This document shows, piece by piece, positions 1-64,000 of a stretch of 64,000 nt of DNA. Source of the stretch: an uncultured Trueperaceae bacterium (lineage in GTDB: Bacteria > Deinococcota > Deinococci > Deinococcales > Trueperaceae); the NCBI GenBank assembly GCA_963727505.1, contig CAVSGP010000004.1, positions 608,001-672,000 on the forward strand, in the 5' to 3' direction. Below the pieces are notes generated by a model that saw nothing but the letters and a program-made list of their open reading frames with translations, was not told where the DNA came from and ran no database searches. Positions within the stretch are counted from its first letter, which is position 1. Each line of letters starts with the position of its first letter. The translations under genes were made by a program, and so were the position numbers.

Positions 1-167
1 CCTTCTCCCCGGACCTCGCCGCCGATGCCAACGCACGCCGACGCGGGCGTCGCCTCGGGGGGCGCGCTCGCCTTCGTTCTATCCATTGTGCCGCAGTCCT
101 GCCGCGGACGCTTGGAGTATACGCGACGCGGGGCCGCGACGCGGCCCCGCATGGTGCCCTGCAGCGC

Positions 168-1211
168 TCAGGAACGCGTGAAGGAGATGTAGTCCTCGAG
201 CTTGCGCAGCGCCGAGCCATCGGCGATCAGCTCGAGGGCACGCTCCACCCCGCTGCGAAGATCGTCCACGGCGTCGGCGAGGTACAGGGCGGCTCCGCTG
301 TTGAACGCCACCACGTCGCGCTTGGCGCCGTCGATGCTCCCGTCCAGGACGCCGCGAAGCACGGCGGCGTTGGCTTCGGCGTCGCCGCCGGACAGCTCCT
401 CCAGCCGGGCGCGTTTGAGCCCCACTTCCTCGGGCGTCACGACGTAGGTGCGCCTGTCGCCGCTGGCCATCAGCTCGGTCACCTTGGAGGGGCCGGTCAC
501 CGTGAAGTCGTCGATGCGGTCGCCGTGCACCACCAGTGCGCGCTCGACGCCGAGGCCCGCCAGCACGTCCGCCAGACGCTCGGTCAGCTCGGCGTCGTAG
601 ACGCCCATGAGCTGCCGGTTCGCCGACGCCGGGTTGGTCAGCGGGCCGAGGTTGTTGAAGATGGTGCGCGCCTTCAGGTCTGCCCGGATCGGCGCCACGA
701 ACTGCATGGCGGGGTGATGGTTGCGCGCGAACATGAAGGCAAGGCCGACACGGTCGACGGCCTCGGCGAGGCGCTCGGGACTCTGATCGAGCTCGGCGCC
801 CAGCGCCCGCAGCACGTCGGCCGAGCCGGACTTGCGGGTCACGCCGATGTTGCCGTGCTTGGCGACCCGCACGCCCCCGGCAGCGATGACGAACATGGCA
901 CTGGTGCTGATGTTGATGGTGTCGATACCGGTGCCGCCCGTACCGCAGGTGTCGAGCAGGACCCCGCCCGGCCGCACCGGCACGTGGATGGCGCGCTCCC
1001 GCATGGCCTCGGCGAAACCGATGATCTCGTCGACGGTCTCGCCGCGCGTGCGCAGCGCGGCCAGCAACGCCGCGGCCTGCATCTGCGACAGGCGCCCGTC
1101 CATCAGCCGGCCCATGACGTCGCGCGCGATCTCGCGGCTGAGGGTCTCGCCGTTGAAGACGGCACCCAGGATCGGCGCGATATCGGACTTCGGATTCAGC
1201 TGCTCACTCAT
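168..1211 (-). CDS. trpD: Anthranilate phosphoribosyltransferase
   Basis: DTCGTGG, NIST and KHGN motifs and GPLTNPA; in the trp cluster. Confidence 0.97.
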   Translation of the reverse strand: MSEQLNPKSDIAPILGAVFNGETLSREIARDVMGRLMDGRLSQMQAAALLAALRTRGETVDEIIGFAEAMRERAIHVPVRPGGVLLDTCGTGGTGIDTINISTSAMFVIAAGGVRVAKHGNIGVTRKSGSADVLRALGAELDQSPERLAEAVDRVGLAFMFARNHHPAMQFVAPIRADLKARTIFNNLGPLTNPASANRQLMGVYDAELTERLADVLAGLGVERALVVHGDRIDDFTVTGPSKVTELMASGDRRTYVVTPEEVGLKRARLEELSGGDAEANAAVLRGVLDGSIDGAKRDVVAFNSGAALYLADAVDDLRSGVERALELIADGSALRKLEDYISFTRS

Positions 1212-2056
1212 GCGGACTCCTCCACGGTGCTGCCCTCACGGTCGCACGCGCCCTCCAGGTAGGCGCGCTCGTAGGCGACGCTGCCGCCGCCGAGGCGTTG
1301 GAACCATCGGCCCAGCCCGATGCCGAAGACCAACCGCTTCCCGACCACCTGCAGCGGGTGGAGCCCGAGCCGCCAGCGCAGGGGCGGGTGGCGCTCGACC
1401 AGGCGCGCGGCGTTGGCGCCTGCGGCCCTCGCCTTCGCCGGGTCGGCACCCCACCGCGGATCGGGGCCGAGGTGCACGGCCGAAGCGGAAGGCAACGCGC
1501 GGAACACCAGCCCCGCACGAGCCAGCCGATAGCCCAGCTCGATGTCCTCCCCGCCATAGCCCACGAGCTCTTCATCGAAGCCGCCGACCTGCCGGAACGT
1601 GACCGCCGGAACGCTGCTGTTGGCGCCGTTCAGGTTCCAGAAGCCCACGCGTGGGGGACGCCACCAGCGGCGCTCGCCATCCACCTCGAACGCCACGCTG
1701 CCGATGGCGGCGCACAGGCCCTTCTCCTGCTCGGCCACGTGCCGCGCCAGGGCGTCGGGTGCGGGAAGGCAATCGTCGTCGGAGAACAGCAGGATGCTGC
1801 CGCATGTGCGCGCGGCGCAGGCGTTGCGGGCGGCCCCCGCTGACAGCTGCTCGTCGGTCTCGAACAGCTTGAGCGGGAACGGGAGCTCGAGGGCGGCGAG
1901 GTCGGCCGCGCTGCCGTCGTCACCGCCGTTCAGGCACACCACCCACTCGAAGCGCTCGGGGTCGAGCGTCTGCGCCGCCAGCGCGTCGGCCTTGCGCCGC
2001 AATGCGCGGGGCCGCCCCCCGGCGACGGTCAACACACTGATGTACGGACAGGGCAC
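1208..2056 (-). CDS. Family 2 glycosyltransferase
   Basis: GT-A motifs GAARN, LFSDDDC and GGFDE..GYGGEDIELGYRL; stop overlaps the trpD start (ATGA). Confidence 0.85.
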   Translation of the reverse strand: MPCPYISVLTVAGGRPRALRRKADALAAQTLDPERFEWVVCLNGGDDGSAADLAALELPFPLKLFETDEQLSAGAARNACAARTCGSILLFSDDDCLPAPDALARHVAEQEKGLCAAIGSVAFEVDGERRWWRPPRVGFWNLNGANSSVPAVTFRQVGGFDEELVGYGGEDIELGYRLARAGLVFRALPSASAVHLGPDPRWGADPAKARAAGANAARLVERHPPLRWRLGLHPLQVVGKRLVFGIGLGRWFQRLGGGSVAYERAYLEGACDREGSTVEESA

Positions 2057-2068
2057 GGAACGCTTCCC

Positions 2069-2644
2069 CTACAACCGGTCCAGGAAGCGCTGCAGCATGG
2101 CGTGCCCGGTGTCGGTAAGGATGCTCTCAGGATGGAACTGCACGCCCCACACCGGATGATCCCGGTGCACCACGCCCATCACTACCTCTACCCCGTCGTC
2201 CTCGCACCAGGCGTTGACGCGCAGCTCGCCCGGCAGGTCCTCGATCACCAGCGAGTGGTAGCGCGTGGCCGTCAGCGGGCTCGGCAGGCCCTCGAAGACG
2301 CCGCTCCCGTCGTGCTCGACGAGGCTGGTCTTGCCGTGCATCAGGCGCCGCGCCCGTACCACCGACGCGCCGTAGGCCGCTCCGATGGCCTGGTGACCGA
2401 GGCAGACGCCGAGGATCGGAATCTGCGCGCCGTAGCGACGGATGAGCTCGACCGACTGTCCGGCCTCCGCCGGCGTGCAGGGGCCCGGCGACACCACGAT
2501 GCCTGCCGGCGCCGTCCGCGCGACCTCGTCGAGATCGAAGGCGTCGTTGCGCCATACGACGGGCTCCGCGCCCAGCTCACCGAGGTACTGCACCAGGTTG
2601 TAGGTGAAGGAATCGTAGTTGTCGATGACCAGGACCTGGGCCAT
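2069..2644 (-). CDS. trpG: Anthranilate synthase component II (glutamine amidotransferase)
   Basis: IDNYDSFT, SPGPC, GVCLGHQ, RYHSL and QFHPES motifs. Confidence 0.96.
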   Translation of the reverse strand: MAQVLVIDNYDSFTYNLVQYLGELGAEPVVWRNDAFDLDEVARTAPAGIVVSPGPCTPAEAGQSVELIRRYGAQIPILGVCLGHQAIGAAYGASVVRARRLMHGKTSLVEHDGSGVFEGLPSPLTATRYHSLVIEDLPGELRVNAWCEDDGVEVVMGVVHRDHPVWGVQFHPESILTDTGHAMLQRFLDRL

Positions 2645-2648
2645 GGCG

Positions 2649-4085
2649 TCACCCGAGCCCTTCGGTGGCCATCTCGACGGCGCGTCGCAGTGCCGCCAGC
2701 TTGTTGAGCGACTCCTGCCACTCCGCCGCAGGATCGCTGTCGGCTACCACGCCACAGCCGGCCTGCAGGTGGAGCCGCCCGCCCGCGGCCACCACGGTTC
2801 GCAGCGTCAGCGCCATGTCCATGGAGCCGGAAACGCTCAGGTAGCCGAAGGCGCCGGCATAGGGGCCGCGCCGCACCGGCTCGAGCTCGTCGATGATCTC
2901 CATGGCACGGATCTTCGGCGCGCCCGACGCCGTCCCCATCGGCAGGGTCGAGGCGAGCGCATCGAGCGGCGTGCGCCCCGGTGCCAGCTCGCCCTCGACC
3001 CGCGAAACCAGGTGCATCACGTGGCTGTATCGCTCCACCCGCATCAAGTCGGACACGCGCACGCTGCCGAAGCGACACACCCGGCCCAGGTCGTTGCGGC
3101 CGAGGTCGACGAGCATCACGTGCTCAGCACGCTCCTTCTCGTCGGACAGGAGCTCCGCGGCCAACGCCGCGTCCTCTCCGGCATCGGCGCCGCGAGGGCG
3201 GGTGCCGGCGATGGGACGGGTCTCGACCTTGACCCCGTCGCTGCGCACGAGGCTCTCGGGGCTGCTGGACACCAGCGTGACCGGCCCGAGATCGAGATAG
3301 CCGAGATAGGGGCTGGGATTGATCGAGCGCAGCGCGCGGTAGATGGCGAAGGGATGGACGCCCAGTTCCGCGCTCAGGCGCTGGCTCGGAACTACCTGGA
3401 AGATGTCGCCGGCGCGGATGAACTCGACGGCGCGCTCGACCGCGGTCATGAAGGTCTCGCGCGTGAAGTTGCTGGCGAAGCTGCTCAGGCGGCCGGCGCG
3501 ATCGCCGGGCACGCCCGGCAGCGGGCCTCGCAGGCGCTGGTAGGTGGCGTCCACCAGGGCTCGCGCTCGCGCCTCGTCGCCGGGGTCGCCGTCGACGGCA
3601 GGCGCGACGACGTACAGCCGGCGCAGCAGGTGATCGAAGATCACCAGCACCTCGGGCTCGATGAAGAGCAGGTCAGGGAGGTTCAGCTCGTCGGGGTTGG
3701 CGTCCGGGAGCTGCTCGTAGAGCCGGATGAGATCGTAGCTGGCGTAGCCGACCGCGCCTGCCCAGAAGGGGGGAAGCTCGGGGGGCGCAGCCGCCGGCCG
3801 AACCGTCATGTCCCACAGCGCCCGCAGGGGGTCGCGGGTGGTGAAGCGGTCGGTGCCGCCCGGGCCGGTGAGGGTGACGCGGTCACCCCGCACCTCCATG
3901 CGGCGCCGCTGACCGGTGCCGATGAAGGAGTAGCGTGCCACGTGCTCGCCCTGCTCGACGCTCTCGAGCAGGAACGAGGGGTGGCCGGCGACCTTCAGGT
4001 AGGCCGTGAGGGGGGTCTCGAGGTCGGCCAGCAGCTCCCGGAATACCGGGCGCACGCGGCCTTCGACGCGAGTGGGGTCAGTCAA
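2649..4085 (-). CDS. trpE: Anthranilate synthase component I
   Basis: LLES, NPSPY, RPIAGTRPRG, EHVMLVDLGRND and SGAPKIRAM motifs; TTG start after a GGAGAG RBS. Confidence 0.96.
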   Translation of the reverse strand: MTDPTRVEGRVRPVFRELLADLETPLTAYLKVAGHPSFLLESVEQGEHVARYSFIGTGQRRRMEVRGDRVTLTGPGGTDRFTTRDPLRALWDMTVRPAAAPPELPPFWAGAVGYASYDLIRLYEQLPDANPDELNLPDLLFIEPEVLVIFDHLLRRLYVVAPAVDGDPGDEARARALVDATYQRLRGPLPGVPGDRAGRLSSFASNFTRETFMTAVERAVEFIRAGDIFQVVPSQRLSAELGVHPFAIYRALRSINPSPYLGYLDLGPVTLVSSSPESLVRSDGVKVETRPIAGTRPRGADAGEDAALAAELLSDEKERAEHVMLVDLGRNDLGRVCRFGSVRVSDLMRVERYSHVMHLVSRVEGELAPGRTPLDALASTLPMGTASGAPKIRAMEIIDELEPVRRGPYAGAFGYLSVSGSMDMALTLRTVVAAGGRLHLQAGCGVVADSDPAAEWQESLNKLAALRRAVEMATEGLG

Positions 4086-4147
4086 GGGACTCTCTCCGAT
4101 TCCGAACCTTGGGCCGGGCCGCCGCAGGGCGGCCGATCATGCGGACG

Positions 4148-4207
4148 TCAGACGCCGCCGTGGCGCCATCGCCCGAGGGCCCCGGTCCAGGAATGGAGCA
4201 CGGACAT
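4148..4207 (-). CDS. trpL: Putative trp leader peptide MSVLHSWTGALGRWRHGGV (leaderless)
   Basis: 19-aa ORF with two TGG codons, ending 62 nt upstream of trpE; TATACT 6 nt before its ATG; downstream GC hairpin at 4117-4134. Confidence 0.7.
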   Translation of the reverse strand: MSVLHSWTGALGRWRHGGV

Positions 4208-4213
4208 GACGAG

Positions 4214-4219
4214 AGTATA
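4214..4219 (-). promoter_or_regulatory. -10 box (TATACT) of the trp leader/operon
   Basis: TATACT-ctcgtc-ATG, the same leaderless geometry as many genes in this window. Confidence 0.7.
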
Positions 4220-4315
4220 CCGAGTGCGGGCAGCGATCCGGGGCGGTGCCGGCCACGCCTCGAGGGCGTCGCCAGCGCACTCCCACTGCACGTGCGCTCC
4301 TTGCAACGTGGGCGC

Positions 4316-5116
4316 TCAGTCCTCCTCGGCCTCGGGTAGGAACATCCCGATGGCGTGGTAGCCGGCGTCGACGTAAACGGTCTCCCCCGTGACGCCACCG
4401 CCCAGCTCGTCGCACAGCAGCGACAGGCTGAGACCAGCGACCTCGCTGCCCTCGATGTTGCGGGCGAGCATGCTGCGGGCCCCGGCCTCGGAGTACATCT
4501 CACCGAACCCGCGGATGGACCGAGCCGCGACCGTCCGCACCGGTCCCGCGGAGATGGCGTTCACGCGGATGCCCTTCGGCCCCAGGTCGTAAGCCAGGTA
4601 ACGCATGCTGGCCTCGAGCGCCGCCTTGGCAACGCCCATCACGTTGTAGTGCGGCACCACGCGCTCGGCAGCGAGGTAACTCAGCGTCACCATGCTCCCG
4701 CCGCCCTTCATCAACCTGGCGGCCCGGTTCGCCACGGCCACGAGGGAGTAGGCCGAAACGTCGAGCGCGGTGCTCCAATCCTCCCGACGGGTGTTGACGA
4801 AGGGCCGCTCGAAGGTGACGGGCGGCGCGAAGGCCAGGGCGTGCACCACGTAGTCGAGGTGCCCCATCTCGGAAGCGAGGGTGTCGAAGAGGCCGTCGAG
4901 TTGCTCGTCGCTGGTCACGTCGCACTCCGCCAGCACCGTTCCCTCGAGATCCGCGGTGAGCTTCTCCAGGGTGGGCCGCAGCCGCTCCCCCTGGTAACTG
5001 AACGCGAGACGAGCGCCGGCCTCCGCCAGCGGCTGCGCGATGGCCCACGCCAGCGAGCGCTGGTTGGTGACTCCCATGACCAAGCCGTTCTTTCCGGTCA
5101 GATCGATGCCGAACAT
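4316..5116 (-). CDS. fabI: Enoyl-ACP reductase FabI
   Basis: GVTNQRSLAW, YNVMGVAKAALE and NAISAGPVRT motifs; ATG at 5116 after a GGAGGGAG RBS. Confidence 0.95.
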   Translation of the reverse strand: MFGIDLTGKNGLVMGVTNQRSLAWAIAQPLAEAGARLAFSYQGERLRPTLEKLTADLEGTVLAECDVTSDEQLDGLFDTLASEMGHLDYVVHALAFAPPVTFERPFVNTRREDWSTALDVSAYSLVAVANRAARLMKGGGSMVTLSYLAAERVVPHYNVMGVAKAALEASMRYLAYDLGPKGIRVNAISAGPVRTVAARSIRGFGEMYSEAGARSMLARNIEGSEVAGLSLSLLCDELGGGVTGETVYVDAGYHAIGMFLPEAEED

Positions 5117-5236
5117 GGTGCTCCCTCCCGATCGTCCGCCACCGCGCCTGCCACGGACCGGCCGATCGCTCACAGGCTGCTGCGCCAGTCTACCGGGCGT
5201 GCCTATCGGTCGTGCTTCGTTGCCACGTGGGTGTCG

Positions 5237-6286
<1,050 letters not shown>

Positions 6287-6382
6287 CACTCAAGTCTACT
6301 CCACGGTTCTGCGCGGCGCGTATGAAGGAATCGACCAGCTGGGCGACGACGGGCCGGGACCCACACCACGCAGGAGCGGGGC

Positions 6383-6574
6383 TCAGCCATGCCAGGACTC
6401 GGTCTCCTGGTAGTGCACCAGCGCCGAGAACTCGACCGTGGTCTCCAGCGCAGCGGTCGAGAACTTGACGTCGACGATCAAGGTGTCCCGGTCGAGGGAG
6501 GCGATGAAGTCGTTCAGCCGCGCCTCGAAGAGCTCGAAGTTGTTGGAGCTGATGAGCTTGAACTTGGGTTCCAT
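6383..6574 (-). CDS. Small protein, Cse60/DUF2758-like
   Basis: 63 aa, strong AGGAGG RBS, pattern K.i....FE..LNDF......iVDVKF......FSALVHY. Confidence 0.6.
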   Translation of the reverse strand: MEPKFKLISSNNFELFEARLNDFIASLDRDTLIVDVKFSTAALETTVEFSALVHYQETESWHG

Positions 6575-6579
6575 GGTCC

Positions 6580-7392
6580 CTATCCTCCTGCGCTCGAGCT
6601 TCGCAGCTCGCTCGGATCATCACCCATGATGGCGTCCACCCCCACGCCACGCAAGGCGCGCATGGCGTCGGGATCGTTCACCGTCCACACGTTGACAGCC
6701 ACCGCTCGTGCGTGCGCCGCACGCACGAAGTGCTCGTCCACCAGCGAATGGTGCGGGTGGAGGGCGTCGACGTGCAACCATCCCGGCCGCGGCAGGCCGC
6801 CGCGGAGCTTCACGGTCGACGCGTCGTACAGCAGTGCCACGCGTAGACCCGGCGCCAGCAGCCGCACACGCGCCAGCGACAACGGGCTGAAGCTCGACAC
6901 CAGGACCCGCTCGGCCAGGCCGGAGGCGTTCACGGCGCGAACGACCGCGCGCTCGAGCCCGTGGGTGCGCCAGCCGCTGGCCTTGATCTCGAGGTTGAGC
7001 AGCCGCCCTGGATAGCGCCGCGCCAACGCGAACAGCTCGTCCAGCGTCGCCAGCTCGGGAAGCCGCTCGCGCAGCTGCCCGTAGCTCTGGGCCGCGACCG
7101 GTCGGCCCCCCACCTCCGCGTCGTGGGTGAGCACCAGCTCGCGGTCGAGGCTGCGCTGCACGTCGAACTCGACCCCGTCCAGTCCGTCGTCGAATGCCCG
7201 TGCGAAGGCGGCCAGGGTGTTCTCCGGCTCGACGCCACGGGTTCCACGGTGGCCCACCAGCAGCGTGCGCCCGCCGGGCACCCCGGGAAGGGCACGTCCC
7301 CGCCAGATCGCACGCCACAGGCCGAACGCGAGCACGAGCAGCACGACGTAGGTGAGCGCGTCCGGCACGGAACCGAAGGGACCCGGGAGCAT
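6580..7392 (-). CDS. Glycerophosphodiester phosphodiesterase with N-terminal TM helix
   Basis: GHRG, PENTL, EFDV, LNLEIK and VWTVND motifs; TATACT-N7-ATG at 7392. Confidence 0.9.
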   Translation of the reverse strand: MLPGPFGSVPDALTYVVLLVLAFGLWRAIWRGRALPGVPGGRTLLVGHRGTRGVEPENTLAAFARAFDDGLDGVEFDVQRSLDRELVLTHDAEVGGRPVAAQSYGQLRERLPELATLDELFALARRYPGRLLNLEIKASGWRTHGLERAVVRAVNASGLAERVLVSSFSPLSLARVRLLAPGLRVALLYDASTVKLRGGLPRPGWLHVDALHPHHSLVDEHFVRAAHARAVAVNVWTVNDPDAMRALRGVGVDAIMGDDPSELRSSSAGG

Positions 7393-7498
7393 CGCCGCGA
7401 GTATAGCGCGCCAACACTTGCCTGGCTCCGGTCGCGCCGGTAGGAACGTGCGCAGGGACGGATTCGGCCACGCCGGGCCTCTGCTAGCATGAGGCGTC

Positions 7499-8338
7499 GT
7501 GGACATCCCCAAGGCCAGCAAGCCCCGCCCGCGTCGCGAGTGGATCATGCGTGCGGTCCAGCCGCTCGCGAGCCGCTGCGTAACGTGGGCGGCGCGGCGG
7601 CGCATCGATCCGATGGCCGTCGTGGCCGCGCACGCCCTGACGGGACTGGCGGCGGCGGTCCTGCTGACACGCCAGGCGAGCGTCGCCCTCATCGCGGCCG
7701 CTGTGTTGCTGCAGCTCAAGACCCTGCTCGACAACGTCGACGGCGGCCTCGCACGCGTGAGCGGACGGGTCACCGAGGCCGGTCGCTACCTCGACACGAC
7801 GGCCGACCTGGTCGTCAACGTCGCCCTCTTCGTCGCTCTGACACGCCACGGGCCCGCCCTGCCGGCGCTGCTCGCCCTGCTCGTCCTGACGCTCCTGCTG
7901 TCGCTCGACTTCAACCTGGAGGGGCGATACCGGGAGCTGCGGGCCCCGCTCCCCGCTGCGCCCGCCCCGCTCCCGCCCGGCATGCCACGGTGGCTTCTGA
8001 ACGTGCCGAGGGGCGTGTACCGGGTCTTGCTCGAACCGCAGGACCGCTGGCTGCGCCACCTGGATCGGGCTCTGTTCGAGCGCATCTCCGGCCGGACCGA
8101 GGCATCCGCCCCCGCCCACCTGCGCCTGGCCTGGAACGACCTCTTCTCCACGGCGACCCTCGTCAACCTCGGCCTGAGCAGCCAGCTCGTTCTGCTCGGA
8201 GCGCTCTGCGTGCTCGGGCGACCCTACCTGTACGTGGTGAGCGTCTACCTCCAACTCGCCTACGTCCTCGCGGTGCAGGCCGTGCGGGTCGCCCGCCTCC
8301 GCAGGACGCTGCGCGAGGGGCGCGGGAGCGCGGCATGA
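7499..8338 (+). CDS. CDP-alcohol phosphatidyltransferase family protein
   Basis: DNVDGGLAR...GRYLDTTAD signature; hydrophobic. Confidence 0.88.
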   Translation: MDIPKASKPRPRREWIMRAVQPLASRCVTWAARRRIDPMAVVAAHALTGLAAAVLLTRQASVALIAAAVLLQLKTLLDNVDGGLARVSGRVTEAGRYLDTTADLVVNVALFVALTRHGPALPALLALLVLTLLLSLDFNLEGRYRELRAPLPAAPAPLPPGMPRWLLNVPRGVYRVLLEPQDRWLRHLDRALFERISGRTEASAPAHLRLAWNDLFSTATLVNLGLSSQLVLLGALCVLGRPYLYVVSVYLQLAYVLAVQAVRVARLRRTLREGRGSAA

Positions 8339-8787
8339 CCGCCGGCTCCAGCATGCCGCGCCCTCTCGCCACCGTCGGCGCGCTCGTCGTCGGTCCGTCC
8401 GGCCGTGTGCTGTTGATCCGCACCCACAAGTGGCGGGACCGCTGGGGGGTACCCGGCGGCAAGATCGAGTACGGCGAGACGATGGCTGCCGCGGTGCGCC
8501 GCGAGGTGCGCGAGGAGACCGGCCTGGATCTGGACGACGTCCGCTGGGCACCGGTCCAGGAAGCGGTGGAGAGCCATGAATTCCACCGGCCCGCCCACTT
8601 CGTGTTGCTGAACTTCGTGGCCCGGAGCCCTTCCGAACAGGTGCACCTCAACGAGGAGGCGCAGGCGTTCGCCTGGGTGGAGCCGGAGGAGGCCCTCACG
8701 ATGGATCTCAACCGACCGACCGCCGTTCTGGTGCGGCATTTCCTGGAACGCGGCTTCGACACGCCGCCGCTGGAGCACCGTGCTTGA
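8335..8787 (+). CDS. NUDIX hydrolase
   Basis: GGKIEYGETMAAAVRREVREETG Nudix box; ATGA overlap with the upstream gene. Confidence 0.92.
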   Translation: MTAGSSMPRPLATVGALVVGPSGRVLLIRTHKWRDRWGVPGGKIEYGETMAAAVRREVREETGLDLDDVRWAPVQEAVESHEFHRPAHFVLLNFVARSPSEQVHLNEEAQAFAWVEPEEALTMDLNRPTAVLVRHFLERGFDTPPLEHRA

Positions 8788-9511
8788 GCCCACGGTTCCC
8801 CGACCCACGGCGCTGGTGACGGGCTCGGCGCGCGGCATCGGTCGGGCGCTGATCCTGGCGCTGGCCAAATCGGGTCACGACGTCGCCGTCCACTACCGCA
8901 ACAGCGCCGCCGAGGCCGCCGAGGCCGCCGAGGAAGCGCGCTCGTTCGGGGCGCGGGCCGTTGCGCTGCAAGCCGACGTCACGATCGAAGCGGAGGCGCG
9001 CGCCCTCGTCGAGACCGCCCGCAGCGAGCTGGGACGCCTCGACGTGCTCGTGAACAATGTCGGCGACTACCACTTCGGTCCGCTCGACGAGCTCGACGCG
9101 CAGCGCTGGCATGCCATGTTCGACAGCAACCTGCACGCCACCTTCTACACATGCCAGACGGCGGTGCCGATCCTGCGCGCACAGGGCGGCGGGCGCATCG
9201 TGAACATCGGCTATGCCGGCGCCGAACTCGTCAAGGCCCGACCGTCGATCGTGGCCTACGCCGCCGCCAAGACCGGCGTCATCCTCTACAGCAAGGCGCT
9301 CGCCAGGAGCGAGGCCGCCCACGGCATCACCGTCAACGTGGTGAGTCCTGGAGTGATGGAGAACAGCGTCACCCAGCCAACCGGCGAGGTGCCGATGGGT
9401 CGCGCAGGCAGGTTCGAGGAGCTGGTGGCGGCGGTCCGTTACCTGCTCTCGGCCGAGGCCGCCTACGTCACCGGCGCGACCATCGAGGTGGCCGGCGGCT
9501 GGAACCTGTGA
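8780..9511 (+). CDS. tmpR: SDR; TmpR-type dihydropteridine/dihydrofolate reductase
   Basis: TGSARGIG, NNVGDY, YAAAKTGVILY and a C-terminal EVAGGWNL, as recalled for the Thermus enzyme. Confidence 0.75.
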   Translation: MLEPTVPRPTALVTGSARGIGRALILALAKSGHDVAVHYRNSAAEAAEAAEEARSFGARAVALQADVTIEAEARALVETARSELGRLDVLVNNVGDYHFGPLDELDAQRWHAMFDSNLHATFYTCQTAVPILRAQGGGRIVNIGYAGAELVKARPSIVAYAAAKTGVILYSKALARSEAAHGITVNVVSPGVMENSVTQPTGEVPMGRAGRFEELVAAVRYLLSAEAAYVTGATIEVAGGWNL

Positions 9512-9517
9512 CGTGCG

Positions 9518-10114
9518 CTAGAGGTCGTCCTCTTCGAAGCGGAGGCTGCCCCTGGCGTGGTCGCCGGTACCGTGACTGACGTCGAACACGCCCCCCGCCT
9601 GCTTCAGGTTGATCGTCACGAAGTCGTGGTGCTGCAGGACCTCGAACGCTTCCAGGGGCGCGTCCCGACGCGGGAGGAGCACGCGCGCGCCGTGGAGATC
9701 CTGGAAGGGCCGGTCGGTGAACACCGTGTGGAGATAATCCGACACCCGCTGTTCGGGCATCAGGTAGAGCCGCCCGGTGAGCACGTAGCTGGCGTACATC
9801 ACGTAGACCAGGCGCGCCTCGCGGCGAACGTGCTCGCTCGGCTCCTCGGCGTGGCCCCCCACCACCCACATGATGTGCTCCTTGGGCACAGCGGCGAAGT
9901 CGGTCTCGTACTGCAGCGCGTTGTTCGCCGGCGGATGGCGGAAGCCCGCGTCGTAGACCATGCAACGCGTCACGGGCAGGTATGGACGATCGGTGAGGTT
10001 GAGGAGGCGGGCGGTGCTCACGATCTCCGGTAGATGAAGGAGGCCATAGAGGCGGAACTCGTTGGTGTAGACCCGTCCTTCGGTCGGCGTGACGCGACGT
10101 CCGTTGACGACCAT
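9518..10114 (-). CDS. Hypothetical protein made of two tandem similar ~85-aa domains (DUF6812-like)
   Basis: Repeated L.G.L.L.....TDRP(Y/F) pattern; TAGCGT-N5-ATG. Confidence 0.6.
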   Translation of the reverse strand: MVVNGRRVTPTEGRVYTNEFRLYGLLHLPEIVSTARLLNLTDRPYLPVTRCMVYDAGFRHPPANNALQYETDFAAVPKEHIMWVVGGHAEEPSEHVRREARLVYVMYASYVLTGRLYLMPEQRVSDYLHTVFTDRPFQDLHGARVLLPRRDAPLEAFEVLQHHDFVTINLKQAGGVFDVSHGTGDHARGSLRFEEDDL

Positions 10115-10199
10115 GCAGGACGCTACCACGTGCGTCCTGGCCGCCCCCGGGGCGAGCACCCGAGAGCACCCGCGCCCTCCGCGACGCTATGCTGGCCCC

Positions 10200-12833
10200 A
10201 TGGCCCGGGACGACGAGGGCGGCGGGGAACAGCGCGGCCGCAGCGCGGCGCAGGACAGCATGTTCGCGGCCCCGGGCGCGGAAGCCGGCCCGACCTTGCG
10301 CAACGACGTTGGCGGGGCGGGAGCCGCCGGGTCCGGCGTTCCCGCTCCCGGCGAGCGGGTCGTGGTCATCGATGGGCACGGCCTCGCCTACCGCAGCTAC
10401 TTCGGCGTGGGCGATCTCTCCACGTCCAGGGGGCAACCGACGCAGGCTATCTACGGCTTCCTGCGGACGCTGCTCGCTCTGCTCAGGGAGGGCGACGCCG
10501 TCGTGGTCGTCACCTTCGATGCCCCCGCCCCCACCTTCCGGCACGAGCGCTTCGAGGATTACAAGGCGGGACGCGCGCCCACACCGGAGGATCTGCCCTC
10601 GCAGATCGCCGTGATCAAGCACCTCCTCGACCTGATGGGGGTTCCCAGGCAGGAGGTTCCCGGGCTCGAGGCCGACGACCTCATCGGCACCATCGCCGTG
10701 CGCTGCGCCGCGCAGGGCTACCGGGTCGAAGTAATCACCAGCGATCGCGACGCCCTGCAGCTCGTCAGCGAGCGCGTGCGGGTGCGCAGCCCGGATCGCC
10801 CCGACGCGCTGGGGGCCGAGCAGGTGGAGGCGCGCTACGGCGTAACGCCCGCTCAGTGGGTCGACTATCGCGCGCTCACCGGCGACAGCAGCGACAACCT
10901 GCCGGGCGTACGAGGGATCGGCCCGGTGGCCGCGCGCACGCTGCTGCAACGCTACGGATCGCTCGACCGCGTCCTCGCGGACCTCGACGCCGTCGAACCC
11001 GCCTCCTACGCCCGCAAGATCGCGGCCGATCGCGACGCTCTGACGCTGTCGCGCGAGCTCTCCCGCATCCGCACCGACGTCGACATGGCGGTGGACCCCG
11101 AGGCCTGGGCGCGCCGCGTACCGGACCGAGAAGCGCTCACCGCGCTGTTGCGAGAGCTGGAGTTCGGCTCCGTGCTCCACGAGCTCGGCCTGGAGCAACG
11201 GACCGAGTACCGCAGCGTCACGTGGGAGGAGCTGGCGCCCGACGGAGCGATCGGATTCGTGCTGGACGGCGAACGCGCCACCTCGGCGCGGGTCCTCGAG
11301 CTGGCGCTCGCCCGCGGGGGCCGCGTGGCATGCGCCGCCGACCGGGCCGAGCGCGCCGAGGCGCTGGGGCGCTCGACGCCTCTGGATGCCTGCGACGCCA
11401 AGGCGCTGACGGTGGCGACCCGGCGGCAAGGGCTCCCGGCGAGACCCGGCGACGATCCGCTGCTCATGGCCTACCTGCTGGACCCGAGCGGAGCCTCCCC
11501 CGAGCGCCTGGCGCGCCGCCACGGCGCGGGCACCTGGGGGGCCGACGCCCGCAGTCGCGCCGTGACCACCGCCGAGCTGCTGCGCATCCTGGGCCCGCGC
11601 CTGGAGGGCGACCAGCGCACCGTCTACGACGAGCTGGAGCGCCCCCTCCAGGCCGTGCTGGCGGAGATGGAGCTCGCCGGCGTGCGTCTCGACGTGGGTC
11701 GCCTGCGGCGCCAGTCCGAAGCGCTGGCCGAGCGCATCGAACGCATCGAAGGGCGCATCCGGACGCTGGCCGAGCAACCCGACTTCAACGTGAACTCCCG
11801 CGACCAGGTCGCCTGGCTGCTCTACGGGAAGCTGGGTCTGCGCGCGGGCCGACGCACCGCCACCGGCAAGCGCAGCACGGCGCTCTCGGCGCTCGAGCCG
11901 TTGCAGGGCGAGCACGAGGCCGTCGATCTGATCCTCGAACACCGGGAGCTCAGCAAGCTCAAGAGCACCTACCTCGACCCCCTGCCGGAGCTCGTCGACC
12001 CCGTCACCGGCCGGCTCCACACCACCTTCAACCAGGCCGTGGTGGCGACGGGGCGCCTCTCCTCGACCCACCCCAACCTCCAGAACATCCCGGTCCGCAG
12101 CGAGCTCGGCCGCGAGATCCGACGCGCCTTCATCGCCGCCGAGGGGGCGCGGATCCTGGTCGCGGACTACAGCCAGATCGAGCTGCGGGTGCTGGCCCAT
12201 ATCGCCGATGAACCCGTCCTGATCGACGCTTTCAACCGCGGCGAGGACGTCCACCGGCGGACGGCAGCGGAGGTGTACGGCGTCGACGCGCCGCAGGTCA
12301 GCGCCGAGATGCGCAGGCGCGCGAAGGTCGTGAACTTCGGCATCCTCTACGGCATGGGGCCGCGCCGTCTCAGCACCGATCTGGACATAAGCCTGCGGGA
12401 AGCGGAACGTACCATCACCACCTACTTCGAGCGCTACCCACGGGTACGCGCCTACATCGACGCCACCCTGGACTACTGTCGCGAGCACGGGTACGTCACC
12501 ACGCTGCTGGGCCGGCGTCGCATGATCCCCGACATCCACAGCCCGAACCGAAGCGCCCGCGAGTACGCCGAACGCACCGCGTACAACATGCCCATCCAGG
12601 GAACGGCGGCAGACATCATGAAGCGGGCGATGCTGAACCTGGCGCCGGCGTTGCAGTCGCTAGGTGGTCGCCTGCTGCTGCAGGTCCATGACGAGATCGT
12701 GGCGGAGGTCCCGGTCGACGCCGCCGCGGCCGCCGTCGCGGCCGTGCGCGAGGCGATGGCGGCCGCTGCCAGCTTGCGGGTCCCGCTAGTGGCCGAGGTG
12801 GGTGTGGGACCCAACTGGCTGGAGGCGAAGTAG
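10200..12833 (+). CDS. polA: DNA polymerase I (Taq-like)
   Basis: 5'-nuclease IDGH and EADD; TGRLSS..PNLQNIP, DYSQIELR and QVHDE; TATGCT-N6-ATG. Confidence 0.97.
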   Translation: MARDDEGGGEQRGRSAAQDSMFAAPGAEAGPTLRNDVGGAGAAGSGVPAPGERVVVIDGHGLAYRSYFGVGDLSTSRGQPTQAIYGFLRTLLALLREGDAVVVVTFDAPAPTFRHERFEDYKAGRAPTPEDLPSQIAVIKHLLDLMGVPRQEVPGLEADDLIGTIAVRCAAQGYRVEVITSDRDALQLVSERVRVRSPDRPDALGAEQVEARYGVTPAQWVDYRALTGDSSDNLPGVRGIGPVAARTLLQRYGSLDRVLADLDAVEPASYARKIAADRDALTLSRELSRIRTDVDMAVDPEAWARRVPDREALTALLRELEFGSVLHELGLEQRTEYRSVTWEELAPDGAIGFVLDGERATSARVLELALARGGRVACAADRAERAEALGRSTPLDACDAKALTVATRRQGLPARPGDDPLLMAYLLDPSGASPERLARRHGAGTWGADARSRAVTTAELLRILGPRLEGDQRTVYDELERPLQAVLAEMELAGVRLDVGRLRRQSEALAERIERIEGRIRTLAEQPDFNVNSRDQVAWLLYGKLGLRAGRRTATGKRSTALSALEPLQGEHEAVDLILEHRELSKLKSTYLDPLPELVDPVTGRLHTTFNQAVVATGRLSSTHPNLQNIPVRSELGREIRRAFIAAEGARILVADYSQIELRVLAHIADEPVLIDAFNRGEDVHRRTAAEVYGVDAPQVSAEMRRRAKVVNFGILYGMGPRRLSTDLDISLREAERTITTYFERYPRVRAYIDATLDYCREHGYVTTLLGRRRMIPDIHSPNRSAREYAERTAYNMPIQGTAADIMKRAMLNLAPALQSLGGRLLLQVHDEIVAEVPVDAAAAAVAAVREAMAAAASLRVPLVAEVGVGPNWLEAK

Positions 12834-12952
12834 GCACACGGGCGAACGAGCCGGTGACGGCCGAGCCATCGCGCCGATCGAGCGGCACCTGGACGCTGGT
12901 GGGCCTCCCCGGGAGCCCCGCGCCGACGCGCGCCCGGGCTAGAATGGCTCTC

Positions 12953-14290
12953 ATGGCAGACAGGCGATACTTCGGCACCGACGGCATTCGAGGGGTCGCC
13001 GGCGAGTCCCCCATGACGGGAGCGTTCGCCTTCAGGCTCGGTGTCGCAGCCGCGGAGGGGTTACGGCGCCGCGGCGCCGCACGCCCGCATGTGGTGGTGG
13101 GCATGGACACGCGGCTCTCGGGACCGATGCTGGCCCATGCGGTGTCGGCGGGACTGGCATCCCGCGGCGCCGACGTCACCTGGCTCGGCGTGATGCCCAC
13201 GCCCGGCGTCTCCTACCTGGCGCGGACGCTGGAGGCGGACGCGGGCGTGGTCGTGAGCGCCAGCCACAACCCCTTCGGGGACAACGGCTTGAAGCTCTTC
13301 AATGGCGCCGGGGAGAAGCTGTCCGACGCCCTCGAGGAGGAGATCGAGTCTCTGATGGAACAGGATGTGGACGGCCTCGAGCCCGTGACGGGGAACGCCG
13401 TCGGCTCCGCAACGCGCTACCGCACGAGCGAGGGCCACTACCTGCAGCACCTGCTGGCCAACGCGCCCTACCTGGACGGCATGCGGGTGGCGCTCGACTG
13501 CGCCAACGGCGCGAGCCATGTGATCGCCCCCACGGTCTTCGAGAAGATCGGCGCCAGGCTCGACCTCACCCACGCCCGGCCGGACGGGGAGAACATCAAC
13601 GTCGATTGCGGCAGCACCCATCCCGACGCCATCCGTGAACGGGTGCTGGCGCACGAGCTGGACGTCGGCGTGACCTTCGACGGCGATGCCGACCGGGCCC
13701 TGCTCGTCGACCGGCGCGGCCGCCTCGTGACCGGCGACCACATCCTGGCGATCTGCGCGCTGACCGCCGGCGATACCGAGGTGGTGGCCACGCTGATGAG
13801 CAATCTGGGTGTGGAGCGCTACCTGCAGGGGCGGGGCGTGCAGATGCACCGCGTCCAGGTGGGCGATCGCTACGTCCATGAGGAGCTGACGCGGCGTGGG
13901 TTGCGCCTCGGTGGGGAGCAGTCGGGCCACGTCCTGTTCCTCGACAAGGCGCCCACCGGGGACGGCATCCTCACGGCGCTGCAGCTCCTGGCCGCCGTGC
14001 GCAAGTCGGGCCGGCCGCTGGAGGCGTGGATGGACGAGATCCCCGTCTACCCGCAGAAGCTGGTGAACGTCCGGGTGCCGACATCGGCAAAGGCGGCCGT
14101 CCTTCATTCGACCCCGGTCCGGGACGCGTTGGAAGCGGCGCGCGCCCGGCTGGGCGACGCCGGACGCATCAACCTCCGGCCGAGCGGCACGGAGCCGCTG
14201 GTGCGCGTCATGGTCGAGGCCGAGGACGAGGCGCTGGTGGAACGGCTCGCGCACGAGGTCGCTGCGTCCGTCGAGGCGGCAGCGGGCTGA
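12953..14290 (+). CDS. glmM: Phosphoglucosamine mutase
   Basis: YFGTDGIRG, SASHNP, FDGDADR, GGEQSGH and RPSGTEP motifs; TAGAAT-N7-ATG. Confidence 0.95.
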   Translation: MADRRYFGTDGIRGVAGESPMTGAFAFRLGVAAAEGLRRRGAARPHVVVGMDTRLSGPMLAHAVSAGLASRGADVTWLGVMPTPGVSYLARTLEADAGVVVSASHNPFGDNGLKLFNGAGEKLSDALEEEIESLMEQDVDGLEPVTGNAVGSATRYRTSEGHYLQHLLANAPYLDGMRVALDCANGASHVIAPTVFEKIGARLDLTHARPDGENINVDCGSTHPDAIRERVLAHELDVGVTFDGDADRALLVDRRGRLVTGDHILAICALTAGDTEVVATLMSNLGVERYLQGRGVQMHRVQVGDRYVHEELTRRGLRLGGEQSGHVLFLDKAPTGDGILTALQLLAAVRKSGRPLEAWMDEIPVYPQKLVNVRVPTSAKAAVLHSTPVRDALEAARARLGDAGRINLRPSGTEPLVRVMVEAEDEALVERLAHEVAASVEAAAG

Positions 14291-14350
14291 GCCCTGCCCG
14301 ATGGGCGCTGCCGGCCGGCATGCGCGCCGCGCGCCGAGTATAGTGCCTGC

Positions 14351-14554
14351 ATGAGCGAACGACCGGGCGGCACCGATTGGACCACCCTCAGCGGCTACGC
14401 CCTGGGCTTCGGCATCTGCTCCGTGGCGTCGTTGGGTGTGTGGCTCCAGTACTCGACCCAGACCTTCACCGCCTGGACGGGCGGGGCGCTCAGCCTGGTC
14501 ATCGGGCTGGTCGTGGGCGGCGGCTGGTACCTGCTACACCTCCGTGACACCTGA
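14351..14554 (+). CDS. Small membrane protein (2 TM)
   Basis: TATAGT-N6-ATG; two hydrophobic segments. Confidence 0.65.
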   Translation: MSERPGGTDWTTLSGYALGFGICSVASLGVWLQYSTQTFTAWTGGALSLVIGLVVGGGWYLLHLRDT

Positions 14555-14580
14555 CCCGACGGTTCCTCCCGACGGTTCCT
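14555..14580. repeat. 13-bp tandem duplication (cccgacggttcct x2)
   Basis: Read directly; between convergent genes. Confidence 0.8.
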
Positions 14581-14602
14581 TCCGGCGAAGTGCCGCCGGC
14601 CG

Positions 14603-15550
14603 TCAGCGCGACGGGCGGGCGTGGCAGGCGGTCGACCCGCTGTCGTGGAAGCTTGCGCCAGCTGCGGGCCGGAAGGCCCAATCGTAGGCGTCCTTCCCGA
14701 GCGTCAGCTCGAGCACCCCGAACGTCCCCACCTTGAGCGCCTGGCTGTGCGCCCGCCGCCACAGCACCACGTACTGCGGCGCGCCACCGGTGCCCACCAC
14801 GAACTCACGGATGCCGTGGGCGGGGTCCAGCCGCCCACGGGCGTCCTGCAGCGCGAACCGCTCGTAGTCGTGATCGTGACCCGACAGCACGATGTCCACG
14901 CCGCCCGCTTGCAGCGCCGTCCAGAAGGGCGCCATGCGCTCGTCGTTGCCGTGGGGGCCCGAGCTGAAGCGCGGATGGTGGAAGAAGGCCAGCGTGCACA
15001 GGCTGGGATGCGCCTTCAGATCGGCGGCGATCCAGCGCACCTCGGGTGAGTCCGAGCCGCATCCGCCCACCGCGGGGCAGTTCGAGTTGAGCGCGAGGAC
15101 GTGCCAGGCGCCCAGGTCGAAGCTGTAGTAACCCTTCGACGGATCGCCGGCACGCGCGCCCCAGTACGCGAAGTAGCCGTCCGCGCCCCGGTAGTACTCG
15201 TGGTTGCCCGGCACCGGGTAGGTGATGGCCTTGAAGCGGCCCCAGCTGCGCTCGTACGCGGCCCGGAACGACGCCAGGGAGCCGAAGGGGTACTGCAGAT
15301 CCCCGACGGCCAGCACGGCATCGGGATGGAGGCTCGCCGTCAGGTCGGCAGTGGCCTGCTGCTGGCACGCCCGCGGGCCCGGAGCGGCGCCCGGCTCGCA
15401 CGCGATGTCCCCTACCGCCACAACGGTGACGGAGGCCGTACCCGGCTGCGCGCGCGCGGATCCGGTGAGGAAGTAGGCAGCGACGAGAGCCGCCGCCAGC
15501 AGCATGGGCGCCAGCACACGTCGCCGAGCCGGGAGGGTGTCACGCGTCAT
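14603..15550 (-). CDS. Secreted calcineurin-like metallophosphoesterase
   Basis: GDIA, GDLQY, GNHEY, HHP and GHDH motifs; signal peptide; TAGCGT-N7-ATG. Confidence 0.88.
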   Translation of the reverse strand: MTRDTLPARRRVLAPMLLAAALVAAYFLTGSARAQPGTASVTVVAVGDIACEPGAAPGPRACQQQATADLTASLHPDAVLAVGDLQYPFGSLASFRAAYERSWGRFKAITYPVPGNHEYYRGADGYFAYWGARAGDPSKGYYSFDLGAWHVLALNSNCPAVGGCGSDSPEVRWIAADLKAHPSLCTLAFFHHPRFSSGPHGNDERMAPFWTALQAGGVDIVLSGHDHDYERFALQDARGRLDPAHGIREFVVGTGGAPQYVVLWRRAHSQALKVGTFGVLELTLGKDAYDWAFRPAAGASFHDSGSTACHARPSR

Positions 15551-15621
15551 GGTCGCCACGCTACCGGGCCCGTCCGCCGGCCGGGTGAGAGACACCCGGC
15601 ACCGACGTTTAGCATGGGTGC

Positions 15622-16230
15622 ATGATCGATATCACGCGCGAGCTCTCCGAGGGACACCCAGTGTGGCCGGGCGACAGCGCCTTCCGCCTCGAGCAGGTCA
15701 GCAGCATCGACGAGGGGAGCGCCGTCAACGTCATGCGCCTGAGCACCACCACCCACCTGGGCACGCACCTCGACGCGCCCTGGCACTACGCGCGCACCGG
15801 CGCCACGCTCGTTGCGGTCGGGCTCGAGACCCTGGTGGGCGAGGCGCTGGTGATCGACGCGCGCGGCGAGGGCGAGGTACGGGCCAGCGTGCTGCCAGAC
15901 GCGCCGCTGCCCCCACGGGTGCTCCTGCGGACCGGGCAGCCCGAGCGCTGGGAGGGGTTCCCGACCTTCCGGCCGCTGCTCCCTGAGCTCATCGAAGCGC
16001 TCGGACGGAAGGGCGTTCGCCTGCTCGGCACGGACGCGCCCAGCGTCGACGCGCTGGACAGCAAGGATTTGCCCGCGCACCAGGCGTGCTTCCGGAACGA
16101 CATCGCCATCGTGGAGGGGTTGGAGCTCAGCCGCGTGGAGCCGGGCCGCTACCGACTCATCTGCCTGCCGCTGCGCATGCCGCACGCCGACGCCTCTCCC
16201 GTAAGGGCGGTGCTCGAGCCGCTCGTCTGA
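15622..16230 (+). CDS. kynB: Cyclase family / kynurenine formamidase-like
   Basis: HLGTHLDAPWH, GTDAPSVD, IVEGL and DASPVRA motifs. Confidence 0.75.
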   Translation: MIDITRELSEGHPVWPGDSAFRLEQVSSIDEGSAVNVMRLSTTTHLGTHLDAPWHYARTGATLVAVGLETLVGEALVIDARGEGEVRASVLPDAPLPPRVLLRTGQPERWEGFPTFRPLLPELIEALGRKGVRLLGTDAPSVDALDSKDLPAHQACFRNDIAIVEGLELSRVEPGRYRLICLPLRMPHADASPVRAVLEPLV

Positions 16231-16244
16231 CGCCCGGCACGACA

Positions 16245-16278
16245 GCGCGGGCGGGCACCCGGAGGCGCCCGCCCGCGC
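16245..16278. terminator. 12-bp GC stem-loop between convergent genes
   Basis: gcgcgggcgggc / gcccgcccgcgc inverted repeat; no U-tract. Confidence 0.5.
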
Positions 16279-16319
16279 TCGATCCGCGCCGCATCAGCGG
16301 CGACGGACGTGTCGGAAGA

Positions 16320-16829
16320 TCAGCGCACGACGAGATAACCCGCCATGTAGCCGTCCTGGCTCGGGCCGTCGAAGCCCTTGCTCATGCCCCAGTGGGTCGG
16401 GCCGTCGCACGGGAGGGCGCAGTACCAGCGGTAGTAGCCGACCTTGGCGGGCGCAGTGAAGGTGAAGGTGGTCTTGCCGGGCGTGAAGCCGGTCTCCTTG
16501 CCGCTAGCGTCCTTGGTGAAGGTTCCGCCCTTGGCGACGAGGTTCATGTTGATCTCGGGGGCCGTGATGCTGTGGTCGCCGTCATCGTAGTTGATGACGG
16601 TCAGAGTGACCTGCTGGCCGGGTTCCACGACCATGTCCGAGGGCATGAACGCGTCGTGGTTGGTGCCGTCGGGGCCGGGCTTGCCGAGCACGCCTGCCAC
16701 GCTGTTGCTGTGCATGATGACCATGGTCAGGCTCACGGGGGCCGGCGTGCTCGCCGCCAGTGCCGGCATCAACGCCATGAGGCCGAAGGTCGCTGCGATC
16801 AGGACTGCACCCTTGCGAACGCTATGCAT
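16320..16829 (-). CDS. Secreted cupredoxin with a CuA-like motif
   Basis: Signal peptide; V.PGQQVTLTVIN.D...HS; GYYRWYCALPCDGPTHWGM; GAGGAG RBS. Confidence 0.8.
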   Translation of the reverse strand: MHSVRKGAVLIAATFGLMALMPALAASTPAPVSLTMVIMHSNSVAGVLGKPGPDGTNHDAFMPSDMVVEPGQQVTLTVINYDDGDHSITAPEINMNLVAKGGTFTKDASGKETGFTPGKTTFTFTAPAKVGYYRWYCALPCDGPTHWGMSKGFDGPSQDGYMAGYLVVR

Positions 16830-17030
16830 GATGGACTCTCCTCTTCTGAACTCGCTTCGGAGTTCGCGGTGGCCGCGCTCGGCCAACGAGCGCCATGGTC
16901 GCTCCGACATCTCTCCGCCGAACAGGGACATTCGCCCCGTTCAGGACATATGTCCCGAGTTGCGTTCGGCCTGCCTTGGCGGCCGGAGGGCGCTCATGGC
17001 TCACACCTTGCCGGCGGTAGTCTGACCCCC

Positions 17031-17741
17031 GTGAACGGCACGCGTACCTGGCGCTATCTGTCGCTCGGCGGGGCGGTGGGGCTGCTCTGCGGCCTCGCGC
17101 TGTTCCTCTGGCCCGGCCCCGTTGCGAGGGTGGCGGGGGCTCCCGCACCGCTGCCGAAGCTCTTCCGAGCGCCGAGCTACGCGCTGACGGACCAGCTCGA
17201 CCGGAAGGTGCAATCCCGCGACTTCCTCGGCAAAGTGCGCATCGTCGTGACCATGGACCCGTACTGCACCACACTCTGCCCGCTCACGGCCTCGAAGGTG
17301 CTGAACCTGGAGCAGGTCCTGAAGCGCCGTCACCTGACCCGGGACGTGCAGATCGTGGCTTTCGACATCGACAAGGCAACGGGCCCCAAGGATCTGCGTG
17401 CGTTCCTCGACCAGGAGGGCGTGAATCCCGACGCGCACTGGCTGGCCTACCTCACCGGGCCCGCCAGGACCGTCCGAAGCGTGGTCCACGACGGCTACCA
17501 CAGCAGCTACTCCAGCGTGAGCAACGCGCAGGCCGAGAAGCTCGCCCCCAGCGCGTTCCAGGCGCGCATGAGCAATCCGGTGGCCGAGCAGGCGAGCGCA
17601 CCGTTCGCGGTCATGCACCAGAGCCCGCTGTTCGTCGTCGATCGCAAGGGCTGGGTGCGGGCCGCCTTCGGCGACGCCAGCACGACGCCGACCGCGGAGA
17701 TCGCGGGGGACGTGGCGCGGCTGGCGGGGACCGGCGGATGA
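17031..17741 (+). CDS. SCO family copper chaperone (CxxxC and His present)
   Basis: N-terminal TM; LTDQ..R, CTTLCP and VMHQSPLFVVDRKG; TAGTCT-N7-GTG. Confidence 0.85.
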   Translation: MNGTRTWRYLSLGGAVGLLCGLALFLWPGPVARVAGAPAPLPKLFRAPSYALTDQLDRKVQSRDFLGKVRIVVTMDPYCTTLCPLTASKVLNLEQVLKRRHLTRDVQIVAFDIDKATGPKDLRAFLDQEGVNPDAHWLAYLTGPARTVRSVVHDGYHSSYSSVSNAQAEKLAPSAFQARMSNPVAEQASAPFAVMHQSPLFVVDRKGWVRAAFGDASTTPTAEIAGDVARLAGTGG

Positions 17742-18526
17742 GCCCCGCTCCGCGCCCCTCCCGCCCCACCCGCGCGGCGCAGATCGCGGTCGGCCTGCTC
17801 GTGGGGTTGGCGCTGGCGTTCGCGGGGAGCGAGCTCTACCACAGCGCGTCGAGCCCGGCCGCGATCGCTGCCAGCCAGGCGGAGCATGGCTACGCCGTCC
17901 GCGACCTCGGCGCGGCTCCGAGCCTGCGGGGCTTCACCGACCAGCAGGGGCAGCCGTTCGACCCCAAGACCTTGCAGGGCAAGGTCCAGGTGGTCAGCTT
18001 CCTCGATCCTCGCGGCACACGCATCAGTCCCGTGATCGGCGTCAACCTCCTGATGGCGGTAAAGAACGATCTGAAGGCCACCGGAAGGTTCGGGAAGGAC
18101 GTCGTGTTCGTTTCGTTGAACGTCGACCCGCAGGCCAGCAACCCGGCGACCACCGCGAGCTTCCTGAAGCGCGTGGTCGGGTACGGGAAGGTCCCGGCCC
18201 CGGCGGCCCAGTGGCCGTTCTTGAGCGGCTCGGCCACCCGTGTCGCGCAGGTCGTGCGCGACGGCTACGGGGTGCCATACCGGCGCCTCGGCGGGGCAGC
18301 GCTGCGAAACGCCACCACGCAGCAGAAGGCCCAGGGCACGTACTTCTACGCCAGCGCCTGGAACCCCCTGGCCGAGAACGACCTGCCGACGGTGATCGGG
18401 AACGCGACCCTCGTCATCGTCGGGCCCCACGGGCGCATGCGAGCCCGCATCCCGCGCGCCTACCAGGTGTCGAGCGTGGCCGTCGAGCAGACGATCGACG
18501 CTGTGCTGGCGAAGAGCGGCCACTGA
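17738..18526 (+). CDS. SCO family paralogue lacking Cys and His ligands
   Basis: FTDQQGQPF..LQGKV, GTRISP in place of CxxxCP, VSLNVDP, and GNATLVIVGPHG; no Cys in the protein; ATGA overlap. Confidence 0.75.
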   Translation: MSPAPRPSRPTRAAQIAVGLLVGLALAFAGSELYHSASSPAAIAASQAEHGYAVRDLGAAPSLRGFTDQQGQPFDPKTLQGKVQVVSFLDPRGTRISPVIGVNLLMAVKNDLKATGRFGKDVVFVSLNVDPQASNPATTASFLKRVVGYGKVPAPAAQWPFLSGSATRVAQVVRDGYGVPYRRLGGAALRNATTQQKAQGTYFYASAWNPLAENDLPTVIGNATLVIVGPHGRMRARIPRAYQVSSVAVEQTIDAVLAKSGH

Positions 18527-18567
18527 CGCCGGGGATCACCCCCGCGGCGCACCCGGTAGCGCACCCG

Positions 18568-19182
18568 TCACCCTTCCATCCCCGTGGCTCGGGCCCTCAG
18601 CCGCGCGGCCAGCGCCTCGGCGAGATCCTGCGCCTGCGGATCGTCGCTGGCGCCGATGGCCACGAGGACCGTCCCGTCCGCTCTAGGGACCAGCGTCACG
18701 GTCACACGGGCCGTGTTCGTGCGGCAACGGTAATCGGCGAACCGGAACGGCACGTAGCCGCAGGTCCTGTAGCTCATCTCGGCCGACACGAAGGCACTGC
18801 TCGGATCGGCCTGCGTGATGATCCAGCCACCCATCGTCGCCGGGTACGGCTGCGTATCGATGGTGGCGACCGTGGCCGCGTAGGCGTCCGGAAGCGTGAG
18901 CGGCGTGATGGTCTGTCGGGGCTTGACGATCGCGGGAGCACAGCCGGAGAGCAGGATCAGGAGGATCGCGGCGCCCAGCCACATCCCCGTCCGTGCGGAG
19001 CTCCGCCGCGACCGGCCGCGTCGGACCGGGCCGCTTCGAACCGGCCCGATTCGGACCGGGCCGCCTCGCATCGAGTTGCGCTTCCTCGCGATCCGCTTGA
19101 TCGAGGGCCGTCTGATCGAGGGCCGTCTGATCGAGGTCCCCATGATCGAGGTCCCCTTCCCGTCGCTCGCTTGCCCTTCCAT
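18568..19182 (-). CDS. Putative lipoprotein with a basic pentapeptide-repeat N-terminus (start uncertain)
   Basis: Lipobox LLSGC after a hydrophobic stretch. Confidence 0.6.
   Translation of the reverse strand: MEGQASDGKGTSIMGTSIRRPSIRRPSIKRIARKRNSMRGGPVRIGPVRSGPVRRGRSRRSSARTGMWLGAAILLILLSGCAPAIVKPRQTITPLTLPDAYAATVATIDTQPYPATMGGWIITQADPSSAFVSAEMSYRTCGYVPFRFADYRCRTNTARVTVTLVPRADGTVLVAIGASDDPQAQDLAEALAARLRARATGMEG
19021..19157. repeat. Two blocks of 15-bp tandem repeats
   Basis: tgatcgagg(g/t)cc... x4 at 19098-19157; tcg(g/a)accgg(g/c)ccg.. x3 at 19021-19065. Confidence 0.8.
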
Positions 19183-19259
19183 GGTAGTTCCCATACCCCG
19201 CGTTCGGCGGTGTCGCGCAGGGTGGACGGCACCGTGTGAGTGGCGACCCGGGTCGCCAC

Positions 19260-19784
19260 TCACACGGCCCGGAACCCCAGCGAAGCGTTCAGGTCGAGGA
19301 TCGGGGTGTTGCCGACGTGGTTCCACGTCAGTACGGCGTCGACGCCATGCTCTTGCGCACGTCGTAGCGCCAGCACCTTCAGTGCGCGGGCCACGCCGCG
19401 CCGGCGGTACGCCCGGCGCACCACGCTGATGCCCATCTCCGCTTGCTCGGCGGTCCGAAGCTGCAGGTTCACCAGCCCGACCCAACGCTCGCCGTCCGCG
19501 GCCAGGAACTGCGCGTCGGCCCAGCGCCAGTAGAACGGCTCGAAGAGCTCTGCGGCGAAGCGCTCGAACGGCAGGAAGTCCGCGTCCCCGCCCGGATCAT
19601 CCACGACCCCGAGGCGCACCAGGTCGTAGACCTCGCGGCGTACCTGCGGGGTGGAGCCGGCGTCCAGGAGGGTGAACCTGCGCAGGCCGAGGCGCGCGAG
19701 GTCGCGTTCGGCCTCCCCTGCGGCCTCTACCCCGATCGGGGCGGTCTCGGGCCGCCACGCGAGCTTCGTCATCCCAGACGCCAT
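19260..19784 (-). CDS. GNAT N-acetyltransferase
   Basis: VRRAYRRRGVARALK and N..ILDLNASLGF motifs. Confidence 0.85.
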   Translation of the reverse strand: MASGMTKLAWRPETAPIGVEAAGEAERDLARLGLRRFTLLDAGSTPQVRREVYDLVRLGVVDDPGGDADFLPFERFAAELFEPFYWRWADAQFLAADGERWVGLVNLQLRTAEQAEMGISVVRRAYRRRGVARALKVLALRRAQEHGVDAVLTWNHVGNTPILDLNASLGFRAV

Positions 19785-19919
19785 GCGCCCATGATGCACC
19801 CGTGCGATCCGGGCCTCCCCCCTAACGGCTACCTTCTGCCTCCACGAGCGAAGGTGGGCCCCATGTCACATCGGGGGCGCTGCAGTCCTGGTCCCGAACG
19901 AGCATCTGCTCCCGAACGA

Positions 19920-19950
19920 GAAGAAGCCCCGCCGATCGGCGGGGCTTCTC
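19920..19950 (-). terminator. Intrinsic terminator of the tRNA operon
   Basis: agaagccccgccg-at-cggcggggcttct hairpin immediately 3' of tRNA-Arg. Confidence 0.8.
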
Positions 19951-19954
19951 ACTG

Positions 19955-20031
<77 letters not shown>

Positions 20032-20056
20032 GCGCGTCGTGAACGCGGGAGCTGCT

Positions 20057-20149
20057 TGGCGGAGAGGGAGGGATTCGAACCCTCGATGGAGGTTTTGCCC
20101 CCATACTCCCTTAGCAGGGGAGCGCCTTCAGCCGCTCGGCCACCTCTCC
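20057..20149 (-). tRNA. tRNA-Ser(GCT)
   Basis: GGAGAGGTGGCCGAG..., anticodon loop CT-GCT-AA, long variable arm, encoded CCA. Confidence 0.96.
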
Positions 20150-20172
20150 CGATTGTGCTCCGACCGGACTCT

Positions 20173-20262
20173 TGGCGGAGGGTGAGGGATTCGAACCCCC
20201 GGACGGGTCGCCCCGTCAACGGTTTTCAAGACCGCCGCTTTCAACCACTCAGCCAACCCTCC
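20173..20262 (-). tRNA. tRNA-Ser(TGA)
   Basis: GGAGGGTTGGCTGAG..., anticodon loop CT-TGA-AA, long variable arm, encoded CCA. Confidence 0.96.
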
Positions 20263-20346
20263 GGTCAGCGGCAGCTTGCGGCCGAACCCTCCGGACGGCG
20301 CCGCGAAGGCAACCCTCCAGGACCGGCCGTCCGGTCAGCGTCGGGT

Positions 20347-20376
20347 AGTATACCCACCCCTCTTTCCCGCTGTCAA
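20347..20376 (-). promoter_or_regulatory. Sigma70/SigA promoter of the tRNA operon
   Basis: TTGACA-N18-TATACT. Confidence 0.85.
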
Positions 20377-21170
20377 CGCTCTTCCTTGCGCCCGGGGAGC
20401 CGCTCCGGCGGCTGCTCGGCCGCCCACATCACCTGGCTCACCAGGCCGCGCAACGCCGCCACCTCGCGCGGCGTGAGGGCGACCCGGTCGAACATCCCCC
20501 GGTAGACGCGGAGGATCGCCCGTTCGCGCTGCGCGTCGGTGTAGCCGATGCGGTGGAACGCCTCCACGAGCTGCCCGTAGAAGCGCTCGAGCTGCTCCCG
20601 CGGCGCCCGCTCGACGGTCGCAGGTACGGCTGCGGGCACGGCCCCGGGCGCCGCCGCGGGCACGGTCTCGCCCGCCCCCATGGCATCGGACACGGGTGCG
20701 GCGTGGCGCGCCAGGTGCACCTCGCACGCGACCAGCAGCACCGCCTGGGCCAGGTTGAGCGAGGCGTACGCGGCGGTCGGGATCGACACGTAGCCCTGGC
20801 ACACGTTCAGGTCCTCGTTGCTGAGGCCGTGGTCCTCGGGCCCGAACAGCACCGCCACGCCGTCGTCGAGCAGGTGCGGCGCCGCCTGGCGGGGCGACCA
20901 GGTAGGCAGGGTGTCCGTTCCCCGCAGCCGCGCGCTGGTCCCGAGCACGAAGCGGCGGTCGGCGATGGCCTCCTCCACCGTGTCCACCACCCGGGCCGCC
21001 TCCAGCACGTCGACGGCGTGCGAGGCGAGTGCGCGGGCGCGGTCGTCGATCTTGCAGCGCGGAGCGACCAGCACCAGTTCCCCGAGACCGAAGTTCTTCA
21101 TGGCGCGGGCGGAGGCGCCGACGTTGGCGGAGTCCTTGCTGCGGACCAGGACGATGCGGGGTTCTGCCAC
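20373..21170 (-). CDS. SPOUT RNA methyltransferase, TrmJ/LasT family
   Basis: NVGASARAMKNFG, FGPEDHGL and SLNLAQAV motifs. Confidence 0.88.
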   Translation of the reverse strand: MAEPRIVLVRSKDSANVGASARAMKNFGLGELVLVAPRCKIDDRARALASHAVDVLEAARVVDTVEEAIADRRFVLGTSARLRGTDTLPTWSPRQAAPHLLDDGVAVLFGPEDHGLSNEDLNVCQGYVSIPTAAYASLNLAQAVLLVACEVHLARHAAPVSDAMGAGETVPAAAPGAVPAAVPATVERAPREQLERFYGQLVEAFHRIGYTDAQRERAILRVYRGMFDRVALTPREVAALRGLVSQVMWAAEQPPERLPGRKEER

Positions 21171-21292
21171 GCACCAAGCTATCAGGGTCGCGTACGGCGC
21201 AGCGGCGTGGTCCGCCGCATCCGGTCGGCGTCGAAGCCGGAAATCGTCGTTGGGGACAAGGTTGCATGCCTCCTCCGTGCTAGCGTGGACGC

Positions 21293-21877
21293 ATGAACCG
21301 CCGGTTCTTCTCCAAGCGCCCCGACGACGAGCGCCTGCCGCCGGGGCAGAGCCTCGTCAGGGGCTTCCCGGTACTGACCTACGGGCCCACCCCGCGCCTC
21401 GCCAGGCAGGAACTGAAGCTCACCGTCAGCGGCCTGGCGAAGGCTCGCACGTTCGGTTGGGACGAACTCATGGCGCTTCCGCAGACCGACGTTCGCCGCG
21501 ACTTCCACTGCGTCACCCGGTGGTCGAAGTACGACGTGGGGTGGACGGGCGTACTCACGCGCGACCTGATGGAGCAGCTGGAGGTCGACGGCGCGGCCAC
21601 CCACGTGATGCTGCGCTGCTACGGCGGCTACAGCACCAACCTCGGCCTGGAGGACTTCCTGGCCGACGGCTGCCTCCTCGCCCACCGCCTCGAGGGCGAG
21701 GATCTCGCCGTCGAACACGGTGGACCTCTTCGCGCCATCGTCCCCCACCTGTACGCCTGGAAGAGCGCCAAGTGGCTCTCCGAACTGCACTTCATGGACC
21801 AGAACGTACCCGGCTTCTGGGAACGCAACGGCTACCACACGCGGGGCGACCCGTTCGCGGAGGAGCGCTTCAGCTGA
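21293..21877 (+). CDS. Sulfite oxidase-like molybdopterin oxidoreductase
   Basis: RLPPGQ, DFHCVT.WS, HGGPLR and WKSAKW..GFWE motifs. Confidence 0.9.
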   Translation: MNRRFFSKRPDDERLPPGQSLVRGFPVLTYGPTPRLARQELKLTVSGLAKARTFGWDELMALPQTDVRRDFHCVTRWSKYDVGWTGVLTRDLMEQLEVDGAATHVMLRCYGGYSTNLGLEDFLADGCLLAHRLEGEDLAVEHGGPLRAIVPHLYAWKSAKWLSELHFMDQNVPGFWERNGYHTRGDPFAEERFS

Positions 21878-21969
21878 CGACGGCTCGAGCACCGACCCCG
21901 CCGAGCCACGAAGAGCGGGCGCCGTTCTCATCGAACGGCGCCCGTGATCGCACATCTCACACTTGAACG

Positions 21970-22251
21970 TCAGGAACTCGGTTGACTTTCCTTGATCGCA
22001 TTGAGGTGACGTGCCAGGCGCGCCTTCTTGCGCGCGGCGGTGTTCTTGTGGACCGTGGACACCTTGGTGGCCTTGTCGACCAGGCTCTGCACGACCTTCT
22101 GGTACTTGGCCGCGGCCTCGAAGTCGCCGGACTCGGCCGCCGCCACCGCCTTCTTGGTGAAGGTACGGATGGTGCTCTTGCGCGCCCGGTTGGCGAGCCG
22201 GGCCTTCTCGGACTGGCGATGGTACTTCATCGCGGACGGGTTCCTGGCCAT
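21970..22251 (-). CDS. rpsT: 30S ribosomal protein S20
   Basis: SAMK..RQSEKARLAN...HKNTAARKKARL; AGGAG RBS. Confidence 0.95.
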   Translation of the reverse strand: MARNPSAMKYHRQSEKARLANRARKSTIRTFTKKAVAAAESGDFEAAAKYQKVVQSLVDKATKVSTVHKNTAARKKARLARHLNAIKESQPSS

Positions 22252-22504
22252 GGTTCTCCTTCGAGTCTCTCCAGGCGCGCCCTTCCAGGCGCGCGGACTG
22301 ATGTCACGACGAACGGTCCGGTACGGGACCGGCAGCCTTTGAATGCTAGCACGACGTGGCGTCCATGGCAACGGGACGTTTCCCGTCCCGGGCGTGACGT
22401 GTCGCTGCAGACGACGCTGCAGGCGTCGGCGGCGTAGAATGCCAAGGCTAAGTCCGCACGGTCTTGAGGTCCTCTCGGCCGGTGGTGAGCCAGGAGGGAT
22501 CCCT

Positions 22505-23926
22505 TTGAGTTTCGAACCCTATAACCTCGATGCCCGCATCCAGGCGGGCATCCGAGCAGCAGGCTACGTGAACCCCACCCCCATCCAGGAGCGTGCGCTG
22601 CCGCCCGCGCTCGCGGGACGCGACGTGCTGGGCCTGGCCCAGACCGGCACCGGTAAGACCGCCGGCTTCGTCCTCCCTATCCTCCAGCGTCTGCTGGACG
22701 GCCCCCGTGGCCGGTTGCGCGCGCTGATCGTGGCGCCCACCCGGGAGCTGGCCGAGCAGATCCACGTCGAGATCGGCAAGCTCGGCAAGAAGACCGGCCT
22801 GCGCAGCGCCACCATCTACGGCGGTGTCGGCTTCGCCCAACAGGAGGCCGCGCTGCGCGGCCGTGCCGAGATCGTGGTGGTGTGCCCAGGCCGCTTCCTC
22901 GATCACCTGGGCCGGGGCAACGCCGACCTTCGCGCGCTCGAGGTGGTCGTGCTCGACGAGGCCGACCATCTACTCGACATGGGCTTCCTGCCCGACGTCC
23001 GGCGCATCCTTGCGAAGGTGCCGGATGGTGCCCAGCGCATGCTCTTCTCCGCCACCATGCCGAGCGAGCTGCGCGGGCTGGTGAACGACATGCTCGACGA
23101 CCCCATCACGGTGGAGGTCGGCCGCCGCGAGCCCGCCAAGACCGTTGAGCAGGCACTCTACCCGGTGCTCGGCACCGAGAAGACCGAGCTGCTCAGGCAC
23201 GTCCTGCGCGAGCACGACCCGCGCTCCGCGCTGGTGTTCACGCGCACCAAGCACCGCGCGAAGAAGCTCGCGGCGCAGCTCGATCGCGAGAACCACTTCG
23301 TGACCGCGATCCAGGGCAACCTGTCGCAGAACAAGCGCCAGAAGGCGTTGGACGGGTTCCGCGACGGGCACTACCACATCCTCGTCGCGACCGACATCGC
23401 CGCCCGCGGCATCGATGTCTCGCTCATCTCGCATGTCATCAACTACGACATGCCGGACACCGTGGAGGCGTACATCCACCGCATCGGCCGCACCGGCCGC
23501 ATGGAGCACAGCGGCCAGGCGCTCACCTTCGTGACACCGGACGATGGCGCCATGGTCCGTGCCATCGAGAAGCGCCTGGGTCGTCGCATCGACCGCGTGC
23601 GGATCGACGGCTACGGCGCGGGCAGCGACGCGGTCCAGGCGGACGAACCCGATGCCCGGGGCCAACGCCCCGCCAAGCGCTCGGGCGGCAGGCCGTCCGG
23701 CAACGGCTCGCGTAACGGCTCGCGTAACGGCTCGGGCAACGGCTCGGGCACGCGCGCCGGCAACAGCGCCCGCAACAACGCGGGCAACAACGCCGGTAAC
23801 AGCACGGTTGACAGAACCGCGAACAACCCCGGGGGCGGTCCGCGGCGTCGCCGCGGTCGTCGCCGCGGGCGCGGCGGATCGCAACAGGGCTCGTCGACCT
23901 CCGGAGGGGGTCCGCGAGAGCGCTGA
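22505..23926 (+). CDS. DEAD-box RNA helicase (RhlE-like)
   Basis: PTPIQ, GTGKT, PTRELA, DEAD, SAT and HRIGRTGR motifs; TTG start after GGAGG; low-complexity N/G/R tail. Confidence 0.93.
   Translation: MSFEPYNLDARIQAGIRAAGYVNPTPIQERALPPALAGRDVLGLAQTGTGKTAGFVLPILQRLLDGPRGRLRALIVAPTRELAEQIHVEIGKLGKKTGLRSATIYGGVGFAQQEAALRGRAEIVVVCPGRFLDHLGRGNADLRALEVVVLDEADHLLDMGFLPDVRRILAKVPDGAQRMLFSATMPSELRGLVNDMLDDPITVEVGRREPAKTVEQALYPVLGTEKTELLRHVLREHDPRSALVFTRTKHRAKKLAAQLDRENHFVTAIQGNLSQNKRQKALDGFRDGHYHILVATDIAARGIDVSLISHVINYDMPDTVEAYIHRIGRTGRMEHSGQALTFVTPDDGAMVRAIEKRLGRRIDRVRIDGYGAGSDAVQADEPDARGQRPAKRSGGRPSGNGSRNGSRNGSGNGSGTRAGNSARNNAGNNAGNSTVDRTANNPGGGPRRRRGRRRGRGGSQQGSSTSGGGPRER
23702..23749 (+). repeat. 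12-bp in-frame tandem repeat (NGSR/NGSG x4)
   Basis: aacggctcg(cgt/ggc) x4. Confidence 0.8.
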
Positions 23927-23975
23927 TCGCGCAGTTGCGGGAAGCTGCGGGCTGCAGCGGACATCATGAACTCCG

Positions 23976-23998
23976 AGGGGGCGCCGACGGCGCCCCCT
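23976..23998 (+). terminator. Stem-loop downstream of the helicase gene
   Basis: agggggcgcc-gac-ggcgccccct followed by tcct. Confidence 0.55.
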
Positions 23999-24115
23999 TC
24001 CTCGTAGACGACCACCGGGCCCATCTACCCGGGTGCGCGCGCGCTGCGACACGTCGGTTGTCACGCGCCGAGCGGACCAGGGCCGCGACCCACGATCGGC
24101 ATCGCCACGATGCCC

Positions 24116-24153
24116 TATCATGACTCCATGGCCCATCTGGTCACTGCGTCATG
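24116..24153 (+). promoter_or_regulatory. -10 box (TATCAT) overlapped by a candidate TetR operator
   Basis: catgac...gtca...gtcatg inverted half-sites. Confidence 0.45.
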
Positions 24154-24175
24154 TCCGTCGCGGGCGGCCTGAGCC

Positions 24176-24787
24176 GTGCCGCGCACCTTCTCCAAGACCG
24201 ATCGGGAGGTCATCCGCCAGGCGCTCGCCGATGCCGGAAGGGAGAGCTTCTTGCGCTTCGGGCTGCGCAAGACGAGCGTGGAACAGCTCACCCACACGGT
24301 GGGCATCGCCAAGGGCAGCTTCTACAGCTTCTTCGATTCCAAGGAAGATCTGTGCGCAGCGATCTTCGAGCAGGAGGAGGCGCAGCGCTACGACGCGCTC
24401 GACGCGATCCTTGCGAAGTCCTCCGATCCGCGCCAGACCCTGCGATCGCTGATGCGGCTCGCCCTGGACTTCGTGCAGCGCGACTCGCTGATCGGCGCCC
24501 TTCGGGAGAGCGGAGAACTGGCGCAGATCATGCGCGGCAGGAACGAGGAACGCTGGTCGGAGCACTTCCGCCACGACACCGTCTTCGTTCGCAAGGTCCT
24601 GGAGGCATGCCGTCGCGAGGGAGCCGCGTGCGACATCGACCCGGAGATCGCCACGGGCGTCTTCCGCGCCGTCACCACGCTCGGGTTCCACGAGGCGGAG
24701 ATCGGCTCGGACGTGTTCCCGGAAGCCGTCGATCGGATCGTCGACTGGGTGGCCGAAGGGATCGCCGGGGGGAAGGTACAGCCATGA
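24176..24787 (+). CDS. TetR/AcrR family regulator
   Basis: G..KTSVEQL...GIAKGSFYSFFDSKEDL HTH. Confidence 0.92.
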   Translation: MPRTFSKTDREVIRQALADAGRESFLRFGLRKTSVEQLTHTVGIAKGSFYSFFDSKEDLCAAIFEQEEAQRYDALDAILAKSSDPRQTLRSLMRLALDFVQRDSLIGALRESGELAQIMRGRNEERWSEHFRHDTVFVRKVLEACRREGAACDIDPEIATGVFRAVTTLGFHEAEIGSDVFPEAVDRIVDWVAEGIAGGKVQP

Positions 24788-25746
24788 GCGGAACCGCGGC
24801 CGCGCGGCGTCGCTCCGATGCGACGCCGGCCCCATCGGCAGAGACGGCGGCGATCCTCACGCAGGAGCTCACCAAGCGCTTCGGTGATGTCATGGCGGTG
24901 GACACGCTGTCCATGTCGATCGCCCGCGGGGAGATCTACGGCTTCCTGGGCCGCAACGGCGCCGGCAAGACCACCACCATCCGGATGCTGGTGGGTCTCG
25001 TGCGTCCGACGCGCGGGAGCGTGGCGATCTTCGGACGCGATGTGGCCCAGCACCGCAGGCGGACCGTCGAAGACGTCGGCGTGCTGGTGGAGACGGCCAC
25101 GTCTTACGGCAATCTCACGGTGCTCGAGAACCTGGAGATCCAGCGTCGCCTCACCCGCTCGCCTCGGGAAGCGATCGACCGGGTGGTGGCGCTCCTGGAC
25201 CTGGAGGAGCTCGTCGACCGCCGCGCCGACCGCCTGTCGCTGGGGAACAAGCAACGGCTCGGCGTCGCCCGCGCCATGCTCGCCCGACCGAAGATCCTCG
25301 TCCTGGACGAGCCCGTCAACGGGCTCGATCCGGTGGGCATCGTGGAGATCCGTCATCTGCTGCGTCGTCTGGCAGACGACGAGGGCGTGACCGTGTTCCT
25401 GTCGAGCCACAACCTCGGCGAGGTCGCGCAGCTCGTGGACCGGATCGGGATCATCCATCGCGGGCGCCTCGTCGAAGAGGTCGACATGAGCGCGGCCTCC
25501 GGCGAGGTGCGTATCGAGATCGTCGTGTCGGACGCGGCGGCGGCACGCGGGGCGCTCGCATCGCAGTGGCCGCGCGTCGGGGTCCGCGATCTGGGGCCGG
25601 ACAGGCTGGAGGCGGCGTGCGGCGACGTCGCGCCCTCGGCCGTGATCCGAACGCTGGTCGAAGCGGGGATCGAGGTCGGCGCCGCCTGTCCGCTGCGCAA
25701 CGACCTCGAGACGCACTTCCTGCGCCTGACGGGAGAGGAGCCATGA
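24784..25746 (+). CDS. ABC transporter ATPase (BcrA/LanF-like)
   Basis: GRNGAGKTT, LSLGNKQR and LDEPVNGLDP motifs. Confidence 0.92.
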   Translation: MSGTAAARRRSDATPAPSAETAAILTQELTKRFGDVMAVDTLSMSIARGEIYGFLGRNGAGKTTTIRMLVGLVRPTRGSVAIFGRDVAQHRRRTVEDVGVLVETATSYGNLTVLENLEIQRRLTRSPREAIDRVVALLDLEELVDRRADRLSLGNKQRLGVARAMLARPKILVLDEPVNGLDPVGIVEIRHLLRRLADDEGVTVFLSSHNLGEVAQLVDRIGIIHRGRLVEEVDMSAASGEVRIEIVVSDAAAARGALASQWPRVGVRDLGPDRLEAACGDVAPSAVIRTLVEAGIEVGAACPLRNDLETHFLRLTGEEP

Positions 25747-26522
25747 TGCTGCTGCAGGCGATCTACTGCGAGCTTCTCAAGCTCAAGCGCGCGCGGATCA
25801 CCTGGATCGTGGCCGCGGTCTACCTGTTCGCGTCGCTGATGCTGGGGCTCATGATGGTCGTGCTGATGCACCCCGATGTCGGCCGCAGCATGGGGCTCCT
25901 TACGGCCAAGGCGCAGCTCACCATCGGCGTCGCCAACTGGACCACCTACCTCACCACCATCGCCGCCCTGATCGCCGGCGGTTTGATCGTCCTGGCGGTG
26001 GTCGAGGCGTTCGTGTTCGGACGCGAGTACGCCGAAGCCACGGCCAAGAACCTGCTGACGCTGCCGGTCGGCCGCGCGACCCTCGTCGCCGCGAAGCTCG
26101 CGGTGTCGGCCGTCTGGTTCGTGGCCATGGCCGCCGTCGTGTACGCGGTGGCTCTCGCTATCGGATTCGCGATCGGCCTACCGGGCTACCAAGGAGCCCT
26201 GCTCGCCAGCAGCGCCGGTACCGTCGCCATGCTGGTGCTGCAGGTCCTGCTCGCGGGCGCCGCCGGCGCGTGGCTCGCCGTCGTCGGCCGCGGCTACCTT
26301 GCGCCGATCGGCGTGACGGTCCTTCTCCTCCTCATCGGGAACCTCTTCGCCCACACCGGCTGGGGCCCCTGGATCCCCTGGTCGATCGTGCTCATGACCG
26401 CCGGTACGGTACCCGGCGGGGCCCCCATCGGCGCAGCGTCGATGGCGATCCTCGTGATCTTCTTCGTGGTAGCGGCGTTCGCGACCTACCTCGCCATGGA
26501 CCGCTCGGACAACACGCAGTAG
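25743..26522 (+). CDS. ABC-2 permease (BcrB/LanE-like)
   Basis: E.LKLKR, FGREY...KNLLTLP and 6 TM segments. Confidence 0.88.
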   Translation: MMLLQAIYCELLKLKRARITWIVAAVYLFASLMLGLMMVVLMHPDVGRSMGLLTAKAQLTIGVANWTTYLTTIAALIAGGLIVLAVVEAFVFGREYAEATAKNLLTLPVGRATLVAAKLAVSAVWFVAMAAVVYAVALAIGFAIGLPGYQGALLASSAGTVAMLVLQVLLAGAAGAWLAVVGRGYLAPIGVTVLLLLIGNLFAHTGWGPWIPWSIVLMTAGTVPGGAPIGAASMAILVIFFVVAAFATYLAMDRSDNTQ

Positions 26523-26591
26523 CGCCCGCGGACAGCTCGAGGCGGCCGTGACGAGATGGCCGGTCGGGCACCGAGACAGGTCGTCGCCGAG

Positions 26592-27296
26592 CTACTCCGC
26601 AAGCTCGACCGCGATAGTGTCGATGGGATCGAGCGCGTACCGGACCTGCGTGGGGCCTTCCGCGCGGATCGGCGGGATGATCGAGCCGGTGATGACGACC
26701 TCGCCCTCCCGCAGCGTCTCCCCCATCGACGCGAGAAGGTTCGCGACGTGCATGACGTTGGCGAGCAGGTCGCCGGGGGCAGCCTGGAGATCGTCGACGG
26801 TGCCGAGCGGTACCCCGTCGCGCTCGACCCTGCCGACAAGGCCCTCGAGGTTGCCGCCCGCACGCGTCCGGTCGCGACGGCCGAGGACGACGTGCCGCTG
26901 GAAGACGTCGGCGGCGAGGATGGCCTCCACGTTGTCCGGCGCGAAGCTCAGATCGGCGAGTTCGATCGCGGGCCCGAGAGCGCCGATCGCGTCGCTCACC
27001 GTTCGGCGATCGGTGGTCGCCGGCAGGTCACGGCCCATGGTCACGGCGATCTCCGGCTCGATGACGGGGTTCGTCCAGCCGGCGATGGACACGCGGGCAC
27101 CCGGGTCCACCTCCGCCCCATGCAGCAGGAACCCGACCAGGGGAGCGTCCGTACCGAGCCCCTCCATCGCCGACGGCGTCCCGAAGCCGAGCTTCCAGCC
27201 GAGCGGCGCGTCGCCGCCGGCGAGGCGAGAGCGCCGCAGCCCCAGCTGGCGCTTCATGCCGGCCACGATGCGGGGGTCCTGCGCAGCGGCGCTCAC
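26592..27296 (-). CDS. FAH-family / 2-keto-4-pentenoate hydratase-like protein
   Basis: GWKLGF, IEPEIA, PAIEL and GEVVITGS motifs; GTGA overlap with the cupin gene. Confidence 0.75.
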   Translation of the reverse strand: MSAAAQDPRIVAGMKRQLGLRRSRLAGGDAPLGWKLGFGTPSAMEGLGTDAPLVGFLLHGAEVDPGARVSIAGWTNPVIEPEIAVTMGRDLPATTDRRTVSDAIGALGPAIELADLSFAPDNVEAILAADVFQRHVVLGRRDRTRAGGNLEGLVGRVERDGVPLGTVDDLQAAPGDLLANVMHVANLLASMGETLREGEVVITGSIIPPIRAEGPTQVRYALDPIDTIAVELAE

Positions 27297-27733
27297 CGGC
27301 CGGACCCGCGCGGCGGCAACGCGCCATCCGACCCTTCGTCGCCGCCCGCGACCTCGTAGCCGGCAGCCTCGAGCGACCCCGCCCCGCTCCATCCCCAGAC
27401 GAGGACGACGTCTTCGTCGGTCGTGTTGTCGAAGCCGTGCCAGTGGCCCCGTTCGGTGTACACCACGTCCCCCTGGCCGGCGGGCTCCTCGCCCTCGTCG
27501 GTGTAGATGACGCCGCTCCCCTCCAGCACGAGCAAGAACTCGTCGGCATGGAAGTGGCGGTGCCGCTCGTGGCGCGCGCCGGGCGGCAACACCGTCCAGC
27601 CGAGCACGAGCTTGTCCGATCCCGCGCTCTTCTGGTCGAGGAGGAACTGCACCTGCATGTCGATCCAGCCCTCGTCGCGCGACAGCCCCTCGACGTGGGG
27701 CACCTCGTCCCGATTCGTCCGGTAGGGGCTCAC
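27293..27733 (-). CDS. Cupin domain protein
   Basis: HERHRH..DE..VLEG and GHWHGF cupin motifs. Confidence 0.88.
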   Translation of the reverse strand: MSPYRTNRDEVPHVEGLSRDEGWIDMQVQFLLDQKSAGSDKLVLGWTVLPPGARHERHRHFHADEFLLVLEGSGVIYTDEGEEPAGQGDVVYTERGHWHGFDNTTDEDVVLVWGWSGAGSLEAAGYEVAGGDEGSDGALPPRGSGR

Positions 27734-28614
27734 GACTCGGATCCTCCCAGGCGACGGTAGACCTCGTGGGCTGTGACGAAGTCGCGGCGATCCAGCCCGA
27801 GCCCGCGGCAGGCGTTCATCATCTCGTTGGCGGCCGCCGCCAGGGGCACGGGAGAGCCGAGCCTTCTACCCTGCTCCAGCACGAGCATCATGTCCTTCTG
27901 CTGGAGGTTGACGTCGGCGAGCGCCTGCTCGGGCATGTTGCCCTCCAGGATGAACGGACCCCGGTAGCCGAGCACGGGCGAGGCGGCCACGCTGCCCAGC
28001 ATCGCGTCCACCGCGACCCGCCGGTCGACGCCCCCCTTCTCCGCCAACGCGATCCCCTCGCCGAATGCGATGACCTCGACCATCAGCACGAGGTTGATGG
28101 ACAGCTTCATCTGCGCCGCCATCCCGCTCGCGCCGATGTAGGAGGCCCTGGCGCCGATGTCGAGCAGCACCGCTTCGACCCGTTCGAAGGCTTCCCTGTC
28201 GCCGCCGACCATGATGGACGCCTTCCCCTGCTCTAGCGTCACAGGGCTGCCGGAGAGCGGCGCGTCGAGCATCGTGAGCCCCTCCGCCGCGAAGGCGGCG
28301 GCCACGGCCCGGCTCTCGGCCGGGTCGATGGTGCTCATGTCGAGGTAGACGCCGTCGCTCCGGAGCCCCGACACGATCCCGGCGTCGCCGAGAGCCACGT
28401 CGCGGACCGCGGCCGCGTCCGTCACGATGGAGAAGACCACCTCCGACGCGCGGGCCACGTCCGCGGGGCTGTCGGCCCAGGCCATGCCCGCGTCGATGAG
28501 CGCCGACGCCTTCCCCTTCGTCCTGTTCCACCCGGTCACCCGGTGTCCGGCCGCGAGCAGACGCTCCACGATCCCGGCACCCATGGTCCCGATTCCGACC
28601 ATTCCGACGTTCAT
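27730..28614 (-). CDS. NAD(P)-dependent beta-hydroxyacid dehydrogenase family protein
   Basis: GIGTMG, WNRT, DMST, DAPLSG, MKL..N and QKDM motifs. Confidence 0.9.
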   Translation of the reverse strand: MNVGMVGIGTMGAGIVERLLAAGHRVTGWNRTKGKASALIDAGMAWADSPADVARASEVVFSIVTDAAAVRDVALGDAGIVSGLRSDGVYLDMSTIDPAESRAVAAAFAAEGLTMLDAPLSGSPVTLEQGKASIMVGGDREAFERVEAVLLDIGARASYIGASGMAAQMKLSINLVLMVEVIAFGEGIALAEKGGVDRRVAVDAMLGSVAASPVLGYRGPFILEGNMPEQALADVNLQQKDMMLVLEQGRRLGSPVPLAAAANEMMNACRGLGLDRRDFVTAHEVYRRLGGSES

Positions 28615-28636
28615 GCGTGCTCCCTACATTTGCGCG

Positions 28637-28660
28637 TTGGACGCTATTGTATGCGTCCGA
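28637..28660 (-). promoter_or_regulatory. -10 box (TACAAT) flanked by the inverted repeat GGACGC-N8-GCGTCC
   Basis: Read directly upstream of the three-gene catabolic operon. Confidence 0.55.
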
Positions 28661-28944
28661 CCGATCTCGGACAAGGGCCCGGTCCGCCGCCACAAGGCCA
28701 CGACTCCCACGAATTGCCTGAGAGATGGCCACCCGAAGGCTGCGCCCCCCGAGGCGCTGCCGATGTTCCGGCGAAGCCGACGACGGCAGCGACGTCGGAC
28801 TCCAGGATCGGGTCGTCGACGAGGCCCAACCCGACTTCAGCTCACCGTTGTTCGGCCGGAGACCGGCGAACCCCTTCGCCACCGTCGTCGGCGCCAACAG
28901 CAACCGTCGGTTGGGCGAGATCGTCTCAGGCCTTCCGTGCGGAA

Positions 28945-29290
28945 TCGAACGCGCCGGGGCTCTCTCGAGAGAGCGTTCCTGTGGGCGCTCCGCGGCGTCC
29001 TGCCCCCGGCCAGGGACAACCAGCGAGCGGCGGACCTCCTGGTCGAGGAGATCGGGCCGAACAACCCGTTCACACAGTGGGTGGTGGTCCGACCGGACAC
29101 GCTCCTCGAGGGCGATGTCTCGGAGTACACGTTGCACGGGGGCCTCGTGGACAGCCTCTTCAAACCCGGCAAGACGACCATGACCAACGTCGCGCACTTC
29201 ATGTGCGAGCTGGTGACGAGCCCGAGTGCGTGGGCCGACTGGAAGGGCAAGCAACCGGTGGTCGTCAACGCCCCTTCGAAGCCTGCCTGA
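28945..29290 (+). pseudogene. C-terminal fragment of an NAD(P)H-binding (flavin-reductase-like) protein
   Basis: PP..DN.RAAD, WVVVRPDTL, NVAHFMCEL and WKGKQPV; the N-terminal Rossmann motif and a credible start are absent. Confidence 0.6.
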
Positions 29291-29521
29291 TCGGCATGAA
29301 CTCGAGCACCCTGTCGAAGACGGACGTTGAACCGTCTGGAAGCCTTGGGGCCGTGGGAATGTTCAAGAGCTTGCTGTGCGGGCCGAGAGACACGAAGTCG
29401 GTACGAGAGGCACGGTAGCTCTCCAGTACCGACTTCGCAGGCCGACGGCCACAGACTCGATCAGCGGCAAGCAGATGCCACGACGTGCGACCACCGCCCG
29501 TTCGCGTGCGACTCGACAGCG

Positions 29522-30751
29522 CTACTGACTGAGCTGACCGATGATCGAGAACATCGGCAGGAACATGCCGGCCACGATGAAACCCACGATCACGCCGAGG
29601 AAGACGATGAGGGCCGGCTCGAGCGCCGCGGTCAGGCTATCGACAGCCTCGTCGACCTCACGCTCGTAGAACGCGGCGATCTTCTCGAGCATGTTGTCCA
29701 CCGCGCCGGTCTCCTCGCCGATGGCGATCATCGAGCTGACCAGGGGTGGGAACACCAGCGGGTACTTCGACAGCGTCTGGCTGATCTGCTCGCCGCGCTG
29801 CACCGCGTCCTTGGTCTCGTCCAGGATGTCCTCGACGATGACGTTGCCAGACGTGCCCTTGGTGATCTCGATCGACTCGATGATGTTGACGCCCGAATGG
29901 AGCAGCAAGCCGAAGGTACTGGAGAAGTTCGCGATGGAGGTCTTCTGGATCAGGGGGCCGAAGATCGGCAAACGTAGGAGCAGACGGTCGATGTTGTGGC
30001 GCCCGTTATCGGTCCGGTAGTAGAAGTTGATGCCCACCACGATCGCCACGATGACGCCGATCAAGATGTACCAGTCGAAGCGCAGGAAGTTCGAGATCGC
30101 GATGAGAACCTTCGTGATGCTCGGTAGCTCGCCGCCGAGCTGGCCGAGGATGCTGGCGAACTGCGGCACGATGCCCGTGAGCAGGAAGTAGGAGACGCCC
30201 AACGCGATGAACAGCACCACGACGGGGTAGGTCAGGGCTGTGCGGATCTTGCCGCGCAACTCCGCCTGCTTCTCCTGGTAGGCGGCGATGCGCTCGAGGA
30301 TGCCGTCGAGATTCCCCGAGACTTCCCCGGCCCGCACCAGGTAGACGTACAGGTTGTTGAACAGCCGGGGGAACTTGGCCAGCGCGTTGGAGAGCGGCTG
30401 ACCGGTCTCGACGTCCTCGCGCACGCGCCGGAGCGCGTCCTTGAGGCCCTCCTTGGGCGACTGGCGTTGCAGGATCGCCAGCGACTGGACCATCGGCAGG
30501 CCCGCGTTGATGACCGTGGCGAACTGGCGCGAGAAGATGGTGATGTCGCGGATGGTGGGCTTGCTCCCCAGATCCAACCACTTCGGCAGCTTGAGCTCGG
30601 CGTTCAGCCCCGACTTCGGCGACTTGATCTCGCTGATGAAGTAGCCCTTGTCACGCAGCGCGGAGGCCACGTCGCGCTGCGACGCCGCCTCCATGGTGGC
30701 CGCGATCACCTTACCGGAGCGGTCGCGCGCCTTGTACTCGAATACGGGCAT
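29522..30751 (-). CDS. pilC: Type IV pilus platform protein (T2SS F family)
   Basis: FEYKARD, FSRQFAT..AG, AGEVSGNL, GEETG and LPMF motifs. Confidence 0.93.
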   Translation of the reverse strand: MPVFEYKARDRSGKVIAATMEAASQRDVASALRDKGYFISEIKSPKSGLNAELKLPKWLDLGSKPTIRDITIFSRQFATVINAGLPMVQSLAILQRQSPKEGLKDALRRVREDVETGQPLSNALAKFPRLFNNLYVYLVRAGEVSGNLDGILERIAAYQEKQAELRGKIRTALTYPVVVLFIALGVSYFLLTGIVPQFASILGQLGGELPSITKVLIAISNFLRFDWYILIGVIVAIVVGINFYYRTDNGRHNIDRLLLRLPIFGPLIQKTSIANFSSTFGLLLHSGVNIIESIEITKGTSGNVIVEDILDETKDAVQRGEQISQTLSKYPLVFPPLVSSMIAIGEETGAVDNMLEKIAAFYEREVDEAVDSLTAALEPALIVFLGVIVGFIVAGMFLPMFSIIGQLSQ

Positions 30752-30906
30752 CCTGCCTCCTTCGCGCACCTTCGGGCGGGGCCCTATGGAGTCGCCCGCA
30801 GTCTACCGAAGCGCCCCGCCAGGAGGCTGGCGAATAGCTCACTTGGCGTGCCCGGCACGCTCCCGGCACCGCGACGCGCCCCACCCCGGAGGCTATGATG
30901 GCGCCC

Positions 30907-31557
30907 ATGCCACGCGAGAGCCAGGCCCGCAAGCGCGAGCGCGCCGCCCGCGTGCTGTCGGGCCTGAAGGCGCTCTACCCGGACGCCGAAACCGAGCTCG
31001 ACTTCCGCACACCGTTCGAGCTCCTGGTCGCCACCGTGCTCTCGGCCCAGGCCACAGACGTCAGCGTGAACCGGGCAACCCCCGCGCTGTTCTCCCGGTT
31101 CCCGGACGCTTCCGCCCTGGCGGACGCGGACGCCGGGGAGGTGGAGCCGCTCATCCAGACCATCGGGCTGTACCGCTCGAAGGCGAAGAACCTGACCGCC
31201 GCAGCACGGCTCCTGGTCGAGCGCCACGGTGGCGCGGTGCCTTCCACCCTGGACGAGCTCACGGCGCTGCCGGGCGTCGGACGCAAGACCGCCAACGTGG
31301 TGCTGGCCAACGCCTTCGGCCAGCCCACCATCGCCGTGGACACGCACGTCGGGCGGCTGGCCCGCAGACTGCGCTTCAGTCGCCACGACAACCCCGACAG
31401 GGTCGAGCGTGACCTCCAGAAGCTGTTCGACGAGGACGACTGGGTGTTCGTGCACCACGGCCTCATCCTGCACGGTCGCCGCGTGTGCAAGGCGCGCAGG
31501 CCGGAGTGCGAACGCTGCCCGTTGTGCTCCGAGTGCCCCTCGTGCGCCGTTCCATAG
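30907..31557 (+). CDS. nth: Endonuclease III
   Basis: LSAQATD, HhH LPGVGRKTANVV, VDTHV and C-x6-C-x2-C-x5-C. Confidence 0.96.
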   Translation: MPRESQARKRERAARVLSGLKALYPDAETELDFRTPFELLVATVLSAQATDVSVNRATPALFSRFPDASALADADAGEVEPLIQTIGLYRSKAKNLTAAARLLVERHGGAVPSTLDELTALPGVGRKTANVVLANAFGQPTIAVDTHVGRLARRLRFSRHDNPDRVERDLQKLFDEDDWVFVHHGLILHGRRVCKARRPECERCPLCSECPSCAVP

Positions 31558-31627
31558 GCCGGTGTTCCCTAGGCGCCTGTCGCAGGCGGTCCGCGGGCGC
31601 TCGAGCCGGTCTGCTAGGGTAGTCGGC

Positions 31628-32629
31628 ATGGTTGACCTGGCCATCGTGGGCGCCGGCCCCATCGGCATCGAGACCGCCATCCTCGCGAAGCGCGCCGGGC
31701 TGGATTACCGGCTCATCGAGAAGGGCTCCATCGTCAACGCCATCGCCGGCTACCCCACCTACATGACCTTCTTCACCACCTCCGAGCGGCTCGAGGTCGG
31801 CGGGCACCCCCTGGTAACGGCCACCGACAAGCCGACCCGCAAGGAGGCCCTCGACTACTACCGCAAGGTCGTCCAGAACGAGCACCTCGAGCTCACCTCC
31901 TTCGCCGAGGTCACCGCGGTGGAACGCCGCGGCGAGGGGTTCGCCGTCCACATGCGCTCGCGTGCGCCCGCGGGCGGGGTCGAGCGCGTCCTCGAGGCGC
32001 GCTGCGTCGCGCTGGCGACCGGCTACTTCGACAACCCCAAGTCGCTGGGCGTGCCGGGCGAGGACCTGCCGAACGTCAGCCACTACTACAGCGAGGCGCA
32101 CCCGTTCTTCGAGCGCAACGTAACCATCGTCGGCGCCGGCAGCTCAGCCGCAGACGCCGCGCTCGACCTGTTCCGGAGCGGCGCGCACGTGACCATGGTG
32201 CATCGCGGCGCCGACTTCCGGCACAGCCTCAAGTACTGGATCCGCCCCAACCTCGAGAACCGCGTCAAGGAGGGCTCGATCGACGTCCACTTCGAGACCG
32301 TGGTCCGCGAGATCCGGCCCGACCGGGTGGTGGTCGAGAAGCGGGGCGAGCGCCTCGACATCGCCACCGACCAGACCTTCCTGCTCACCGGCTACTACGC
32401 CTCCCCCGACCTGCTTCGCTCGGCGGGCGTGACGCTCGACGATGCCACGTTCGCTGCCCGCCTCGATCCCGAGACCTTCGAGAGCGACGTCCCCGGTCTG
32501 TTCGTGGTGGGATCCGCCGGCTTCGGCACGCGCACCAGCGACGTGTTCATCGAGAACGGCATCGTTCACGCACGCAAGGCGATGGCGGCCATCGCGCGGC
32601 GGCTGCAGCGCGTCCCCAGCGTGGCCTGA
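31628..32629 (+). CDS. YpdA-family FAD disulfide reductase (putative bacillithiol disulfide reductase)
   Basis: GAGPIG, YPTYMTFFTT, HYYSEAHP, KYWIRP and FIENG motifs. Confidence 0.85.
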   Translation: MVDLAIVGAGPIGIETAILAKRAGLDYRLIEKGSIVNAIAGYPTYMTFFTTSERLEVGGHPLVTATDKPTRKEALDYYRKVVQNEHLELTSFAEVTAVERRGEGFAVHMRSRAPAGGVERVLEARCVALATGYFDNPKSLGVPGEDLPNVSHYYSEAHPFFERNVTIVGAGSSAADAALDLFRSGAHVTMVHRGADFRHSLKYWIRPNLENRVKEGSIDVHFETVVREIRPDRVVVEKRGERLDIATDQTFLLTGYYASPDLLRSAGVTLDDATFAARLDPETFESDVPGLFVVGSAGFGTRTSDVFIENGIVHARKAMAAIARRLQRVPSVA

Positions 32630-32731
32630 CCGGCACGGGCAGCTAGCGGGCGCCTGCGCCGAGCTCGCTGCGACGTCGGCGGCCGATCCCGGCCTTCTCG
32701 CACGTAGACTGGTGCAAGGAGGCACGTGTTC

Positions 32732-33292
32732 ATGAGGAATCGGAACCAGGTCATCGGCATCATCCTGATCGTCGCCGGCATCCTCGTCGTGATGGGACGG
32801 TTGGCCGGCGCCGACAGCATCGGCTGGCCGCTGTTCGTGCTGCTCCCGGGCATCGCGCTGCTGGTGTGGGCGTTCCTGGGGGGCGAGGAAGCGGCGACGC
32901 TGGCCATCCCCGGCAGCATCGTGACCACCATCGGCCTGATCCTGTTCGTGCAGAACCTCGGCGACTACTTCCAGTCATGGTCCTACGCCTGGGGACTGAT
33001 CGTATCCGGAGTCGGCTTCGGGATCTTCCTGCAGGGTGCCCTCACGGCCGATCACGACCGTGAACGCGAGGGCATGCGCGTCGTCACCGTCGGCCTCGCA
33101 CTCTTCGCCGCCTTCGGCGCCTTCTTCGAGTTCTTCATCTTCGACAACTGGGCGGGGAGTTGGGTCGGCCGCTGGCTGCTTCCGCTGGCCCTCATCGCAG
33201 CTGGACTGGTGCTCTGGGCCCGCCGGGGTAGCGACGGCAGCGGCGACCGCAACGGCAGCAGCGACGCCAGCGGCGACCGCACCGGGCCGTGA
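32732..33292 (+). CDS. Membrane protein (LiaF/LiaI-like TM repeats)
   Basis: GIILI..G, WPLF..PG; about 6 TM segments. Confidence 0.7.
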   Translation: MRNRNQVIGIILIVAGILVVMGRLAGADSIGWPLFVLLPGIALLVWAFLGGEEAATLAIPGSIVTTIGLILFVQNLGDYFQSWSYAWGLIVSGVGFGIFLQGALTADHDREREGMRVVTVGLALFAAFGAFFEFFIFDNWAGSWVGRWLLPLALIAAGLVLWARRGSDGSGDRNGSSDASGDRTGP

Positions 33293-34308
33293 AGCAGGGC
33301 AGCTCCCGGCGCGATCTCCTGCCCGTCCTGCTGATCGCGGTCGGCATCCTGTGGCTACTGTTCCAGACCGGCTTCGTGCCGCCGCGGGTGCTCTCGGCGC
33401 TGGCGTTCTACTGGCCCCTGTTGCTGATCGGCATCGGGCTCGACCTGCTGCGCGTGCGGCGCCCCTGGGCCGTTCCCTACACGGGGCTGGCGGTCATCGT
33501 CGTGGTGCTGGTCGCCGTCCTGGTCCCGCAGACGGACGCCGGCCAGTCGGTGACGCGCTTCCGCGAACCGGTGGGCGCCGCACGCAGCGCCAGCGTCCGC
33601 CTGGAGCTGTCGAGCGCGCCGACCCACGTCTTCGCTGCGCCCGACGGCGCCGCCCTGCTCGACGCCGAGACTCGCGGGCGGCCTGGCGCAGCGTTCGACG
33701 TGCGCGGCGATCGCGACAAGACGGTCACCGTCCGCGCGCAGAACCGCGGGGCCTGGGTCTTCACCCCCGTGGGCAGCAGCCGCTGGGACCTCGGCCTCGG
33801 CCGCAGCCTCCCGCTCGACCTGACGGTCGACGGCGGCTCGGGCGGTGCGACCCTCGATCTCGACGGCCTGCAGCTCGCCGCGCTCCGGACCGACGTCGGA
33901 TCCGGCTCGGTGACGTTGAGCCTGCCCGGCCAGGTCGAGAGCTATCGCGCCAGCGTCGACGGCGGTAGCGGCGCCACACGCATCACCGTACCTTCCGATA
34001 CATCGCTGGAACTCGCCCTCGATACCGGCTCGGGAGCGACGCATCTGGCGCTTCCGCCCAGCGGCCGGGTGCGTGTGACACTGCGCTCCGGTAGCGGCCC
34101 CGTGACCATCGACGTACCCGACGGGGCGGCCGTGCGGCTGGAGGTCCAGGACGACGGTTCCGGCTCGTTGCGGGTGGCGCCCAGCCTGACGCGGCAGAGC
34201 GGCTCCGGCGACACCGGCGCGTGGGAAGCGCGAGGCGCGACGGGCACACCCGGGGAGATCCTGATCATGGTGGCGAGGGCAGGGTCGGGCAGCATCACAA
34301 TCCGCTGA
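33289..34308 (+). CDS. Membrane-anchored beta-solenoid protein (LiaF-TM plus DUF4097-like)
   Basis: YWPLLLI.IG N-terminus; repeated GSG motifs about every 22 aa. Confidence 0.7.
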   Translation: MKQGSSRRDLLPVLLIAVGILWLLFQTGFVPPRVLSALAFYWPLLLIGIGLDLLRVRRPWAVPYTGLAVIVVVLVAVLVPQTDAGQSVTRFREPVGAARSASVRLELSSAPTHVFAAPDGAALLDAETRGRPGAAFDVRGDRDKTVTVRAQNRGAWVFTPVGSSRWDLGLGRSLPLDLTVDGGSGGATLDLDGLQLAALRTDVGSGSVTLSLPGQVESYRASVDGGSGATRITVPSDTSLELALDTGSGATHLALPPSGRVRVTLRSGSGPVTIDVPDGAAVRLEVQDDGSGSLRVAPSLTRQSGSGDTGAWEARGATGTPGEILIMVARAGSGSITIR

Positions 34309-34337
34309 CGAAGGCGGCCGGCGTTATGCTGGCCGCC

Positions 34338-35387
34338 ATGGCACTCGACCTTTCCTTCCTCCGGGAGCTGACCTCCGCGGCTGGCACGTCGGGCTTCGAG
34401 GCCCGGCCCGCCGCGGTCTGGCGCTCGCGCGCCGAGACCGCGGGCGCCGCACTCGCCACGGACGCCTACGGCAACGTCTTCGCCACCTTCCGGCCCGGCC
34501 GCAAGCCGCGCGTGATGCTCGCCGGACACATCGATGAGATCGGACTCATCGTCAGCTACATCGACGAGAACGGCTTGCTCTACGTGCGCCCGGTCGGCGG
34601 TTGGGATCCGATGCAGCTCGTCGGACAACGCGTCCGCGTCCTCGGCCATGGGGGCGACGTGCTGGGGGTCATCGGCAAGAAGGCCATCCACCTGATGAGC
34701 GCCGAGGACCGCCGCAAGGTGCCCAGCATGGATGACCTGTGGATCGACATCGGAGCCACCAACCGCGAGGAGACCGCTTCCCTCGTGCGGGCCGGTGACA
34801 CCGCGGTCATCGAGCAGCCGTTCGTAGAGCTGCTCAACGGCCGCGTTGCGAGCCGCGCCATCGACGACCGCATCGGCGCCTACGTGGCGCTGGAAGCGGC
34901 CCGGCGCGCCGGCGGCTCCGCCGAAGTCGTGGCCGTCGCGACCGTGCAGGAGGAGATCGGCGGGGTCGGCGCGCGCGCCGCGGCGTTCGCGCTCGAACCC
35001 GACGTCGCCATCGCCATCGACGTCACCCACGCCATCGACACGCCCGGACTGGAGAAGAAGCTCCACGGCGACGTGCCGCTCGGCGGCGGTCCGGTACTGA
35101 CGGCCGGTTCCTACGTGCACCGCGCCGTGATGGAGGGCCTGCGCGCGACCGCCGAACGCGAGGGCATCCCGGTGAGTGTCGGCGTGTCCCCCCGGCGCAC
35201 GGCCACCGACGCCGACCACATCGCTCCGGCGCGCGCGGGTACGCCCAGCGCGGTGGTATCGATCCCGAACCGCTACATGCACTCGCCCAACGAGATGGTC
35301 GACCTAGCGGACGTGGAGCGCACCATCGACCTGCTGGCCGCCTTCATCGGCAGCCTCGCCGAGGACACGCGCTTCCTGCATACCTGA
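34338..35387 (+). CDS. M42 family metallopeptidase
   Basis: HIDEIG, DDRIG, QEEIG and RYMHS motifs. Confidence 0.92.
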   Translation: MALDLSFLRELTSAAGTSGFEARPAAVWRSRAETAGAALATDAYGNVFATFRPGRKPRVMLAGHIDEIGLIVSYIDENGLLYVRPVGGWDPMQLVGQRVRVLGHGGDVLGVIGKKAIHLMSAEDRRKVPSMDDLWIDIGATNREETASLVRAGDTAVIEQPFVELLNGRVASRAIDDRIGAYVALEAARRAGGSAEVVAVATVQEEIGGVGARAAAFALEPDVAIAIDVTHAIDTPGLEKKLHGDVPLGGGPVLTAGSYVHRAVMEGLRATAEREGIPVSVGVSPRRTATDADHIAPARAGTPSAVVSIPNRYMHSPNEMVDLADVERTIDLLAAFIGSLAEDTRFLHT

Positions 35388-35401
35388 GTGTCGGCCGGGG
35401 A

Positions 35402-35893
35402 TCACCGACCGCCCGCGAATCCCGTTTCCGCCCACGCCAGATAGAGGGCGGCCGCCACCGCCGCCGACAGGTTGAGTGAGCGCGCGCCCGGCCGCATCGG
35501 CAGGCGCAGCGGCGCGGCCTCGGCGAGAACCGCGGCGGGAAGGCCGCGCGACTCCGGCCCGAACAGCAGCAGCAGGTCCCCCGGGGTGGCGGCCAGGGCG
35601 AGCGGCGAGGGCCCTGAAGCCGGCCCGGGCGACGCCCCCCGCGTCGACAGGGCGAGGACGCGTCCCTGCCCGAACAGAGGATCGAGCGCCGCTCGGAAGG
35701 CCGGGTAGCCGGCATGCACCTGAACGTCGGCCTGCTCCCAGTAGTCCATGCCGGCACGGCGCAGCGCTGCGGCGTTAAGACGGAAGCCCAGCGGGCGGAT
35801 GAGGTGCAGGCGGCTCCCCACCGCAAGGCAGGTCCGCGCGATCTGTCCGGTGTTGCCAGCGATCTCGGGCTCGAGCAGCGCCACGTGGAGCAC
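35402..35893 (-). CDS. trmL: tRNA (C/U34) 2'-O-methyltransferase
   Basis: PEIAGNTG, RRAGMDYW, FGPESRGL and RSLNLS motifs. Confidence 0.9.
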   Translation of the reverse strand: MLHVALLEPEIAGNTGQIARTCLAVGSRLHLIRPLGFRLNAAALRRAGMDYWEQADVQVHAGYPAFRAALDPLFGQGRVLALSTRGASPGPASGPSPLALAATPGDLLLLFGPESRGLPAAVLAEAAPLRLPMRPGARSLNLSAAVAAALYLAWAETGFAGGR

Positions 35894-35963
35894 GGCGCCA
35901 GTGTGACACGCCGCCTCGCTGCCGGGCGCGGCACCCGGCAGCCGCTACACTGACCCCAGGACC

Positions 35964-38450
35964 ATGCGGCTCATCGTCACCCACGAGCAGCCCGATTTCG
36001 ACGCCCTGGCCAGTCTGGCCCTGGCCCGGTTGCTCTTCCCCAACGCCACCGCGACCATTCAGGGCGCGTTGAGCCCCGGCCTCGCGGACTTCCTGAGGCT
36101 CTACCGGGACCAGCTCGAGCTCGCCGATCCGCAGGCCATCGATCTCGACGCCGTCACCGAGCTCATCGTGGTCGACACCGCGGACGCCAGCCGCATCCGG
36201 CCCTTCGATCGCCTGGTCGGGGCGGTCCCGACGACCCTCTACGACCACCATCCGCCGCCCGCCGTCCCGATGCCGGCCGCACGCGGCTTGCGCGAGCAGG
36301 TGGGCGCCACCGCCACCCTGCTCACCCGCGAGCTGATGGCCACCGGCATCGTCATCCCACCGCCGATCGCCAGCCTGGCGCTCCTGGGCATCCACGAGGA
36401 CACCGGCAATCTCAGCTACGACCTGACCCGACCCGACGACTACCGCGCCGCCGCTCACCTGTTGGCCTGCGGCGCCAGCCTCCAACTCGTCCGGCGTTTC
36501 ACCGTCGACGCGACGTCACCGGAGCATCACGCCTTCCGGGAGGCCATGCTCGACGCCGCGCGTCCCGTGGCGGTAGCCGGCCGCCGCGTCAGTGTCGCGG
36601 CCTTCGAGTACCCGCGCTACGTCGCCGGTGTGTCGGGGCTCGCCAACGACCTCCTCGAGCTCCACCGTGCCGACGCCGCGATCGTCGCCGTACGCATGGA
36701 GGGCAAGACGCTCGTCTTCGCCCGCGCCACGGAGCGCTTCGACGTCGCATCGGCCCTTCACGAAGCCCTCGGCGGCGCGGGCCATCCGGGCGCCGCGTAC
36801 GCCAAGGCTGACCTCGACCCCCTGGAGGCGGCGCAGCGCGTACTGGACGCGCTCGCAGCGCACACCACCCCGGTCATGACCGCGGCGGACCTGATGAGCA
36901 CCCCCGTCAAGACGGTGCGCGAGAGCGTGACGGTGGCCGAGGCCCAGCAGCAGCTGCTGCTCTACGGCCACAACGGCATGCCGGTGGTGAGCGACGACGG
37001 CGCCCTCGCAGGCGTGGTGTCGCGTCGCGACCTGGAGCGTGCCCTGCGGCACGGCCTGGGCCGCAGCCGAGTCTCCGGGTTCATGAGCCGCAACGTTGTC
37101 AGCGCCGGGCGCGATGCGGTCCTGACCGAGCTCGAGGGGCTGGTGCTGCGCCACAACATCGGCCGCATCCCGATCCTGGACGGCGACACGCTCGTCGGCA
37201 TCGTCACCCGCACCGACCTCATCGCCTCGCGCCACAAGCGGCCCAGCTCCGAGGACCCCGCCCGCGCGCTGCTCGGACGACTCCCTCCCAGCGCCCAGAG
37301 GGCGCTGAAGGCGGCCCGCTCGGTGGCTGGCGACGCCTCGCTCTACCTCGTCGGTGGCACCGTGCGCGACGCCCTGCTCGGCGCCGGCTTCAAGGACCTC
37401 GACCTCGCGGTCGAGGGGGGTACCGCCGAACGCCTGGGCACCCGGCTGAACGCACGTCTGGGCGGCACCCTGTCGTGCCACGTACCGTTCGGGACCTGTA
37501 CCCTCACACTGGACGACGGCCTGGTCATCGACCTGGCGACGGCGCGCGAGGAGACCTACGACCACCCCGGCGCGCTGCCGGTCGTCACGCCCAGCACGGT
37601 CCGCAAGGACCTGTCCCGGCGCGACTTCACGGTCAACGCCCTGGCACTGCGCTTCCACCCCGAACCGCCGGAGCTGATCGATCCCTACGGCGGTGCAGAC
37701 GACCTGCGTGCCAAGCAATTGCGCGTGCTGCACCCGCTTTCGTTCATCGAGGACCCGACCCGGGTGTTGCGCGGGGCACGGCTGGCCGGTCGCCTCGGCT
37801 TCCACTTCGAGCCCGCCACCGCCGAACGGGCGCACGACGCGCTCGACCCCGCCATCGTCCGCAACGTCAGCGGCGGACGGCTGCGGGGCGAGCTGGAGCT
37901 CACGCTGGCCGAGCCGCGGGTGGCCTCTGCGCTGCGCAGCCTGGAGGAGGTCGGGGGCCTGCAGGCGCTGTTCGGGCTGCAGTCGGACGCGTCGCTGTTG
38001 CAGGCGCTCGACCGGCAGCGCCACGACCGCGACGTACCCGATGAGGCCTACCTGCTGGCGCTGCTCCTTGCAAGCGACGACGCGGCCGCCGCGGCCCATC
38101 TCGAGGCCTTCCACTGGCCCCGCCGCTACGGCCAGTTGCGCGATCGTCTGCGGGTCATGCTGCGCGCCGAGCCTGTGCGCGACGAGGATCTCGAGGGGCT
38201 CGATGAAGCGGCGCGCGTCGTCCTGCGCTGCCTCTCCCCCGACCTCGCCGCCCGTCTGACACGGCTCGAAGAGGGCCCGCCCCGACGGCGGCTGCGCGGC
38301 AGGGACGTGTTAGACTTGGGCTTGGCGCCTGGACCGGCCGTGGGACGCATTCTCGACGAAGTTGCGCGTGCCCGCGCCGACCAACGCGTGCGGACCTTCG
38401 AAGACGAGGTCGAGATGGCCAGGCAGCTCGTTCACGAGCTGCAGACGTGA
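35964..38450 (+). CDS. DHH-CBS-nucleotidyltransferase (CCA/A-adding tRNA nucleotidyltransferase)
   Basis: H..PDFD, YDHH and EDTG; CBS pair; VGG.VRD.LLG..DLD, RRDFTVNA and DPTR. Confidence 0.9.
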   Translation: MRLIVTHEQPDFDALASLALARLLFPNATATIQGALSPGLADFLRLYRDQLELADPQAIDLDAVTELIVVDTADASRIRPFDRLVGAVPTTLYDHHPPPAVPMPAARGLREQVGATATLLTRELMATGIVIPPPIASLALLGIHEDTGNLSYDLTRPDDYRAAAHLLACGASLQLVRRFTVDATSPEHHAFREAMLDAARPVAVAGRRVSVAAFEYPRYVAGVSGLANDLLELHRADAAIVAVRMEGKTLVFARATERFDVASALHEALGGAGHPGAAYAKADLDPLEAAQRVLDALAAHTTPVMTAADLMSTPVKTVRESVTVAEAQQQLLLYGHNGMPVVSDDGALAGVVSRRDLERALRHGLGRSRVSGFMSRNVVSAGRDAVLTELEGLVLRHNIGRIPILDGDTLVGIVTRTDLIASRHKRPSSEDPARALLGRLPPSAQRALKAARSVAGDASLYLVGGTVRDALLGAGFKDLDLAVEGGTAERLGTRLNARLGGTLSCHVPFGTCTLTLDDGLVIDLATAREETYDHPGALPVVTPSTVRKDLSRRDFTVNALALRFHPEPPELIDPYGGADDLRAKQLRVLHPLSFIEDPTRVLRGARLAGRLGFHFEPATAERAHDALDPAIVRNVSGGRLRGELELTLAEPRVASALRSLEEVGGLQALFGLQSDASLLQALDRQRHDRDVPDEAYLLALLLASDDAAAAAHLEAFHWPRRYGQLRDRLRVMLRAEPVRDEDLEGLDEAARVVLRCLSPDLAARLTRLEEGPPRRRLRGRDVLDLGLAPGPAVGRILDEVARARADQRVRTFEDEVEMARQLVHELQT

Positions 38451-38471
38451 GGAAGCTGCCGGGAGCTTGCC

Positions 38472-39104
38472 ATGATCCTGAGGTACTACAACGACCCCAC
38501 CGTTCTGGTGATCAGTGCCGTCGTCATGGTGATGGCGCTGATCTTCCACAACATCGTGCAGAGCTTCGTGGCGGCGCGGTTCGGCGACAGCACGCCGCGC
38601 TTCTCGGGCTTCACGGCCTTCGACCCCCAGCGCCACCTCGATCCCTTCGGCGTGCTGTTCCTGTTCTTGCTCGGCTTCGGATGGCCCAATGCGGTGCCGG
38701 TCAACAGCCGCAACTACCGGGGACGGGGACGCCAGGAGGCCTTGGTGTGGCTTTCTGGCATCGCCGCCTACCTGCTGGTGGGGTTCCTCAGCCTCGCCGC
38801 ATCGGTAGCGTTCGTGGGGCTCGGCCAGGCGCATCTCGCGATCGCGTTCCAGGCCGCCGCCGCGTACGCGGTGGTGCACGCCGTCATCAACCTGTTTCCG
38901 GTGTTACCGCTCGACATGGCGCATGCGGCGCTGGCGTGGGGCAATCCCGACGTGCGGCGGATCATCCAGCAGATCGCCGGCTTCGGCGTCCTGGGCTTCA
39001 TGGTGTTCTTCTTCATCCTGAGCTTCCTGGGAGTGATCAGCGGGTTGGTGCGGCTGTTCCTGCAGGTCTTTCTCAACATCATCGCAGCGCTGACCGGCCT
39101 CTGA
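38472..39104 (+). CDS. Site-2 protease (M50) homologue with a degenerate HExxH motif
   Basis: GD.TP, DP..HLDP.G, FGW...VPVN and NLFP.LPLD; HNIVQ in place of HExxH. Confidence 0.75.
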   Translation: MILRYYNDPTVLVISAVVMVMALIFHNIVQSFVAARFGDSTPRFSGFTAFDPQRHLDPFGVLFLFLLGFGWPNAVPVNSRNYRGRGRQEALVWLSGIAAYLLVGFLSLAASVAFVGLGQAHLAIAFQAAAAYAVVHAVINLFPVLPLDMAHAALAWGNPDVRRIIQQIAGFGVLGFMVFFFILSFLGVISGLVRLFLQVFLNIIAALTGL

Positions 39105-39153
39105 CCGGACCCTCTCCGCAACCGGACCGGCGTGCCATGGAGTTCGCAGTCGC

Positions 39154-41202
39154 TCAGCCCTGGACGCTCGGTTCAGGCTGCGAGCGACGCACGTCGACCA
39201 CCATCTGCACCACCGGCGCGTAGGTCTCGAACGCCTCCAGCAGCCGGCCCGCAGGATCGAACTTGCGGATGAGGTGGCCGCCGCGGCGCGCGGTGTAGAG
39301 GTAGCCCTCGTCGTCCACGCCGAGGTCGAGGATCGTGTCGGTGACCTCACCCTGGCGCGACTCCAGTGCGAACGACACCCCTACCTTGCCCTCCGCTGTC
39401 ACCTTGCGGACCTTGCCGGCAGCGGCGTCGCTGATGTAGAGGTTGCCGGCGCGGTCGAGCGTTACGCCGTCGAGCAAGCGCATACCAGGCTGGTCGGCGC
39501 CCAACTTGAACGCCCAGCGCGTCTGATAGCTGCCGTCGGGCGCCAGACGCTGCACCTGACGGTTGCCGAAGTCAAGAACGTAGAGGGCGCCGGCCGGGCC
39601 GACCACCAGCACGCGGGGGTCGTTGAAGGTCCCGTGCCCCTTGCCGCGGCCGCCGAAGCTGTCGAGGAACGCACCGTCGTTGCTGAAGTGCTGGACGAGG
39701 TGCGTTTCGCTGTCGAGCACGTACACGGTGTCGTCGGCGGCCACGGCCACCGACATCGGATACAGGAACTCGCCCGGTTTCATGCCGTAGGCGCCGAACG
39801 ACAGGAGCGGCTTCCCGTCCGGAGCGAGCTTGTGGATCATCCGGTGATCCTCCTGCCCGAGCCGGTACTCGAAGATCGCCGCGAAGAAGTTGCCCTGACT
39901 GTCCACGGACACCGATAGCGGCGCCGCCGAGAACGCCCCCGCGCCCACTCCGATGTCGCCGAGCGAGGTGTGCAGGTTGCCTTCGGGATCGAGGATGCGC
40001 AGGACCCCCTGGCGGGCGCTCACCGTCAGCACCAGGCGGCTGGGGAGGTTCAGGGGCTCGTCGTCGTCGAAGTCGGCCTTCTCGAGCGTGTCGTAGACCT
40101 CGTCCAGCGTCGGGCGCTCGTCCGGATCCTTGGCGATCATGCGCATCACCAGCTGGTCGAGCGCTTTGGGAACCTTCAGGTTGATCTGCCGAGGAGGCGG
40201 TGGGGTCTGGAAGATCTGCTGGTGGACGATCGCCTCGTAGCCGCCCTTGAAGGCTGTCTGGTTGGTCATCATCTCGTAGAACACCAGTCCCAGGCTGTAG
40301 ATGTCGCTGCGATGGTCGATCTTGAGCCCACGCGCTTGCTCCGGCGACATGTAGACCGGGGTGCCCACCCGCGCACCCGTCATGGTCAGGCGAGACAACA
40401 CCTTGCCCCCGGCGATGCCGAAGTCCATCAGCTTGACCGCCTCGGGTTGCACCCGCTGTTGTCCGTCGACCTCGCGCACGCCTCCGCGCAAGATCATGAT
40501 GTTGCCGGGTTTGATGTCGCGGTGGATGATGCCCGCTGAATGGATGTGCTGCAGGGCGCGTACCACGCGCTTCATGATGTCGACGTCGAGATCGAGGCCG
40601 AGTTCCTCGCCCTCGATGTACCCCTCGAGGCTACGTCCGTCGACGTATTCCATCACCATGTAGTGCTGGATGCCGATGCTGCCGTGCTCGTAGGTCTGCA
40701 CGATATTGACGTGGCTGAGGCGCTGCGCCACTTCCGCCTCGCGGTGGAAGCGACGGATGAACTTGGCGTCGGCGACGTACTGCTCCATGGGGATCTTCAG
40801 CGCGACGATCTGGTTGTCGGCCTTTCGCTTGGCCCGGTAGACGCTCGCCATGCCACCGGAGCCGACCTTCTCGAGCAGTTCGTAGCCCGGGATGTCCATG
40901 GCGTCGAAGCTGGACTGTACCCGCTTCTTGGCGCGCGCTGAGGCGCCTTGCGTGCGGTTGCGCCTGCGCTTGGGGGGAGCCACCCGGCTGCTGCGCAACG
41001 CCACCGTTCCGCCAGGCACCAGCAGCCCCAGCGCAAGCGCGTAGAGCAGCAGCGGCGAAACCGACCGAGCCAGACCACCCACCACCACGGCGCCCGCGCC
41101 GACGAGGAACGACAGCGCCAGCACCACCAGCACGATCCAGGTCGGCGCGCGCACGAGTAGCACGATGAGAATGGCGGCGATGGCGGCGAGCACGATCAGC
41201 AT
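39154..41202 (-). CDS. Membrane Ser/Thr kinase with a C-terminal NHL beta-propeller
   Basis: N-terminal TMs; GSGGMA, VALK, HRDIKP.N, DFG and GTP.YMSPEQ; NHL repeats. Confidence 0.92.
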   Translation of the reverse strand: MLIVLAAIAAILIVLLVRAPTWIVLVVLALSFLVGAGAVVVGGLARSVSPLLLYALALGLLVPGGTVALRSSRVAPPKRRRNRTQGASARAKKRVQSSFDAMDIPGYELLEKVGSGGMASVYRAKRKADNQIVALKIPMEQYVADAKFIRRFHREAEVAQRLSHVNIVQTYEHGSIGIQHYMVMEYVDGRSLEGYIEGEELGLDLDVDIMKRVVRALQHIHSAGIIHRDIKPGNIMILRGGVREVDGQQRVQPEAVKLMDFGIAGGKVLSRLTMTGARVGTPVYMSPEQARGLKIDHRSDIYSLGLVFYEMMTNQTAFKGGYEAIVHQQIFQTPPPPRQINLKVPKALDQLVMRMIAKDPDERPTLDEVYDTLEKADFDDDEPLNLPSRLVLTVSARQGVLRILDPEGNLHTSLGDIGVGAGAFSAAPLSVSVDSQGNFFAAIFEYRLGQEDHRMIHKLAPDGKPLLSFGAYGMKPGEFLYPMSVAVAADDTVYVLDSETHLVQHFSNDGAFLDSFGGRGKGHGTFNDPRVLVVGPAGALYVLDFGNRQVQRLAPDGSYQTRWAFKLGADQPGMRLLDGVTLDRAGNLYISDAAAGKVRKVTAEGKVGVSFALESRQGEVTDTILDLGVDDEGYLYTARRGGHLIRKFDPAGRLLEAFETYAPVVQMVVDVRRSQPEPSVQG

Positions 41203-41966
41203 CAGGCAACCTCGGCGATCACGAGCGTGATGTTGTCGGGTCCCCCGCGGTCGTTGGCCAGCGAGATGAGGTACTCCACGCTGAGCTGCCGGTTGGCGGT
41301 GCGCTTGATCTCGCCAAGGATCTCCTCGGGCTTCACCAGGCCGTGAAGGCCGTCGGTGGAGATGACGAACACGTCACCCGACTCGACGCCGATCTCGATG
41401 ACGTCGGGAGCGACCTGGGGGCGCGTTCCGAGTGCGCGGGTGATGAGGTTGCGCCACTCGTGCTGCTCCGCCTCGTCCTCGCTCAGGAGCCCCTTCTCGA
41501 GCTGCTCCTCGACCCAGGAGTGGTCCTTCGTGAGCTGGTAGATCTTGTTGCCGCGCACCATGTAGGCGCGCGAATCGCCGACATGCCCGACGTAGGCGCG
41601 GCGGCCGACCACCGCCACGCAGGTGAGCGTCGTCCCCATCCCGCGACGTCCCTGGTTCTTGATGGCCGCCGCGTAGACGCGACGGTTCGCCAGCCGCATC
41701 GCCTTCTCCGTCAGCTTGTCGATGCCGACCACCGGATTGCCGGCGCGAATCTCCTCCACGTACCGGCTGAAGGACTCGTCCAGCACCTCCATGGCGAGCT
41801 TGCTCGCCACTTCGCCGGCCGCAGCACCCCCCATCCCGTCTGCCACGGCAAGGAGCGTCAGCTCCCCGTCAGCGAGCGGGAACTGCCAGACACGATGATA
41901 GTCCTCGTTGAGGGGCCGGACGCGACCCACATCCGATCCGTGCCCCACGTTCTGTCCCAGCCGCAC
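41202..41966 (-). CDS. PP2C/Stp1 Ser/Thr phosphatase
   Basis: NED, VADGMGG, MGTT, HVGDSR, TDGL and GGPDNIT motifs. Confidence 0.94.
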   Translation of the reverse strand: MRLGQNVGHGSDVGRVRPLNEDYHRVWQFPLADGELTLLAVADGMGGAAAGEVASKLAMEVLDESFSRYVEEIRAGNPVVGIDKLTEKAMRLANRRVYAAAIKNQGRRGMGTTLTCVAVVGRRAYVGHVGDSRAYMVRGNKIYQLTKDHSWVEEQLEKGLLSEDEAEQHEWRNLITRALGTRPQVAPDVIEIGVESGDVFVISTDGLHGLVKPEEILGEIKRTANRQLSVEYLISLANDRGGPDNITLVIAEVA

Positions 41967-42040
41967 GGCGTCAGTCTACCGCGACCGCTTCGGGGCCCGA
42001 ACGACAATTCCCACACATTCCGTCAGGCACGCGAGAGATG

Positions 42041-42658
42041 TCAGTTGCCCTTGGGTCGGGGTCGCCGGACCGTCTCCAGGTAGGGGTAACTCTCGAGCAG
42101 GTGCCGGTAGTCCTGGAACAGCTTCACCGCCTCGTGCTGGTCGGTCGGGAGCTCCCGGATCCGGAGGTACGCCGTCTCCCCGGCTGGCAGAACGAACGTC
42201 GGCGTGCCGAAGACGTCGCGCGCCGCTGCGTAATGGTGCTCCTGAGCGAGAACGGTGCGGCACTCGGGGTTGGTCAGATCGTCGGTGAAGCGCGGCACGT
42301 GGAGACCATTGCAGTCGGCGACCTCGTCGATGGTCGCGCGGTTCAGGGGTCGGTGGTCGCGATGACGTGCGCGCAGCAAGCCCAGCCGGAAGGCCGCGAA
42401 GGCGTCGGGCCCCTGCTTCCGGGCCGCCTGCGACGCCAGGAAGGGAAGCAAACCCTTGCTGCCCATGTCGTCATCCGGGTCGATCGGCTCGTTCCACAGC
42501 TGCCAGCGCTCGCGCGGGTCGTGGTTGAACTGGTAGAGGCTGAAGTGGCGCCACTCGAAGACCAGGTCGAGGGGGCCTGCTACCCACTCCACCAGTTCCG
42601 CCGCGCGCCACGAGTACGGGCAGGTGTAGTCGAAGAAGACGGTGACCCCTTCCGGCAT
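42041..42658 (-). CDS. DsbA/thioredoxin-fold protein (CPYS monothiol)
   Basis: FDYTCPYS and VFGTPTF motifs. Confidence 0.8.
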   Translation of the reverse strand: MPEGVTVFFDYTCPYSWRAAELVEWVAGPLDLVFEWRHFSLYQFNHDPRERWQLWNEPIDPDDDMGSKGLLPFLASQAARKQGPDAFAAFRLGLLRARHRDHRPLNRATIDEVADCNGLHVPRFTDDLTNPECRTVLAQEHHYAAARDVFGTPTFVLPAGETAYLRIRELPTDQHEAVKLFQDYRHLLESYPYLETVRRPRPKGN

Positions 42659-42787
42659 AGGACCATTACAAACCGGCCTCCAGTTCGCTCGGGTAGCGCC
42701 CATGACAGCCGTCCAGGGCGTGCGCGATGCGCACGCATGGCGCCTGCACCGGAACGGCCGGAGGCGTGCGGGGCCGCCCCCGCGCCG

Positions 42788-43057
42788 TCAGTTCGACTCG
42801 TCGGGATCCGAACGGGGCGGTTCCGGGATGGGGCCGTGATGCTCTTCGAAGCGCCGGATGTTCTCCTCCAGGCTCCGCAACAGCGCCTTGGCGTGACGCG
42901 GGCTGGTGATGACGCGGGCGGTAACCACGGGCGCCTGCTGCGGGTACGCCAGCGCGAAGTCCACGATGAACTCGTCGTGGGTGTGGGTGATGATGGCGAG
43001 GTTGGCATAGTGCCCCCGCGCCACCTCCGGCGGGATCTCCAGGTGGAACTCGTTCAC
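42788..43057 (-). CDS. DUF3467-like protein
   Basis: G.YANLAII.H...EF.VDF...RVI.SP.HAK.L...L.ENI..FE...G.I; TACGCT-N6-GTG. Confidence 0.8.
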   Translation of the reverse strand: MNEFHLEIPPEVARGHYANLAIITHTHDEFIVDFALAYPQQAPVVTARVITSPRHAKALLRSLEENIRRFEEHHGPIPEPPRSDPDESN

Positions 43058-43083
43058 ACCCTCAGCGTACTCGTCCCGTCCGC

Positions 43084-43485
43084 TCAAGACGCCTCGAGCC
43101 GTCCCAACGCCTCGGCCAGTGCCGGCAGCCGTCGCTTGAGCTGGAACCGCACCCTGCCGAGGTCGGTGACGTCGGCGAGCCCAACCACCGCCACGTGCTC
43201 CGGTTCCATCTCTGCCCCGCCGTCGACGGGCGCGAGCAAGACGGGCCCTTTTTCGTACTCCACAAGCGTCTGCTGCACCGCGGCGTCGCCGAGCAAGCCT
43301 CCGAGGGCCCGGCTCGATGCCAGCGCGGTCGGCACCAGCTCCTGCAGCGCACGCAACACATCCTCGCCCAGCGCCAGGCCGTCGACCAAGGAGCCGTCGG
43401 CGCCGGCGACCGCCACGCTGGTGACGCCTCGGATCCCGAGGATCTCGCGCAGGACGTCCTTCAAGGTCGCCTCCGGAACGCTCAC
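43084..43485 (-). CDS. Roadblock/LC7 domain protein
   Basis: GV..V.V.G.DG...LG.VR pattern. Confidence 0.75.
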   Translation of the reverse strand: MSVPEATLKDVLREILGIRGVTSVAVAGADGSLVDGLALGEDVLRALQELVPTALASSRALGGLLGDAAVQQTLVEYEKGPVLLAPVDGGAEMEPEHVAVVGLADVTDLGRVRFQLKRRLPALAEALGRLEAS

Positions 43486-43847
43486 GCGGCGCCTCCGAGC
43501 GCATCGCGCAGCGACACCACGGCGGCCCGCGCGACCTCGAGCGCGCCGGAGGCCTCGTCGCCTGCCAACACGAGGGCGAGAGCGTGCTCGCCGAGCAACA
43601 GGCAGGTCAGGCGGTAACCGGGCGCCCGTACCGTGATCTCGTTGGCCTCGCCCAGCATCAGCCGGTCGGCAGCCGACCGGCAGGCCTCTGCCAGCGCACC
43701 CCCCTCGGCCGCCAGTACGTCGGCCCGCACACCGTGGCCGACCATCTCCACGGGCAGGCCGTCGCGCGTCAGCACCAGCGCCGCCACCACACCGCCTTCC
43801 TCCCCGAGCGGCGCAAGGGCTTCGCGCAGGCGCGCCTGTGCGCTCAT
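43482..43847 (-). CDS. Roadblock/LC7 domain protein
   Basis: GVVAALV..RDGLPVE...LAAE pattern. Confidence 0.78.
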   Translation of the reverse strand: MSAQARLREALAPLGEEGGVVAALVLTRDGLPVEMVGHGVRADVLAAEGGALAEACRSAADRLMLGEANEITVRAPGYRLTCLLLGEHALALVLAGDEASGALEVARAAVVSLRDALGGAA

Positions 43848-43949
43848 GCGAAGCTCCCCTCGATCTTGCGGGCCGCTTCGCCGGTGTGCAGGCGCGCCTG
43901 TGCGCTCATGCGAAGCTCCCCTCGATCTTGCGGGCCGCTTCGCCGGTGT
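43826..43949. repeat. Exact 62-bp tandem duplication over a gene junction
   Basis: 43826-43887 equals 43888-43949, followed by gcaggcg microhomology. Confidence 0.95.
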
Positions 43950-44268
43950 GCAGGCGGGCCTTGCCGACGTTGCCGTGGCGGTTGAGGACCAGCAGACAGA
44001 AGAGGTTGCCCTCCAGCAAGCGGGCGTAGGCGATGCGCCGGTCGCTGGTGACGATCACTTCGTGCAACGGGCCGCCACCGAGGTGCTCGCTCACGGTGCT
44101 CGATAACCCCGTCAGGGCGTTGGTGAGCTCGGCGACCACGCCTGCGAGCTCGGTGCTCTCACGGGGGGACTGCTCGATCACAAGACCGTCCATTCCGGCA
44201 ACGGCGGCGGCGAGGCACCCGTCCACCCCCTGCACGAGCTGCGCGAGGATCTCCTCCATGTCCTGCAC
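43906..44268 (-). CDS. Roadblock/LC7 domain protein
   Basis: VDG..AA.V.GMDGL.IE...GNVG.AR; TAGAAT-N7-GTG. Confidence 0.82.
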   Translation of the reverse strand: MQDMEEILAQLVQGVDGCLAAAVAGMDGLVIEQSPRESTELAGVVAELTNALTGLSSTVSEHLGGGPLHEVIVTSDRRIAYARLLEGNLFCLLVLNRHGNVGKARLHTGEAARKIEGSFA

Positions 44269-44420
44269 AGGCGGGATTCTAGCACGCCACCGCGCCTCGC
44301 TCCCGTTCAACCTTTCATAGTTGCAGCCTCACCCGAGCCGCGCGCCGGCCCGCGTCTGTCGTGTCCGGGGGCACCCCGGCGCAAAGGTCGCGCGCCTCAC
44401 GCTCCTGGTATCGTGACCCG

Positions 44421-45146
44421 ATGACACCGTTGCACGTTCGCGCCCACCAGGACGACGTCGCCCCCTTCGTGTTGCTCCCCGGCGACCCGGACCGGGCGCG
44501 ACGCATCGCGGAACGCTTCTTCGACGACGCCCGGCCCATCAACACGTACCGCCAGCTTCTCGGCTTCAGCGGTCACTACAAGGGCATGCCGGTCACTGTG
44601 CAGACCACCGGGATGGGCTGTCCCAGCCTCGCCATCGTGGTCGAGGAGCTGATCCAGCTCGGCGCCCGGACGCTGGTGCGCGTGGGCACCTGCGGCACCG
44701 TCGCCAGCGGCCTCGCTCCCGGCGACCTGGTGGTGGCCGTGTCCAGCATCCCCCGCGACGGCACCACCGCCACGTACCTCCACGGCGAGCCCTACGCTCC
44801 CACCGCAGACTTCGTGGTCACCCGCGCGTTGGTGGAGGCAGCCGAGGCGTCGGGTCGGCGCCCTGCCGTCGGCCTCATCCAGACCGAGGACGCCTTCTAC
44901 GCCACCGCACCCGAGGACGTCCCCGCCCTGGCGACGAAGGGCGTGCTGGCCGTGGAGATGGAGGCCTCCGCGCTGTTCACGCTGGGAGCGCTGCGGGGCG
45001 TGCGCACCGGCTGCGCGCTGGTGGCCAGCAACGCCATCGGAGACCCCAGGTTCGTGGACCCCGAGGTGCTCAACCAGGCTGTCGACGGCATGGTGGAGAC
45101 CGCGCTGGAGGCCGGGCTTGCCCTCCAGGAGGGCGGCGAGCCGTGA
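44421..45146 (+). CDS. Purine/uridine nucleoside phosphorylase (DeoD-type)
   Basis: LPGDP.RA, TGMG.PS, RVGTCG, DAFY and VEME motifs. Confidence 0.9.
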   Translation: MTPLHVRAHQDDVAPFVLLPGDPDRARRIAERFFDDARPINTYRQLLGFSGHYKGMPVTVQTTGMGCPSLAIVVEELIQLGARTLVRVGTCGTVASGLAPGDLVVAVSSIPRDGTTATYLHGEPYAPTADFVVTRALVEAAEASGRRPAVGLIQTEDAFYATAPEDVPALATKGVLAVEMEASALFTLGALRGVRTGCALVASNAIGDPRFVDPEVLNQAVDGMVETALEAGLALQEGGEP

Positions 45147-45237
45147 GCCACCGGCGGCACGTACGCCGCCGACAGGACCGCCATCGCGCGCGGGGCGGCA
45201 GGTGCGCCCCCGCTCCCGCGCTGGGAAAGGACGACGC

Positions 45238-46080
45238 ATGAACGTAGCCGTGATCGGAGCAGGAACGATGGGGTCCGGGATCGCGCAGACCTGCGCGGTG
45301 GCTGGGCACGACGTGGTGCTGTGCGACGTGGCTCCCGGAGTGCTGGACCGTGCCGAGCGGGCGATCGCCTCCAGCCTCGGCCGGCTGGTGAAGAAGGAGG
45401 CACTCGGTCAGAGCGACGCGGACGAGGCACGCGGTCGCATCGCCATGCGCGACCGCCTCGAAGGCCTCGAGGAGGCCGGCGTCGTCATCGAAGCCGTGTA
45501 CGAGTCGCTCGAGGTGAAGCGCGACGTCTGGGGCCGGCTCGCGGCGGCCACCAGCGAAGGCGCCCTGCTCGCCACCAACACCTCCAGCCTATCGGTCACC
45601 GAGGTAGCGGGTTTCAGCGGCCGGCCGGAGCGATTCTGCGGCATGCACTTCTTCAACCCGGTGCCGGTCATGGCGCTGGTCGAGGTCGTGCGCGGGCTGC
45701 GCTCTTCCGACGAGACGGTGGAACAGGCGCGCGCCTTCGCCGAGGGGATCGGGAAGACCCCCATCGTGTGCGAGGACAAGCCGGGATTCATCGTCAACCG
45801 CCTGCTCATCCCCTACCTGAACGACGCCGTACACGCGCTGTCCGAGGGGGTTGCGTCGGCCGAGGACATCGACAGAGCGATGAAGCTGGGGGCGAACATG
45901 CCCATCGGGCCACTGGCGCTCTCGGATCTGGTGGGACTGGACGTCGGGCTGGCCGCCACCGAAGCGCTGTTCGCCGAGTTCGGCGACCCCAAGTACCGGC
46001 CCGCACCGCTCATGCGCCAGATGGTGCGCGCCGGCAAACTCGGCCGCAAGAGCGGCGAGGGCTTCTTCCGCTACGATTGA
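45238..46080 (+). CDS. hbd: 3-hydroxybutyryl-CoA dehydrogenase
   Basis: GAGTMG, NTSSLS, GMHFFNP, GFIVNR and GRKSGEGF motifs. Confidence 0.9.
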   Translation: MNVAVIGAGTMGSGIAQTCAVAGHDVVLCDVAPGVLDRAERAIASSLGRLVKKEALGQSDADEARGRIAMRDRLEGLEEAGVVIEAVYESLEVKRDVWGRLAAATSEGALLATNTSSLSVTEVAGFSGRPERFCGMHFFNPVPVMALVEVVRGLRSSDETVEQARAFAEGIGKTPIVCEDKPGFIVNRLLIPYLNDAVHALSEGVASAEDIDRAMKLGANMPIGPLALSDLVGLDVGLAATEALFAEFGDPKYRPAPLMRQMVRAGKLGRKSGEGFFRYD

Positions 46081-46113
46081 GGGGAACCCCCTTCCCCGCC
46101 ACCGGAGGCTTGC

Positions 46114-46917
46114 ATGAGCGATCAGGAACCCTACGAGGATTTCACCTTCGAGAATCTCCGCTACGAGGTCGACGACGGCATCGCCGTGATCACCGTCGAC
46201 CGCCAGGAAGCGCTCAACGCCCTCAACGACGAGGTGCTCACGGAGCTGTCGTTCGCCTTCGAGTTGGCCGAGGCCGACCTCGAGGTGCGAGCGCTCGTCC
46301 TGACCGGCGCCGGGCGCGCGTTCGTGGCAGGGGCCGACATCGCAGCCCTGCAACGCCTGTCGGACACCTTCGCGGGCCGCGAGGCGTCTCTCGCCGGCCA
46401 GGACCTGACCAACACCCTGGCTGCGCTGCCGATCCCCACCATCGCTGCGCTCAACGGCTTTGCGCTCGGCGGGGGGCTGGAGCTTGCGCTCGCCGCCGAC
46501 CTGCGGGTCGCCTCGCCGAAGGCCCGGCTGGGGCTCCCCGAGGTCGGCCTGGGCCTCATCCCCGGCTACGGCGGGACGCAGCGCCTACCGCGCCTCATCG
46601 GACAGGGTCGCGCTCTCGACCTCATCTTCACCGGCCGTCAGGTCGGGGCCGAGGAGGCGCTCGCCATGGGACTGGTCAACCGCATCGCCGATGATGCCCT
46701 GGAGGGCGCCAAGGAGCTGGCGCGCCTCACCATGCGCAAGGCGCCCATCGCTCTCGGCCTGGCCAAGGAGGCAGTGGTGCGCGGACTGGACGTGACCCTC
46801 AACCAGGGGCTGGAGATCGAGGCCGACCTCTTCGGCATGGCGACGACCACCGAGGACATGAAGGAGGGAACCTCCGCGTTCCTCGAGAAGCGCGATCCGG
46901 AGTTCAGCGGGCAGTAG
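46114..46917 (+). CDS. Enoyl-CoA hydratase (crotonase)
   Basis: AFVAGADI, GGGLELA and PEVGLG..PG.GGTQRL motifs. Confidence 0.92.
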   Translation: MSDQEPYEDFTFENLRYEVDDGIAVITVDRQEALNALNDEVLTELSFAFELAEADLEVRALVLTGAGRAFVAGADIAALQRLSDTFAGREASLAGQDLTNTLAALPIPTIAALNGFALGGGLELALAADLRVASPKARLGLPEVGLGLIPGYGGTQRLPRLIGQGRALDLIFTGRQVGAEEALAMGLVNRIADDALEGAKELARLTMRKAPIALGLAKEAVVRGLDVTLNQGLEIEADLFGMATTTEDMKEGTSAFLEKRDPEFSGQ

Positions 46918-46922
46918 GTGGT

Positions 46923-47786
46923 TCAGCCGGGATAGAGGCGCTCGAGGTGCTCGAGCGCCAGCCGGTCGATGCGGTCCTCATGGGTGAGGCGCTCCTCGAG
47001 GTTCTCGACCCCCGCCAGCGCGCGCAGCGCGCGCTGCGCGCCCTCGCCCCAGCCGTCCCCCGCGCGGTGGCGGCCGGAGCGCTCCAGCACGCGTAGCAAC
47101 CGCTCCAGCACCGCACCCTCCAGCGGCAGAAGGTCCTCCTCACGGGGACGCTCGAAGTAGAGGCTGTGGAGCTCCAGCAGCTCACGAAGCCGGCCCACGG
47201 GAGCGGCATGGTCGTCGACCCGGAGGTCGACGTAGCGATCGTTGAAGCCGCCGTAGCCCGCACCGGCACGGACCACCAGCAGGGCCGCGCCCTGCCGTCC
47301 GCGCCGGTCGCCGCCGGCCTCGTCGCCGGCGCGCAACGCCGCCACGAGCCGCTCCGCCAGCGAGCCACGCGTCGCCTCGAACGTGTCTGCCAGGCCATCG
47401 ACCACCTCGGGACCGGCGAGGAGGTTTCCCTGCGCCGCGAAGCCCGCGCGCGCCACGCCTCCCGCCCACGGGTGGCAGGCATCGCCGGTGAAGCTCAGAC
47501 TGCGCCCGGAGGCGTCCACCAGTCCGTACTGGCGCATGGCGTGCTGGTCGTCGGTGGCGGCGAACGACTCGTGGATCAGGTCGATGGGAACGCCCGCCCG
47601 CAGCGCGGCCATGGCGCGCGGGCCGTAGCTGGTGTTGGCGTAGCTCTGGGTCGCCACGGCGCCGACGTCCGCCTCGGCGAAGGGCACGACCGCTCCGACG
47701 GCAAGGAACTTCGACGCCACGGCGATGCCGAGGTCACCGCTCTGCGCATCGCGGGCCACGATGGAAAACGTGCTGACCGGTCGCAT
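46923..47786 (-). CDS. DUF1028 family (Ntn-hydrolase-like) protein
   Basis: TFSIVARD, ATQS, QGNLL, GGD.RG.Q and DLRVDDH motifs. Confidence 0.87.
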   Translation of the reverse strand: MRPVSTFSIVARDAQSGDLGIAVASKFLAVGAVVPFAEADVGAVATQSYANTSYGPRAMAALRAGVPIDLIHESFAATDDQHAMRQYGLVDASGRSLSFTGDACHPWAGGVARAGFAAQGNLLAGPEVVDGLADTFEATRGSLAERLVAALRAGDEAGGDRRGRQGAALLVVRAGAGYGGFNDRYVDLRVDDHAAPVGRLRELLELHSLYFERPREEDLLPLEGAVLERLLRVLERSGRHRAGDGWGEGAQRALRALAGVENLEERLTHEDRIDRLALEHLERLYPG

Positions 47787-47858
47787 GCGCATCACCCTAC
47801 CACCAGGTCCGCGGCGCGGCGGGCTCGGCACGCGCGTGCAGACGGTAGACTCGACGGC

Positions 47859-48902
47859 ATGGAAATTCTCGAACGACTCTCGGAGCTTGCCGGCGTCCCC
47901 GGCCGCGAGGAGCGCGTGCGCGCTTTCATCGAAGAGCACATCCGCGACCATGTCGATGATCTCGAGACCGACGCGCTCGGCAACCTGCATGCGGTCAAGC
48001 GCAGTGGCACGACGGGCGCCCCCGCGCTGATGGTTGCTGCCCACATGGACGAGATCGGCTTCGTGGTTCGCTTCATCGACGATCGCGGTTTCCTGCGCCT
48101 CCAGAGCGTGGGCGGCTTCGACCCGCGCAACCTGTTCGCCCGCCAGGTCACCGTGCACGGCTCCCTCAAGGGCCGGGAGCTGGTCGGCGTCCTCAACCCG
48201 GCCGGCAAGCCCGTCCACCTCTCCACGCCGGAGGAACGCAGCAAGGTGCCGCAGCTCGACACCTTCTTCGTCGACCTCGGGCTCGACGCAGAGCGGGTCC
48301 GGGAACTGGTGCGCGTCGGGGACATGGTCACGCTGCGCCAGCCCTTCGCCGACCTGGGCGACGTCGTGACCGGCAAGGCGCTCGACGACCGGGCGGGCTG
48401 CTGGATCCTGATGGAGGCGCTGAAGCGCGTGAAGGACCCGGCCATGGACGTACACGCGGTCTTCACGGTGCAGGAGGAGGTCGGACTGCGCGGCGCCGGC
48501 ACCGGGGCCTTCAAGGTCGCGCCCGACGTGGCGGTCGCGCTCGACACCACCCTGGCCGTCGATACGCCCGACAGCCGCGACGACCTGCGCGTCACCGAGC
48601 TCGGCAAGGGCACGGCGATCAAGGTGATGGACGGTGCGAGCATCAGCACCCGCTGGCTGGTCGACGCGTTCATCGCGCTGGCGGAGCGCCGCGAGGTGCC
48701 CTACCAGCTCGAAGTGCTACCGCTGGGCGGGACGGACGCCGCCGCCATGCAGCGCTCGCGCGAGGGTGTCCCGTCGATCACGCTCTCCACGCCGTCGCGC
48801 TACGTGCACACCGTCACCGAGATGGTGTCCAAGGCCGACCTCGACGCCGCCGTCTCGCTTCTCACGGCCGCTATCGAAGAGGGTATCGACATCGCGGCGT
48901 GA
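47859..48902 (+). CDS. M42 family metallopeptidase
   Basis: HMDEIG, KALDDR, QEEVG and RYVH motifs. Confidence 0.92.
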   Translation: MEILERLSELAGVPGREERVRAFIEEHIRDHVDDLETDALGNLHAVKRSGTTGAPALMVAAHMDEIGFVVRFIDDRGFLRLQSVGGFDPRNLFARQVTVHGSLKGRELVGVLNPAGKPVHLSTPEERSKVPQLDTFFVDLGLDAERVRELVRVGDMVTLRQPFADLGDVVTGKALDDRAGCWILMEALKRVKDPAMDVHAVFTVQEEVGLRGAGTGAFKVAPDVAVALDTTLAVDTPDSRDDLRVTELGKGTAIKVMDGASISTRWLVDAFIALAERREVPYQLEVLPLGGTDAAAMQRSREGVPSITLSTPSRYVHTVTEMVSKADLDAAVSLLTAAIEEGIDIAA

Positions 48903-48974
48903 GCGTCTGCCGGCGCCATTCCCGAAGCCGACCCCCCGCTGAGGGCTGCATCAGCCCGGTGCTAGACTGACGCC

Positions 48975-49736
48975 GTGATCGTTGGCATCATCAGCGACGT
49001 CCACGCCAACGTCATCGCGTTGGAAGCGGTGCTCGAGCAGCTGAAGCTGCGTGGCGCGGAGACGGTCGTGTGCCTCGGCGATCTGGTCGGCTACGGCCCG
49101 GCGCCCAACGAGACCATCGACATGCTCCGGCGCGAGAGCGTGTTGTGCACGCTCGGCGCCGCCGACGAGCGCATCGCCTACGCGTTCGCACGCCGCAAGC
49201 TCCCCCGCCGCGGCGTCGCCGACGAGATCCTGGAGTGGACGCGCGAGGTCATCGAGCCGCGCCACGTCCACTTCCTGCAGACGCTCCCGGTCCAGCAACG
49301 CATCCACACGCCGGCCGGTCGCCTGCGGTTCTTCCACGGCAGCCCGGATGACCCCGCGGAGAAGCTCAACTTGAACCAGGATCCCATCTCGCTGTCGAAG
49401 TTGCTGCAGCGCCACCGCTGCTCCATCCTCGCCAGCGGGTCCACGCACGTGCCGTTCTACCGTAAGCTTCCCAACGGGCTGGTGATCAACCCCGGGTCCG
49501 TGGGGCTGTCGCTCAACGGGGAGCCCGGTGCGGACTACGCGCTGCTCACCATCACCGAGGAGTCCATCGCGGTGCACATGGACAAGGTGGAGTACGACTT
49601 CGCTGCGGTCGCGTTCGACATCGTGGCGTGGGGGCTGCCGTCGATGGTGGCGGAGGCGATCCAGATGGGTCGTCTGCCGGAGCCCATGAACGGCGAGGGC
49701 GAGGGGAACGGCGGCGCCGGCCCCTCCGGAAGCTGA
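48975..49736 (+). CDS. Metallophosphoesterase-family protein with degenerate motifs
   Basis: SDVHAN, GDLVGYG, HGSP and NPGSVG; GNHD replaced by GAAD and GHTH by GSTH. Confidence 0.82.
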   Translation: MIVGIISDVHANVIALEAVLEQLKLRGAETVVCLGDLVGYGPAPNETIDMLRRESVLCTLGAADERIAYAFARRKLPRRGVADEILEWTREVIEPRHVHFLQTLPVQQRIHTPAGRLRFFHGSPDDPAEKLNLNQDPISLSKLLQRHRCSILASGSTHVPFYRKLPNGLVINPGSVGLSLNGEPGADYALLTITEESIAVHMDKVEYDFAAVAFDIVAWGLPSMVAEAIQMGRLPEPMNGEGEGNGGAGPSGS

Positions 49737-49804
49737 GCGGGAGCCGGCCTGGCATCGTTCCGAACCCGTACGTCCCGCCCGAAACGGCCGCCGCGACGCC
49801 CCGG

Positions 49805-50980
49805 TCAGGCGGTCTCGATGCCCATCGCCAGCGCCTCGCCACCGCCGATGCAGATCGACGCCATGCCGCGCCGACCGCCGCGACGCTTCAACGCGCTCAG
49901 AAGCGTCACGAGGATGCGGGCGCCGGACGCGCCGATGGGATGGCCGAGCGCCACCGCTCCGCCGAGGACGTTGACGCGCTCCTCGTCCAGACCGAACTCC
50001 TGCATGGCCGCCATCGGCACCACGCTGAACGCCTCGTTGATCTCGTAGGCGTCGACGCTGTCCGGTGACCAGTCGAGGCGTGCGAAGAGCGTCTTCATCG
50101 CTTCGACCGGCGCCACGGTGAACCACTCCGGTGCGAGCGCGTGGCCGCTGTAGCCGCGGATGTGCGCCAGCACCGGCATGCCGCGCTCCTTGGCGACCTC
50201 CTCGCTGGTGATCACCAGCGCCGCGGCCCCGTCGTTGATGGTCGAGGCATTCGCCGCCGTGACGGTGCCGTCCTTCTCGAAGGCGGGCCGCAGGCCGGGC
50301 ACCTTGTCGAAGTCGACCTTGGTCGGCCCCTCGTCCTCGCTCACGGTGGTGACGGCGCCGCGGCGACCGGGCACATCGACGGGAACGATCTCGCCGGCGA
50401 AGGTGCCGTCCTGCATGGCCTGCTGTGCACGCCGGTAGGACCGCAACGCGTAGGCGTCCTGCTGCTCGCGGGTGAAGTGGTAGCGGCCGGCGCAGAGCTC
50501 GGCGCACGCGCCCATGTGCTGGTCGCTGTAGACGTCCCAGAGCCCATCGAACACCATCGAGTCGACCAGGGTCTGGTTCCCCATGCGCAGCCCTCCGCGG
50601 GCGCCGGGGAGCAGGTAAGGAGCGTTGGTCATCGACTCCATCCCGCCGGCCACCACCACCTCTACGTCCCCGACGGCCACGGCACGCGCGGCCTGGATGA
50701 CGGCCTCCAGGCCGCTGCCGCACATCTTGTTGAGGGTGACGGCCGGAGTGCGTTGTCCCAGGTCGGCGTAGAGGGCCGCCTGCCGGGCAGGCGCCTGCCC
50801 CATCCCTGCGGGCAGCACGTTACCCATCAGTACCAGGTCGACGGCGTCGGCTGCGACCCCCGCACGCTCCACCGCCGCCCGCACGGCCGCGGCCCCGAGC
50901 TGCGAAGCCTTGAGCGGCGACAGGGCGCCTTGGAAGGCGCCCACCGGCGTGCGCACGGCAGATGCGATGACGATTCCCAT
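49805..50980 (-). CDS. Acetyl-CoA C-acetyltransferase (thiolase)
   Basis: NKMCGSG, NEAF, GHPIGASG and CIGGG motifs. Confidence 0.95.
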   Translation of the reverse strand: MGIVIASAVRTPVGAFQGALSPLKASQLGAAAVRAAVERAGVAADAVDLVLMGNVLPAGMGQAPARQAALYADLGQRTPAVTLNKMCGSGLEAVIQAARAVAVGDVEVVVAGGMESMTNAPYLLPGARGGLRMGNQTLVDSMVFDGLWDVYSDQHMGACAELCAGRYHFTREQQDAYALRSYRRAQQAMQDGTFAGEIVPVDVPGRRGAVTTVSEDEGPTKVDFDKVPGLRPAFEKDGTVTAANASTINDGAAALVITSEEVAKERGMPVLAHIRGYSGHALAPEWFTVAPVEAMKTLFARLDWSPDSVDAYEINEAFSVVPMAAMQEFGLDEERVNVLGGAVALGHPIGASGARILVTLLSALKRRGGRRGMASICIGGGEALAMGIETA

Positions 50981-51131
50981 GGATGACCTCCAACGTCCGG
51001 CGCCGGCCGCCGCAGCGGGCCCGGCGCCGGGCTCGACCTTCAGTATAGGAAGGCCGGGCGGTGCGTCCGGGCTGTCGGCGCCACGTTCCCGACAACCGAC
51101 GGCGAGGCCCGCCACCGCAGCGGAAGCGACC

Positions 51132-52001
51132 TCAGCGGCGGAAGGTGACGGTCGCCCGCACCCCCTGCCAGGTGACGGTGATCGGCCGGTAGAGGTCGAA
51201 CCAGGGTGGGAGGAGCAGGACCGCGGCCGCCGGGGCATCGGGGCCGACACGCGTGCTCGAGCCCTGCACCATGCGCATGCGGTAGGGGTAGCGGATCGGC
51301 AGGCTACGGCCATCCTGCTCCAGCACGAAGGTCGCGTCCCACGTGCTCGGCGCCAGCGACGACACCAGCACCAGCAGGGGTTTGTCGCTCCCGATGCGCT
51401 CCAGAGCCCCGTCGATGGCGTCCCGCTGCGAAGGCCGCACCAGCGGCAGCAGATCGAGGTCGGCGACCAGGACCGCGACCCCGTCGCCCCCCGTGGCGTC
51501 CGCCGCGAACAGGCGAAGCCCCGGGACGCCGTGGCCGAGATCGTCGACCTCGCTGCGGCCGCCGCTCCCCGCCACCGCTGGCGACGGCACCGCCAGCGCC
51601 ACCGTGCGCCCGCCGGGGAGGACGAGGCGTTCTCCCTCCAGTCGGATGCCGAGCGTATCGAGCGCGTCCGTAGGCAGGTACCAGGTCCCGTCGCGAAGCA
51701 GCGCCGGGGCGGACAGGCTGAGGGTGCTGGAGCTCGTGGCGCCCGCGGCCTGCCACAGCGCGTCGGGCGACCCCGCGAAGACGGTGAGCGTGCCCGCCAC
51801 GGCGCGCCACGTCAGGCTGCCCTCGCCGGTCACCAGGATGTCTCCGAGGGCCCGCGCCACGGGCGCCGCCGGCGTGTAGAGCGTCCCCGCCACGCGGACG
51901 GCCGCCACAGGGTCGGCCGCCACGGGGTCGGCGCGCGCGACGCCGAGCGCCGCGCCGGCCACCAGCGCCAGAACGAGGAGAGCGAGCCGGGTCGGGCCCA
52001 C
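51132..52001 (-). CDS. Hypothetical exported protein
   Basis: Signal peptide (ARA-D); TAGGCT-N7-GTG. Confidence 0.6.
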   Translation of the reverse strand: MGPTRLALLVLALVAGAALGVARADPVAADPVAAVRVAGTLYTPAAPVARALGDILVTGEGSLTWRAVAGTLTVFAGSPDALWQAAGATSSSTLSLSAPALLRDGTWYLPTDALDTLGIRLEGERLVLPGGRTVALAVPSPAVAGSGGRSEVDDLGHGVPGLRLFAADATGGDGVAVLVADLDLLPLVRPSQRDAIDGALERIGSDKPLLVLVSSLAPSTWDATFVLEQDGRSLPIRYPYRMRMVQGSSTRVGPDAPAAAVLLLPPWFDLYRPITVTWQGVRATVTFRR

Positions 52002-52096
52002 GCCGCCGAGCCTAGCATGCGCCGACGGCGGCTCCGCGAGCGACCCGCGAGGACGCAACGCGCCGCCGACGGGGTCGTAGGGAGGCCGCACCAGGG

Positions 52097-52176
52097 GGGT
52101 CGCGCTGCGCGGGGTCGCACTCGCGGGTCGCGCTCGGGGGTCGCACTCGCGGGTCGCACTCGGGGGTCGCGCTCGC
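52097..52176. repeat. 13-bp tandem repeat gggtcgcRctcgS x5, plus one degenerate copy
   Basis: Units start at 52112, 52125, 52138, 52151 and 52164. Confidence 0.88.
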
Positions 52177-52215
52177 GGGAGGGGCGCGGGGACCGATGCG
52201 CCAGAACCGATGCGC

Positions 52216-52447
52216 TAGAATGGACGCAGTGAGCACGGTACGAACCTCACCGGGCGCGGGCGGCGGTCTCCTCTGAGACCCGGCACGGTCACCTTGCTTT
52301 GGTCCCCCTTCGACAATCCTTGCCGGCCGGGCTCCGGCCGATCCTCGCCCGCCCTTGGCGGCGGCGAGCGGGCTCGTTCGCCGGAGCGCGCCTCACGCCA
52401 CGCCACCGAAGGCCCTAGGAACGCCCTCTCGGAAAGGAGCAGCCGCT
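52216..52447 (+). promoter_or_regulatory. hflX promoter (TAGAAT) and structured 5' leader with a candidate uORF at 52229-52276
   Basis: Several perfect or near-perfect hairpins with mutually exclusive pairings. Confidence 0.55.
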
Positions 52448-54151
52448 ATCGACAAGGTCCACGGTAAGCTCTCCGGCCTGAAGGTCGGACAGATCAAACG
52501 CCTGGGGAACCTGTACCGGCGTCGCGTCCCGCCCGACGCAGCCGTCACCAACGACCTGGCACGCGCGCTGACCGCGCTCAGCGCCGACATCGGCCGTCAG
52601 GTGAGCGTGTTGGTGGACCGGCGCGGGCGGGTGGTGACGGTGGCTGCCGGGGATGCGATCGACACACCCCTGCCTCCGCCCTCGGGGGAGGTCACGTCGC
52701 GCCTGTACGGGCTTCGACTCATCCACACCCACCTCAAGCCCGTCGGGCTCAGCGGCGACGACCTGACCACGCTCTTCCTGAACCGGCTGGACGCCGTGAT
52801 GGCGATCGAGGCGAAGAGCGACGGCCTGCCGGGGATTGCCCACATGGCGCAGGTGGCGCCCCCGACCAGCGAGCACGAGGACTGGATCCTCGACCCGCCC
52901 ATGACCGTCCCCGAGCTCGAGCGCATCGACTTCACCGAGCGTCTGCACGCTCTCGAGGAGGAGATGGCGCGACAGGTGCAGGCCCGCGAGGTCGCGCGCA
53001 GCAGTGCCGAACGTGCCGTGCTGGTGGGCCTGGAATCGGGCGAGGGCCTCATCGAGGCCGAGTCGCGCCTGGAGGAGCTGGCGGAGCTGGTTAGCAGCGC
53101 GGGCGGAACGGTGGCCTGGAGCAGCCTGCAGCAACGGAGCCACGCCGACCAGAAGACGCTGGTCGGCCGCGGCAAGCTCCATGAGCTGGTCTCCAAGGCC
53201 TACCACGAGGACGCCGACCTTATGGTCTTCGATCGCGAGCTCTCCCCTGCCCAGGCCCGTGAGATCGAGGGGCTCACCCACCTGAAGGTGTTGGATCGCA
53301 CCCAGGTGATCCTCGACATCTTCGCGCAGAACGCACGGGGCCGCGAGGCGCAGGTACAGGTCGAACTGGCGCAGCTCCAGTACCAGCTCCCGCGGCTCGC
53401 CGGTCGCGGCCGCACCATGAGCCGGCTCGGCGGTGGGATCGGCACGCGGGGCCCCGGCGAGACCAAGCTCGAGGTCGACCGGCGGCGCATCCGCGACCGC
53501 ATCGTCAGCCTCGAGAGCGCCGTCGACGAGATCAGCCAGCGCCGCACCGAGACGCGCAAGAGCCGCACCGAGGCCAGCACCCCGGTCGTCGCGCTGGTCG
53601 GGTACACCAACGCCGGCAAGTCGACGCTGTTCAACGCCCTGGCCAAGTCCGACGCCATCAGTCGCAACCGGCTCTTCGCCACCCTGCGGCCGACGACGCG
53701 CGAAGGCTGGCTCCCGGCACTCGGCGAGTGGGGCGGCAAGGTGCTCTACACCGACACGGTGGGGTTCATCCGCGATCTGCCCGAGGAACTGGTCAATGCC
53801 TTCCGGGCCACGCTGGAGGAGCTGCACGACGCTGATCTATTGCTGCACGTCGTCGACGCCGCATCACCCGGAGCGCCGGAGCGAGTGGACGCAGTCCAGC
53901 GCATCCTCGACGAGCTCGGGCTGAAGCCCCCTCGCCGCGTGGTGCTGAACAAGACCGATGCGGCGGATGCGGAGGTCTTGACGGGCCTGTTGCAACGCTT
54001 CGACGCCACCGGCGTCTCGGCGCGGACGGGCGAGGGGCTCGACGCGCTGAAGGCGTCCCTGGCGCGCGCGCTCGAGGGCGCACGTCACGTGCCGCTGCCC
54101 GACGACCCGGCGCAGGCCTACGGTTGGGCGTCGGCCCGCAACGGCGACTGA
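52448..54151 (+). CDS. hflX: GTPase HflX (long form), probable ATC start
   Basis: GYTNAGKST, LFATL, DTVGFI, NKTD and GPGETKLEVDRR; AAAGGAG RBS 8 nt before ATC. Confidence 0.93.
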   Translation: MDKVHGKLSGLKVGQIKRLGNLYRRRVPPDAAVTNDLARALTALSADIGRQVSVLVDRRGRVVTVAAGDAIDTPLPPPSGEVTSRLYGLRLIHTHLKPVGLSGDDLTTLFLNRLDAVMAIEAKSDGLPGIAHMAQVAPPTSEHEDWILDPPMTVPELERIDFTERLHALEEEMARQVQAREVARSSAERAVLVGLESGEGLIEAESRLEELAELVSSAGGTVAWSSLQQRSHADQKTLVGRGKLHELVSKAYHEDADLMVFDRELSPAQAREIEGLTHLKVLDRTQVILDIFAQNARGREAQVQVELAQLQYQLPRLAGRGRTMSRLGGGIGTRGPGETKLEVDRRRIRDRIVSLESAVDEISQRRTETRKSRTEASTPVVALVGYTNAGKSTLFNALAKSDAISRNRLFATLRPTTREGWLPALGEWGGKVLYTDTVGFIRDLPEELVNAFRATLEELHDADLLLHVVDAASPGAPERVDAVQRILDELGLKPPRRVVLNKTDAADAEVLTGLLQRFDATGVSARTGEGLDALKASLARALEGARHVPLPDDPAQAYGWASARNGD

Positions 54152-54219
54152 CCGCCGGTAGCTGGGTGCGGCGGCGTACGTGAAGCGCTGCGCCGTGCGG
54201 CCGGCGGTACCATGGCCCC

Positions 54220-56106
54220 ATGGATGACGGCGACCTCCACGACCTTCAAGGGTTGAAGGACCTGCGTGGCTTCCTGGCATTCCTTGAACGCCGCGGCGAG
54301 TTGGTGCGCGTCCGCGAGAGCGTGTCCGCCGCCTTCGAGATCACCGAGATCGCCGACCGCGTCGTGAAGCGCGGAGGACCTGCCCTGCTGTTCGAGAACG
54401 TCGAGGGCAAGGACATTCCGGTCGCCATCAACCTATTCGGCACCCGCCAGCGCACCGCCTGGGCGCTGGGCGTGGCGTCGCTCGACGCCATCGCCGACCG
54501 CATCCGCGGCCTGCTCGACGTACGCCTGGGCGGTGGCCTGCTCGGGCTCATGTCGAACCTGCCCAAGCTGCGCGAGGTCGCGTCGCTCCCCGCCAAACGA
54601 GTGCGCAACGCGCCCGTGCATCAGGTGGTGTGGCAAGGCGATGAGGTGGACCTGGCGCGTCTGCCGGTGTTGACCTGCTGGCCCAACGACGGCGGCCCCT
54701 TCGTGACACTCCCGCTGGTGGTGACGCGCGATCCCCTGCGAGGCGACGTGAACGTGGGCATGTACCGGATGCAGGTCTTCGACCGGGCCACCACCGGCAT
54801 GCACTGGCAGCGTCACAAGACCGGCGCGCGCCACCTCGAGAGCGCCCGCCAGGCGGGCGAGCGGCTCGAGGTGGCGGTGGCGCTGGGGGGAGATCCGGCG
54901 CTCACCTATGCCGCCACGGCGCCGCTCCCAACGCTTCCCGGGCTCAACGAGTACGCACTCACCGGCTTCCTGCGGGGGCGTTCGCTCGAAGTGACGCCGG
55001 GTCTCACGGTCGATCTCGACGTACCCGCCCACGCCGAGTTCGTGATCGAGGGCTACGTGGACCCCGAGGAGCCCTGGCGGCCCGAAGGTCCCTTCGGCGA
55101 CCACACCGGCTTCTACACCTTGACCGACCTCTACCCGGCGTTTCACGTCACCGCCATCACGATGCGCCGCGATCCCATCTATCCGGCCACCATCGTGGGT
55201 CGCCCCCCCATGGAGGACGCCTACCTGATCGAGGCCAGCGAACGCATCTTCCTGGTGCCCGCCCAGGTGGTGATGCCCGAGCTCGTCGACTACCACATGC
55301 CGCCGGCCGGCATCGCGCACAACCTGGTGAACGTCCGCATCGACAAGCGCTACCCGGGGCAGGCCTACAAGGTGGCGAACGGCCTGCTGGGCCTCGGGCA
55401 GATGATGTTCGCCAAGGTCCTGCTGGTTTCGGACGACGACGTGGCCGTCACCGACACGCTGGCGTTCTGGCGCGCGGTGCTGGCGCGAGCGCTGCCCGGC
55501 CGGGACGAACAGTTCGCGCGTGGCCCGATCGACGTGCTGGACCACTCCAGCCGCTCCTGGAGCTTCGGCTCCAAACTGGTCATCGACGGCACGCGCAAGC
55601 ATCCGGAGGAAGGCGACGAGGTGGCCTGGACCCCGAACGAGGAGCGGCCGGCGAGCGCGCTGCCGCACCACGCCGAGATCGCGGGGCAGCACCAGCTCGC
55701 GGGGGGGTTCTGGTTCATCACCACCCGCAAGACCCGGGCCGACCAGGGGCGCCACCTGGGCGAGTGGGCTGCGCGCCAGCCGGCCTGCCGCGGCGTGCGG
55801 TTGATCGCCGTGCTCGACGACGAGACCGATCCCGCCGATTTCGACGACTGCATCTGGACGCTCCTGAACAACATCGATCCCGAGCGCGACGTGCAGGTGG
55901 TGGACAGCTTCGCGGGCGTGCCGGTGTACGTCATGGACGGCACACCCAAGCTCGCCGAGGAGGGATTCACGCGGCCCTGGCCCCAGAAGATCCGCATGTC
56001 CGACGACGTCAAGCGGCGCGTCGGCCCCATCGTGGATCGGCTCGATCTTCCCGCCGAACCCGCTCCGGGCGACGAGCGGGACGCCGCGCTCGAGCGCGAG
56101 GCCTGA
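54220..56106 (+). CDS. UbiD-family decarboxylase (menaquinone/futalosine-pathway type)
   Basis: EITEIADR, GMYRMQ, EGPFGDHTGFY and GRPPMED motifs. Confidence 0.88.
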   Translation: MDDGDLHDLQGLKDLRGFLAFLERRGELVRVRESVSAAFEITEIADRVVKRGGPALLFENVEGKDIPVAINLFGTRQRTAWALGVASLDAIADRIRGLLDVRLGGGLLGLMSNLPKLREVASLPAKRVRNAPVHQVVWQGDEVDLARLPVLTCWPNDGGPFVTLPLVVTRDPLRGDVNVGMYRMQVFDRATTGMHWQRHKTGARHLESARQAGERLEVAVALGGDPALTYAATAPLPTLPGLNEYALTGFLRGRSLEVTPGLTVDLDVPAHAEFVIEGYVDPEEPWRPEGPFGDHTGFYTLTDLYPAFHVTAITMRRDPIYPATIVGRPPMEDAYLIEASERIFLVPAQVVMPELVDYHMPPAGIAHNLVNVRIDKRYPGQAYKVANGLLGLGQMMFAKVLLVSDDDVAVTDTLAFWRAVLARALPGRDEQFARGPIDVLDHSSRSWSFGSKLVIDGTRKHPEEGDEVAWTPNEERPASALPHHAEIAGQHQLAGGFWFITTRKTRADQGRHLGEWAARQPACRGVRLIAVLDDETDPADFDDCIWTLLNNIDPERDVQVVDSFAGVPVYVMDGTPKLAEEGFTRPWPQKIRMSDDVKRRVGPIVDRLDLPAEPAPGDERDAALEREA

Positions 56107-56136
56107 GCTTCCGGTGGGACGCCGCGCCGCCGGCGA

Positions 56137-56988
56137 TCAGCGCCGCGCCGCCACCGCGGCGACGAGGAAGAGCGCAGCCTGCACGAGCACGATGGTCGAC
56201 CCGCTGGGCACGTCGACCAGGTAGGAGAGCGCCAGCCCCACGACGGTGCTGAGCACCGCCAGCAGCACACTCAGTACGGTCATCTGCGCCAGCGACCGCG
56301 CCAGGAGCCGAGCGCTCGCCGCCGGGATCACCAGGTAGGCCGCCATCAGGATGATGCCGACCACCACGGAGCTGACCGCGATCACCAGGGCGGCGCACGC
56401 GAACAGCAGGTACTCCAGCAGGCGGGTCGGCACCCCATCGGTGCGCGCCAGCTCGTCGTCGAAGGTGGCGTACCCCAGACGCCCCCAGAGCCCCAGCAGG
56501 AACGTCACTGCCAGCGCAGCCACCACCGCGATGGCGACCAGGTCGGGGCGGGTGACGGCCAGGATGGAGCCGAACAGCAGGTCCATCAGGGACAGCCCGA
56601 GGTTGACGTCGGGCGGGATGATCGAGAAGAAGAGCACGCCGAGCGCCACCGACACGGCGAAGAACACGCCGATGGCGGTGTCGCTGCTGAGCTGGGTGTG
56701 TTCCCGCACCCAGGCGATCGCCAGCGCGGCGAGCAGGCTGAACGGCGCCGCGATCCACAGCGGGTGTTGCAGTAGGCCCACGCCGCTCGCCAGGAGGCCG
56801 CTGGAGACGATGACGAAGGCGCCCAGGCCCATGCCCCCGAAGGCGGCGTGCGCCAGCCCAGCCCCCAGGAACGACAGTCGCCTCTGGACAACGAACACGC
56901 CGAGAAGTCCGGCCATCACGGCGATCAACACGCCCGCCGCCAGCGCCCGCTGCATGAAGGCGAGGTGCAGGGCGTCCGTGAGGCTCAC
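56137..56988 (-). CDS. Metal (Zn/Mn) ABC transporter permease
   Basis: FMQRAL, L.HAAFGG, LFGSIL and VPSG motifs (ZnuB-like). Confidence 0.9.
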   Translation of the reverse strand: MSLTDALHLAFMQRALAAGVLIAVMAGLLGVFVVQRRLSFLGAGLAHAAFGGMGLGAFVIVSSGLLASGVGLLQHPLWIAAPFSLLAALAIAWVREHTQLSSDTAIGVFFAVSVALGVLFFSIIPPDVNLGLSLMDLLFGSILAVTRPDLVAIAVVAALAVTFLLGLWGRLGYATFDDELARTDGVPTRLLEYLLFACAALVIAVSSVVVGIILMAAYLVIPAASARLLARSLAQMTVLSVLLAVLSTVVGLALSYLVDVPSGSTIVLVQAALFLVAAVAARR

Positions 56989-57030
56989 GGTTCGCCCTCC
57001 CCGTCGCGCCGGGGGTCGGGGGGCCTGGGA

Positions 57031-57795
57031 TCAGAACGCCAAGGCATGGTGGTGTCCAAGGTGACCGAAGGCGCGCTCCAGGCACGATTCGCACAGCACT
57101 TCGTCGGGGGTGCCGAAGCCGTGGACCTGGCGGTTGAGCACCAGCACCCGGTCGGCGTGGTAACGCGCGGCCGCCAGGTCATGGGTCACCATCACCACGG
57201 TGGCGCCGGTATCGCGCTGGTAGACCTCCAGCAGGTCGTAGAGGTCGTGCTCGGCCAGGAAGTCGACCCCCGTCGCGGGCTCGTCGAGCAACACCAGGTC
57301 GGGCCTGCGGGCGAGCGCCCGGGCCAGATAGACGCGCTGCAGCTCCCCGCCGGACAAGCGGGCGAGTTGCCGCCGCTCCAGGTGCTCTGCCCCCACCCGT
57401 GCCAGGGCCGCGCGCGCCTGCTCGCGCTCGGCCGCGGCGATGCGGACGGGCCAGCGACGTCGCAGACCGGTGGCCACCAGCTCGAGCGCGATGGCCGGGA
57501 AGGTGCGGTCGAAGGTCTTGAGCTGGGGTACGTACCCGATGCGCTCGGGTCCGGCGCCCGCGTCCAAGCCGAAGAGCGCGGCGTGACCGCTCTGCGGCAC
57601 CACCAGCCCGAGGGCGACCTTCACCAGCGTCGACTTGCCGGCGCCGTTGGGGCCTACCACCGCCAGGAAGCACCCGGGGGCCAGCTCGAAACTGACGTCC
57701 TGCAGCACTGTCGCCTCCCCCAACCGGACGGTCACGCGGTGCATGTGCAGTGCGGAGGGTGCCGCTCCGGGCGCTCCGGGCGCTCCGCCGGTCAC
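57031..57795 (-). CDS. Metal (Zn/Mn) ABC transporter ATPase
   Basis: GPNGAGKST, GYVPQ, LSGGELQR and LDEP motifs; His-rich C-terminus. Confidence 0.9.
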   Translation of the reverse strand: MTGGAPGAPGAAPSALHMHRVTVRLGEATVLQDVSFELAPGCFLAVVGPNGAGKSTLVKVALGLVVPQSGHAALFGLDAGAGPERIGYVPQLKTFDRTFPAIALELVATGLRRRWPVRIAAAEREQARAALARVGAEHLERRQLARLSGGELQRVYLARALARRPDLVLLDEPATGVDFLAEHDLYDLLEVYQRDTGATVVMVTHDLAAARYHADRVLVLNRQVHGFGTPDEVLCESCLERAFGHLGHHHALAF

Positions 57796-57849
57796 CGCTT
57801 CCGCTCCCAGCGCTGCTCCGACGAGCACGTACCGTCGCGCGAGGCAAGG

Positions 57850-57871
57850 AAACGAGAATACGTTCTCATTA
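57850..57871 (-). promoter_or_regulatory. Candidate Fur/Zur-family operator at the transcription start
   Basis: AT-rich palindrome TAATGAGAA-cgta-TTCTCGTTT, 7 nt downstream of a TACAGT -10 box. Confidence 0.6.
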
Positions 57872-57948
57872 GGGCTCCACTGTACTCGCGCGCGCCCGCA
57901 CTGCCAAGCCCCCGCGACACCGGGCACCGTCCCAGGCCCCCAGCACGA

Positions 57949-57984
57949 CGGCGGCCGCCCGGGTAGCTACCCGGGCGGCCGCCG
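57949..57984. terminator. Perfect 36-bp palindrome downstream of rpmB
   Basis: cggcggccgcccgggtag / ctacccgggcggccgccg. Confidence 0.6.
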
Positions 57985-58018
57985 CTCGCAACGCCGTGCG
58001 AGGCGTCGAAGGCTTGCG

Positions 58019-58264
58019 TCAGAGCTTGTTGGGGTTCACGAACAGGGTGGGATCGAGCTGCCGAAGGGCCTTCGCGCTGATCCAGACCTTCTGGGGCTTG
58101 CCGTCGACCCACAGGGTCTTCTTCTGCAGGTTGGGCTTCACCTGGCGCTTGTGCACACCCACCTGCTTCACGCCAACGCCGCCCCGCTTCTTGGGCGAGC
58201 CCTTGCGCTTGCTGGTGGTGGTGCTGTGCGTCTTCTTCCCGGTAATGGCACACACACGCGGCAT
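58019..58264 (-). CDS. rpmB: 50S ribosomal protein L28
   Basis: MPRVCAITGK, GGVG, KR..KPNLQ and V.ISAKALR. Confidence 0.9.
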   Translation of the reverse strand: MPRVCAITGKKTHSTTTSKRKGSPKKRGGVGVKQVGVHKRQVKPNLQKKTLWVDGKPQKVWISAKALRQLDPTLFVNPNKL

Positions 58265-58553
58265 GTTCACGTCCTCCGTCGCGTCGTTCTGGCGTTGACG
58301 TCGCGTTCATCTCCAGGGCCGCGCGCCGCTCCGTGGGGTGCTCCTCGCATGCTCCCGTGCGGTGCTAGCGCGAACCCAAACACTCGATAGTAGCACACCC
58401 CTCGCCCACCCTTCCAGGTGCCCGCCCTCCGAGACCCCCCGCACCGCCCTCCGGGAGCGCGTCCGCACGCGCCACACGGCATGATCGTGACGCCGCCCAA
58501 CCCGCGCCCCGCGGCGTCGCACGCGGGACCGCATCAGCCCATAGAATGCCCGC

Positions 58554-59087
58554 ATGACGCGCGACGAACTGGCCGCCCACATCCACCGCCGCTCGCTGCT
58601 GCACGGCCACTTCGTGCTGCGCTCGGGCGCCACCAGTGACCGCTACTTCGACAAGTACCTCTTCGAGTCCGACCCCCGGCTGCTCCGGGCGATCGCCGAG
58701 GCCATGGCTCCGCTGGTGCCGAGCGGGATCGACGCCATCGCCGGGCTCGAGCTCGGCGGCGTCCCACTGGCAGCCATGCTCTCCCAGCTCACGGGCCTGC
58801 CCACCCGGTTCGTGCGCAAGCAGGCCAAGGAGTACGGCACGTGCCGCCTGGCAGAGGGGGGCGACATCGAGGGCCAGCGCCTGCTGGTGGTCGAAGACGT
58901 CATCACCTCGGGCGGCCAGGTGGTGCTCTCCACCCGGGATCTCCGCGCCCTCGGGGCGAGCGTCGAGCATGCGCTGTGCGTCATCGACCGGGAAGCCGGC
59001 GGCACGGCCCACCTGGAGGAGGCCGGCGTCCAGCTCACCCCCCTGTTCACCATGAGCGCCCTGGAGAGCGCCGCGGGCAGCGCCTGA
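58554..59087 (+). CDS. pyrE: Orotate phosphoribosyltransferase
   Basis: G.F.LRSG..S..YFDK, VRKQAK.YG and VEDVITSG motifs. Confidence 0.92.
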   Translation: MTRDELAAHIHRRSLLHGHFVLRSGATSDRYFDKYLFESDPRLLRAIAEAMAPLVPSGIDAIAGLELGGVPLAAMLSQLTGLPTRFVRKQAKEYGTCRLAEGGDIEGQRLLVVEDVITSGGQVVLSTRDLRALGASVEHALCVIDREAGGTAHLEEAGVQLTPLFTMSALESAAGSA

Positions 59088-59126
59088 GCGCGGGGATCGC
59101 GGCGACCGGAGCGCTACCATCGGCCC

Positions 59127-59489
59127 ATGGCAGATTCCGAGCGTTCCACCGACACCCTGTTCGAACGGATCGTGCGCCGCGAGATCCCGGCCGACATCGT
59201 CTACCAGGACGATCGCGTCACCGCCTTCCGCGACATCCGACCGCAGGCGCCCGTACACGTGCTGATCGTTCCCAACGAGCGCATTCCTACCGCCGCCGAC
59301 GTCACCGACGACGACGAAGGGGTGCTCGGGCACCTGCTGGTGGTGGCCGCACAGGTGGCCGAGCAGGAGGGGCTGCACAAGGGCTACCGCCTGCTGGTGA
59401 ACTGCAAGGAGCACGGCCACCAGGAGGTCTACCACCTCCATGTCCACCTGCTCGGCGGGCGGCCGCTCGGACCCATGCTCTGCCACTGA
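59127..59489 (+). CDS. HIT family nucleotide-binding protein
   Basis: AFRDI.PQAP.H and HLHVH motifs. Confidence 0.94.
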
Positions 59490-59542
59490 GGCGGCGACCT
59501 GCGACACGCCGGGCGCCCGCCGGCGCATGCTAGCTTCGAGGC

Positions 59543-60151
59543 ATGCATGGCCTCGCGCTCGTCGGACACGCGCTCACCCTCGACCGCCAGGCCTTCGTCC
59601 TGCTCGACCAGGGCGCGGCAGGGCTCCGGCTATCGCTGGCGGTGGTGTTCGTGGCGGGTGTCTCCGCCGCTGCCGGTCAGAGCGTGGCGCTGTTCGTCAA
59701 CCGCGTCGCGCCGCGCCGCTTCGTGCTCAGCCTGCTGCTCTCGGGCGCGGTGTACACGCTGGCCTACCTGTTCTGGTCGACGTCGCTATGGCTCATCGCG
59801 GTGCACGTCTTCGGTCACCCTCGTCCCTACCTCAACGCGCTACGCACCGTGGGGCTGGCGTACAGCCCGCAACTCTTCGGGTTCCTGGTGCTGACCCCCT
59901 ACTTCGGGTCCTTCATCTCCGCCGCCCTGTCGGTGTGGAACCTGCTCGCCATCGTCGTGGCCACCCGCGCAGTGTTCCACCTCACGACGCTCGAGGGGGC
60001 GGCGAGCGCGGCGCTCGGTTGGATCCTGCTGCAGCTCCTGCAGCGCACGATCGGCCGGCCCGTGCTCGGCCTCGGGCGGCGCTTGCGCGTCGCCGTCGCC
60101 GGGCGGCGCCTCATCTCCTTCGACGAAGCGCTCGAGGAGGGCGAGGCTTAG
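59543..60151 (+). CDS. Yip1-like membrane protein
   Basis: About 5 TM segments; GQSV.LF.NRV and LAYSPQL. Confidence 0.65.
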   Translation: MHGLALVGHALTLDRQAFVLLDQGAAGLRLSLAVVFVAGVSAAAGQSVALFVNRVAPRRFVLSLLLSGAVYTLAYLFWSTSLWLIAVHVFGHPRPYLNALRTVGLAYSPQLFGFLVLTPYFGSFISAALSVWNLLAIVVATRAVFHLTTLEGAASAALGWILLQLLQRTIGRPVLGLGRRLRVAVAGRRLISFDEALEEGEA

Positions 60152-60152
60152 C

Positions 60153-61115
60153 ATGCATCTGCTCGACATCTGGATGCTCGTGGGCGTGGCGTTCCTGGCG
60201 CTGCTGCTGGCGGGCGCCCTGGCGCCGCTCGAGGCGCTCGGCTGGTGGGCGGGCTGGTACGGGCGCCGCTCCGAGGAGCAAACCGTGCACCCCGCAAGCA
60301 CCGCGGCGACGCCGCAGCACTTCATCGTCTTCCTATCGGGGATCCATAGTGTCGCCGAGCACGCCTTCGCCCGGCGCGAAGTGGTGCTCTTGGAGCGACT
60401 GCAGGGGCGCCTCCCCGCCAGCAAGATCCTCGAGGTCTTCCCCTACTCGGTGACCAACAATGCCCTGACCGGGCAACGTGCCTTCGCGCGCTTCTGGCGC
60501 TGGGCGCTGCGCATGAAGCTCAGCCGTCGCGTGCTGGCCAACATGGCCGGCATGCTCATCAATCTGCGCAACCTCTGGCAGGTCGGGGTATCGGCCGACC
60601 GGCGTTACGGACCGATCTACAACCATGGCAGCGCCGACCTCATCACCGAGGCGCTGCTGGCGGCGGGCTACATCCCCGCCAGCGGCACGCGCGTCACGCT
60701 CGTCGGCTACAGCGGCGGCGGGCAGATCGCGCTGGGCGCGGCGGGGCACTTGGACGACATCCTGGGGACCCCCGTCGACGTGATCGCGCTGGGCGGCGTG
60801 ATGGCGTCGGACCCTGCCGTCCTGCAGGTGAGGCATCTCTACGACCTCCACGGCGATCGCGACGACATCCAGCGCGCCTCAATCGTGATGTTCGCCGGCC
60901 GCTGGCCGCTCCTGCGCTACTCCCCCTGGAACCAGGCCCGGGGGAAGGGGCTGATCACGTCCGTGCGCCTCGGCCCGATGAAGCACACCGGTCGCGACGG
61001 CTACCTCTCCACCACCGCCGCGCTCTCCGATGGCCGCAGCTACCTCGACGCCACCGTCGACGCCATCGCGGGAATCGTCGAGCACGGCAACGACGCCGCA
61101 GGGGCGGCCGCCTGA
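60153..61115 (+). CDS. Membrane-anchored alpha/beta-hydrolase-like protein
   Basis: GYSGG nucleophile elbow with candidate Asp (GDRD) and His (MKH). Confidence 0.65.
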   Translation: MHLLDIWMLVGVAFLALLLAGALAPLEALGWWAGWYGRRSEEQTVHPASTAATPQHFIVFLSGIHSVAEHAFARREVVLLERLQGRLPASKILEVFPYSVTNNALTGQRAFARFWRWALRMKLSRRVLANMAGMLINLRNLWQVGVSADRRYGPIYNHGSADLITEALLAAGYIPASGTRVTLVGYSGGGQIALGAAGHLDDILGTPVDVIALGGVMASDPAVLQVRHLYDLHGDRDDIQRASIVMFAGRWPLLRYSPWNQARGKGLITSVRLGPMKHTGRDGYLSTTAALSDGRSYLDATVDAIAGIVEHGNDAAGAAA

Positions 61116-61143
61116 CGCCTGGACGTGCGCCCGCCCCCTCGCC

Positions 61144-62676
<1,533 letters not shown>

Positions 62677-62759
62677 GCCGCGATGATAACGGAGGCGACG
62701 CTCCGAACCGCGCGGCGCGAGGCCCCCGAGCGCGGTCGGGGCGGCGTTAGACTGATCCC

Positions 62760-64000
62760 ATGAGGCTCTACAGCGCAGCGCAGATGCGCTCGGCCGACGC
62801 CGCTGCGGCGGAGGCCGGCATGCCGACCCAGCTGCTGATGGAGGCCGCCGGACGCGCCGTGGCCGAGGCCACGCGGGAGCGCTTCCCGGCGGCAAGGCGC
62901 GCGCTGGTGCTCTGCGGCAAGGGCAACAACGGCGGGGACGGCTACGTTGCCGCCCGCTTCCTGCAGGGCGCCGGTTGCGCCGTCGAGGTGCTGGAGATGG
63001 CGCCCGAGCCCTCCGGCGAGGACGCTGCCGCGGCGCGGCGCGCGCTCGACGCCCACGGCGTCAAGCCGGCTCCCCTCGACGCCCACCGCCTGACCGCAGC
63101 GCTCGAGCGCTGCGATGTGGTGGTCGATGCGTTGCTCGGCAGCGGCCTGGACCGCCCCCTGCACGGCACCCTGCAGGCGTGGGTCGAACAGGTGGCGGCG
63201 AGCGCCCTCCCGGTGGTGGCGGTCGACGTGCCGACCGGTGTGTCCGCCGACGCGACGATGCCCCCCGGGCCGCACCTGAACGCCGCCTTGACCGTTCAGC
63301 TCGCCGGGGCCAAGCTCGCCAGCGCCTTCTATCCGGCGCGCAGCGCGTTCGGTGACGCCGTGGTGGTCGATATCGGCATCCCGCGGCAGGTGCTCGAGCA
63401 GGCGTCGTCCGTGACGCTGCTCGACGCCGACTGCGTGGCGCGGTGGCTTCCGACACGTTCTCCGGACGCCCACAAGTACACCGCGGGCACGGTGCTGGTG
63501 GTGGCGGGTTCCGAGCGCTACCTGGGCGCCGCCGAGCTGGCGTGCCGCGCCGCCTACCGCGGCGGCGCCGGCCTGGTGACGCTGGCCGCAGCGGACCGCG
63601 CGCCCGCCGGCTGGCCCGAGGTGGTGTTCGAACCGCTGCGCTGGGCGGATGCGTCCCCGCTCGATGCCCTCGAGGCCCTCGACCCGAAGCGGGCGCAGGT
63701 GGCGGTGGTCGGGCCGGGGCTCGATCCCGCGGCGGGGCCCTGGCTGCCCCTGCTGCTGGCGCGGCTGGAGGGCAGCGTGGTACTCGATGCCGGTGCGCTC
63801 GAGCCCGGCGCCGAGTTGCAGGACGCGGTGCGCGCCCACGGCCGGGCCGTCCTCACGCCGCACGTCGGCGAGGCCGCACGGCTGCTGGCGAGCTCGACCG
63901 GGGCGGTGCTGGCCGACCCGCTGGCCGCGGCGGCGACCCTCGCCGAACGCTATGCCGCCGTCACCGTGGTGAAGGGGGCGAGCACGGTCGTGGCCGCGCC
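62760..64000 (+). CDS. nnr: Bifunctional NAD(P)HX epimerase/dehydratase (runs off the window)
   Basis: [29 protein letters not shown] and LTPH.GE motifs. Confidence 0.92.

Follow-up and report, generated by a model that had tools for sequence, protein, structure and literature searches.

Does a small, soluble cupredoxin that is encoded beside two SCO genes carry a natural CuA-like copper centre? To our knowledge, natural CuA occurs only in oxidase subunit II and its relatives, in N2O reductase and in the PmoD dimer, and soluble CuA proteins have otherwise been obtained only by engineering. The window (the whole stretch of Trueperaceae DNA that was analysed, 64 kb) encodes such a cupredoxin, whose features are as follows.

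16320..16829, minus strand: cupredoxin gene, 169 amino acids (open reading frame, start with ribosome binding site, homologues, AlphaFold2 model, Foldseek)
Residues 1 to about 26 of the cupredoxin: signal peptide
16656..16658, minus strand: codon of H58 (H-D motif), proposed stand-in for the absent loop His ligand
16572..16574, minus strand: codon of H86 (N-x-D-x3-H), the upstream cupredoxin/CuA His
16344..16421, minus strand: ligand loop, residues 137-162, with C137-x3-C141-D142, H146-W-G-M149 and G-Y-M162

The open reading frame spans 16320-16931 on the minus strand, and its likely start is the ATG at 16829, with AGAGGAGAG just 5' of it. Read by eye, the N-terminus has the shape of a Sec-type signal (a basic n-region, a hydrophobic core and A-L-A/A-S), and the mature part carries D-G-D-H-S, which includes H86, C-A-L-P-C-D-G-P-T-H-W-G-M (residues 137-149) and G-Y-M (residues 160-162). 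The contrast between GC3 (0.88) and GC2 (0.51), 26 homologues with E values down to 1e-102 and an AlphaFold2 model of strands only with a mean pLDDT of 88.2 mark it as a real gene. Hence, the secreted 169-residue cupredoxin of the preliminary description, with DGDHS, C-x3-C-x4-H-x2-M and GYM, is indeed present, and it is free-standing as claimed there, being a single protein and not a domain of an oxidase or N2O reductase. The same description saw no oxidase or nos gene in the window, and a Pfam scan of 87 window ORFs (6 + 56 + 25) agrees: none belongs to the COX1, COX2 or N2O-reductase families across the 64 kb, the ORFs having been picked by GC3 and length, so that a very short or atypical gene could escape.

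The protein has the Greek-key beta-sandwich fold of the cupredoxin superfamily, as seen in the AlphaFold2 model and by Foldseek, which returned 275 PDB matches at E ≤ 1e-3; among the matches listed, all are cupredoxin domains, with nitrosocyanin at the top and a Bacillus anthracis Cupredoxin_1 protein, an engineered CyoA-CuA, the CuA domain of a ba3 oxidase and N2O reductase also present. Its only Pfam match is Cupredoxin_1 (PF13473), at 21.7 bits and an E value of 2e-4, below the cutoff of 27, which many of its homologues pass (27 to 40 bits); Pfam COX2 and Copper-bind gave no match to it. A candidate match to the C-terminal part of the NCBIfam clade III lactonase-type N2O reductase was discarded as too weak (E value 0.019, 13.5 bits against a cutoff of 700).

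The family comprises 1078 representative clusters at E ≤ 1e-3 and is spread over the Actinomycetota, the Deinococcota and other phyla, with two copies in several metagenome-assembled genomes (MAGs). No characterised member was found: the nearest clusters in the protein atlas are named "hypothetical protein" or Cupredoxin_1 and sulfocyanin-like, none of them with an experimental name, and full-text searching, with subscription-only papers outside its reach, yielded no paper on the family. Only cupredoxin domains were detected by Pfam in 22 longer or tandem relatives when these were searched for fusion partners. With the single sequence as query (phmmer), the best PDB match is plastocyanin, whose His and Cys ligands align with H86 and C137 and whose strand 1-2 loop aligns with H58-D59; the corresponding loop of blue copper proteins is packed onto their C-terminal His ligand. 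H86 and C137 fall at the places usual in the superfamily, an N-terminal His ligand on an inner strand and a Cys that ends the penultimate strand. With the family profile, the best PDB match is the type 1 cupredoxin domain of NirK (1e-8), and the CuA domains of N2O reductase follow at 1e-5. In the latter alignment, N-x-D...H falls on N-L-D...T-H-G and W-Y-C-x-x-P-C on Y-Y-C-Q-W-F-C, so that H86, C137 and C141 coincide with the His and the two bridging Cys of CuA, which upholds the CuA likeness noted earlier. Furthermore, the near relatives P0139 and P0157 carry the canonical C-x3-C-x3-H-x2-M loop. Judged from these alignments, the family branches beside the CuA domains.

Which residues are kept was read from an alignment of 191 domains from 175 proteins, in which most of the remainder at each position are gaps. 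H58 is present in 169 domains, H86 in 186, C137 in 180, C141 in 179, D142 in 175, M149 in 170 and M162 in 172. The family signature reads G-P-D-G-x2-H-D ... N-x-D-x3-H ... W-x-C-x2-P-C-D-(1 to ~10)-[WFY]-[AS]-M-(variable)-G-[YF]-M-x-G, with two His, two Cys, two Met and one Asp near-invariant; a conserved Pro precedes C141, and the two Cys have the spacing of CuA. The motif C-x3-C-x4-H-x2-M, earlier taken for a CuA variant, stands as to its Cys pair, both of which (the second one included) are kept in about 99% of the aligned domains, and falls as to its His. Indeed, a His at the position of H146 is found in only 19 of the 191 domains, 87 of 171 ligand loops have no His at all, and on this alignment H146 of the window protein is a clade-specific extra. 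The loop from C141 to M162 varies in length between 10 and 37 residues.

A second near-invariant His (H58, in the H-D motif) and a second near-invariant Met (M162) had both been missed by the earlier reading. Their conservation keeps the dicopper reading alive in an altered form. In the four domains of relatives with the canonical CuA loop, H58 is replaced by Tyr, which suggests that the gain of H58 goes with the loss of the fixed loop His.

Divergent from the cupredoxin gene stand two coupled genes.

17031..17741, plus strand: SCO-A, membrane-anchored, with C-T-T-L-C-P and a conserved His (Pfam SCO1-SenC; alternative start ATG 16950)
17738..18526, plus strand: SCO-B, membrane-anchored paralogue with the SCO fold, lacking both Cys and the His (Pfam; coupled to SCO-A)

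The two overlap in the ATGA at 17738-17741, and both match Pfam SCO1-SenC (37.0 and 23.7 bits for SCO-A and SCO-B, cutoff 22.8), in line with the coupled, divergent SCO genes first described. The start of SCO-A is most likely GTG 17031, giving 236 residues, and not ATG 16950, since most of its 29 homologues have 236 residues and since, unlike the ATG, the GTG is present at every one of the five orthologous loci. The "SCO pair" of the preliminary description is, however, only half intact. SCO-A has the SCO1/SenC hallmark, C-x3-C-P and a distal His; its Cys, Cys and His align with those of 4hde and 1xzo, and among its homologues (29 sequences) C79 and C83 are invariant and H196 is at least 90% conserved. 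SCO-B, which is 29% identical to SCO-A, lacks the hallmark and has G and S in place of the Cys pair and G in place of the His. Five SCO-B orthologues show the same losses; C-x3-C is absent from 21 of 21 homologues, and 20 of the 21 are free of Cys. Judging by these residues, SCO-B cannot bind copper in the manner of an SCO protein and must act otherwise; we know of no described SCO-like form that lacks all three ligands. Both proteins form narrow clades (29 and 21 proteins, respectively), and for several members the longest contig has the same length as for a cupredoxin hit (703022, 2947 and 69901 are examples). A complex prediction with the soluble domain of SCO-A (residues 40-236) and the mature cupredoxin (residues 27-169), each with its own alignment, was run twice without controls; the ipSAE was 0.01 each time (mark 0.32), which speaks neither for nor against an interaction.

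The cupredoxin and SCO-A genes are separated by a control region of 201 bp with conserved palindromes.

16848..16865, no strand: inverted repeat GAACTC-N6-GAGTTC just upstream of the cupredoxin ribosome binding site, a 5'-UTR hairpin or operator
16925..16955, no strand: two adjacent palindromes, GGGACA-N2-TG-CCC-like and GGACATATGTCC, a candidate regulator site between the divergent genes

The inverted repeat is kept in the window and in five orthologous loci, with one mismatch each in L002 and L007 and with both arms changed together in L004 (GAACTC/GAGTTC to GAGCTC/GAGCTC); it is absent upstream of the copies without SCO in L005 and L006. The double palindrome is conserved in L001-L004 and L007 and also precedes the cupredoxin genes of L005 and L006, which have no SCO nearby. 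The weight of the palindromes comes from this conservation and not from their number, as the pattern occurs once in the window against 2.14 times expected from shuffles, which is no enrichment. A scan with a consensus promoter found no sigma-70-like site in 16100-18800. In the Trueperaceae, the cupredoxin is probably co-regulated with the intact SCO.

Is the link to SCO genes a property of the family? A search with an alignment of 18 of 27 sequences as the query gave 37 related loci, of which 10 have copper-related genes near the cupredoxin homologue. The following neighbours were recorded.

L001-L004 and L007: SCO pair
L006: rusticyanin-like protein
L008: coxB-coxA-CusF/SCO operon, with a CusF-SCO fusion
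L020: CtaA
L032: Cu-ATPase with a cytochrome c
L033: CopC/CopD

In a six-frame HMM search, an SCO gene lies near the cupredoxin in 6 of the 37 loci, and none lies within about 7 kb in the other 31; the count rests on this search, since a Pfam scan of 249 chosen ORFs from 32 loci had detected no SCO and had missed the one of L008. The six are five close Deinococcales relatives and L008, whose SCO belongs to the coxB-coxA operon. Contrary to what the preliminary description would lead one to expect, homologues are thus mostly not linked to SCO genes, and the linkage is lineage-specific; copies with and without SCO can even sit in one MAG (L003 and L005). The divergent arrangement and the palindromes are kept in the five orthologous loci down to a cupredoxin identity of 78%. 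On the opposite flank, too, these loci have genes in common (cyclase, phosphoesterase and glmM), and their synteny may reflect mere relatedness. No conserved redox partner was found, as no neighbour family occurs in more than 5 or 6 of the 37 loci, and when 291 selected ORFs of these loci were clustered by BLAST, distant loci proved to share only regulators and an SQR-like flavoprotein. In L006, the cupredoxin gene, with the double palindrome upstream of it, is divergent from genes for an OmpR-type response regulator and a HAMP-HisKA kinase. An assignment of the adjacent two-component systems as copper sensors was rejected: they reach 185.6 and 196.1 bits with the NCBIfam heavy-metal subfamily models (cutoffs 279 and 293) and score higher with the generic PhoB, MtrA and WalK models.

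Taken together, the observed fold, the homology to N2O reductase, the conservation of the ligands, the relatives with a canonical loop, the copper genes nearby and the intact SCO-A lead us to propose, tentatively and at somewhat less than even chances, that the protein is a periplasmic copper protein with a thiolate-bridged, CuA-like centre, possibly serviced by SCO-A in the Trueperaceae. Since two His, two Cys and two Met are kept throughout, the family may hold a new natural version of the CuA site. In our model, the cupredoxin would be exported by Sec to the periplasm, where two copper ions would be bridged by C137 and C141, with their CuA spacing, and capped by H86 and H58 as terminal ligands, M149 and M162 binding weakly in the axial positions. 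Compared to CuA, the second His would come from the strand 1-2 loop (H58) and not from the ligand loop, and a second Met would take the place of the backbone carbonyl. We infer that such a centre would serve electron transfer and that, in the Trueperaceae, SCO-A may supply copper, maintain C137 and C141 in the reduced state, or both, just as SCO proteins serve oxidase subunit II. A precedent for a non-canonical natural CuA is PmoD, with a Cx7MxH motif at its homodimer interface (PMC6189053). Against the CuA-like reading, two Cys, two His and two Met would equally fit a mononuclear site with spare residues or a Cu(I) buffer, a variation of the loop between 10 and 37 residues is unusual for a rigid electron-transfer site, and there is neither a recurring redox partner nor an SCO gene in most of the loci nor a Cupredoxin_1 score above the cutoff.

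In a mononuclear copper electron carrier, the site would be type 1-like, green or red, with H86, C137 and either one or two further ligands from among H58, M149 and M162. C141 would then lie in the second sphere, serve as a fifth ligand or pair up in a redox-switch disulfide. This reading is favoured by plastocyanin, the NirK type 1 domain and nitrosocyanin as the best matches to the single sequence, the profile and the model, respectively; nitrosocyanin has a mononuclear Cys/His2/Glu site, and the near-invariant D142 could play the part of its carboxylate ligand. However, C141 is as conserved as C137, has the spacing of CuA and follows a conserved Pro, Copper-bind gives no match to the window protein, and we know of no single-copper cupredoxin that keeps two Cys in its ligand loop; we regard a mononuclear site as rather unlikely. 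A similarly low probability is given to a periplasmic Cu(I) buffer, chaperone or resistance protein, whose thiolates and thioethers would bind one or two Cu(I) for sequestration or hand-over, the cupredoxin and SCO genes together being a copper-stress regulon. CupA is a chaperone with a cupredoxin fold, and CupA, CopI and CusF would be the analogues. The Met/Cys-rich ligand set, the variable and probably flexible loop and the two copies in several MAGs are consistent with a buffer, as are the CopC/CopD, Cu-ATPase and CusF-SCO fusion genes near homologues and the double palindrome beside the regulator and kinase of L006; a divergent regulator/kinase pair beside such a gene is typical of metal-responsive two-component systems. 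Furthermore, a copper-tolerance operon of Myxococcus xanthus, curA, includes a gene for a Cupredoxin_1 protein (PMC3707914). On the other hand, the two-component systems fall below the heavy-metal cutoffs and resemble PhoB and WalK more closely, copper-resistance genes are absent from most neighbourhoods, and two strictly conserved His in a rigid beta-sandwich, with CuA as the closest homology, fit a redox cofactor better. Finally, the protein might bind no metal at all and be a cupredoxin-like scaffold in which C137 and C141 are joined in a disulfide, whether structural or catalytic. Crystals of PmoD, in which two conserved Cys form an intramolecular disulfide (PMC6189053), are a precedent, and the window protein is under the Pfam cutoff. 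Nevertheless, near-invariant His and Met pairs alongside the Cys are the hallmark of a copper site, and H86, C137 and C141 fall on true CuA ligands, which makes a protein without metal highly improbable.

Whether the SCO genes are "dedicated assembly factors", as the preliminary description had it, is contested by a further explanation that leaves the nature of the cupredoxin untouched: they may be ordinary cytochrome-oxidase assembly factors that stand beside the cupredoxin by chance. As aerobes, the Trueperaceae require an assembly factor for CuA, most homologues have no SCO nearby, the SCO of L008 is clearly part of an oxidase operon, and the shared genes on the other side of the five loci point to plain synteny. 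Yet the head-to-head order and the palindromic control region persist as the cupredoxins diverge, SCO-A and SCO-B belong to narrow clades, and the window holds no detected oxidase gene. A chance neighbourhood is a serious possibility, but we consider it less than probable.

In its boldest form, the CuA-like reading would add the family to oxidase/N2O-reductase CuA and PmoD as the third way in which nature arrives at a CuA-type dicopper site: a soluble, purple His2-Cys2-Met2 carrier with its own SCO pair in the Trueperaceae. It would comprise a symmetric ligand set with one His from the N-terminal H-D motif, a loop of variable length, a single-domain protein free in the periplasm and a partner with the SCO fold but without its ligands that has taken on a new role, and in full we hold it to be doubtful. 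If true, it would provide a small, soluble and natural scaffold for bioinorganic study of what tunes CuA, a simple substrate for how SCO proteins build thiolate-bridged copper sites, and a hitherto unrecognised periplasmic electron carrier or copper handler in soil Actinomycetota and Deinococcota. SCO-B is a separate puzzle, an SCO fold put to use outside copper or thiol chemistry. If the cupredoxin were mononuclear or merely Cu(I)-buffering, it would be an ordinary addition to the cupredoxin catalogue.

Several known systems resemble this locus in part. Cupredoxin_1 (EfeO-type and B. anthracis 4hcf proteins) is a broad catch-all model that misses the H-D / C-x2-P-C-D / W-A-M / G-Y-M signature of the family. 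Type 1 blue copper proteins (plastocyanin, the N-terminal cupredoxin of NirK) and nitrosocyanin have their His and Cys where the family has H86 and C137; they use one Cys and a loop His, whereas the family combines a Cys pair with a Met pair and lacks a fixed loop His; the type 1 loop pattern, C-x(2-4)-H-x(2-4)-M with only one Cys, is not found in the family. PmoD/AmoD are likewise secreted cupredoxins outside oxidases with an unconventional set of Cys, Met and His; they form a CuA-type centre, as the present family may do. In PmoD, however, each monomer contributes a single Cys close to its N-terminus (Cx7MxH) and dimerisation is obligatory, whereas both Cys of the family lie in the C-terminal loop, the canonical place; no sequence relationship to PmoD and no pmo/amo context at the window locus were detected. 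The PmoD motif Cx7MxHxnC, as given in PMC6189053, is absent from the window protein.

SCO proteins are known CuA assembly factors (PMC6669012). SCO-A resembles SCO1/SenC in fold, membrane anchor, C-x3-C-P and His, but belongs to a divergent clade, and SCO-B keeps the fold alone. With the CuA domains of N2O reductase and oxidase subunit II, the family has in common the cupredoxin fold, the upstream N/D-x-D...H, C-x3-C, a Met followed by x-G and the last strand, and relatives with the exact CuA loop. In contrast to them, the window protein is stand-alone and soluble and not part of an enzyme, and its second Cys is followed by x4-H-x2-M in place of the canonical x3-H-x2-M, in a family without a fixed loop His. 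To the CuA plan the family adds H58, an Asp after the second Cys, a second near-invariant Met and a ligand loop of variable length.

Our analysis confirms the gene arrangement given in the preliminary description, a secreted cupredoxin divergent from two coupled SCO genes with no oxidase or nos gene in the window, since the ORF calls place the genes in this way, both plus-strand genes match Pfam SCO1-SenC (37.0 and 23.7 bits; cutoff, 22.8), and none of the COX1, COX2, and N2O-reductase families turned up when 87 ORFs of the window were scanned with Pfam. Genes that Pfam did identify include polA, glmM, a DEAD-box helicase, rpsT, and a thiolase. Features of the window (G+C, ~70%) are as follows:

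10071-12833, plus strand: DNA polymerase I with a Taq-type inactive exonuclease domain (Pfam Taq-exonuc, 4.5e-29), consistent with Deinococcus-Thermus origin
16320-16931, minus strand: cupredoxin ORF as called; most likely start ATG 16829, after AGAGGAGAG, giving 169 aa with a Sec-type signal (judged by eye)
16848-16865: inverted repeat GAACTC-N6-GAGTTC, directly before the cupredoxin ribosome binding site
16925-16955: two adjacent palindromes between the divergent genes
17031-17741, plus strand: SCO-A
17738-18526, plus strand: SCO-B, overlapping SCO-A by ATGA
18568-18996, minus strand: small predicted lipoprotein with an L-S-G-C lipobox and no Pfam family, convergent with SCO-B
19955-20262, minus strand: tRNA cluster Arg(ACG)-Ser(GCT)-Ser(TGA)
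21293-21877, plus strand: 194-aa protein consisting of a molybdopterin-binding oxidoreductase domain alone (Pfam Oxidored_molyb, 7.5e-37), short compared with sulfite-oxidase-family enzymes
51489-51581, minus strand: single tRNA-Val(GAC)

The predicted cupredoxin fold is secure, because the AlphaFold2 model has a pLDDT of 88.2 and the Foldseek matches listed from the PDB are cupredoxins throughout, including nitrosocyanin, a B. anthracis Cupredoxin_1 protein, CyoA with an engineered CuA site, the ba3 CuA domain, NirK, and N2O reductase. Pfam returned Cupredoxin_1 only, with a score under the cutoff; plastocyanin was a weak single-sequence match (E = 1.6e-3), its ligand His and Cys being aligned with H86 and C137, and a word-indexed search yielded 26 homologues. 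In the full profile search, the number of representative clusters was 1,078 at E ≤ 1e-3 and fell to 323 at 1e-10 and to 90 at 1e-30; the matches take in tandem two-domain forms (family members P0027 to P0032) as well as two proteins with the textbook C-x3-C-x3-H-x2-M loop (P0139 and P0157). Another protein, P0121 (1,166 aa), has nine Cupredoxin_1/Copper-bind repeats without C-x3-C and is possibly a multi-cupredoxin electron wire. Against the PDB, the family profile reaches the CuA domains of N2O reductase at E 1e-5, with its N-x-D...H on the CuA His and its C-x2-P-C on both bridging Cys, and, at 1e-8, the N-terminal type 1 domain of the three-domain NirK. The family is thus a neighbor of the CuA domains. 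The window protein is very probably a copper-binding cupredoxin of the CuA lineage.

When the query was aligned to the family HMM together with 174 retrieved proteins, 191 domains resulted, in which the residues of the window protein recur as follows: H58 in 169, D59 in 173, N80 in 180, D82 in 175, H86 in 186, W135 in 170, C137 in 180, P140 in 149, C141 in 179, D142 in 175, W147 in 148, M149 in 170, M162 in 172, and G164 in 173; almost all nonmatching domains are gaps from shortened sequences. Thus, in the proposed CuA-variant motif C-x3-C-x4-H-x2-M, the second Cys is conserved like the first, but the loop His is not: the position of H146 (P-T-H-W-G-M) holds His in just 19 of the 191 domains. 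Where C141 and M162 are both aligned (171 domains; loop length, 10 to 37 residues), 87 loops have no His at all, and among the 84 with at least one, it lies four residues before M162 in 51 (short-loop forms) and at the window protein's position in 14. The motif is therefore a clade feature, and what stays constant in the family is H58 and H86, the two Cys, a single Asp, and two Met. H58 may be the source of the imidazole that the ligand loop no longer gives, because Tyr-Asp replaces His58-Asp59 in all four domains having the canonical CuA loop and because H58-D59 falls, in the plastocyanin alignment, on the strand 1-2 loop, which in blue copper proteins packs on the C-terminal His ligand. We tentatively propose a thiolate-bridged dicopper center in which H58 and H86 would be the terminal and M149 and M162 the axial ligands, and give this somewhat less than an even chance; a mononuclear redox site is unlikely, and so is a role as Cu(I) buffer or chaperone.

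SCO-A has C-T-T-L-C-P and a distal His, aligned on the copper ligands of the solved SCO proteins 4hde and 1xzo; in its family (29 sequences), neither Cys varies, and conservation of the His is 90% or more. It probably starts at GTG 17031, because most homologues have 236 aa and five orthologous loci retain this GTG; the alternative ATG 16950 is not retained there and sits within a palindrome. The notion of an SCO pair holds for two coupled SCO-family genes but not for two copper sites: SCO-B (29% identity to SCO-A) has Gly and Ser for the two Cys and Gly for the His, five orthologues have the same replacements, and of its 21 database homologues, all lack C-x3-C and 20 are Cys-free altogether. 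Because it is otherwise well conserved, SCO-B is predicted to be a functional protein of SCO fold that cannot bind copper in the way SCO proteins do. It is a membrane protein and in this clade invariably coupled to an intact SCO.

The expected co-conservation with SCO pairs was not borne out, and the cupredoxin-SCO link is not general. Neighborhoods were sampled at 37 cupredoxin-bearing loci from a genome-collection scan (by record title: Actinomycetota, 21; Deinococcota, 5; the remainder Alphaproteobacteria, WPS-2, Chloroflexota, and others). With the SCO-A family HMM run against all six-frame ORFs of ≥60 aa, an SCO was present within ~7 kb at just six (L001 to L004, L007, and L008); phmmer gave the same loci except L008, which it missed. 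L001 to L004 and L007 are close relatives (cupredoxin identity of at least 78%; 96% between the window protein and that of L001, from an uncultured Trueperaceae MAG) that also share far-side genes, and their synteny, which in L002 and L007 is that of the five Deinococcota loci, therefore has little independent weight. One MAG has an SCO-linked (L003) and an SCO-less (L005) cupredoxin copy; three more MAGs have two copies each. At L008, the SCO lies ~1.9 kb from the family cupredoxin and is an unusual chaperone fusion, CusF-SCO (Pfam CusF_Ec plus SCO1-SenC); it terminates a coxB-coxA operon (9228-12450, minus strand) and hence belongs to the oxidase. This case, the many loci without SCO, and the close kinship of the linked ones speak for a serious, if rather doubtful, alternative: both SCO proteins would work for the oxidase of the cell and only happen to adjoin the cupredoxin. 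That SCO-A would reduce or metallate the cupredoxin in Trueperaceae is plausible, although we stop short of calling it probable.

Of the two palindromes between the divergent genes, one is GGGACA-N2-TGTCCC-like and the other, GGACATATGTCC, is exact. Both are conserved in five orthologous loci and recur ~100 bases upstream of SCO-less cupredoxin copies (L005, about 4996-5032; L006, 6832-6866); because they precede these copies too, we assign the element to the cupredoxin gene. As a candidate operator it lies upstream of Deinococcales cupredoxin genes, with or without SCO neighbors, and its place in the window lineage would let it govern the SCO operon too. The inverted repeat before the ribosome binding site may form a hairpin in the 5' UTR or serve as another operator; in L004 both arms change together to GAGCTC, and L002 and L007 have one mismatched position each.

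Two-component systems (OmpR-type or GAF-HisKA_3/LuxR-type) lie near homologues at ~8 of the 37 loci, and LysR regulators at 4. The system divergent from the L006 cupredoxin received no metal-responsive assignment when typed. GAF-HisKA_3 kinases and LuxR-type response regulators adjoin homologues at L016 (4405-5910), L026 (3375-6571), and L028 (4581-6597), an architecture that we take to resemble DosS/DosR; at L026, the homologue directly follows the regulator in the same orientation, a hint of control by redox state or hypoxia. Copper-related genes occur near homologues at L006, L008, L020, L032, and L033. In four Solirubrobacterales/Chloroflexota loci, an SQR-like flavoprotein adjoins the homologue (best NCBIfam match, type III sulfide:quinone reductase, 4e-49, under cutoff), in three accompanied by a conserved protein of 218 aa that fits no known family:

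L021, 4876-6693
L027, 4851-6675
L029, 7394-9205
L025, 8137-9279

This pattern of neighbors fits a copper protein and names no fixed partner.

Our literature search found no description of the family, and its nearest protein atlas clusters are named 'hypothetical protein'. If the dicopper reading holds, the protein is of real interest for copper biochemists; if not, it is routine. Membership in canonical CuA was rejected, since the window protein lacks the defining loop spacing and does not form a domain of any enzyme. It also differs from type 1 sites, whose single-Cys pattern it does not have, and from PmoD, whose motif it does not share.

Follow-up and report, generated by a model that had tools for sequence, protein, structure and literature searches.

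To our knowledge, few bacterial genes keep a non-AUG start codon, and across phyla infC, which encodes initiation factor IF3, is almost the only one. In infC, a near-cognate codon whose third base varies between A, C and U lies behind a strong Shine-Dalgarno sequence (SD), and the gene forms a proven closed loop on its product: at codons that are not AUG, GUG or UUG, IF3 renders initiation complexes unstable, and infC is autoregulated thereby (PMC5472188). A comparable arrangement has been described for the stress gene sigR of Streptomyces, whose conserved GTC start (32/34 in the genus) behind a strong SD is repressed by IF3 and keeps the gene low; stress-induced release could not be shown by its authors (PMC5472188). 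Other conserved weak starts aided by a strong SD are Staphylococcus aureus ccpN (AUA) and cvfC1 (AUU), which, with extended SDs, yield ~10% of AUG output in S. aureus (PMC13009471), and Escherichia coli pcnB (AUU), as cited in PMC2830850. Non-AUG, IF3-sensitive starts are already known in Deinococcus as well (dnaA, ATC; rpsL, CTG; infC, ATA), and these, together with Deide_03051, share codon class, phylum and mis-annotated starts with the gene described here (PMC2830850).

Here we analysed hflX of an uncultured Trueperaceae bacterium, located in a stretch of 64,000 nucleotides (the window), and found it to be, judging from its sequence and that of its relatives, a further and deeply conserved case. 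It differs from infC in being a putative downstream target of IF3, and several lineages have given hflX a canonical start and left that of infC near-cognate. Unlike sigR, which is genus-wide and tested (PMC5472188), the candidate case of hflX extends, by sequence comparison, over three phyla; and unlike hflX, ccpN and cvfC1 do not encode translation factors, with ccpN responding to the medium and cvfC1 not (PMC13009471). Among the published Deinococcus non-canonical starts, hflX is mentioned nowhere in the main text of PMC2830850, and among the titles that came up in a literature search outside the subscription journals, none dealt with a non-AUG start of hflX or with an HflX that has a JAB domain.

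The hflX start site and its product in the window

The first-pass annotation of the window had proposed that hflX initiates at AUC behind a strong SD, and not at the upstream TTG picked by a mechanical ORF caller. The relevant features are as follows.

52355..52357, + strand: TTG chosen by the mechanical ORF caller, not the start; without SD and not conserved
52433..52439, + strand: Shine-Dalgarno AAAGGAG, 8-nt spacer to the ATC; anti-SD duplex of -8.2 kcal/mol
52448..52450, + strand: ATC, almost certainly the hflX start codon, from sequence and comparison with relatives
52448..54151, + strand: hflX coding sequence, long form, 567 codons plus stop; TIGR03156 match
52529..52930, + strand: extra N-terminal domain with a JAB/MPN-like fold, H93-x-H95...S102-x2-D105, residues ~28-161 of an AlphaFold model

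The sequence shows the layout on which that proposal was based. The AAAGGAG can be read directly 8 nt before ATC-GAC-AAG-GTC-CAC-GGT, giving the N-terminus IDKVHGKLSGLK, and no canonical codon lies near this ribosome-binding site: the nearest in-frame stop lies 58 codons upstream of the ATC, the TTG at 52355 is the sole in-frame canonical codon in between (31 codons before the ATC), and the first ATG, GTG or TTG downstream is a GTG at codon 52 (52601). The TTG was rightly said to lack a ribosome-binding site, being preceded by a pyrimidine-rich stretch without SD, and neither G004, a relative with 97% identity, nor any of the seven remaining members of the genus has the codon at this position. 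The locus thereby combines a near-cognate codon at a conserved Met position, the lack of a usable canonical alternative and a strong SD, features expected of starts of the infC, pcnB and sigR type. In a metatranscriptome that contained 5% of the sequence words, the contigs were 85-95% alike and covered only coding sequence from 52495 on and not the start, and so gave no RNA evidence for it.

The product matched TIGR03156 with 421.5 bits (cut-off 216.75) over residues 189-541 and model positions 1-350 of 351, and scored 286 against the enterobacterial-type model NF008280, below its cut-off of 441. By TIGR03156, the protein is an HflX-type GTPase, and 70S splitting by the long form is a prediction. 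It shares the HflX N-domain and GTPase region (residues 189-541 here) with the canonical HflX of E. coli, which splits 70S ribosomes (PMC9067457), and differs from it by an N-terminal addition of ~185 residues whose model resembles JAB/MPN domains. The E. coli gene is reported to lie under a heat-shock promoter (PMC9067457).

The first 185 residues, whose inclusion depends on the ATC start, were modelled by AlphaFold with a pLDDT of 94.5. The best structural matches of the extra domain were JAMM1 (Z 6.8, rmsd 3.3, 107 residues aligned) and Rpn11 (Z 6.5); together with CSN5 and RadC they span Z 5.4-6.8, below the tool's guide value of Z 8, and deaminases follow close behind. Foldseek likewise placed CSN5/JAMM proteins at the top with none at E<=0.001, a Pfam search with the domain gave no match, and in the Atlas it matched only at 0.78-0.90, to HflX-linked clusters. 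JAMM proteins carry the metal motif H-x-H...S-x2-D, with seven residues between H and S and a catalytic Glu upstream. Here the gap is six residues, and the motif positions are conserved as H93 in 61/75, H95 in 63/75, S/T102 in 58/75 and D105 in 66/75. Position 51, the likely though putative equivalent of the JAMM Glu, is Q in 48/75 and E in 4/75. The domain thus resembles JAB/MPN domains in the model, with membership of that family a candidate assignment.

The start codon in Deinococcota and beyond

The codon aligned to the Ile of the window protein could be read in 179 of 190 Deinococcota genomes; left out were seven without an N-domain match, one 5'-truncated gene, two split genes and one unpublished genome. 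We took the window's own family (f1) as Trueperaceae-type from the NCBI names (Trueperaceae or Deinococcota) of close protein matches, and f2, f3 and f4 presumably correspond to Deinococcaceae, Marinithermaceae and Thermaceae, respectively. A near-cognate codon was present in 137 of the 179 genomes. It was ATH in 80/80 genomes of f1 (44 ATC, 29 ATA, 7 ATT) and 30/30 of f2 (18 ATA, 12 ATC), near-cognate in 17/17 of f5 (12 ACG, 4 ATC, 1 ATA) and ATH in 10/22 of f3, where the remaining 12 had ATG, all in one genus; f4 had no near-cognate codon in 30 genomes (16 GTG, 11 TTG, 3 ATG). All 179 codons were ATG or one base away from it. ACG is the probable start in the 12 f5 genomes (loci L018, L019, L020, L183, L184, L190 and L194-L199). 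The proposed AUC start is strongly supported by this comparison: the 5' alignment of relatives gave ATC, ATA or ATT, never ATG, throughout the family, which rules out a sequencing error in the window. Equally, the N-terminal motif M(E/D)K(V/I)xG, which the first-pass annotation had given for long-form HflX of this lineage, sits exactly at the site in relatives with TTG, GTG or ATG.

In 83 of the 137 near-cognate loci, the stretch from the upstream in-frame stop to the site contains no canonical codon, and 71 of these 83 have none in codons 2-10 either; no other start in these loci therefore yields the conserved N-terminus. ATA accounts for 51/125 ATH codons at the site versus 70/995 Ile codons in codons 2-170, and in f2 for 18/30 versus 0/174 internal Ile codons. 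Because ATA is frequent at the site yet rare inside the genes, the position does not behave like one that encodes Ile. In a tree built from the N-domain, the f1 and f2 genomes (110 tips) require no fewer than 26 exchanges between ATC, ATA and ATT and none to ATG, and midpoint-rooted parsimony reconstructs a near-cognate root with two changes to canonical. Judged by these codon patterns, the near-cognate codon is kept by selection against AUG and not by drift or error.

Beyond Deinococcota, the start was read from DNA by a rule under which any canonical codon within the interval considered wins over a near-cognate one. This rule left 27/30 Desulfobacterota loci near-cognate (26 ATH and one doubtful ACG) in a sample drawn evenly from the phylum to which a Syntrophales genome belongs, comprising the best 30 of 39 matches among 51 genomes. 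In an even sample of Acidobacteriota, in which 18 of 51 genomes matched, 10/18 loci were near-cognate. We also examined the best 80 of 555 named loci, a query-biased set grouped by record title that shares two genomes with the even samples: Blastocatellia-type loci were near-cognate in 25/30 cases, and Desulfobacterales-dominated loci in 4/50, with 46/50 canonical. One Fusobacterium record had ATG behind a strong SD. Of 123 aligned distant proteins, a sample that carries no taxonomy, 32 showed Ile plus an extension at the site and 33 Met, which hints at a wider spread of near-cognate starts. The weak hflX start is thus widespread and probably old, but has been lost several times: f4, genus g12 and the majority of Desulfobacterales loci no longer have it.

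As a positive control, infC was read as well: preceded by an SD, it starts at ATA in the window's own genome and at ATA or ATT in relatives, and in the lineages in which it was read it keeps ATT or ATA where hflX became canonical. We found no co-variation between the two starts: in g12, infC is ATT in all six loci parsed out of 11, and hflX is ATG. One f5 genome (G022, L202) has GTA in infC where relatives have ATA, and its SD spacer contains an ATG, two codons before the GTA. dnaA is ATC in an f2 genome, in agreement with the published Deinococcus start, and canonical in the other four of the five genomes read, the window's own included; conservation of the weak start thus runs deeper in hflX.

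Leader, uORF and SD-less relatives

Upstream of the SD, the following features were recorded.

52216..52221, + strand: predicted (probable) -10 hexamer TAGAAT of the hflX transcript, from genus conservation and spacing to the GTG
52229..52276, + strand: putative leaderless-type uORF with 15 codons from its GTG and a TGA stop; conserved in place and length
52311..52340, + strand: leader motif CGACAA with a small hairpin, from an alignment of nine genus members

The hexamer is kept in 9/9 members of the genus (eight TAGAAT, one TAGACT) and lies 7 nt from the GTG, inside the genome-wide peak of TAnnnT-to-ATG/GTG spacings at 5-7 nt (69, 153 and 140 occurrences, versus 6-20 at most other spacings). 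No -35 consensus was seen for this promoter, and a full sigma-70 scan found nothing. The uORF would occupy the 5' end of a 219-nt leader and ends 171 nt before the ATC. It is present in 9/9 genomes of the genus (g1), versus 0.3 expected from shuffles, and is 15 codons long in 8/9, in an alignment without indels and with a variable peptide. In genus g11 of f2, a leaderless-type ATG uORF, longer than that of the window's genus, occurs in 16/17 genomes (1.4 expected), and 15 of the 16 continue without a stop to 14 nt or less from the hflX start, against 8.2 expected; kin genomes are not independent in any of these counts. Elsewhere the uORF is weak (other f1, 24/71 versus 13 expected), near chance or absent (f3, 3/22; f4, 2/30; f5, 1/17). 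The consensus hairpin has seven pairs and little covariation among the nine genus members. For the leader, double changes were seen in 4/34 pairs, and as a whole it folded no more stably than shuffled sequences (z 0.72), so that neither a conserved leader structure nor SD sequestration is supported, and an Rfam search of the leader gave one chance-level match only (16.8 bits versus 48). In Deinococcus deserti, a transcription start was mapped 246 nt before the annotated GTG of hflX, with reads at that start far above those in the coding sequence and ~3-4 times higher hflX reads after irradiation (PMC4007540).

Around this region, positions 52097-52179, between hflX and a divergent gene, hold a tandem repeat of a 13-nt unit in 6.2 copies, and G004 has a different repeat in its place. 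Downstream of hflX, 54220-56106 encodes a UbiD-family decarboxylase of the menaquinone pathway (TIGR03701), preceded by TACCAT-6nt-ATG, a leaderless-type start.

An SD core lies within 20 nt of the site in 129/137 near-cognate Deinococcota loci. The eight without one are all f1 genomes (L116, L105, L098, L134, L130, L104, L110, L107) and fall in two separate clades, g32 plus g33 (support 0.997) and g46 (0.937). All eight have an extended -10 element, TGn-TAnnnT, 5-6 nt before the ATC or ATA; in seven, a long opposite-strand ORF either overlaps the start or comes within ~55 nt of its position, and in the eighth the contig ends 43 nt upstream. The -10 spacing, the lack of an SD and the lack of a same-strand upstream gene, which together mark leaderless genes, are found in these relatives and not in the window gene. 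If the 5' end lies where the box predicts, their hflX mRNAs would be leaderless and start at AUC or AUA. Published leaderless genes of D. deserti begin with ATG or GTG, plus three with TTG, and leaderless reporters in Caulobacter show a sharp drop with AUC or AUA (PMC8459731). The SD-less relatives are therefore candidates for natural leaderless AUC/AUA mRNAs, a kind not found in what those two surveys describe. In genus g13 of f4, a TAnnnT box precedes the hflX TTG by 9 nt in 11/11 (L022, L023, L061-L069, L076, L080), a spacing that would imply a leader of ~3 nt with a UUG start.

IF3 and other possible explanations for the near-cognate codon

What might such a codon be kept for? In E. coli, AUC, AUA and AUU give 1-2% of AUG output with an N-terminal Met (10.1101/063800), and assembly-defective 30S subunits bypass the IF3 check (PMC6868393). 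IF3 is also an anti-association factor that keeps split subunits apart, with HflX as an alternative splitter (PMC9067457). On established principles, fMet-tRNA reads AUC poorly, a strong SD keeps the 30S subunit in place and IF3 takes most of these complexes apart, which would hold HflX output to a small part of what an AUG would give. When proofreading slackens, owing to few IF3 molecules per free 30S or to defective 30S subunits, HflX synthesis would rise and supply a second subunit-splitting factor at a time when normal recycling and anti-association capacity are short. A further input may come, in the window's genus, from the putative leaderless uORF with which the leader begins. Given the tested precedents infC and sigR, the link to IF3 that the first-pass annotation had inferred is the most likely mechanism for the AUC start, and we lean towards the view that the codon serves as a sensor of IF3 control, being kept because HflX output then rises as proofreading slackens. 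The protein is made in D. deserti, where 12 peptides were reported, all beginning at ORF residue 151 or beyond and hence with no N-terminal peptide in the peptide table (PMC2830850), and in D. radiodurans it goes up after mitomycin C independently of IrrE (PMC8533742).

A fixed brake without sensing, in which AUC simply limits a factor that, once plentiful, would take apart ribosomes at work and presumably be toxic, is a considerable possibility; strong SD and weak codon would then form an evolutionary trap, as changing either alone would mis-set the protein level. A constitutive dosage limit of this sort predicts the same sequences as IF3 sensing. It would fit with lineages that have a canonical hflX start and thrive, and with S. 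aureus cvfC1, where AUU gives ~10% output and shows no effect of the medium (PMC13009471). An SD of <= -6 kcal/mol accompanies 123/137 near-cognate loci in Deinococcota and 62/66 in the outgroups, versus 0/15 and 5/50 ATG loci, as if low output were reached either way; however, neighbouring ORFs of the ATG loci have an SD in only 9/68 and 7/25 cases by crude start calls, and because they too mostly lack one, we put no weight on this contrast. Against a mere brake, the near-cognate codon persisted when the SD was lost on two occasions, and over three phyla it has switched between ATH and ACG, although weak promoters or weak SDs would cap output equally well. The canonical hflX starts in lineages whose infC stays ATT or ATA imply in turn that the link of hflX to IF3 is dispensable.

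Two further readings concern the leader and the reading frame. The uORF could be the actual switch, with ribosomes handed on from it to the AUC by re-initiation or scanning, or with stalling that opens the leader, and the weak codon mainly blocking independent initiation. The excess of leaderless-type uORFs in g1 and g11, the proximity of the g11 uORFs to the hflX start and the long D. deserti leader with its high reads speak for such a switch, yet it fits two genera only: the codon is kept just the same where the uORF is weak, near chance or absent, and in the window the uORF stops far upstream, with an unconserved peptide and an unsupported leader structure. We regard it as improbable. More improbable still is that the ATC is erroneous or encodes an Ile within the protein, with the gene starting at TTG 52355 or at a downstream GTG. 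Gene callers do choose such starts, and the D. deserti gene is annotated at a GTG that its coordinates would place at codon 4. Of 120 database relatives, 89 have an extended N-terminus and in 27 the motif is missing, in most of them because the protein is truncated; only four, all NCBI records, already start at the site with Met at that position, without comment. The upstream extensions, however, share no sequence and are interrupted by stops, codon 4 uses ordinary synonymous Val, Ile or Leu codons and is GTG in just 19/179 genomes, residues 4-48 form a strand and two helices in a confident model, and ACG, TTG, GTG and ATG occur in relatives at the very same site. Database N-termini would thus be wrong in 116 of the 120 relatives, which matters for cloning or tagging.

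Under the favoured IF3-sensing reading, the weak start would hold HflX at a low level and may couple its synthesis to IF3, which proofreads start codons; if true, a ribosome-splitting GTPase with a near-cognate start would connect initiation fidelity to ribosome rescue. A more sweeping version, which we offer as tentative and doubtful as a whole, holds that long-form (JAB-fused) hflX is a second ancient IF3-gauged gene after infC, its near-cognate start inherited across Deinococcota, Desulfobacterota and Acidobacteriota, acting as a back-up splitter when IF3 is short, with the codon itself mattering so much that two Trueperaceae-type clades retained AUC or AUA after loss of the whole leader and now make natural leaderless mRNAs beginning at that codon.

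A blind scan of the window's own genome placed hflX among few comparable genes, so that its layout exceeds what chance would give. Of 2654 codon-model genes, 142 had no canonical codon near the onset of coding signal, and 23 of these had an SD and a near-cognate codon; hflX ranked third among the 23, so ATH starts are rare in this genome, in a scan that has false negatives and missed infC. An ATC candidate in a peptidase S58 gene (L345:252-1160, - strand) was rejected, as it is not conserved in five relatives and G003 has ATG. A SAF-domain gene (L344:363-641, - strand) has an SD and ATA, with ATC in 2/2 genus relatives and hence ATH in 3/3 genus genomes. A MarR gene (L346:395-910, + strand) has an SD and ATC, as in G003 and G101, with ATH in 3/5 genomes read and ATG or TTG in the other two. 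As both genes seem to start at ATH, such starts are not confined to translation genes.
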